Assembly (NCBI GenBank): GCA_965213685.1
Contig: CBDBZY010000017.1
Location: 1-14,563 of the forward strand
Reading direction: 5' to 3'
Length of the DNA: 14,563 nt
DNA from: a bacterium
Lineage (GTDB): Bacteria > UBA8248
Shown: positions 1 to 14,563 of the stretch, one piece after another
Layout of the letters: each line of letters begins with the position of its first letter
How positions within the stretch are numbered: position 1 is the stretch's first letter
Notes under the pieces: model-generated
The model's input: only the letters and a program-made list of their open reading frames with translations
Told to the model about the DNA's origin: nothing
The model's database searches: none
Made by a program: the position numbers and the translations under genes

Positions 1-1
1 A

Positions 2-3000
2 CAGGAGGCTGTCCAGGCAATCGGCGGGAACGCCATCGCGAAGCATGTGCGCGCCGAGGACCGCGAGTACCTCGAGGGTGCGCGCGAGGGGATGGAGGTG
101 GGCGGCTTCACGGGTGCGCTCCTCGGGGCCCTCGTTCCGGGCCGGGTCCGAAAGAAGGACCCCAAGGAGTCGCAGGAGGCCTTCGTCGATGCTGCAGCGG
201 AGTCCGGCCTTTCAGACCAGGAGATCGAGGCGGCGGTCCAGTGGATCGGCGAGCAGCAAGATCCCGAGCTCGCTTCCGTTGAGGCGATCAGCGCGCTTCC
301 TGCCCGGGAGGCGCCGGAATTGCCTTCGCTCCGCCAGGAACTCGAGGGAAAGCTCGAAGCCGGCGAAGAGCTCACCCCCGCACAGGAGCGGGCGCTCGAG
401 ATTGTCCGGGAGGATGAGGGCGACCCCCCCCACACCCCGGAGGAGCTCCAGGCCTCCAGGACGGCCCGTGCGCGCGAGTTGTTCGCGGGCGAGGTGACAG
501 AGGAGGAGGATGGCGATCCCCTGGCAGGGCTCAAGCCAGACGTCCGGGAGGCCCTCGAGGCCAGCCAGCGGGAGCGGCAGCTCCGAGACCGGGCTGGGGA
601 GAACATGCGGCCCCTCCTTGACGCGATGGAGATCGCCGAGGGTCCGGACAAGGAGGTCCTCTCGTCGCTCGTCTTCGGGGCGGTCTCGAATCAGGAAGAA
701 ATTTCCGACCTCGACGCGGCGGAGGCGGCCCTTGAGGACGTGGCGTCGGGCGAGTTCTTCCGGCGCCGGGCCATGGAGGAGGAGCCGAAGGCGGTGGCGA
801 AGGCCGAGGACGTCATGGACGATCCTCTCGCGCGAGCTCGGCGGGGCACTCCGAAGGACAAATCCACGCCCCAGGAGCCACCGACAGAACCGACAGAACC
901 GGCGAAAGCCCCCAAGCAGCCGAAGAAGAAGGAGACCCCGAGGGCGCGGCGGAAGAAGAAGGCCCTCGCCGGGGAGCTCGGCCTCCAGGCGTTCGTCCGG
1001 GCTCAGGGTGGGCTGAAACCCTCCGGGGAGTCGGCGCGCTACTCCCGGAAGGAATACGACCTCGGGGAGGGGAAGGAGTTCGGCCCCCTCGCGAGGACGA
1101 AGGACGGAGGGCGGAACATCGACGACCTTGCGGAGGCCGCATGGGAGGCGGGCTTCTTCGCCGAACGGCCCACGGAGGCGGAGTTCCTGGACGCGGTAGA
1201 GGGGAACGCGAACCTCCTCGGGGCCGAGCCCGCGGCAGCCCTGCCCGGGCCCACGGAGGTCCACGGGTCCATTACGGACGCGGCGCTAGGCTTCAAGAAG
1301 GACCCCGCCCCCGACGCCATCCTCGAGCAGGCGGAGAAGGAGGATCCGGACATCGAGGGGTTCCCCTGGGAGTCCCGGAAGGATGCGGACCTTATGTTGT
1401 CCGGAACCCTGCCCCTCGTGAGCATCGACGGGTCGCGGCTCTGGGAGGGCACCAAGAAGTTCGTGCGGCGCAACTTCGCCTCCAGGGGGCACCTCCCCGA
1501 GCCCGCGTTCATGCGCAAGGTGCAGCGGGACGGAAAGGTCCAGCGCGAGCTCCAGCAAACGAAGATTCTCCTCAGCGACTTCGACAAGGCCGTGCGGAAG
1601 GCCTTCGACCGAGGCAAGCCCACCGAGGAGTCCATCCGGAAGATCGACGAGGCCTTCAAGAACGAGAGCAAGATCAAGCATCTCCCCGAGCCCCTCCGCG
1701 CCCCCGTGCGCGCGATGCGGGAGCATGTGGACACGCTCTCTCGGCGCATGATCGACCTGGGTGTCGTTGAGGGCGACCTCGCGGCCCGCGTGACGGACAA
1801 TCTCGGGTTCTACGCGACGCGGACCTACAAGGTTTTCGAGGATCCGGACTGGCACAGGAAGGTCCCGGTGGAGGTGCGCAACCGGGCGAAGGCGTTCTTG
1901 CGCGCGGAGCATGGGATCACCGACTCCCAAGCCGACAAGCTCATCGAGAACATCCTCATGCACGGCACCGCGGCGGAGAACCCGATCGCGTTCCTTGCCG
2001 GCGGGAAGCTGGGCGCGAAGGACCTCTCGATCCTGAAGCGTCGGAAGACGATCCCCCGCGTGCTGCGCGAGCTCATGGGGGAGAACAAGAACGCCCGCAC
2101 GAACTACGCGAACAGCGTCCTGAAGATGGCCCACCTCGTGGAGAACCATCGGATGCTCCACGAGTTCAAGCGGGCGGGAATGGGCAAGTGGCTGTTCGAA
2201 GCGGACGACCTCGACCGCCCGGACGGGTTCACCGCGAAGATCGCCTCCGAGAAGTCCAAGGTGCTCGAGCCCCTCAACGGGCTCGTGACCACGCCGGAGA
2301 TCCTCCAGGCGCTCGAGGACTTCACCGGACCCGGGTCTCCCGTTGAGGGTGTGGCGAAGGCCATGCTCAAGATCAACGGCTTCGCCAAGGGTGCGAAGAC
2401 GATTGGTTCCGTGCAGACGCACATGCGGAACCTGATCGGCAACGCGGGATTCGCGACGGCAAACGGCCACTGGAACCCGACGAAGTTCAAGGACGCGATG
2501 GCGCAGCTTGCGAAGCGCACGCCGGAGAACCGCAAGCGCTACCTTCGCGCGGTCGAGCTCGGCGTCGTGTCGGAGTCGACGCACGCGGGCGAGCTCCGGG
2601 ACATCGCGAAGGACGCGGGCTTCATGACCCAGGAGGAGTACCTCACGGACACCTCCCGGAAGGGCCTCAAGAAGCCATTCGATTGGGCCGCGAACCTGTA
2701 CCAGGCGGAAGACGACCTCTGGAAGCTCTACGCGTGGGAGAACGAGAAGGCGCGGTATCGGAAGGCCTTCCCCAAGAAGAGCGAAGCGGAGATCGAGGAG
2801 CTCACCGCGAAGATCGTGCGGGACACCTACCCCACGTACTCCCTCGTTCCCCGCGGGATGCGACTCCTCCGCCGCAACTGGCTCGTTGCCCCCTTCGTCT
2901 CGTTCCCGGTGGAGGTGATCCGCGTCACGAAGAACACGGCGCAGCTCGCCTACAGGGAAATGCAGAGTCCGGAGACGCGGGCAATCGGCATGCAGCGCGC

Positions 3001-3970
3001 GGTAGGCATGGCAATGGCCGCCACGCTGCCGAACGTCGCTGCACTGTGGCTCCGCGCTCTCGCGGGGATGACGGCCGACGACGAAGAGGACGCGCGCGAG
3101 TTCTTCCCGCCGTGGTCGAAGAACTCGACGGTGCTGTGGCTCAACAACAACTCCCGGGGTCAGCGCCGCTACATCGACATCAGCTACACGGACCCGTTCT
3201 CCTACATCAAGAAGCCCGCGATGGCGCTGTGGCGTGGTGAGGATCCGGTGGACATCGCGCTATCCGCAGCCAAGGAGGCGTTCGATCCGTTCATCTCCCC
3301 GGAGATTGTCACGCGGGCCGCGGTCGAAGTGGTGACGAACAAGAAGGAGACGGGCGGCAAGGTGTGGAACGAGTCGGGCTCTCCCAAGGAGATCGCGGCC
3401 GAGATGCTCACCCACATCGGCAAAGCCCTCGAGCCGGGAACCTCAGCGAGCATCCGCCGGATCTGGAAGGGCCTCAACGATGAGGTGACCCTCTACGGCA
3501 AGGCGTATGACCCGAAGGTGGAGGCGCTCGCGATGCTTGGCGGTCAGCGCGTGACGACGCTCGACCTCCGCACGGCGACACAGTTCAAGGGGTACGCCCT
3601 GAGCGACTCGTTCTCGAACGCTCGGAAGAAGATCAGCGAAGTGGCCCTCAAGTCCGGATCCGTAACCGAAAACGAAGTGGAGGAGGCATGGGAACGTTCG
3701 GAAGCAATTCGCCGCAAGGCGTTCGACGAGATGGCCTCCGCGGTGCGGGCCGCCCAGAAGCTTGGGCAGAGCCCCGAGGACATACGTGCGGCGCTCGATG
3801 GCGTCCTCTCGAAGGAGGAGACGGAGAGGCTCCTCCGCGGGGACTACCGGCCGTACCGCCCCTCGTCGTCCTTCATGGCGAGCGCGATCAAGAAGGCTCC
3901 GGAGTCGCTGCGGGAGGGGCTCAACCGGAGGAGGGAGCAGATCCGTCGTCTCGGAGCTGGGAAGAATTGA
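2..3970 (+). CDS. Large polyvalent / virion internal (DNA-ejection-type) protein, 5'-truncated; C-terminal LPD38-like region
   Basis: The frame is open from position 2 (QEAVQAIGGNAIAKHVRAEDREYLEGAREGMEVGGFTGALLGAL), so GTG 47 is not the true start. It contains a Gly/Ala hydrophobic segment, an acidic/Pro-Lys linker and a helical body. The C-terminal FFPPWSKNS..YIDISYTDPF..PFISPEIVTRAAVEVVTNKKETGGKVWNE resembles the C-termini of phage large polyvalent proteins. Confidence 0.75.
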   Translation, partial: QEAVQAIGGNAIAKHVRAEDREYLEGAREGMEVGGFTGALLGALVPGRVRKKDPKESQEAFVDAAAESGLSDQEIEAAVQWIGEQQDPELASVEAISALPAREAPELPSLRQELEGKLEAGEELTPAQERALEIVREDEGDPPHTPEELQASRTARARELFAGEVTEEEDGDPLAGLKPDVREALEASQRERQLRDRAGENMRPLLDAMEIAEGPDKEVLSSLVFGAVSNQEEISDLDAAEAALEDVASGEFFRRRAMEEEPKAVAKAEDVMDDPLARARRGTPKDKSTPQEPPTEPTEPAKAPKQPKKKETPRARRKKKALAGELGLQAFVRAQGGLKPSGESARYSRKEYDLGEGKEFGPLARTKDGGRNIDDLAEAAWEAGFFAERPTEAEFLDAVEGNANLLGAEPAAALPGPTEVHGSITDAALGFKKDPAPDAILEQAEKEDPDIEGFPWESRKDADLMLSGTLPLVSIDGSRLWEGTKKFVRRNFASRGHLPEPAFMRKVQRDGKVQRELQQTKILLSDFDKAVRKAFDRGKPTEESIRKIDEAFKNESKIKHLPEPLRAPVRAMREHVDTLSRRMIDLGVVEGDLAARVTDNLGFYATRTYKVFEDPDWHRKVPVEVRNRAKAFLRAEHGITDSQADKLIENILMHGTAAENPIAFLAGGKLGAKDLSILKRRKTIPRVLRELMGENKNARTNYANSVLKMAHLVENHRMLHEFKRAGMGKWLFEADDLDRPDGFTAKIASEKSKVLEPLNGLVTTPEILQALEDFTGPGSPVEGVAKAMLKINGFAKGAKTIGSVQTHMRNLIGNAGFATANGHWNPTKFKDAMAQLAKRTPENRKRYLRAVELGVVSESTHAGELRDIAKDAGFMTQEEYLTDTSRKGLKKPFDWAANLYQAEDDLWKLYAWENEKARYRKAFPKKSEAEIEELTAKIVRDTYPTYSLVPRGMRLLRRNWLVAPFVSFPVEVIRVTKNTAQLAYREMQSPETRAIGMQRAVGMAMAATLPNVAALWLRALAGMTADDEEDAREFFPPWSKNSTVLWLNNNSRGQRRYIDISYTDPFSYIKKPAMALWRGEDPVDIALSAAKEAFDPFISPEIVTRAAVEVVTNKKETGGKVWNESGSPKEIAAEMLTHIGKALEPGTSASIRRIWKGLNDEVTLYGKAYDPKVEALAMLGGQRVTTLDLRTATQFKGYALSDSFSNARKKISEVALKSGSVTENEVEEAWERSEAIRRKAFDEMASAVRAAQKLGQSPEDIRAALDGVLSKEETERLLRGDYRPYRPSSSFMASAIKKAPESLREGLNRRREQIRRLGAGKN

Positions 3971-4010
3971 CACTCCGTGCGGGATGTCCAGACATGGGGA
4001 GCCTAGCCTC

Positions 4011-4340
4011 ATGACCTTGGAAGAAATTCTGCGGGAGCTCGCAACGCAGGTTCCTTCCCTGGGAGTCCTCACGTGGCTCGTGTGGAAGGGACTGTCTACT
4101 GCACAATCACAGGCCGCCGCGTTCCTTGAGCACCTCAAGGGGCGTGACGAGTCGTTCTCTGGCGTCCTGAAGGAGATCGGGAAGGACTGCCACGAGCACT
4201 CCTCCGACCTCACCGAGCGGTATCGGGCGGCGATGGAGCGGCAGACGCAGATATCCGAGCGCGTGGGGGAGAAGCTCGACAAGAACACGGAGATGCTCGG
4301 CCGCGTAGCGTCGGCCCTTGCCCGAAGGGAGTCAGCATGA
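4011..4340 (+). CDS. Small membrane protein (one N-terminal hydrophobic segment + coiled coil), holin-like position, 109 aa
   Basis: ATG 4011 is preceded by GGGGAG (3996-4001). MTLEEILRELATQVPSLGVLTWLVWKGL is followed by an amphipathic helix. The stop overlaps the next ATG (ATGA). Holin function is positional inference only. Confidence 0.7.
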   Translation: MTLEEILRELATQVPSLGVLTWLVWKGLSTAQSQAAAFLEHLKGRDESFSGVLKEIGKDCHEHSSDLTERYRAAMERQTQISERVGEKLDKNTEMLGRVASALARRESA

Positions 4341-4624
4341 GCCAGGAAGCCGCCCGCCCTGTAGGCCCGCAGCAAATGCGCCAGTGGAGCCCGCTACTCC
4401 TCCTCCTCGCGGGGGCAGGGGGCTATTTCGAGCTCCGGGCGACCCCTCAAATGGCCGAGGCGATCGGGCAGCAGCTCGACCGCCACGAGCGCCGGGGGCA
4501 TGAGGACCACCCCACCCGTGCCGAGCTCGACGCGCACCTCGAGAAGCACACCGCCATCGCCGAACAGATCCAGCGGACCCTCGAGCGGATCGAGGACCGG
4601 ATGGACGAACTCTCGAAGGACTGA
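4337..4624 (+). CDS. Small membrane-anchored His-rich coiled-coil protein, 95 aa
   Basis: AAGGGAG SD and ATGA overlap. Hydrophobic WSPLLLLLAGAGGYF, then a His-rich segment and heptad-like IAEQIQRTLERIEDRMDEL. Confidence 0.75.
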   Translation: MSQEAARPVGPQQMRQWSPLLLLLAGAGGYFELRATPQMAEAIGQQLDRHERRGHEDHPTRAELDAHLEKHTAIAEQIQRTLERIEDRMDELSKD

Positions 4625-4628
4625 CCCC

Positions 4629-5030
4629 ATGCGCAGACTCCTCGCCCTCCTCGTGCTCGCCCTCGCCCCCGCTTGCAAGACCGCCCCGGACGGGACGGTC
4701 ACCTTCGACCCTGAGGCCGCGAGCCTCGCCATGAGCATGGCTCAGGTGGAGATCGAAGCCGCCCGGATGGACCTCGCGGACTACCGGGTCCTCCGCCCTG
4801 AGGCGGAGTGGGTGGACGACGTGGACCAAGCCCTCAACGCGGTCTCCCTCGCGATCAACGCCTACCTCACGGCGACCGACGCCGGAGAGGAGGGGGAGAT
4901 GGAGCCCCTCCGGGCGGCCCTCGAGTTCGCCCTGGGGGCCACCGAGCCCCTCGTCGCTGACGAAAAGATGGGGCCCGAGATCATGCTCCTCCGAGGGATT
5001 CTGCGAAGAGCCCTGCTCTACACGGAGTAG
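4629..5030 (+). CDS. Putative lipoprotein, 133 aa
   Basis: ATG 4629 follows GAAGGA (4615-4620). MRRLLALLVLALAPAC is a signal peptide with a lipobox-like Cys16, followed by an acidic helical body. The ORF-track start at 4500 is an overextension. Confidence 0.75.
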   Translation: MRRLLALLVLALAPACKTAPDGTVTFDPEAASLAMSMAQVEIEAARMDLADYRVLRPEAEWVDDVDQALNAVSLAINAYLTATDAGEEGEMEPLRAALEFALGATEPLVADEKMGPEIMLLRGILRRALLYTE

Positions 5031-5034
5031 CCGA

Positions 5035-5211
5035 CCCCGGGCCCCGGGGACCCCCCCCACCCCCAAGGGACACCCCGACGGTGTCCGGGAAGGGGTGTCG
5101 GCCCGCCGAACGTCGAGGTACGGGCTGGGAAAGAGGGAAGCCCGGCCTCTCAAAGGTTGCGGTTTCTGACGAGTTGGAGGAGGCGTCAGAGCTAGCCCCG
5201 CTCGAACGAGC
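5035..5211. repeat. Cluster of GC-rich inverted repeats in the late/early intergenic region
   Basis: CCCCGG/CCGGGG (5035-5049); GGACACC/GGTGTCC (5068-5086) with alternative GACACCCC/GGGGTGTC (5069-5099); CGGGCT/AGCCCG (5121-5144); TCTGACG/CGTCAGA (5165-5190); GCTC-GAAC-GAGC (5200-5211). No U-tract follows any of them. Confidence 0.6.
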
Positions 5212-5230
5212 CGACGGCGGAACTATGCCC

Positions 5231-5259
5231 TTGCGCTCCCGACCTGTCCACCGCAGAAT
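5231..5259 (+). promoter_or_regulatory. Putative sigma70-type early promoter
   Basis: TTGCGC (5231-5236), 17-nt spacer, CAGAAT (5254-5259), directly upstream of the HTH gene and the early operon. Confidence 0.45.
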
Positions 5260-5284
5260 TCTAGAACCGTGGCAAGTTCTAGAA
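5259..5284. promoter_or_regulatory. Putative operator: two TTCTAGAA palindromes forming a 9-bp inverted repeat
   Basis: TTCTAGAAC (5259-5267), CGTGGCAA, GTTCTAGAA (5276-5284). AT-rich in a GC-rich context. Overlaps the putative -10/TSS and the HTH start codon. Confidence 0.6.
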
Positions 5285-5508
5285 ACAGGGAATGGAGTCC
5301 GGGAGCCTTCGCGCGCCGGCTCGATCAGGTGGGAATGACCGTTGCCGACCTCCACAGGCGGCTTTCGAGGGACCTCCCAGACCCGCCCAGCGTGGCGACC
5401 GTGTACTCCTGGAGGAAGGCGGGCTCTCGTGGCCCGCGGTTCCAAGCGTGGGGGGCTGCGGTTGCCGCCGCCCTCCGCTGCCGGCTCGGGGTATTGTTCT
5501 CAAAGTGA
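5269..5508 (+). CDS. XRE/Cro-like helix-turn-helix transcriptional regulator, 79 aa
   Basis: FARRLDQVGMTVADLHRRL..PSVATVYSWRKAGSRGPR..AAVAAALRCRLGVLF follows the XRE HTH pattern. It is the first gene of the early operon. The GTG start has no SD. Confidence 0.75.
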   Translation: MASSRNREWSPGAFARRLDQVGMTVADLHRRLSRDLPDPPSVATVYSWRKAGSRGPRFQAWGAAVAAALRCRLGVLFSK

Positions 5509-5615
5509 AAGCGGAGAGTGCCCAACGCGCACGGGCGAGAGCTCCCAAACCAGTCGAATCAGGGGGCCGCGCCCCTGGAGAGCGCCGAGCGGGGTGAGAG
5601 GCCCGCGTCCCCCCC

Positions 5616-6647
5616 ATGATCGAAAAACTCGAGCTCGAGGTCCCCGGTGAGGGCTCCCTCCGCCAAGAGGAGCGCGAGCGGTGGCTCGAGGCCCGCAAGG
5701 GCACCCTGGGAGGCTCTGGCGCCGCGGTGGCCGTCGGCATGGGCCGGCACGGGTCCCGGATGCGTCTGTGGGCCGAGATGACGGGCAAGGTCCCCCCGGA
5801 GGACATCAGCCGGAAGGAATACGTCTACTGGGGCAACGCCCTCGAGGGCACCGTCGTGGAGGAGCTCGGCCGGCGGACGAAGTTCCGCCCCACGGACTGG
5901 AACGAATCGCCGGATCCCCCCTGGCGGGGGTTCATGGAGGACGCGGAGCACATGGGGGCCTTCGATATCAAGGCCGACGCGCGCGACCGCTATCAGCACC
6001 TCTACCGCTCCAAGGCCCGCCACTGGCAGACGCTCTCCCCCGATGCCTTCTGCAACCACCCCGAGCATGGGCTCGGCCTCGTGGAGGCGAAGACCGTAGG
6101 TGTCCGCTCGTCGCCCGACTGGAGGGACTCGCCGCCCGAGTGGGTGCAGCTTCAGATTGCGCACGGCCTCGCCGTGACGGGGCTCCCCTACGGCGTGATC
6201 GTTGCCCTCGTCGGGGGACAGCAACTCCTCGCCTACATGGTCGAGCGCGACGATGAGCTGATCGAGCTCCTCAACGAGCGCGAGGCGGACTTCATGGAGC
6301 TCGTGGAAACAAAGGTCCCCCCGGAAACGGACGACCACCCCGACACGCTTGCGACCGTGAAGGAGCTCTATCCCACAGGGAACAAGCGACGGGTTGTCTT
6401 GCCCGAGAGCGCGCTCCACTGGGATGAGGTGCTGCAGCAAGCGAAGGCGGACGCGCGCGTTGCCGAAACCCTCGTGAAGGGGCTCGAGGCACGAATGCGC
6501 GCCATGATTGGGGAATACGAGTACGCTGAGATTCCAGGGGGAGAGTTCGAGTACACGCTCCGCACGCAGACCCGACCGGAGAGGATCACGGAAGCCTACT
6601 CCTACCGTGAGCTCCGCAGACGCAAACGCAGGAAGCCCCGCAAGTAA
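5616..6647 (+). CDS. YqaJ-family (lambda-exonuclease-like) viral recombinase exonuclease, 343 aa
   Basis: WLEARKGTLGGS..LWAEMTG..WGNALE, SPDA..LVEAKT (PD-(D/E)xK), QIAHGLAVTG, ALVGG, ERDDELI..F..VETKVPP are all characteristic YqaJ motifs. Confidence 0.92.
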   Translation: MIEKLELEVPGEGSLRQEERERWLEARKGTLGGSGAAVAVGMGRHGSRMRLWAEMTGKVPPEDISRKEYVYWGNALEGTVVEELGRRTKFRPTDWNESPDPPWRGFMEDAEHMGAFDIKADARDRYQHLYRSKARHWQTLSPDAFCNHPEHGLGLVEAKTVGVRSSPDWRDSPPEWVQLQIAHGLAVTGLPYGVIVALVGGQQLLAYMVERDDELIELLNEREADFMELVETKVPPETDDHPDTLATVKELYPTGNKRRVVLPESALHWDEVLQQAKADARVAETLVKGLEARMRAMIGEYEYAEIPGGEFEYTLRTQTRPERITEAYSYRELRRRKRRKPRK

Positions 6648-7558
6648 TGGACAGCGAAGAACAAGTCGAGGCCCTCGCAGGCCTACCGCGCGATCTCGCG
6701 CTCATGAAGATGGAGAACGACACGATCGTCTCCATGGCAGCCGCCCGGCCGCGCGACTACGCGAAGATCCTTGACGATCTCGTGGCGCAGCTCGAGGCCT
6801 ACCCCTCCTTTGCGGAGGGCGCGATCTACTGCAAGCCCGTGGGGAAGGATCGCTCTGGCGTGATGCAGTTCGCCACGGGCCTATCCGTGCGCGCGGCAGA
6901 GGCTCTATCCGAAGCGTACGGATTCAATCGAGTGAGCACGCGCGCGGAGCCTGTGGAGGGCACGGAGTCCATGCGCGTCACCGCGTCGTTCACGGACTAC
7001 CAGCGGGGCCGCGTGTGGGAGGACTCGATCGTTGCGTCTCCCTACTACACAGACCGGAACGGGAACATGCGCCGCAACAACGACGATCGGTTTCTAAACG
7101 TCGTCCTGAAGGCGGAGCGCTCGAAGCTCGTGCGCGAGGTGATCCTCCGCTCGGTCCCCGCCGGCCTCAAGAGCGAGCTCGAGGCGGCGGCTGCGCGTGC
7201 GCAAGAGCAGGGGCTCACCGAGGAGCAGGCGCAGAAGATCATCGCGGCATGGGAGGGCAAAGGCGTCCCGCTTGCGGACCTCGAGGCCCTCCTAGGGAAG
7301 GCCCGTGCCAACTGGAGCAAGGCGGAGCGTGCGCGACTCCTTCACCTCTGGCAGTCTGCAGAGGATGGGGAGCTCTCCGCGTCTGAAGTGGTCGCAGCCG
7401 CAAAGGAGTCCGCCGCATCGGATGGATTCGTGGCGGCCGAGGGAGAAGAGAAGGAACCCGCCACCCTTAAGGACAAGCTCCGCAAGGAAGAGGAGCCGGA
7501 GGAGAAGGCGCCCGCCATCCCCGACGAAGAGAACCCGTTCATGGGGGTGGGGCAGTGA
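6647..7558 (+). CDS. Putative single-strand annealing protein partnering YqaJ (RecT-like position), 303 aa
   Basis: TAATG coupling to YqaJ. The RPRD..FAEGAIYCKPVG..GLSVRAAEAL..YG..REVILRSVP pattern resembles phage proteins commonly found next to recombination exonucleases. It ends in an acidic flexible tail with a hydrophobic end (IPDEENPF). Confidence 0.6.
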   Translation: MDSEEQVEALAGLPRDLALMKMENDTIVSMAAARPRDYAKILDDLVAQLEAYPSFAEGAIYCKPVGKDRSGVMQFATGLSVRAAEALSEAYGFNRVSTRAEPVEGTESMRVTASFTDYQRGRVWEDSIVASPYYTDRNGNMRRNNDDRFLNVVLKAERSKLVREVILRSVPAGLKSELEAAAARAQEQGLTEEQAQKIIAAWEGKGVPLADLEALLGKARANWSKAERARLLHLWQSAEDGELSASEVVAAAKESAASDGFVAAEGEEKEPATLKDKLRKEEEPEEKAPAIPDEENPFMGVGQ

Positions 7559-7956
7559 TATTCACGGTAAGCCAACCGCGCCGAATTCCGACCGCACACG
7601 CCATGGGCTGGTACGAGGAGGGCGAGCTCGGGTGGTTCCTTGCGTTCGATCAAGAGCGCTTCGTCCAGCGGATATTTAGGGCGGTGGCCCACACGCGTAT
7701 CTATATGTGGAACATTGTGAGCTACGCGGCAGACAGGCCCATGCGCCGACTGGGAAACGGGGAGATCATAGCGGACCTCCGCCTGTGGCTCCTCGAGCTC
7801 GGCACCGACGAGGAGCTCGTGCTCCAGCTCTATTCAGATCGAGAGATCGTTGGCGCGGTGCGTGAAGCGCTGGACGCGGGCAGCCATCGGATGCGCGGAT
7901 GGACCACGCAGATGGCCGAGGTTCCCCGTTTTGAGGAGCGATACCCCAATGAGTGA
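7555..7956 (+). CDS. Hypothetical protein, 133 aa
   Basis: GTGA overlap with the upstream stop. Globular composition. The end overlaps the next gene start. Confidence 0.65.
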   Translation: MIFTVSQPRRIPTAHAMGWYEEGELGWFLAFDQERFVQRIFRAVAHTRIYMWNIVSYAADRPMRRLGNGEIIADLRLWLLELGTDEELVLQLYSDREIVGAVREALDAGSHRMRGWTTQMAEVPRFEERYPNE

Positions 7957-8149
7957 GCACAAGCCGAAGTCAACCGTTACCAAGTACGAAATGCCCCTGA
8001 CCTGGCGGGAGTTCACGGGCAGGCTTGGGGTTCCCGAGGGGACGGACACGGTGTCTATTAGCGACGGAAGCTTTGGGCGTGCGTTTGTATGTGAGACGAA
8101 GGAAGGAATCGTGATCGCATGGGATAGGGAGGAGCGCCACGATGTCTGA
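7949..8149 (+). CDS. Hypothetical protein, 66 aa (MSEHKPKSTVTK...)
   Basis: ATG 7949 with GAGGAG at 7933-7938. 8-nt overlap with the upstream gene. Shares an EFxxxLGxP motif with the next gene. Confidence 0.7.
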   Translation: MSEHKPKSTVTKYEMPLTWREFTGRLGVPEGTDTVSISDGSFGRAFVCETKEGIVIAWDREERHDV

Positions 8150-8420
8150 TAAGCCGCACACCTTGAGGAAGCGCATTGAGACCTACTCGATCGGAATCGC
8201 CGGCGAGCGGCACGCGACGACATGCGAGAAGCACGCGCTCACCGTGGAGGGCCACGAGTTTCTCAGGGCCCTCGGGCTTCCGAGCGACATTAGCGGGCCT
8301 GTTTGGATCCGTGTCTACGACGCCAATCGCTGCTTCGAGCCGGAGAAATCCATGGAGTGCTATCTGCCGTCCCCGCGCGGGTTCGTGCAGTTCTCGTGGA
8401 GCCGAGTGGCGCACCACTAA
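8142..8420 (+). CDS. Hypothetical protein, 92 aa
   Basis: GGAGGAG SD at 8128-8134. 8-nt overlap upstream and TAATG overlap downstream. Confidence 0.72.
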   Translation: MSDKPHTLRKRIETYSIGIAGERHATTCEKHALTVEGHEFLRALGLPSDISGPVWIRVYDANRCFEPEKSMECYLPSPRGFVQFSWSRVAHH

Positions 8421-8608
8421 TGGCTGACCTCGACCTGGCCGACGTCGCTTGCCGAATGCTCTCGGATCTCGTGTGTAGAGAGGTCCTCGAGACTCCGCGC
8501 CTTGCGCGCACCTACGTGGCGTGGGACACGAGTGATGTCCTGCGCTACCCAACCGCAGAGGAGGCACGCGAGTATCTCGTGGAGAGCCGAGATGCCGAGG
8601 AAGCGTAA
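8420..8608 (+). CDS. Hypothetical protein, 62 aa (MADLDLADVACRM...)
   Basis: TAATG overlap at 8418-8422. Fills the gap in the coupled gene chain. Confidence 0.6.
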   Translation: MADLDLADVACRMLSDLVCREVLETPRLARTYVAWDTSDVLRYPTAEEAREYLVESRDAEEA

Positions 8609-8708
8609 GCGAGTCCTGGCGGAGAATTTCGGCGTAAGCCGGTTTGCCATTCAGAAGGTGGCCACCGGCGCACGCTGGACCCACATCCCCTGGCCTAATG
8701 AGACGTAA
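8592..8708 (+). CDS. Miniature HTH DNA-binding peptide, 38 aa (like the C-terminal HTH of phage HNH endonucleases)
   Basis: GGAG 8581-8584 then ATG 8592. MPRKRKRVLAENFGVSRFAIQKVATGARWTHIPWPNET matches the LAxxFGVSxxxIxxIxxGxxWxH pattern. Confidence 0.55.
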   Translation: MPRKRKRVLAENFGVSRFAIQKVATGARWTHIPWPNET

Positions 8709-9015
8709 GCCGCGCCATAAGTTCCATGCGCAGCCCACGGAGCGCGACGGACAACGATTTGACTCCAAGCTAGAGGCCCGCGTTTACGACCGCCTGAAGC
8801 TGCAGCAAGGCGCCGGAGAGGTGGTGTTCTTCCTGCGACAGACGCGCTTTGATCTCCCCGGCGGGGTGACCTACCGCTGCGACTTTCAGGTCTTCTACGC
8901 CGACGGCACAGTGGCCTTCCTGGACGCAAAGGGGTTCCGCACGCCACAGTACGTGCGCTCTAAGAAGCAAGTCGAATCGCTGTACCCGGTCACGATTGAG
9001 GAGGTCACTCGCTAG
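8698..9015 (+). CDS. DUF1064-family PD-(D/E)xK nuclease-like protein, 105 aa
   Basis: HKFHAQPTERDGQRFDSKLEARVY..LRQTRFDL..YRCDF..LDAKGFRTPQY..KK is the typical DUF1064 motif set. ATG 8698 overlaps the upstream gene. Confidence 0.85.
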   Translation: MRRKPRHKFHAQPTERDGQRFDSKLEARVYDRLKLQQGAGEVVFFLRQTRFDLPGGVTYRCDFQVFYADGTVAFLDAKGFRTPQYVRSKKQVESLYPVTIEEVTR

Positions 9016-10414
9016 ATGAAGCTACTACTGCTCGCGTTCTTGGCCCTTTGGGCCCCGCAGGACACAGACATTCCCCCGACGAAGGAGGTGATTGAGGAGC
9101 TCGAGTCCGGGCAGCCCCCCGCCCCTCCGGACGTCAGCGAAACCCTCGAGGCCGTGGTCAAGGGCGCGCGGGGGAAGAATCTCAAAGAGATCGACCTCTC
9201 GGTCCGGCCTCCGGGCGAGGTCGGGGGGATGGACTTCAACTGGCCCGGGTGGACGGGCAACCGCACGAAGATCAACACGGAGGGATACGACGGGGTGCGT
9301 ATCCTCGGGCAGGGCGTCAACGCGACGGTTATCACGCCCGGGTACGAGGCCGCGTTCGTCTTCGGGCAGGGGACGGGGTTCGTCGAGATCTCGAACCTCA
9401 CGATCGTTTGCGGCAAGTCCTTCGGGATCAAGTGGGGTACGGCCCGGGGTGAGTGGGTCGACGACGGAAAGGGGGGCCAGCGGTACGTCGAGCGCCGCGA
9501 CACGCACTACCCCAACGACTTCCTCAGCCTCCGGAACGTTCGGGTTATCACCTCCGATCCGCCGCCGACAGGGCCGCGTACGACCACGAAGTGGGGCGTT
9601 CACACGATCAATGTGGACATTCACTTCCGAAACGTCGTTTTCGACATGCCCTATTCCGCGGAGCACGCGCTCTATGCGCACGGCTTCGCCAAGTACGGTG
9701 CCCTGTGGCGTGACGTCGTCATCGAGGCCGTGGGGGCGGAGGGCTTCAAGGCCGCATCGCGCCCCTGGGAGTGCTTCTGGGCGCCAGAGGCGCAGATCTT
9801 CATCGACCGTTGCGAGTTCCGAAACTTCAACCAGCCTTGGAGCTGGCGGGGTGGCGCGGGGATCGCTCTTGCGGGAAGTGGTGCGCAATACATCCACGTG
9901 AAGCGCTGTCTCTTTGTGGGGCGCCCCAACGAGGAGCCGGGCGGCCCGCCGAAGGATCAGCTCTTCATGATGAGCGACGGTCTCTCAACGATTCAGAGCG
10001 CGGAGAACAACCGCATGCGCTACTACGACCACAACGGGGTCCCCGGGGGTCCTGGGAGCGCGAATGGGCACGTTCTGATCGAGGATTCGGCCTTCCAGGG
10101 GTACGGAGGCGGGAACCGCGAGAACATCCGCTTGGGGACGCTCTACCCGGGCTACGAAGAGCTCGGACTTCCTCCCCACACAATCGCGCAGAGCTTTACC
10201 ATGCGTCGGTGCGCGTTCTACGGGCCCCCCTTCATGGGCAACCGAACGAGGGCATCGATCATGGACGTCGCGTTCGACAGGATCCACGTCCGTGAACAAC
10301 AACACCGAAGACCTCAAGACCCTGGCGGAGGAGGAGCTCGGGTTTGACACGCAGTTCGAGGGGTGGCTCTACACGGAGAGCGTGAGCCGACCTTTCAGTG
10401 AGGGCACGCGGTGA
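9016..10414 (+). CDS. Exported right-handed beta-helix (pectin-lyase-fold-like) protein; apparent +1 frameshift near 10284
   Basis: GAGGAGG SD and signal peptide MKLLLLAFLALWAPQD. Beta-helix-like rungs (VRILGQGVNATVI, VEISNLTI, LSLRNVRV, IHFRNVVF, IFIDRCEF, IHVKRCLF, VLIEDSAF, FTMRRCAF). As read it stops at 10347. Removing one C at 10284-10285 gives ..DRITSVNNNTEDLKTLAEEELGFDTQFEGWLYTESVSRPFSEGTR, whose TGA (10412-10414) overlaps the next GTG. Confidence 0.7.
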
Positions 10415-11043
10415 GGGCCCTTGTGGGCGCGCTCCTGCTGGGCACCGCGTTCGCGGTCCTGGCGCTGAGGGAGGAGCCCGCCCGGGAGCGCGAAGCTCCC
10501 ACGGTGAGAGAAGAGCAGCGGGGAGGGATTCCGAAGGACCGTCCGTCAGTGGTGGCGGCTCCAGAGGAGGAGACTCCGGGGGGATTCTCTTCCCTCCCCG
10601 CTCACCCCGCCCCCGAGCCCACGTTTGAGGAGCTCCTGCTCGCCGAGATCGAGCTCCAGGGTGCCGAGGATGAGGCGGGGCTCTGGTTTGACGCAGAGGC
10701 GGAGATCCTCAGCGACACGGCGCGGTACGCCCCCACGCGGGAGAACCTCGTGCAGCGTCTCAAGGACCTCCAGCTCGAGGCCCACCTCCTCGACCTCGAT
10801 CTCGACCGCATCCTCGAGAGTATCGAGCTCCAGGAGTGGCTGTACGCCGATGCTGCAGCCAACGCCGTTCAAGGGCTCTTCCTCGACACGGAGGAGACCA
10901 ACGAAACGCTCCTGCGACTCCGGGAGGAGCTGTCGCAGGTGCAGAGGGAGGCTTTTCGCCGTGTCCTCTTGGTCGATCGGCAACATGGGCCGGTCGCTCT
11001 CGAGGACTATCTCGCCACCATGTTTTCCGAGGAAAGCGAATGA
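10411..11043 (+). CDS. Membrane-anchored/exported acidic helical protein, 210 aa
   Basis: N-terminal MRALVGALLLGTAFAVLAL, a Pro/Glu linker, then a Glu/Leu-rich helical domain. Stop overlaps the next ATG. Confidence 0.75.
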   Translation: MRALVGALLLGTAFAVLALREEPAREREAPTVREEQRGGIPKDRPSVVAAPEEETPGGFSSLPAHPAPEPTFEELLLAEIELQGAEDEAGLWFDAEAEILSDTARYAPTRENLVQRLKDLQLEAHLLDLDLDRILESIELQEWLYADAAANAVQGLFLDTEETNETLLRLREELSQVQREAFRRVLLVDRQHGPVALEDYLATMFSEESE

Positions 11044-11456
11044 GGAAGCTACTAGCGACGCTGTGCGCTGCGCTGCTCCTGAGCGGCTCGGCCCTTGCTC
11101 AAGGGGTGAACTCCCCTTCCGTCAACAACGGCTCTCGTTGGGTCCACGAGGGTGGATACGAGGTCACGTTCAACGTGAAGGCCGATCATCTTCACAACTG
11201 CGGGGACCTCTCCGCGCGTGACTCTACGGGGAAGTCCGGGAAGGTTGGGATCACCCCCGGCCCGGGGGACTCTGCGAAGAAGTCTGGAATCGTCCACACC
11301 CCCGGCGGCAACTCCTACCGCGTGCGCGCGGGGAAAGCCCAAGTGAAGACACCCACGGGCTGGCAGAACATGAAGCCGGGCTCGGACGACGTCACCACCT
11401 CCCCGCTCGAGAAGGAGAAGGGCGGGAAGGAGTCCTCCCCGCCAACCCCGGGGTAG
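11040..11456 (+). CDS. Small secreted protein with Sec signal peptide, 138 aa
   Basis: ATGA overlap at 11040 with GAGGA upstream. MRKLLATLCAALLLSGSALA-Q has an A-x-A cleavage site. The mature part is Gly/Ser/Thr-rich and beta-like. Confidence 0.78.
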   Translation: MRKLLATLCAALLLSGSALAQGVNSPSVNNGSRWVHEGGYEVTFNVKADHLHNCGDLSARDSTGKSGKVGITPGPGDSAKKSGIVHTPGGNSYRVRAGKAQVKTPTGWQNMKPGSDDVTTSPLEKEKGGKESSPPTPG

Positions 11457-11464
11457 GTTTCTCC

Positions 11465-11806
11465 AGCCCGCGCGCGGGAACCGTCACTCTTGGGGGCAAG
11501 AGGGCGCGCGGGCTTCGCACTCTCACTACCTCTTGCGCCCTCCCCCTTGGGCCCCGCCGCGTACGGGCATTCGCGCGGCGGGGCCCTCTTCGTGGAAAAG
11601 AGGGAGCCCGAGAGAGGTCGCCGAGTCTCGGGCTCCCAGGTGCCGTGGGTTGTGGGGTCGACCGAGGGGGGGCACAACCCGTTGGGGCACCGCGCAGGGG
11701 GATCGTACCTGAAAAAGCGAAGGCCGCCCCACCGAGGCGGAGAGGGCGACCTTGCCGTGTCGAAGCCCGTGACATAGGCTCCAACGAATGAAGTTGGCAT
11801 CTTCGA
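11465..11806. ncRNA. Candidate structured RNA / cis-regulatory leader upstream of the replication gene
   Basis: Consecutive perfect stems: 11 bp (11465-11475/11504-11514), 13 bp (11549-11561/11574-11586), 12 bp (11602-11613/11626-11637), 6+8 bp (11639-11644/11686-11691 and 11647-11654/11673-11680). Also a 10-bp one-mismatch stem (11720-11729/11744-11753). No convincing CDS. Confidence 0.55.
11712..11755 (-). terminator. Putative intrinsic terminator on the minus strand
   Basis: The minus strand reads GCAAGGUCGCCC-loop-GGGCGGCCUUCGC-UUUUU. The plus-strand C/A mismatch becomes a G-U pair on the minus strand, and the hairpin is followed by a U5 tract (A5 at 11712-11716). Confidence 0.45.
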
Positions 11807-11820
11807 GAGCAGTGTAGCCC

Positions 11821-12709
11821 ATGAGCCGCAAGGGTAAGCCTGTGGCTTTCCAGTTCTACGCAGCGGACTGGAGGGGGGACCCACAGGTGCAGCGGATGAC
11901 TTTCGCGGCGCGCGGGGTCTACATCGAGCTCCTGGCGTGTGCGTTCCAGGACCGGGGCCGCCTCCCTGGGGATCCAGAGGAGATCCGTCGGGTGGCTGGC
12001 GTGGACCGCGACGAGTGGCTCGAGGTGTGGGGGCAGCTCGAGCGCCACTGGCCCGTGATCGACGGCGAGCGCCACAACCCGAAGTTGACGCGAGTCATGG
12101 AGGAGCAGACGGGAGCACCGGGAAAAAAGGTCCGAGGCGGGCAAGGCGGGAGCGGCGGCCCGATGGCAATCGCATAGCGATCGCAATGCGGACGCAATGC
12201 CAAGGGGTATGGCAAACGATAGCTCTCCTTCTCCTTCTCCTTCTCCTTCTCCTTCTCCTTCTCCTACTCCAGGAGCAGAAGAACCCGCGCGTGCGCGCGA
12301 GGGGGGGGCTTCGCCCCCGGAGGCTTCGCCTCCCCCCCCTGCCGCTGCTCCTCGATCGAAGGCGGTCTCTTGGGAAGAGGCTCTGTCCAGCCACCCGGAG
12401 CTCTTGGGGGCCCCTGGGGTGCTCGAGGCCCTCCGGGACTGGCAGGACATGAGGCGGCGCAAGAAGTGTCCGCTCACTCCGCTAGGCGCCGCCCGAGCGG
12501 CCGCCACCCTCGCGCGGATTTCCCCGACCCCCGACGCGGCCGTGAGGTACATCCAGGTGGCGACCGATTGCGGCTGGAGAAGCTTCCACGTCCCGAAGGG
12601 TGAGCAGGGGCGAGAGGAGTTCTCTCTCCGTGGCCCAGAGGTCGTCGGGAATCCATTTTTGACCCGCAAGCTCCGTGAAGAGGCGGAGGGTAGCTATGGG
12701 CCAGGTTGA
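11821..12709 (+). CDS. Phage replication initiator, DUF1376/YdaU-like N-terminus; split by apparent +1 frameshift near 12109
   Basis: FQFYAADWRGD..MTFAARGVYIELL..GRLPGD..NPKL is a DUF1376-type N-terminus. The +1 frame continues REHREKRSEAGKAGAAARW, a typical following motif, and joins ORF 12197-12709. That ORF has an (SP)7 linker and a C-terminal DWQDMRRRKKCPLT..GWRSF initiator-like domain. Joined length is 295 aa. Confidence 0.8.
12163..12223 (+). repeat. Degenerate 11-bp-period iteron-like repeats inside the initiator gene (candidate replication origin)
   Basis: ATGGCAATCGC / ATAGCGATCGC / AATGCGGACGC / AATGCCAAGGG then ATGGCAAACG-ATAGC. The position in the inter-domain linker matches lambda-O-type origins. 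Confidence 0.5.
12224..12265 (+). repeat. Perfect hexamer microsatellite (TCTCCT)7 encoding (Ser-Pro)7
   Basis: Directly visible in the sequence. Confidence 0.95.
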
Positions 12710-13169
12710 GGCAGAAATGACCATGTGGCAGTGGATCGAGGCCTTCTTCGCTCGCTACGACGGGAAACGGGAGAAGCTCATAATGCGCGAGGCATTGCGC
12801 GACCTGGACGACAACTCCTGGATGGCTCTCCGTGCGATGAGCGAGGAGTTTCCCCCCTCCACGCTGCCCTACGCGGAGCGCAAGCGCCGCGAGAGCATGC
12901 TCCAGGCCGTCCTTGCGCGTATGCCCAAGAAGCGCCACGGGGACATAGAGTGGGCCCACCCGTACAGCGAGACGTTCGCCCTTGAGGCCCTCCGGTGCGA
13001 CCGAGAGGCCGACCCCGGGCCCTACCGGGGGAACGCATCGAGCTACGAAGAGTTCCGGCTGCGCCCCTGGAGGGTTGAGGCCCGGCGGGGCGGCTGCGTC
13101 AATCGCGACCTCAGCGAGTACGCAAGGACCGTTCGAGCCGCCTACGCGGCGTGGAGGGGAGCGCGATGA
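12696..13169 (+). CDS. Hypothetical protein downstream of initiator (helicase-loader position), 157 aa
   Basis: ATG 12696 with GGAGGG at 12685-12690, overlapping the initiator 3' end. No Walker A motif seen, so it is not DnaC-like. Confidence 0.7.
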   Translation: MGQVEAEMTMWQWIEAFFARYDGKREKLIMREALRDLDDNSWMALRAMSEEFPPSTLPYAERKRRESMLQAVLARMPKKRHGDIEWAHPYSETFALEALRCDREADPGPYRGNASSYEEFRLRPWRVEARRGGCVNRDLSEYARTVRAAYAAWRGAR

Positions 13170-13381
13170 GCGACCGCCCCACCCTCGAGCGCCTCAGGGA
13201 CCTCCACCGCCGCGAGGCCCTGTCCCACTGGCGCAAGTACCGCAGCTATGTCGCTGCGCTGGCTCTCCTGCGCCCTGCTGGCGAAACGGAGCCAGAATCG
13301 ACCGGAGACCCGTCCAGCCAAGAAACGCCAGCACAGGGCAACATAGAGCCCCTCAGGGGTAGGAAAGTTTTTCCGACATGA
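13166..13381 (+). CDS. Hypothetical protein, 71 aa
   Basis: ATGA overlaps at both ends, with GGAGGGGAG upstream. Confidence 0.7.
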   Translation: MSDRPTLERLRDLHRREALSHWRKYRSYVAALALLRPAGETEPESTGDPSSQETPAQGNIEPLRGRKVFPT

Positions 13382-13668
13382 GCAACGAAACGCAGAAGAA
13401 GCCGATCCTCCTTTGCGCGGGCCAGAATGGGCGCGCGCTCGTCTACGGGTACGTCTCCGAGGAGCCCTCCCCGGGGGAGCCTGTGGAGCTGGGGAGGGCC
13501 CGGATGGTGATCAGCTACCCATCGGGGGGGACGTTTGGGCTGGCCGCTGTGGGGCCCCCGGAAGGGTCGAGGGTGACGCACGCCGTGTCGCGGGTAGTTG
13601 AGACGGCGTGGCAGGAGTGGCTCGAGGTGAGCCCAGCGGCGGCGGAGGCTTTCGATGGCTGGACTTAG
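13378..13668 (+). CDS. Conserved small phage protein, DUF6948-like, 96 aa
   Basis: RALVYGY..VELGRARMVISY..GTFGLAAVGP..SRV..V..EVSPAAAEAF resembles the DUF6948-type phage family that usually neighbours GYGDG-repeat genes. Family name assigned from memory of the motif. Confidence 0.6.
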   Translation: MSNETQKKPILLCAGQNGRALVYGYVSEEPSPGEPVELGRARMVISYPSGGTFGLAAVGPPEGSRVTHAVSRVVETAWQEWLEVSPAAAEAFDGWT

Positions 13669-14104
13669 CGGATCCAGGCTCGGGTCCGGGTACGGGTACG
13701 GGGACGGGTACGGGGACGGGGCCGGGTTCGGGTCCGGGTGCGGGACCGGGCTCGGGTCCGGGTACGGGGACGGGGACGGGTACGGGGACGGGTTCGGGGA
13801 CGGGTCCGGGCTCGGATTCGGGTTCGGGGGCGGGGACGGGTCCGGGCTCGGATTCGGGTTCGGGGGCGGGACCGGGCTCGGATTCGGGTTCGACGGGCAC
13901 GGGGACTTCGCTGGGACGCTAGGCGACTACAGCGTCATAGTCTTCCCGCCCTGGGGTTACGTTGCCGTCGGGTGCGAAGTGCACCCTCTCAGCTATTGGC
14001 TTGTCGCTCTCGATGAGATCGCAAAGCGGAACAAGGAGGAGGGCCTTATCGAGGAGGCCGATGAGCTGCTAAGGTCAATCGCAATCAAACTAGAAACAAC
14101 ATGA
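13655..14104 (+). CDS. Glycine-rich (Gly-X)n GYGDG-repeat phage protein with C-terminal VGCExH..W domain, 149 aa
   Basis: GGAGG SD at 13644-13648. GSGYGYGDGYGDGAGFGSG... followed by YVAVGCEVHPLSYW. ATGA overlap with the next gene. Confidence 0.8.
   Translation: MAGLSGSRLGSGYGYGDGYGDGAGFGSGCGTGLGSGYGDGDGYGDGFGDGSGLGFGFGGGDGSGLGFGFGGGTGLGFGFDGHGDFAGTLGDYSVIVFPPWGYVAVGCEVHPLSYWLVALDEIAKRNKEEGLIEEADELLRSIAIKLETT
13682..13906 (+). repeat. Degenerate (GGGNNC)n hexamer tandem array with higher-order duplications
   Basis: Near-continuous GGG-NNC units. GGGGACGGGTCCGGGCTCGGATTCGGGTTCGGGGGC is present twice in tandem, with a partial third copy. Confidence 0.9.
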
Positions 14105-14493
14105 AGAAAGCCACACTACTCGCCCTCTACTTGACCGCCCTCTGGGCATGCGACCGCACGCGCCCGCAGGCCCCTGCGCCGGCTCTTGAGCGGGCTTCAG
14201 TCGTCTCCGAGGACGGCTTCAAGATCCGCCTCCGGGAGCCATGCTTCTCGTGCGAGGAGGAGCTCTTCGGGGACCAACTCCGCTATGGGTACTGCGAGCC
14301 GTGCTGCTCTCCGGAGCTCCGTGAGCGCGTACGTGTCGACAAGCTCCCGCGTCCGGAGTGGGTTTCGATGCAGATCGAGCTCGAGTCCATGCCGGAGGAG
14401 GGGTTCCTCTACGTCGGCCGTAACCACGAGCTCTCGAAGTGGTCGACGCTCTACAGCCTGGAGATGCTCGAGGAGCCTGTGTTCGGTGAGTGA
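14101..14493 (+). CDS. Putative lipoprotein with CxxC-x13-CxxC motif, 130 aa
   Basis: MKKATLLALYLTALWAC has a lipobox-like Cys17, followed by an Ala/Pro linker and CFSC-x13-CEPC. Confidence 0.65.
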   Translation: MKKATLLALYLTALWACDRTRPQAPAPALERASVVSEDGFKIRLREPCFSCEEELFGDQLRYGYCEPCCSPELRERVRVDKLPRPEWVSMQIELESMPEEGFLYVGRNHELSKWSTLYSLEMLEEPVFGE

Positions 14494-14563
14494 GCCGAAG
14501 CCGCTGACGGACGAGCCGCTACGCCCGTGCCCGTTCTGTGGGGAGACGCCCGCACTTGTGGCG
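14486..14563 (+). CDS. Lar-family (restriction alleviation) zinc-ribbon protein, 3'-truncated
   Basis: GAGGAG at 14470-14475, GTG 14486, MSEPKPLTDEPLRPCPFCGETPALVA. LxPCPFCG is the Lar-family N-terminal signature. Only 26 codons are visible. Confidence 0.7.
   Translation, partial: MSEPKPLTDEPLRPCPFCGETPALVA

Follow-up and report, generated by a model that had tools for sequence, protein, structure and literature searches.

We describe three consecutive phage genes, here named gA, gB and gC, the first of which encodes a protein confidently predicted to fold as a right-handed parallel β-helix. The reading we prefer, with a probability of about 0.45, is that gA is an exported β-helix enzyme acting on a glycan and made together with the early genes, that gB and gC are its private exported companions, and that the three genes are a lineage-specific insertion. 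The window, i.e. the whole stretch of DNA that was analysed, comprises 14,563 nucleotides, and the features of the gene string are as follows.

9016-10347, + strand: gA, open reading frame as written, 443 aa
9016-10290, + strand: main body of gA in frame 1 (open reading frame, GC3 0.85, AF2 model, motifs)
10288-10294, + strand: site of the frameshift in gA, from frame 1 to the +1 frame (homologue alignment, hhalign, GC3 switch, contig break)
10291-10347, + strand: out-of-frame tail of the 443-aa open reading frame, EQQHRRPQDPGGGGARV (GC3 0.21)
10292-10414, + strand: C-terminal 40 residues of gA in the +1 frame (hhalign, GC3 0.85)
10411-11043, + strand: gB, 210 aa, GTG start
11040-11456, + strand: gC, 138 aa
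11457-11820, + strand: non-coding spacer of 364 bp that closes the gene string

The three plus-strand genes are present as the initial annotation had described them, with one correction at the 3' end of gA, and the early or replication setting it proposed was borne out: recombination genes lie on the 5' side of the trio (YqaJ/RecE-like, 5616-6647; DUF1064, 8644-9015) and replication genes on its 3' side (DUF1376, 11821-12177; O-like, 12197-12709). The ATGA linkage claimed for gB and gC can be read directly in the sequence at 11040-11043, where the ATG at 11040-11042 overlaps the TGA at 11041-11043. GAGG motifs resembling Shine-Dalgarno sequences are found 6-11 nt upstream of all three starts, and the GC3 of gB (0.80) and gC (0.83) compares with 0.74-0.88 across the contig's annotated phage genes. 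Stop/start overlaps are the norm along the contig, with further examples at 6647, 7555 and 14101. The large virion protein of the contig has a relative in Pseudoalteromonas phage vB_Pun_Y3, just upstream of recombination and O/P replication genes.

The reading frame of gA changes near its 3' end. Frame 1 has a GC3 of 0.85 up to 10290 and of 0.21 beyond this point, where frame 2 has 0.85. The tail of the gene as assembled, EQQHRRPQDPGGGGARV, has no counterpart in the homologue alignment and is not part of the real gA protein, and residues 429-443 of the AF2 model have a pLDDT below 50. The peptide read in the +1 frame matches the family tail '(C)NT..LG.DT...P.S.G' and was aligned by hhalign to columns 350-388 of the 398-column profile of 95 family members with a probability of 94% (E 1.3e-7). 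Its TGA (10412-10414) overlaps the GTG of gB (10411-10413). The product of ~465 aa and the GTGA overlap reported previously thus require that a 1-nt frameshift near 10290 be bridged; for the gene as written, which stops at 10347 after 443 aa, neither holds, and the shift had been overlooked. We suggest, short of proof, that the assembly is probably wrong here and that one surplus base was introduced at a low-coverage join, because an independent assembly of low depth is interrupted at this very position, 10290|10291: the Logan contigs of run X1, the only public run containing the stretch, stop at 10290 and resume at 10291. Their mean word depth is ~2, and the call is made at the level of contigs. 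A programmed +1 frameshift was set aside, as 10288-10294 has no slippery or stop-codon context and coincides with the assembly break. Were the shift real, gA would be missing the conserved cap at its C-terminus and might be non-functional.

The AF2 model of gA is of high confidence (pLDDT 90.2, pTM 0.88). It consists of a signal-like peptide (aa 1-13), a Pro-rich linker with two short helices (aa 14-55) and a right-handed β-helix that spans aa ~56-425. Over model residues ~50-443, the structure was superimposed with VIA Z scores of 18-23 on ~50 β-helix entries, including polygalacturonase 1bhe (Z 23.1, rmsd 3.6, 280 aligned residues), the alginate epimerase/lyase 8ja4 (22.5), AlgE6 (22.3), RbmB (22.2-22.3), the CBA120 and Sf6 tailspikes (22.1-22.3), AlgG (20.1-20.3), VexL (18.7) and WceF (18.7). 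The β-helix that had been proposed for the large protein is therefore supported by the AF2 model and the structure comparisons as a confident right-handed β-helix of carbohydrate-active type, with Z 20-23 to polygalacturonase, alginate enzymes, RbmB and tailspikes, and by its modelled fold gA fits the pectate-lyase-like superfamily. The top rows of the Foldseek search are alginate epimerases/lyases, at E values of only ~1e-3, and the Z scores of the alginate enzymes (20-22.5) tie with those of polygalacturonase, PfbA and the tailspikes. Since this flat plateau also includes non-enzymes, namely the adhesin PfbA, NosD and pertactin-like proteins, the fold of gA is no proof of catalysis. No model in Pfam (even at E≤10), PHROG, NCBIfam or PADLOC matched gA, and a profile search of the PDB returned 0 hits.

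The family of gA, so far unnamed, comprises 217 representatives at E≤1e-3 and 126 at E≤1e-30 (clusters made at 50% identity), and all members seen to date come from uncultured phage or metagenome contigs. It has a motif set of its own, EHxxYxHG / GAExxK / QPWSWRGGAG, which in gA reads EHALYAHG (aa 216-223), GAEGFK (240-245) and QPWSWRGGAG (273-282). In gA numbering, H217 and Y220 are found in all 95 members aligned, E216 in 94 and H222 in 90. The closest homologue, P0002, shares 47% identity, likewise has a signal and is encoded on a contig of 42.6 kb. Pfam Beta_helix (PF13229) was matched by 12 of the 95 members, with a best E of 2.5e-7, and no PHROG corresponds to the family. Three members searched by tblastn against 50,697 GenBank phage records gave no match; likewise, no relative was found by profile search of genome contigs or in 50 other genomes of the phylum of the assembly. 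A degenerate DNA pattern for QPWSWRGG(A/G)G recovered two true loci in IMG/VR (L005 and L006), while its QPHSW variant and a search of IMG/VR with P0002 as the query each gave 0 matches. Seven matches to the same pattern in 185,579 species genomes were attributed to chance, with no open reading frame fitting the family profile at E≤1e-5.

Most members of the family are ~370-450 aa long and start at the helix, with no adaptor domain. A signal-like N-terminus was detected in 40 of 154 family proteins, about a quarter by a crude hydrophobicity test, and the ends of several of these signals resemble a lipobox. Among 95 members placed on a tree, 19 are signal-bearing, and the distribution needs 13 changes, at least 9 of them forced by supported branches, showing that signal-like N-termini were gained or lost many times. 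As about three quarters of the family have no signal, export is not a family trait.

In the trio itself, each protein begins with a signal- or anchor-like segment, in line with the initial annotation. gA opens with MK and a short stretch of 11 hydrophobic residues that lacks a canonical -3/-1 cleavage site, Pro being at +1. gB starts with MR and a 17-residue hydrophobic run, forming a helix at aa 3-19. gC starts with MRK and a 17-residue run that ends in ALA|QG, a Sec-type signal (MRKLLATLCAALLLSGSALA|QG), and its only early Cys is residue 9, within the hydrophobic core. It is from these N-terminal features that we infer export of gA, gB and gC. Downstream of its helix, gB has a Pro/Glu-rich linker (aa 20-71, with 10 Pro) and an acidic domain (aa 72-210) with a pI of 4.15 and no Cys; the pI of the whole protein is 4.3. 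This composition agrees with the acidic protein with a Pro-rich stalk described earlier, while the helices (72-209) come from a low-confidence single-sequence model, the pLDDT of which (51) makes it unfit for fold search. The mature part of gC has 118 aa and is basic (pI 9.3) and rich in Gly, Pro and Lys.

Relatives of gB and gC were sought widely. A word-indexed search of 5.8 billion proteins returned only the two proteins themselves, and tblastn against their own 8-Mb assembly gave nothing below E 0.37. Pattern scans of IMG/VR yielded 10 hits for gB and 21 for gC, none of which was confirmed. In the ESM Atlas the best score for gB was 0.83, and gC had no usable hit. For both proteins, nothing reached a curated cutoff in Pfam (scanned at E≤10), NCBIfam, PHROGs or PADLOC, and gB had no match in the last two.

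The initial annotation had put the three genes forward as a candidate undescribed system, and the check on co-occurrence spoke against it: five further loci carry a gA homologue (L001, L002, L003, L005 and L006), and gB and gC are missing from every one of them, a comparison that leaves out the contigs of P0002, P0004 and P0038 (15-43 kb). At L001 the gA homologue is directly upstream of terS/terL/portal, and at L002 and L003 it is downstream of terL. At L005 it precedes a 212-aa protein and a sulfatase-family protein, and at L006 it lies between genes of unknown kind. A 'GPS...VNRAI' protein encoded downstream at L005 and L002 had no hit in Pfam; it may resemble DUF115-type proteins. Because no other locus compared has all three genes, the trio seems to be an addition peculiar to its lineage rather than a conserved system, and a local, moron-like insertion is its best reading. 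Since gB and gC are absent beside the other family members, what links them to gA is adjacency and the start/stop overlaps. The set of three is of limited general importance unless a functional partnership of gB and gC with gA is established.

How could such a cassette work? As an exported enzyme, gA would be a soluble, non-virion right-handed β-helix protein, most likely acting on a polysaccharide; that most family members are short, begin at the helix and have no adaptor domain argues against a virion spike. With its short Sec-type signal and Pro-rich linker it would cross the cytoplasmic membrane, and, as its gene belongs to the same translated string as the recombination genes, it would be made before or during replication. 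The conserved groove, with candidate residues on successive rungs (E216/H217/Y220/H222, E242/K245 and Q273/R278), could then cleave or remodel a glycan of the envelope or surface of the infected cell. gB would be tethered to the membrane by its N-terminal helix and present an acidic helical domain on a flexible Pro/Glu linker, and gC would be secreted as a basic protein. The start/stop overlaps would keep gB and gC in fixed proportion to gA, and the most economical reading is that both are private accessories of gA, such as a tether, foldase or regulator. We infer the activity of gA, its glycan substrate and an interaction among the three proteins from these properties; the pay-off for the phage could be removal of a receptor or easier release. 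A more specific version, which we regard as a long shot, is that an early-exported, receptor-destroying or envelope-remodelling gA, a tethered foldase or docking protein gB and a secreted modulator gC form a module for superinfection exclusion or envelope priming. If true, this would be a kind of enzymatic module that has not been described in phages. The scattered gain and loss of signals across the family would in that case reflect repeated switches between acting outside after lysis and acting on the phage's own host from the periplasm.

The grouping of the three genes could also be fortuitous. It is somewhat unlikely, in our judgement, that they are three unrelated morons, gA belonging to a mobile single-gene family and gB and gC being independent orphan envelope proteins that have no functional link, e.g. 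membrane-level superinfection exclusion or host-takeover factors. This would agree with gA homologues occurring alone in four different contexts (L001; L002/L003; L005; L006), with gB and gC having no relatives anywhere searched and with overlaps being commonplace on the contig, but three consecutive exported proteins closed by a structured 364-bp spacer are simpler to explain as one unit, and a protein with anchor, linker and helical domain encoded after an exported enzyme recalls the private periplasmic chaperones of bacteria. A genuine frameshift, with a dead gA in what would be the decaying remnant of a cassette, seems quite unlikely to us. The conserved C-terminal 40 residues are indeed out of frame as assembled, and contigs at depth ~2 offer no read-level contradiction of the break near 10290; however, the independent assembly breaks at the same base pair, which is what a join between contigs would produce, both parts of gA keep their full coding periodicity (GC3 0.85 and 0.85) and show no other defects, and the shifted frame still leads into gB through the GTGA overlap.

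Two further alternatives assign gA to lysis or to the virion. In the one that we judge very unlikely, the cassette is a lysis module, with gA a Sec-exported, wall- or capsule-degrading substitute for or accessory to an endolysin, gB an i-spanin-like anchored coiled-coil protein and gC its outer partner. gB does have an anchor-like N-terminus and a predicted helical, putatively periplasmic domain, and the L001 homologue lies directly upstream of terS, which is where lambdoid phages have their lysis genes. No recognisable endolysin is among the 21 open reading frames of the window, which means little since the window covers just a fraction of the phage genome. Signal-peptide endolysins exist, an example being Lys44 of the Oenococcus phage fOg44, which is reported to leave the cytoplasm by the Sec route of the host before lysis begins (PMC6116005). 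On the other hand, gC is not an o-spanin, because it has no lipobox Cys and its signal ends in ALA|QG, the sole early Cys being residue 9; no holin adjoins the genes, which sit between recombination and replication functions; and most gA-family members have no signal. Moreover, a better spanin-like pair follows right after the virion protein, formed by a 95-aa protein with a transmembrane segment and a helical part (4337-4624) and a lipoprotein-like open reading frame starting at 4629 (...LALAPAC). Hardly credible is the other alternative, which places gA in the virion as a tailspike or receptor-binding depolymerase. The β-helix fold, with Z 18-22 to many tailspikes, and the two independent homologue contexts that adjoin packaging genes would fit it, but gA has a signal-like N-terminus in place of a particle-binding domain, its gene is located between recombination and replication genes, and the family is short (~370-450 aa) and starts at the helix.

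Like the tailspike and tail-fibre depolymerases (P22/Sf6, CBA120 TSP2 and those acting on Klebsiella and Acinetobacter capsules), gA is a phage-encoded right-handed parallel β-helix, with an rmsd of 3.6-3.8 over 259-279 residues to the Sf6 and CBA120 TSP2 tailspikes at the Z scores given above. Unlike them, gA is short, carries a signal-like N-terminus of 13 aa and a linker of ~40 aa in place of a virion-attachment domain, lies among early genes outside the tail or late module and, in the searches of the PDB and of GenBank phage records, shows no sequence similarity to them. To our knowledge, almost all phage β-helix depolymerases described are virion spikes. None of the papers listed by full-text literature search describes a signal-peptide-bearing, non-virion β-helix enzyme of a phage, which is not proof of absence.

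As a monomer-sized β-helix, gA is, by its model, comparable to the mannuronan C-5 epimerases AlgG and AlgE4/6, to 8ja4, to the Vibrio biofilm lyase RbmB, to the periplasmic capsule depolymerase VexL and to WceF, which are exported to act on the polysaccharide of the cell's own making, although gA is encoded by a phage and outside a polysaccharide-synthesis cluster. The catalytic motif of the AlgG/AlgE/PL6 type is DPH(D/E); a DPH[DE] pattern was found in 0 of the 95 family members, gA included, and GH28 motifs are absent from gA. WceF is reported to be a Tat-exported, stewartan-modifying enzyme with a role in the chain length of the exopolysaccharide (PMC7949094).

gB resembles the private periplasmic chaperones in layout. 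Lif (lipase-specific foldase) and PlcR (of the plcHR operon) are encoded downstream of their clients, and gB likewise combines an anchor, a Pro-rich linker and a predicted all-helical domain, and its gene comes right after that of the putative exported enzyme and is coupled to it. Lif is much larger than gB, and gB has no sequence homology to either in Pfam, NCBIfam or PHROG; its language-model match to the PlcR cluster was weak, the score of 0.75 being far below the 0.9 taken as meaningful. gB and gC also recall the Rz/Rz1 spanins of lambda, in which overlapping genes encode an anchored helical protein and then a small exported protein, but gC differs in having no lipobox Cys. There is no holin or endolysin beside gB and gC, whose cassette lies in the early region and is flanked by DUF1064 and DUF1376, and no lysis family among the 21 open reading frames. 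With endolysins of the Lys44 type, gA would share putative Sec export of a phage enzyme; it differs from them in being a β-helix, in having no peptidoglycan-hydrolase domain and in lying outside a lysis cassette.

If the gA family is enzymatic, it represents a new set of phage-borne glycan-active enzymes. Export, as suggested for gA, would imply remodelling of the host envelope from the inside by some phages ahead of lysis, a matter relevant to receptor masking, to release from capsule or biofilm and to enzyme discovery.

Finally, we would like to mention the spacer at 11457-11820. It is strongly structured, with a fold of -88.4 kcal/mol (z -3.25) for 11457-11620 and a perfect 14-bp GC stem at ~11550-11587. 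Neither an Rfam family nor a tRNA was found in it, and promoter/terminator, Rfam and tRNA scans of the region returned nothing specific. The spacer is likely to close a transcription unit or to serve as a regulatory region upstream of the replication genes.

Three consecutive genes, here called gA, gB and gC, were all found as open reading frames at 9016-11456, as had been claimed. The credible genes of the contig all lie on the forward strand; those that can be recognised belong to a phage:

47-3970, + strand, virion protein of 1307 aa (phrog_22602, E 5e-54)
4337-4624, + strand, one-TM protein of 95 aa with a charged helical tail, directly after the virion protein (weak phrog_1625 match, E 1e-4)
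from 4629, + strand, lipoprotein-like ORF of 133 aa (MRRLLALLVLALAPAC...), following the 95-aa TM protein
5616-6647, + strand, YqaJ/RecE-like exonuclease
8644-9015, + strand, DUF1064 resolvase-like protein, followed by gA, gB and gC
9016-10347, + strand, gA, ORF of 443 aa as written
10411-11043, + strand, gB, ORF of 210 aa
11040-11456, + strand, gC, ORF of 138 aa
11457-11820, non-coding spacer of 364 bp that ends the gA-gB-gC string and precedes the replication genes
11821-12177, + strand, DUF1376 protein, after gC
12197-12709, + strand, O-like replication protein

The best GenBank relative of the virion protein (34% identity over 63%) is found in Pseudoalteromonas phage vB_Pun_Y3, where it is annotated 'ADP-ribosyltransferase' and stands last among the late genes, with genes for recombination and O/P replication coming after it. 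On this basis, placing the three genes in an 'early/replication region' was fair wording. The virion protein is also 25% related to terminal virion structural proteins of Cellulophaga phages phi13:2, phi18:3 and phi19:3 and Pelagibacter phage HTVC027P. Judging by its virion-protein relatives, the contig is placed near marine phages. The window is one entire contig of 14,563 bp. Its source assembly (7.97 Mb, 71 contigs) contains a mixture of populations, at about 45%, 50% and 65% GC, so that the phage contig cannot safely be assigned to a single organism. The contig's own GC is 66%, and its tetranucleotide use correlates with that of the high-GC contigs (r about 0.87). The 30 assembly contigs inspected (C1-C30) range from 0.42 to 0.67 in GC, and their tetranucleotide profiles are uncorrelated across GC classes.

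The ATGA overlap between gB and gC was confirmed, and SD-like GAGG motifs stand 6-11 nt 5' of all three starts. GC3 is 0.80 in gB and 0.83 in gC, a normal coding periodicity. An antisense ORF of 146 aa lies within gB (10546-10986, - strand), with GC1 of 0.81 and GC3 of 0.78. As these values are as high as those of gB itself, composition alone cannot separate the strands there; the sense strand is preferred because gB is coupled at both ends and starts with a hydrophobic helix, and because the contig has its genes on one strand.

As written, gA is frameshifted near 10290. Nine homologues from a word search align with it as far as '...RIHV' and then continue into a conserved tail, '(G)CNT...LG.DT...P.S.G', whose gA counterpart is found only in the +1 frame (10292-10414). 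When aligned by hhalign to the 95-member family alignment, this +1 peptide matched profile columns 350-388 of 398 (probability 94%, E 1.3e-7). GC3 in frame 1 falls from 0.85 before 10290 to 0.21 after it, where frame 2 has 0.85, and residues 429-443 of the frame-1 tail have a model pLDDT below 50. The initial annotation was largely right in its observations but missed this shift: its length of ~465 aa and its GTGA overlap of gA with gB exist only in the shifted frame, so it must have read across the shift unremarked. The sole public run containing the stretch is kept as contigs with a mean word depth of about 2, and one of these stops at 10290 and the next starts at 10291. Because this break coincides with the shift site, the shift most likely stems from an assembly join at low coverage. 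That the frameshift is real and gA a dead gene, a reading that overlaps with the others discussed below, is improbable.

That the large protein is a beta-helix was confirmed by an AlphaFold2 model built from an alignment of 95 sequences (pLDDT 90.2, pTM 0.88). Structure searches returned right-handed beta-helices only, on a flat plateau of Z scores: polygalacturonase 1bhe (23.1; rmsd 3.6, 280 aligned), adhesin PfbA (22.8), alginate epimerase/lyase 8ja4 (22.5), AlgE6 (22.3), RbmB (22.2-22.3), the CBA120 TSP2 and Sf6 tailspikes (22.1-22.3), NosD (20.4), AlgG (20.1-20.3), and VexL and WceF (18.7). The top Foldseek rows were alginate epimerases/lyases, at E of about 1e-3 only, and those in BFVD were pectate-lyase-superfamily proteins and tail spikes.

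Searching 1.84 billion representatives with a profile gave 217 relatives of gA at E<=1e-3, with 126 at E<=1e-30, most of 370-450 aa. No Pfam, PHROG, NCBIfam or PADLOC model matched gA; among 95 family members, 12 match Pfam Beta_helix and none matches PHROG. The family profile found no PDB chain at E<=1, and three members used as tblastn queries found nothing in 50,697 GenBank phage records. The family carries the motif E216-H217-x-x-Y220-x-H222-G (H217 and Y220 in 95/95, E216 in 94/95, H222 in 90/95), together with G-A-E-x-x-K and Q-P-W-S-W-R-G-G-A-G. Spaced by about 25-30 residues, these fall on consecutive rungs of the model, as would be expected of an active-site groove. From the fold class and this conserved polar ladder, we infer that gA is catalytic and acts on a glycan. 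DPH(D/E) is the motif of AlgG/AlgE; it occurs in 0/95 members, and GH28 motifs are not found in gA.

Export of all three proteins would follow from their N-terminal features. gA begins with MK and an 11-residue hydrophobic run (LLLLAFLALWA) followed by Pro, short for a membrane anchor and without a -3/-1 cleavage site. gB has MR and a hydrophobic stretch of 17 residues, either a signal or an anchor, in which VLA|L is a possible site, and gC has MRK and 17 residues ending ALA|QG without a lipobox, by sequence a textbook Sec signal. A crude hydrophobicity test gave a signal-like N-terminus in 40/154 family proteins, some ending lipobox-like in ...AC or ...SC; those without a signal begin straight at the helix ('NLxEIxLPAGD'). 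In a FastTree tree of the 95 members, with N-termini left out of the columns, the signal label (19/95) requires 13 changes against a mean of 17.4 in shuffles (1/500 as low); well-supported branches force at least 9 of the 13. Even close sisters disagree, P0003 lacking a signal and P0038 having one. Some of this pattern may come from mis-called starts; at face value, export would be a repeatedly switched option and no family trait. The nearest relative of gA, P0002 (47% identity), is also signal-bearing.

A gA homologue is present at five other loci:

L001 (IMG/VR, 44% GC), just 5' of terS, terL and portal, preceded by an HNH gene, a 193-aa protein and a NUDIX-like lipoprotein
L002 and L003 (metagenome, closely related to each other), one small ORF past terL
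L005 (IMG/VR), ahead of a gene for a 212-aa protein and then one for a sulfatase-family protein that carries a signal (PF00884, E 1.5e-18)
L006 (IMG/VR), flanked by unannotated genes

Relatives of gB or gC were detected at none of them, nor in the other searches made, and the proposed 'undescribed three-gene system' thus fails on co-occurrence within the reach of our tools. A pattern search of 185,579 species genomes gave seven matches, none a gA homologue, and 50 further genomes from the assembly's phylum contained no family member. The ORF that follows the L002 homologue encodes a weak homologue of the 212-aa L005 protein (35% over 55 residues; pairwise E 7e-7), and the downstream proteins of these unrelated phage contigs (L005 1-2026, - strand; L002 2745-3005) have 'GPS...VV(A/T)VNRAI' in common. 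This is a hint that other parts of the family have a different partner gene, conserved in part, and together with the sulfatase-family gene of L005 these downstream genes may form a different glycan-modifying set tied to the family.

We tentatively favour, at a probability of about 0.45, the reading that gA is a non-virion beta-helix enzyme made alongside the early genes, which would be exported and act on a glycan, that gB and gC would be lineage-specific exported accessories, and that the string would be a local insertion. The single-sequence model of gB is poor (pLDDT 51), with helix 2-18, disorder at 19-71 and helices at 72-209; Pro accounts for 10 and Asp+Glu for 11 of its 52 linker residues, and its helical part is acidic (pI 4.15) and Cys-free. 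Encoded downstream of a putatively exported enzyme, gB with its anchor-linker-helix layout would resemble the Lif/PlcR-type private chaperones; the one Atlas match to PlcR (score 0.75) is sub-threshold. The mature part of gC is basic (pI 9.3), Gly/Pro/Lys-rich and has one Cys. That the three genes are instead unrelated morons is somewhat unlikely.

A lysis module with spanin-like gB and gC is a poor prospect: gC has no lipobox, the genes sit in the early region, and the spanin-like pair at 4337-5030 is a better candidate for lysis genes. Tailspikes are among the structural matches, but we consider it very improbable that gA is a virion spike. What remains of interest is an unnamed beta-helix family of uncultured phage and metagenome contigs with on/off export signals.

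The spacer after gC, which precedes the replication genes, may serve as a terminator, an origin or a regulatory region. It matches no Rfam family; its part 11457-11620 folds unusually stably (z -3.25), and it holds a perfect 14-bp GC hairpin stem at about 11550-11587. The whole window contains 34 copies of CTCGAG where 12.5 are expected (0/200 shuffles reach 34), probably a codon-pair (Leu-Glu) effect and no signal.

Follow-up and report, generated by a model that had tools for sequence, protein, structure and literature searches.

The 364-nt gap at positions 11457–11820 of a phage contig holds six hairpins and lies between two groups of rightward genes. Its sequence suggests a transcription-unit boundary rather than a plus-strand switch. 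We tentatively interpret it, with a confidence somewhat short of even, as the boundary between two rightward operons at which terminator-type hairpins stand face to face, most likely together with a leftward small RNA of ~90 nt. The kind of arrangement, in which replication genes are preceded by a terminator stack and possibly an antisense RNA, is already known; the sequence family is not.

The window analysed here (14,563 nt) is the entire contig C17 of a mixed assembly, which consists of 49 contigs above 60% GC (~3.07 Mb) and of microsatellite-rich contigs of ~33–54% GC. DNA contigs from three runs match the window identically over 10800–12032 at ~2x depth. C17 covers part of a tailed phage or prophage; all its genes run rightward, and the window holds no minus-strand gene right of the gap that would need a terminator. 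The upstream operon extends from recombination genes through a secreted-protein gene, and the replication module opens on the other side of the gap. The relevant genes are as follows:

Left of the gap, plus strand: 1322-aa virion structural protein.
Left of the gap, plus strand: RecE/YqaJ exonuclease.
Left of the gap, plus strand: DUF1064 resolvase-like protein, with several unknowns likewise on this side.
11040–11456, plus strand: final gene of the upstream operon, 138 aa, with an N-terminal signal-peptide-like segment MRKLLATLCAALLLSGSALAQ and a codon score of 0.327.
11821–12177, plus strand: DUF1376-type gene, 118 aa, which opens the replication module (PF07120 at 25.9 bits, below the cut-off of 30.1).
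12197–12709, plus strand: ORF following the DUF1376 gene, with a weak lambda-O-like C-terminal match.

No family was matched by the 138-aa protein. Since the ATG of its gene overlaps the stop codon of gene 10411–11043 (ATGA), this is the final gene of the operon and not a free-standing moron. The PHROG matches of the DUF1376 protein were phrog_9327, phrog_3992 and phrog_678; a 'primosomal protein' phrog was among the matches, and tblastn relatives were seen too. A split-initiator check against locus L039 gave no similarity. The ORF after the DUF1376 gene contains (TCTCCT)7.8 at 12224–12270 and a G8/C8 inverted repeat at 12300–12340.

The hairpins and pairings in the gap are the following:

11465–11514, plus strand: H1, a perfect 11-bp stem (11465–75/11504–14) with a 28-nt loop; −31.8 kcal/mol on the plus strand and −29.7 on the minus strand.
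11492–96 and 11500–08 with 11533–46, plus strand: alternative helix of 5+9 bp, the minimum-energy fold of the isolated left part.
11549–11586, plus strand: H2, a perfect 13-bp all-G/C stem (11549–61/11574–86) with a 12-nt loop, followed by TCTTCGTGG.
11587–11601, both strands: 15-nt spacer TCTTCGTGGAAAAGA between H2 and H3.
11602–11637, minus strand: H3, a perfect 12-bp stem (11602–13/11626–37) with a 12-nt loop, followed on this strand by UCUUUUCC.
11639–11691, both strands: H4, 6+8(+1) bp, formed by GGTGCC/GGCACC (11639–44/11686–91) plus GGGTTGTG/CACAACCC.
11712–11756, minus strand: H5' and its U-run, a 14-bp stem (11756–11716) with one bulge and three G.U pairs, then UUUU(U) from 11716/15 to 11712.
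11759–11785, minus strand only: H6', a 10-bp hairpin with three G.U pairs, which become C.A mismatches on the plus strand.

Every stem and complementary segment listed in a preliminary description of this DNA was found in its place. A stem given there as 10 bp (11721–30/11745–54) does exist, but one of its positions is mismatched (C.A) on the plus strand, and only on the minus strand do the bases there pair, as G.U. The gap had also been called the largest in the gene chain; by gene calls that leave small ORFs there unresolved, 5031–5615 is larger (585 nt vs 364 nt). Perfect stems of at least 11 bp with loops of at most 40 nt number three in the 14.5-kb contig, all of them inside the gap. The high-GC contigs hold 145 stems of this class in 3,074,173 bases (0.047/kb), and the two tightest neighbour pairs among these 145 are both in the gap. 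Six loci in the whole assembly have at least three such hairpins in 250 nt, and at each of the other five, all in low-GC contigs, one palindrome is repeated in tandem. Complementary segments of at least 8 nt number nine in the gap, compared with 1.95 ± 1.41 in dinucleotide shuffles; nine was reached by 0 of the 2000 shuffles and by 0 of 147 other 364-nt windows of the contig. The cluster of different perfect hairpins is beyond chance and statistically solid, and the global folding energy is less impressive than the clustering of the stems. Whole-gap RNAfold z-scores were only −2.51 on the plus strand (1/100 shuffles as good) and −5.22 on the minus strand (0/100). The best GC-corrected 120-nt sliding windows on both strands fall in the gap, but with a z of only about −2.8.

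H1 begins 8 nt past the stop codon of the upstream operon, and we read it as the first terminator-type hairpin of that rightward operon; H2 is likewise read as a terminator-type hairpin. On the plus strand both are without a proper U-tract, with 3 and 4 T in 9 nt, respectively. The loop of H1 contains a 6-bp mini-hairpin, CTCTTG GGGG CAAGAG, at 11487–11502. When H1 is formed, the C/U-rich, G-poor linker 11515–11548 stays single-stranded. The alternative helix excludes the 3' arm of H1, and the pairing of 11492–11503 with 11529–11540 that had been pointed out in this region is present at 92% complementarity.

The preliminary description had taken the gap for a plus-strand cis-acting leader or processed non-coding RNA, made together with the transcript of the replication genes or immediately before them, in which alternative pairings would gate read-through into the DUF1376 gene or its translation, on the model of P4 CI, P1 C4 or attenuators. 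We consider this unlikely. Because all genes run rightward, the gap is likely transcribed on the plus strand unless termination is complete, and H1 and the helix 11492–11508/11533–11546 are near-isoenergetic and mutually exclusive. H4 is more stable on the plus strand (−27.2 vs −21.8 on the minus strand), as are H1 and H3 slightly. Three of the four AAGAGGG copies in the window lie in 11498–11604, so that AAGAGGG/CCCTCTT is clustered here. The helix that competes with H1 nevertheless leaves H2 untouched, and no alternative pairing competes with H2, the sole plus-strand hairpin with a partial U-tail; nor does any plus-strand hairpin past H2 carry a U-tail, so that neither a coherent switch topology nor an attenuator emerges. 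The long-range complementary 8-mers are somewhat enriched, yet taken alone they are borderline (five observed; at least five in 100/2000 shuffles and in 3/147 other windows). Although the octamer AGGTCGCC at 11615–22 is indeed complementary to 11745–52, pairings like this one between the H3 loop and the H5 arm are expected about twice per region by chance. The plus-strand z is only −2.51 for the gap, −2.02 for the left part and −1.30 for the 100 nt adjoining the replication gene, and a significant fold of these 100 nt is seen on the minus strand alone. There is, in addition, no Rfam match, C4-type families included, and related DUF1376 genes are without a conserved upstream gap. A transcription attenuator or riboswitch-like leader was also considered as a class and rejected, as the sole strong alternative helix is a competitor of H1 rather than of H2, and H3–H5 on the plus strand are without U-tails.

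We return to the boundary between operons. The 15-nt spacer reads T-rich after H2 on the plus strand and after H3 on the minus strand (TCTTTTCCACGAAGA); because it does so in both directions, H2 and H3 face each other. The minus strand downstream of H3 reads TCTTTTCC, and we read H3 as a leftward terminator opposite H2. The CCCTCTT/AAGAGGG palindrome that had been located at 11584–11604 is present there and is made up of the spacer plus 3 nt of each flanking stem (H2 and H3). The unit of H3 and H4 (11594–11697) folds without strand preference (z −3.93 on the minus strand, −3.56 on the plus strand), and its absolute energy favours the plus strand. The sequence ACCGAGG occurs in the apical loop of H4 and again in the loop of H5. 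As regards form, the three main stems resemble terminator stems in being perfect and rich in G/C, and this favours the boundary. Against it, terminators seldom have loops as long as 12 and 28 nt, and termination would not call for as many as six hairpins.

The strand asymmetry is concentrated in the right part of the gap. H5 has an energy of −26.5 kcal/mol on the minus strand and −19.8 on the plus strand, where the C.A mismatch breaks the stem. The region 11706–11806 has a fold z of −3.59 on the minus strand (0/200 shuffles) vs −1.30 on the plus strand (26/200), and is thus a strand-specific stable fold that ends in a terminator-like site. This site, H5' with its U-run, is by its sequence the best candidate for an intrinsic terminator in the gap. 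Only three T5 runs occur on the minus strand of the window. U-tails on this strand follow H5' (14-bp stem and U5) and H3' (12 bp and UCUUUUCC). In a terminator scan of 10900–12400 three sites were found, all on the minus strand and one of them at 11740–11724, compared with 1.2 ± 0.9 in shuffles; a crude scan of the window for hairpins with T-tails was too noisy for use. A hairpin of −26 kcal/mol or better precedes 36/4792 T5 runs in the high-GC contigs vs 23/4792 random positions, and because this association is barely enriched the U-run adds limited weight. We roughly estimate at ~5% the chance that, in a gap this rich in hairpins, a T5 lies beside a hairpin end by coincidence. The candidate transcript and the promoter-like sites are as follows:

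11712–11804, minus strand: candidate small leftward RNA of ~90 nt comprising H6', H5' and the U-run, its putative 5' end placed only by the −10-like TACACT.
11816–11811, minus strand: −10-like TACACT (4/6) with a poor −35 (3/6), placed for an RNA start at ~11804.
11707–11702, minus strand: −10-like TACGAT, a candidate.
11752–11780, plus strand: weak promoter-like site TTGCCG-17-TAGGCT (7/12), which could start the replication operon ~33 nt before the ATG.

Promoter scans returned none on either strand at 9/12 (tool scan) or at 8/12 (second scan), and the −35 sequences that go with the candidate −10 boxes agree with the consensus at 2–4/6. Hexamers of the form TANNNT are scarce, with only five on both strands of 11400–12000, TACACT among them.

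From these features we infer the following course of events. Transcripts of the upstream operon would end, or be stabilized, at H1 and H2. Leftward transcription would stop at H5'-U5, with H3'-UCUUUUCC serving as a back-stop. The leftward transcript itself would be a non-coding RNA of ~90 nt running from 11804 to 11712, with H6' as a hairpin and H5' as its terminator, and its start would adjoin the start of the DUF1376 replication gene. Such an RNA would be antisense to any leader of the replication mRNA and convergent with the putative promoter of the replication operon, and may in this way affect the replication genes. An extended form of this proposal, which we regard as distinctly unlikely, takes the gap as a dedicated RNA control locus of an unsampled phage lineage, in which one or two tandem leftward small RNAs (11804–11712 and perhaps 11695–11598) face the double terminator of the upstream operon and the whole times the replication module jointly by antisense pairing and convergent-promoter interference. 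Each small RNA would then consist of a body hairpin and a terminator hairpin with C-rich CUCGG loop motifs. If true, this would constitute a new family of phage replication-control RNAs without an Rfam relative. If the simpler boundary is the correct reading, it shows an unsampled high-GC phage insulating its replication genes from the upstream operon, and an OOP-like or countertranscript-like RNA would be added to a lineage without a known one.

The same hairpins could instead act at the level of DNA or single-stranded DNA: they might form a replication origin or a site for primosome assembly or single-strand initiation, or the inverted and direct AAGAGGG copies might be bound by the initiator or a regulator. 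The position directly upstream of the replication module agrees with this, and 36 bp of stems are perfect Watson–Crick pairings without G.U; because the stems are of this kind, both strands fold alike in H1–H3. Also agreeable to it are the five occurrences of (C)AAGAG(GG), in either orientation, within 11487–11604, two of which are palindromic, and the ACCGAGG shared by the H4 and H5 loops. We nevertheless hold a DNA-level role to be improbable. The right-hand hairpins are strand-specific through their G.U pairs. Iteron-like direct repeats are lacking in the gap, as is an A+T-rich stretch for unwinding, the GC being 0.65–0.71 throughout, and the three perfect palindromes are unrelated in sequence, with arm spacings of 24–39 bp that are unsuited to one dimeric binder. 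Loops as long as those seen here (12–28 nt) disfavour cruciforms. A more origin-like repeat block lies in the next ORF (12224–12270 and 12300–12340), and lambda-type origins sit within an ORF at such a position. An iteron-type origin, for which we looked for at least three direct repeats of ~17–22 bp plus an A+T-rich stretch, was rejected separately, as only two-copy repeats of 9–14 nt were found; the gap contains no tandem repeats.

The gap is non-coding, as had been assumed. Codon log-odds were at most −0.03 bits/codon in all gap ORFs and frames, vs 0.25–0.59 in the 14 called genes (computed leave-one-out), and Pfam and PHROG searches of the gap ORFs gave no match. The plus-strand ORF 11490–11777, whose in-frame GC3 is 0.80–0.87, was ruled out as a gene by its codon log-odds of −0.03 and the lack of a family. 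The region had not been recognized as a known RNA family, and the search bore this out: against Rfam 15, whose families include C4 antisense RNA, isrK, riboswitches, ribozymes and group I/II introns, the whole window gave 0 matches at the gathering score. At E ≤ 10, eight weak matches were obtained in 11300–11950, the top one at 20.3 bits vs a cut-off of 106, and C4/CI-type families were absent among them. No tRNA or tmRNA gene was found in the window with ARAGORN.

One of the weak matches, CRISPR-DR28 over H1 (15.4 bits vs a cut-off of 35, E 9.4), bears on the idea that the hairpins mimic CRISPR repeats, as RNA anti-CRISPRs or solitary repeat units by which Cas proteins of the host would be tied up. 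H1 may also bear some resemblance to type I-E repeats. The idea is hardly credible. The arrays present in high-GC contigs, C5 (33 copies) and C48 (161 copies), have 36-nt repeats unlike the gap hairpins, and blastn-short of both arrays against the window gave one 14-nt match, located elsewhere (5755–5768). CRISPR-repeat mimicry was therefore rejected on the difference between array repeats and hairpins and on the lack of a blastn-short match in the gap.

Searches for relatives were uniformly poor in yield. No second copy of the gap was found in the 7.97-Mb assembly, where the best non-self match had an E of 0.78. No homologue of the gap was recovered by blastn from 50,697 phage records or from 60 related genomes, the latter giving matches only to the low-complexity 12222–12329. 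The DUF1376 protein had 0 matches in 41 other genomes of the family, and tblastn of this protein against phages gave none; across viral, genome and metagenome contigs only distant relatives were seen, with at most 53% identity over partial segments. None of the neighbouring proteins was found in viral contigs. With the RecE-like protein, tblastn against phages gave 196/196 records below 60% identity, with 25–30% among the 12 matches listed. The exact H3 pattern had 0 occurrences in viral contigs, and no k-mer of at least 9 nt is common to the gap and six other gaps of the window. A single-sequence covariance model run on 42 family genomes, its own included, matched only the window itself; the best other match was partial, at 21.8 bits and an E of 0.0075 per genome. 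The phage is without close relatives in any collection searched, and the gap is a single-copy orphan. Because it is single-copy and orphan, the element cannot yet define a family. Its practical value is small pending relatives or transcripts, and the locus would be a reasonable target should the phage or its host be cultured or RNA-sequenced.

It had been proposed that homologues be collected upstream of related DUF1376 genes. Among 57 distantly related DUF1376 loci, scored by a crude stop-to-stop rule on rows that are not independent (several contigs occur in two collections), 33 have the gene overlapping the upstream ORF, 19 have a gap of 12–726 nt and 5 are without an upstream ORF in the locus; L032 and L033, which match elsewhere in the protein, were left out. 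Since the gene overlaps its upstream ORF in 33/57 loci, DUF1376 neighbourhoods do not share a structured gap as a family feature.

Another explanation is that the gap has no dedicated function, being either the scar of a recombination event or a decayed leftover where two modules meet, with palindromes arising by template switching, or a single-copy mobile palindromic insertion. An orphan phage of which no relative carries the element would be in keeping with this, as would the 33/57 loci without a gap and the perfect stems without G.U, which could be evolutionarily young. A mobile repeat is not seen, because there is no second copy in the assembly. Moreover, decay would not easily produce six different hairpins whose T-rich tails agree with their orientation and whose G.U pairs are strand-specific, and no other such cluster occurs in the 3.07 Mb of high-GC contigs. 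We judge this explanation to be very improbable.

Several known systems share features with the gap. Like the antisense RNA immunity modules of phage P4 (CI) and P1/P7 (C4), it is a structured non-coding stretch that precedes replication functions in the early region of a phage; unlike them, it has no Rfam match to such a family even at E ≤ 10, and target boxes in repeated copies (seqA/seqC or a/b sites) were not found, its direct repeats being only 9–14 nt and two-copy. REP/MITE palindromes are likewise intergenic, G/C-rich and able to stabilize upstream mRNA, but the gap is single-copy, with no copy in the assembly or in 60 related genomes. A REP/MITE repeat family was ruled out, the self match being the only one in the assembly and the next best having an E of 0.78.

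Plasmid countertranscripts such as pMV158 RNAII, pIP501 RNAIII and R1 CopA are RNAs of ~50–150 nt with stem-loops and an intrinsic terminator that lie opposite the leader of a rep gene. The candidate RNA shares this build, including its size range, stem-loops, terminator-like end and place opposite the leader of an initiator gene. It differs in belonging to a phage and not a plasmid, in the lack of homology, and in that no target hairpin or attenuator is definable in the plus-strand leader. A phage counterpart is lambda OOP, an RNA encoded between cII and the initiator gene O; its promoter pO extends into gene O and drives it leftward as far as the hairpin tO, and it overlaps 52 nt of cII (PMC5869508). 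pO-oop-tO and the candidate at 11804–11712 are alike as short leftward RNAs beside a replication-initiator gene in an otherwise rightward early region, with a promoter at or into the initiator gene (here the −10 at 11816–11811 and the ATG at 11821) and a hairpin terminator at the end. They differ in that the candidate has no sequence or Rfam relation to OOP and no overlap of the upstream coding region, which ends at 11456, and in that it would act on the replication operon, at the leader or the promoter; both the RNA and its own promoter are candidates here. Membership in the lambda OOP or countertranscript family is not claimed, there being no homology.

The remaining comparison is with bidirectional intrinsic, or U-tract-poor 'I-shaped', terminators of high-GC bacteria. 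The gap differs from these in having six hairpins in a row, loops of 12–28 nt and no convergent protein gene. It resembles them in its perfect G/C-rich stems just past gene ends, in the H2–H3 spacer that is T-rich both ways, and in the distribution of the H2 stem, whose arms recur in 22 unrelated IMG/VR loci of 66–73% GC, 20/22 of them outside crudely called genes. We do not read this recurrence as homology; in our view a G/C stem of maximal stability has come into use convergently. Among the 145 perfect hairpins of the high-GC contigs, 105 lie outside called genes, 8 of them between divergent, 46 between convergent and 45 between co-directional genes, in a tally that rests on crude gene calls and in which ~24 rows are one redundant locus. 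Several of the IMG/VR loci with the H2 arms, some of which are copies of one another, place the stem 20–39 nt past a gene end.

Within the hairpin-rich, non-coding gap at window positions 11457–11820, the motif ACCGAGG (CCUCGGU on the minus strand) was observed at 11661–11667 and 11731–11737, where it lies within the apical loops of hairpins H4 and H5. These two loops hold two of only five copies of the motif in the window, and a shorter version, CCGAG, is present in the loop of H3. The 12-nt G/C arms of hairpin H2 were found again in 22 viral loci of high GC from IMG/VR (L084–L105), where they enclose different loops and lie mostly directly past gene ends; several of these hairpins carry a TTCGTG-like tail after the stem, similar to the tail of H2 in the window.

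Near the 3' end of the DUF1376 ORF (11821–12177, plus strand), the first gene of the replication module, a slippery heptamer of the classical -1 type, A_AAA_AAG, lies in frame (GGA AAA AAG) at 12123–12129. The reading frames around it are arranged as follows:

11937–12452, 171-aa ORF in the -1 frame relative to the DUF1376 ORF
12197–12709, O-like ORF in the +1 frame, next after the DUF1376 ORF

This arrangement may reflect an initiator that is split, frameshifted or mis-assembled; the independent contigs compared with the window leave 12033–12301 uncovered.

The O-like ORF, named for its weak match to lambda O, carries at its 5' end a repeat block (12224–12340) in which 7.8 copies of TCTCCT, coding for SPSPSP..., are followed by GCGCGTGCGCGCG and then by the inverted repeat AGGGGGGGG...CCCCCCCCT, which encloses two copies of GGCTTCGCC. 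By analogy with lambda ori, this block could be an in-gene origin, or it could merely be a linker. A second repetitive region, a long imperfect tandem array of about 30 CGGGTA-like copies with a period of 6/12/30, occupies 13673–13892 of the ORF at 13655–14104 and probably represents a G-rich repetitive protein segment.

The stretch at 5031–5615 (585 nt) exceeds the gap in size and lacks a confident gene; a Pfam search of its small ORFs gave no match. It contains a 9-bp palindrome, TTCTAGAAC-N8-GTTCTAGAA, at 5259–5284, adjoined by a minus-strand sigma-70-like site (5250–5222) that is the sole one in the window, and may be the regulatory region for the early genes. The ORF at 4394–4741 is the sole sizeable one on the minus strand with a gene-like composition (GC1/2/3 of 0.77/0.50/0.83); a Pfam search assigned it to no family.

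The high-GC contigs of the mixed assembly containing the window (G000) harbor two CRISPR arrays with 36-nt repeats:

C5:47903–50310, CRISPR array, 33 copies of the repeat
C48:16385–28241, CRISPR array, 161 copies of the repeat

None of the spacers of these two arrays matched the phage contig. Approximately 4.9 of the 7.97 Mb in this assembly consists of contigs at about 33–54% GC (C2, C7, C16, C18, C41, C51, C64 and others), which abound in microsatellites such as (CA)n and (GGGA)n and look eukaryotic, separate from the bacterial genome.
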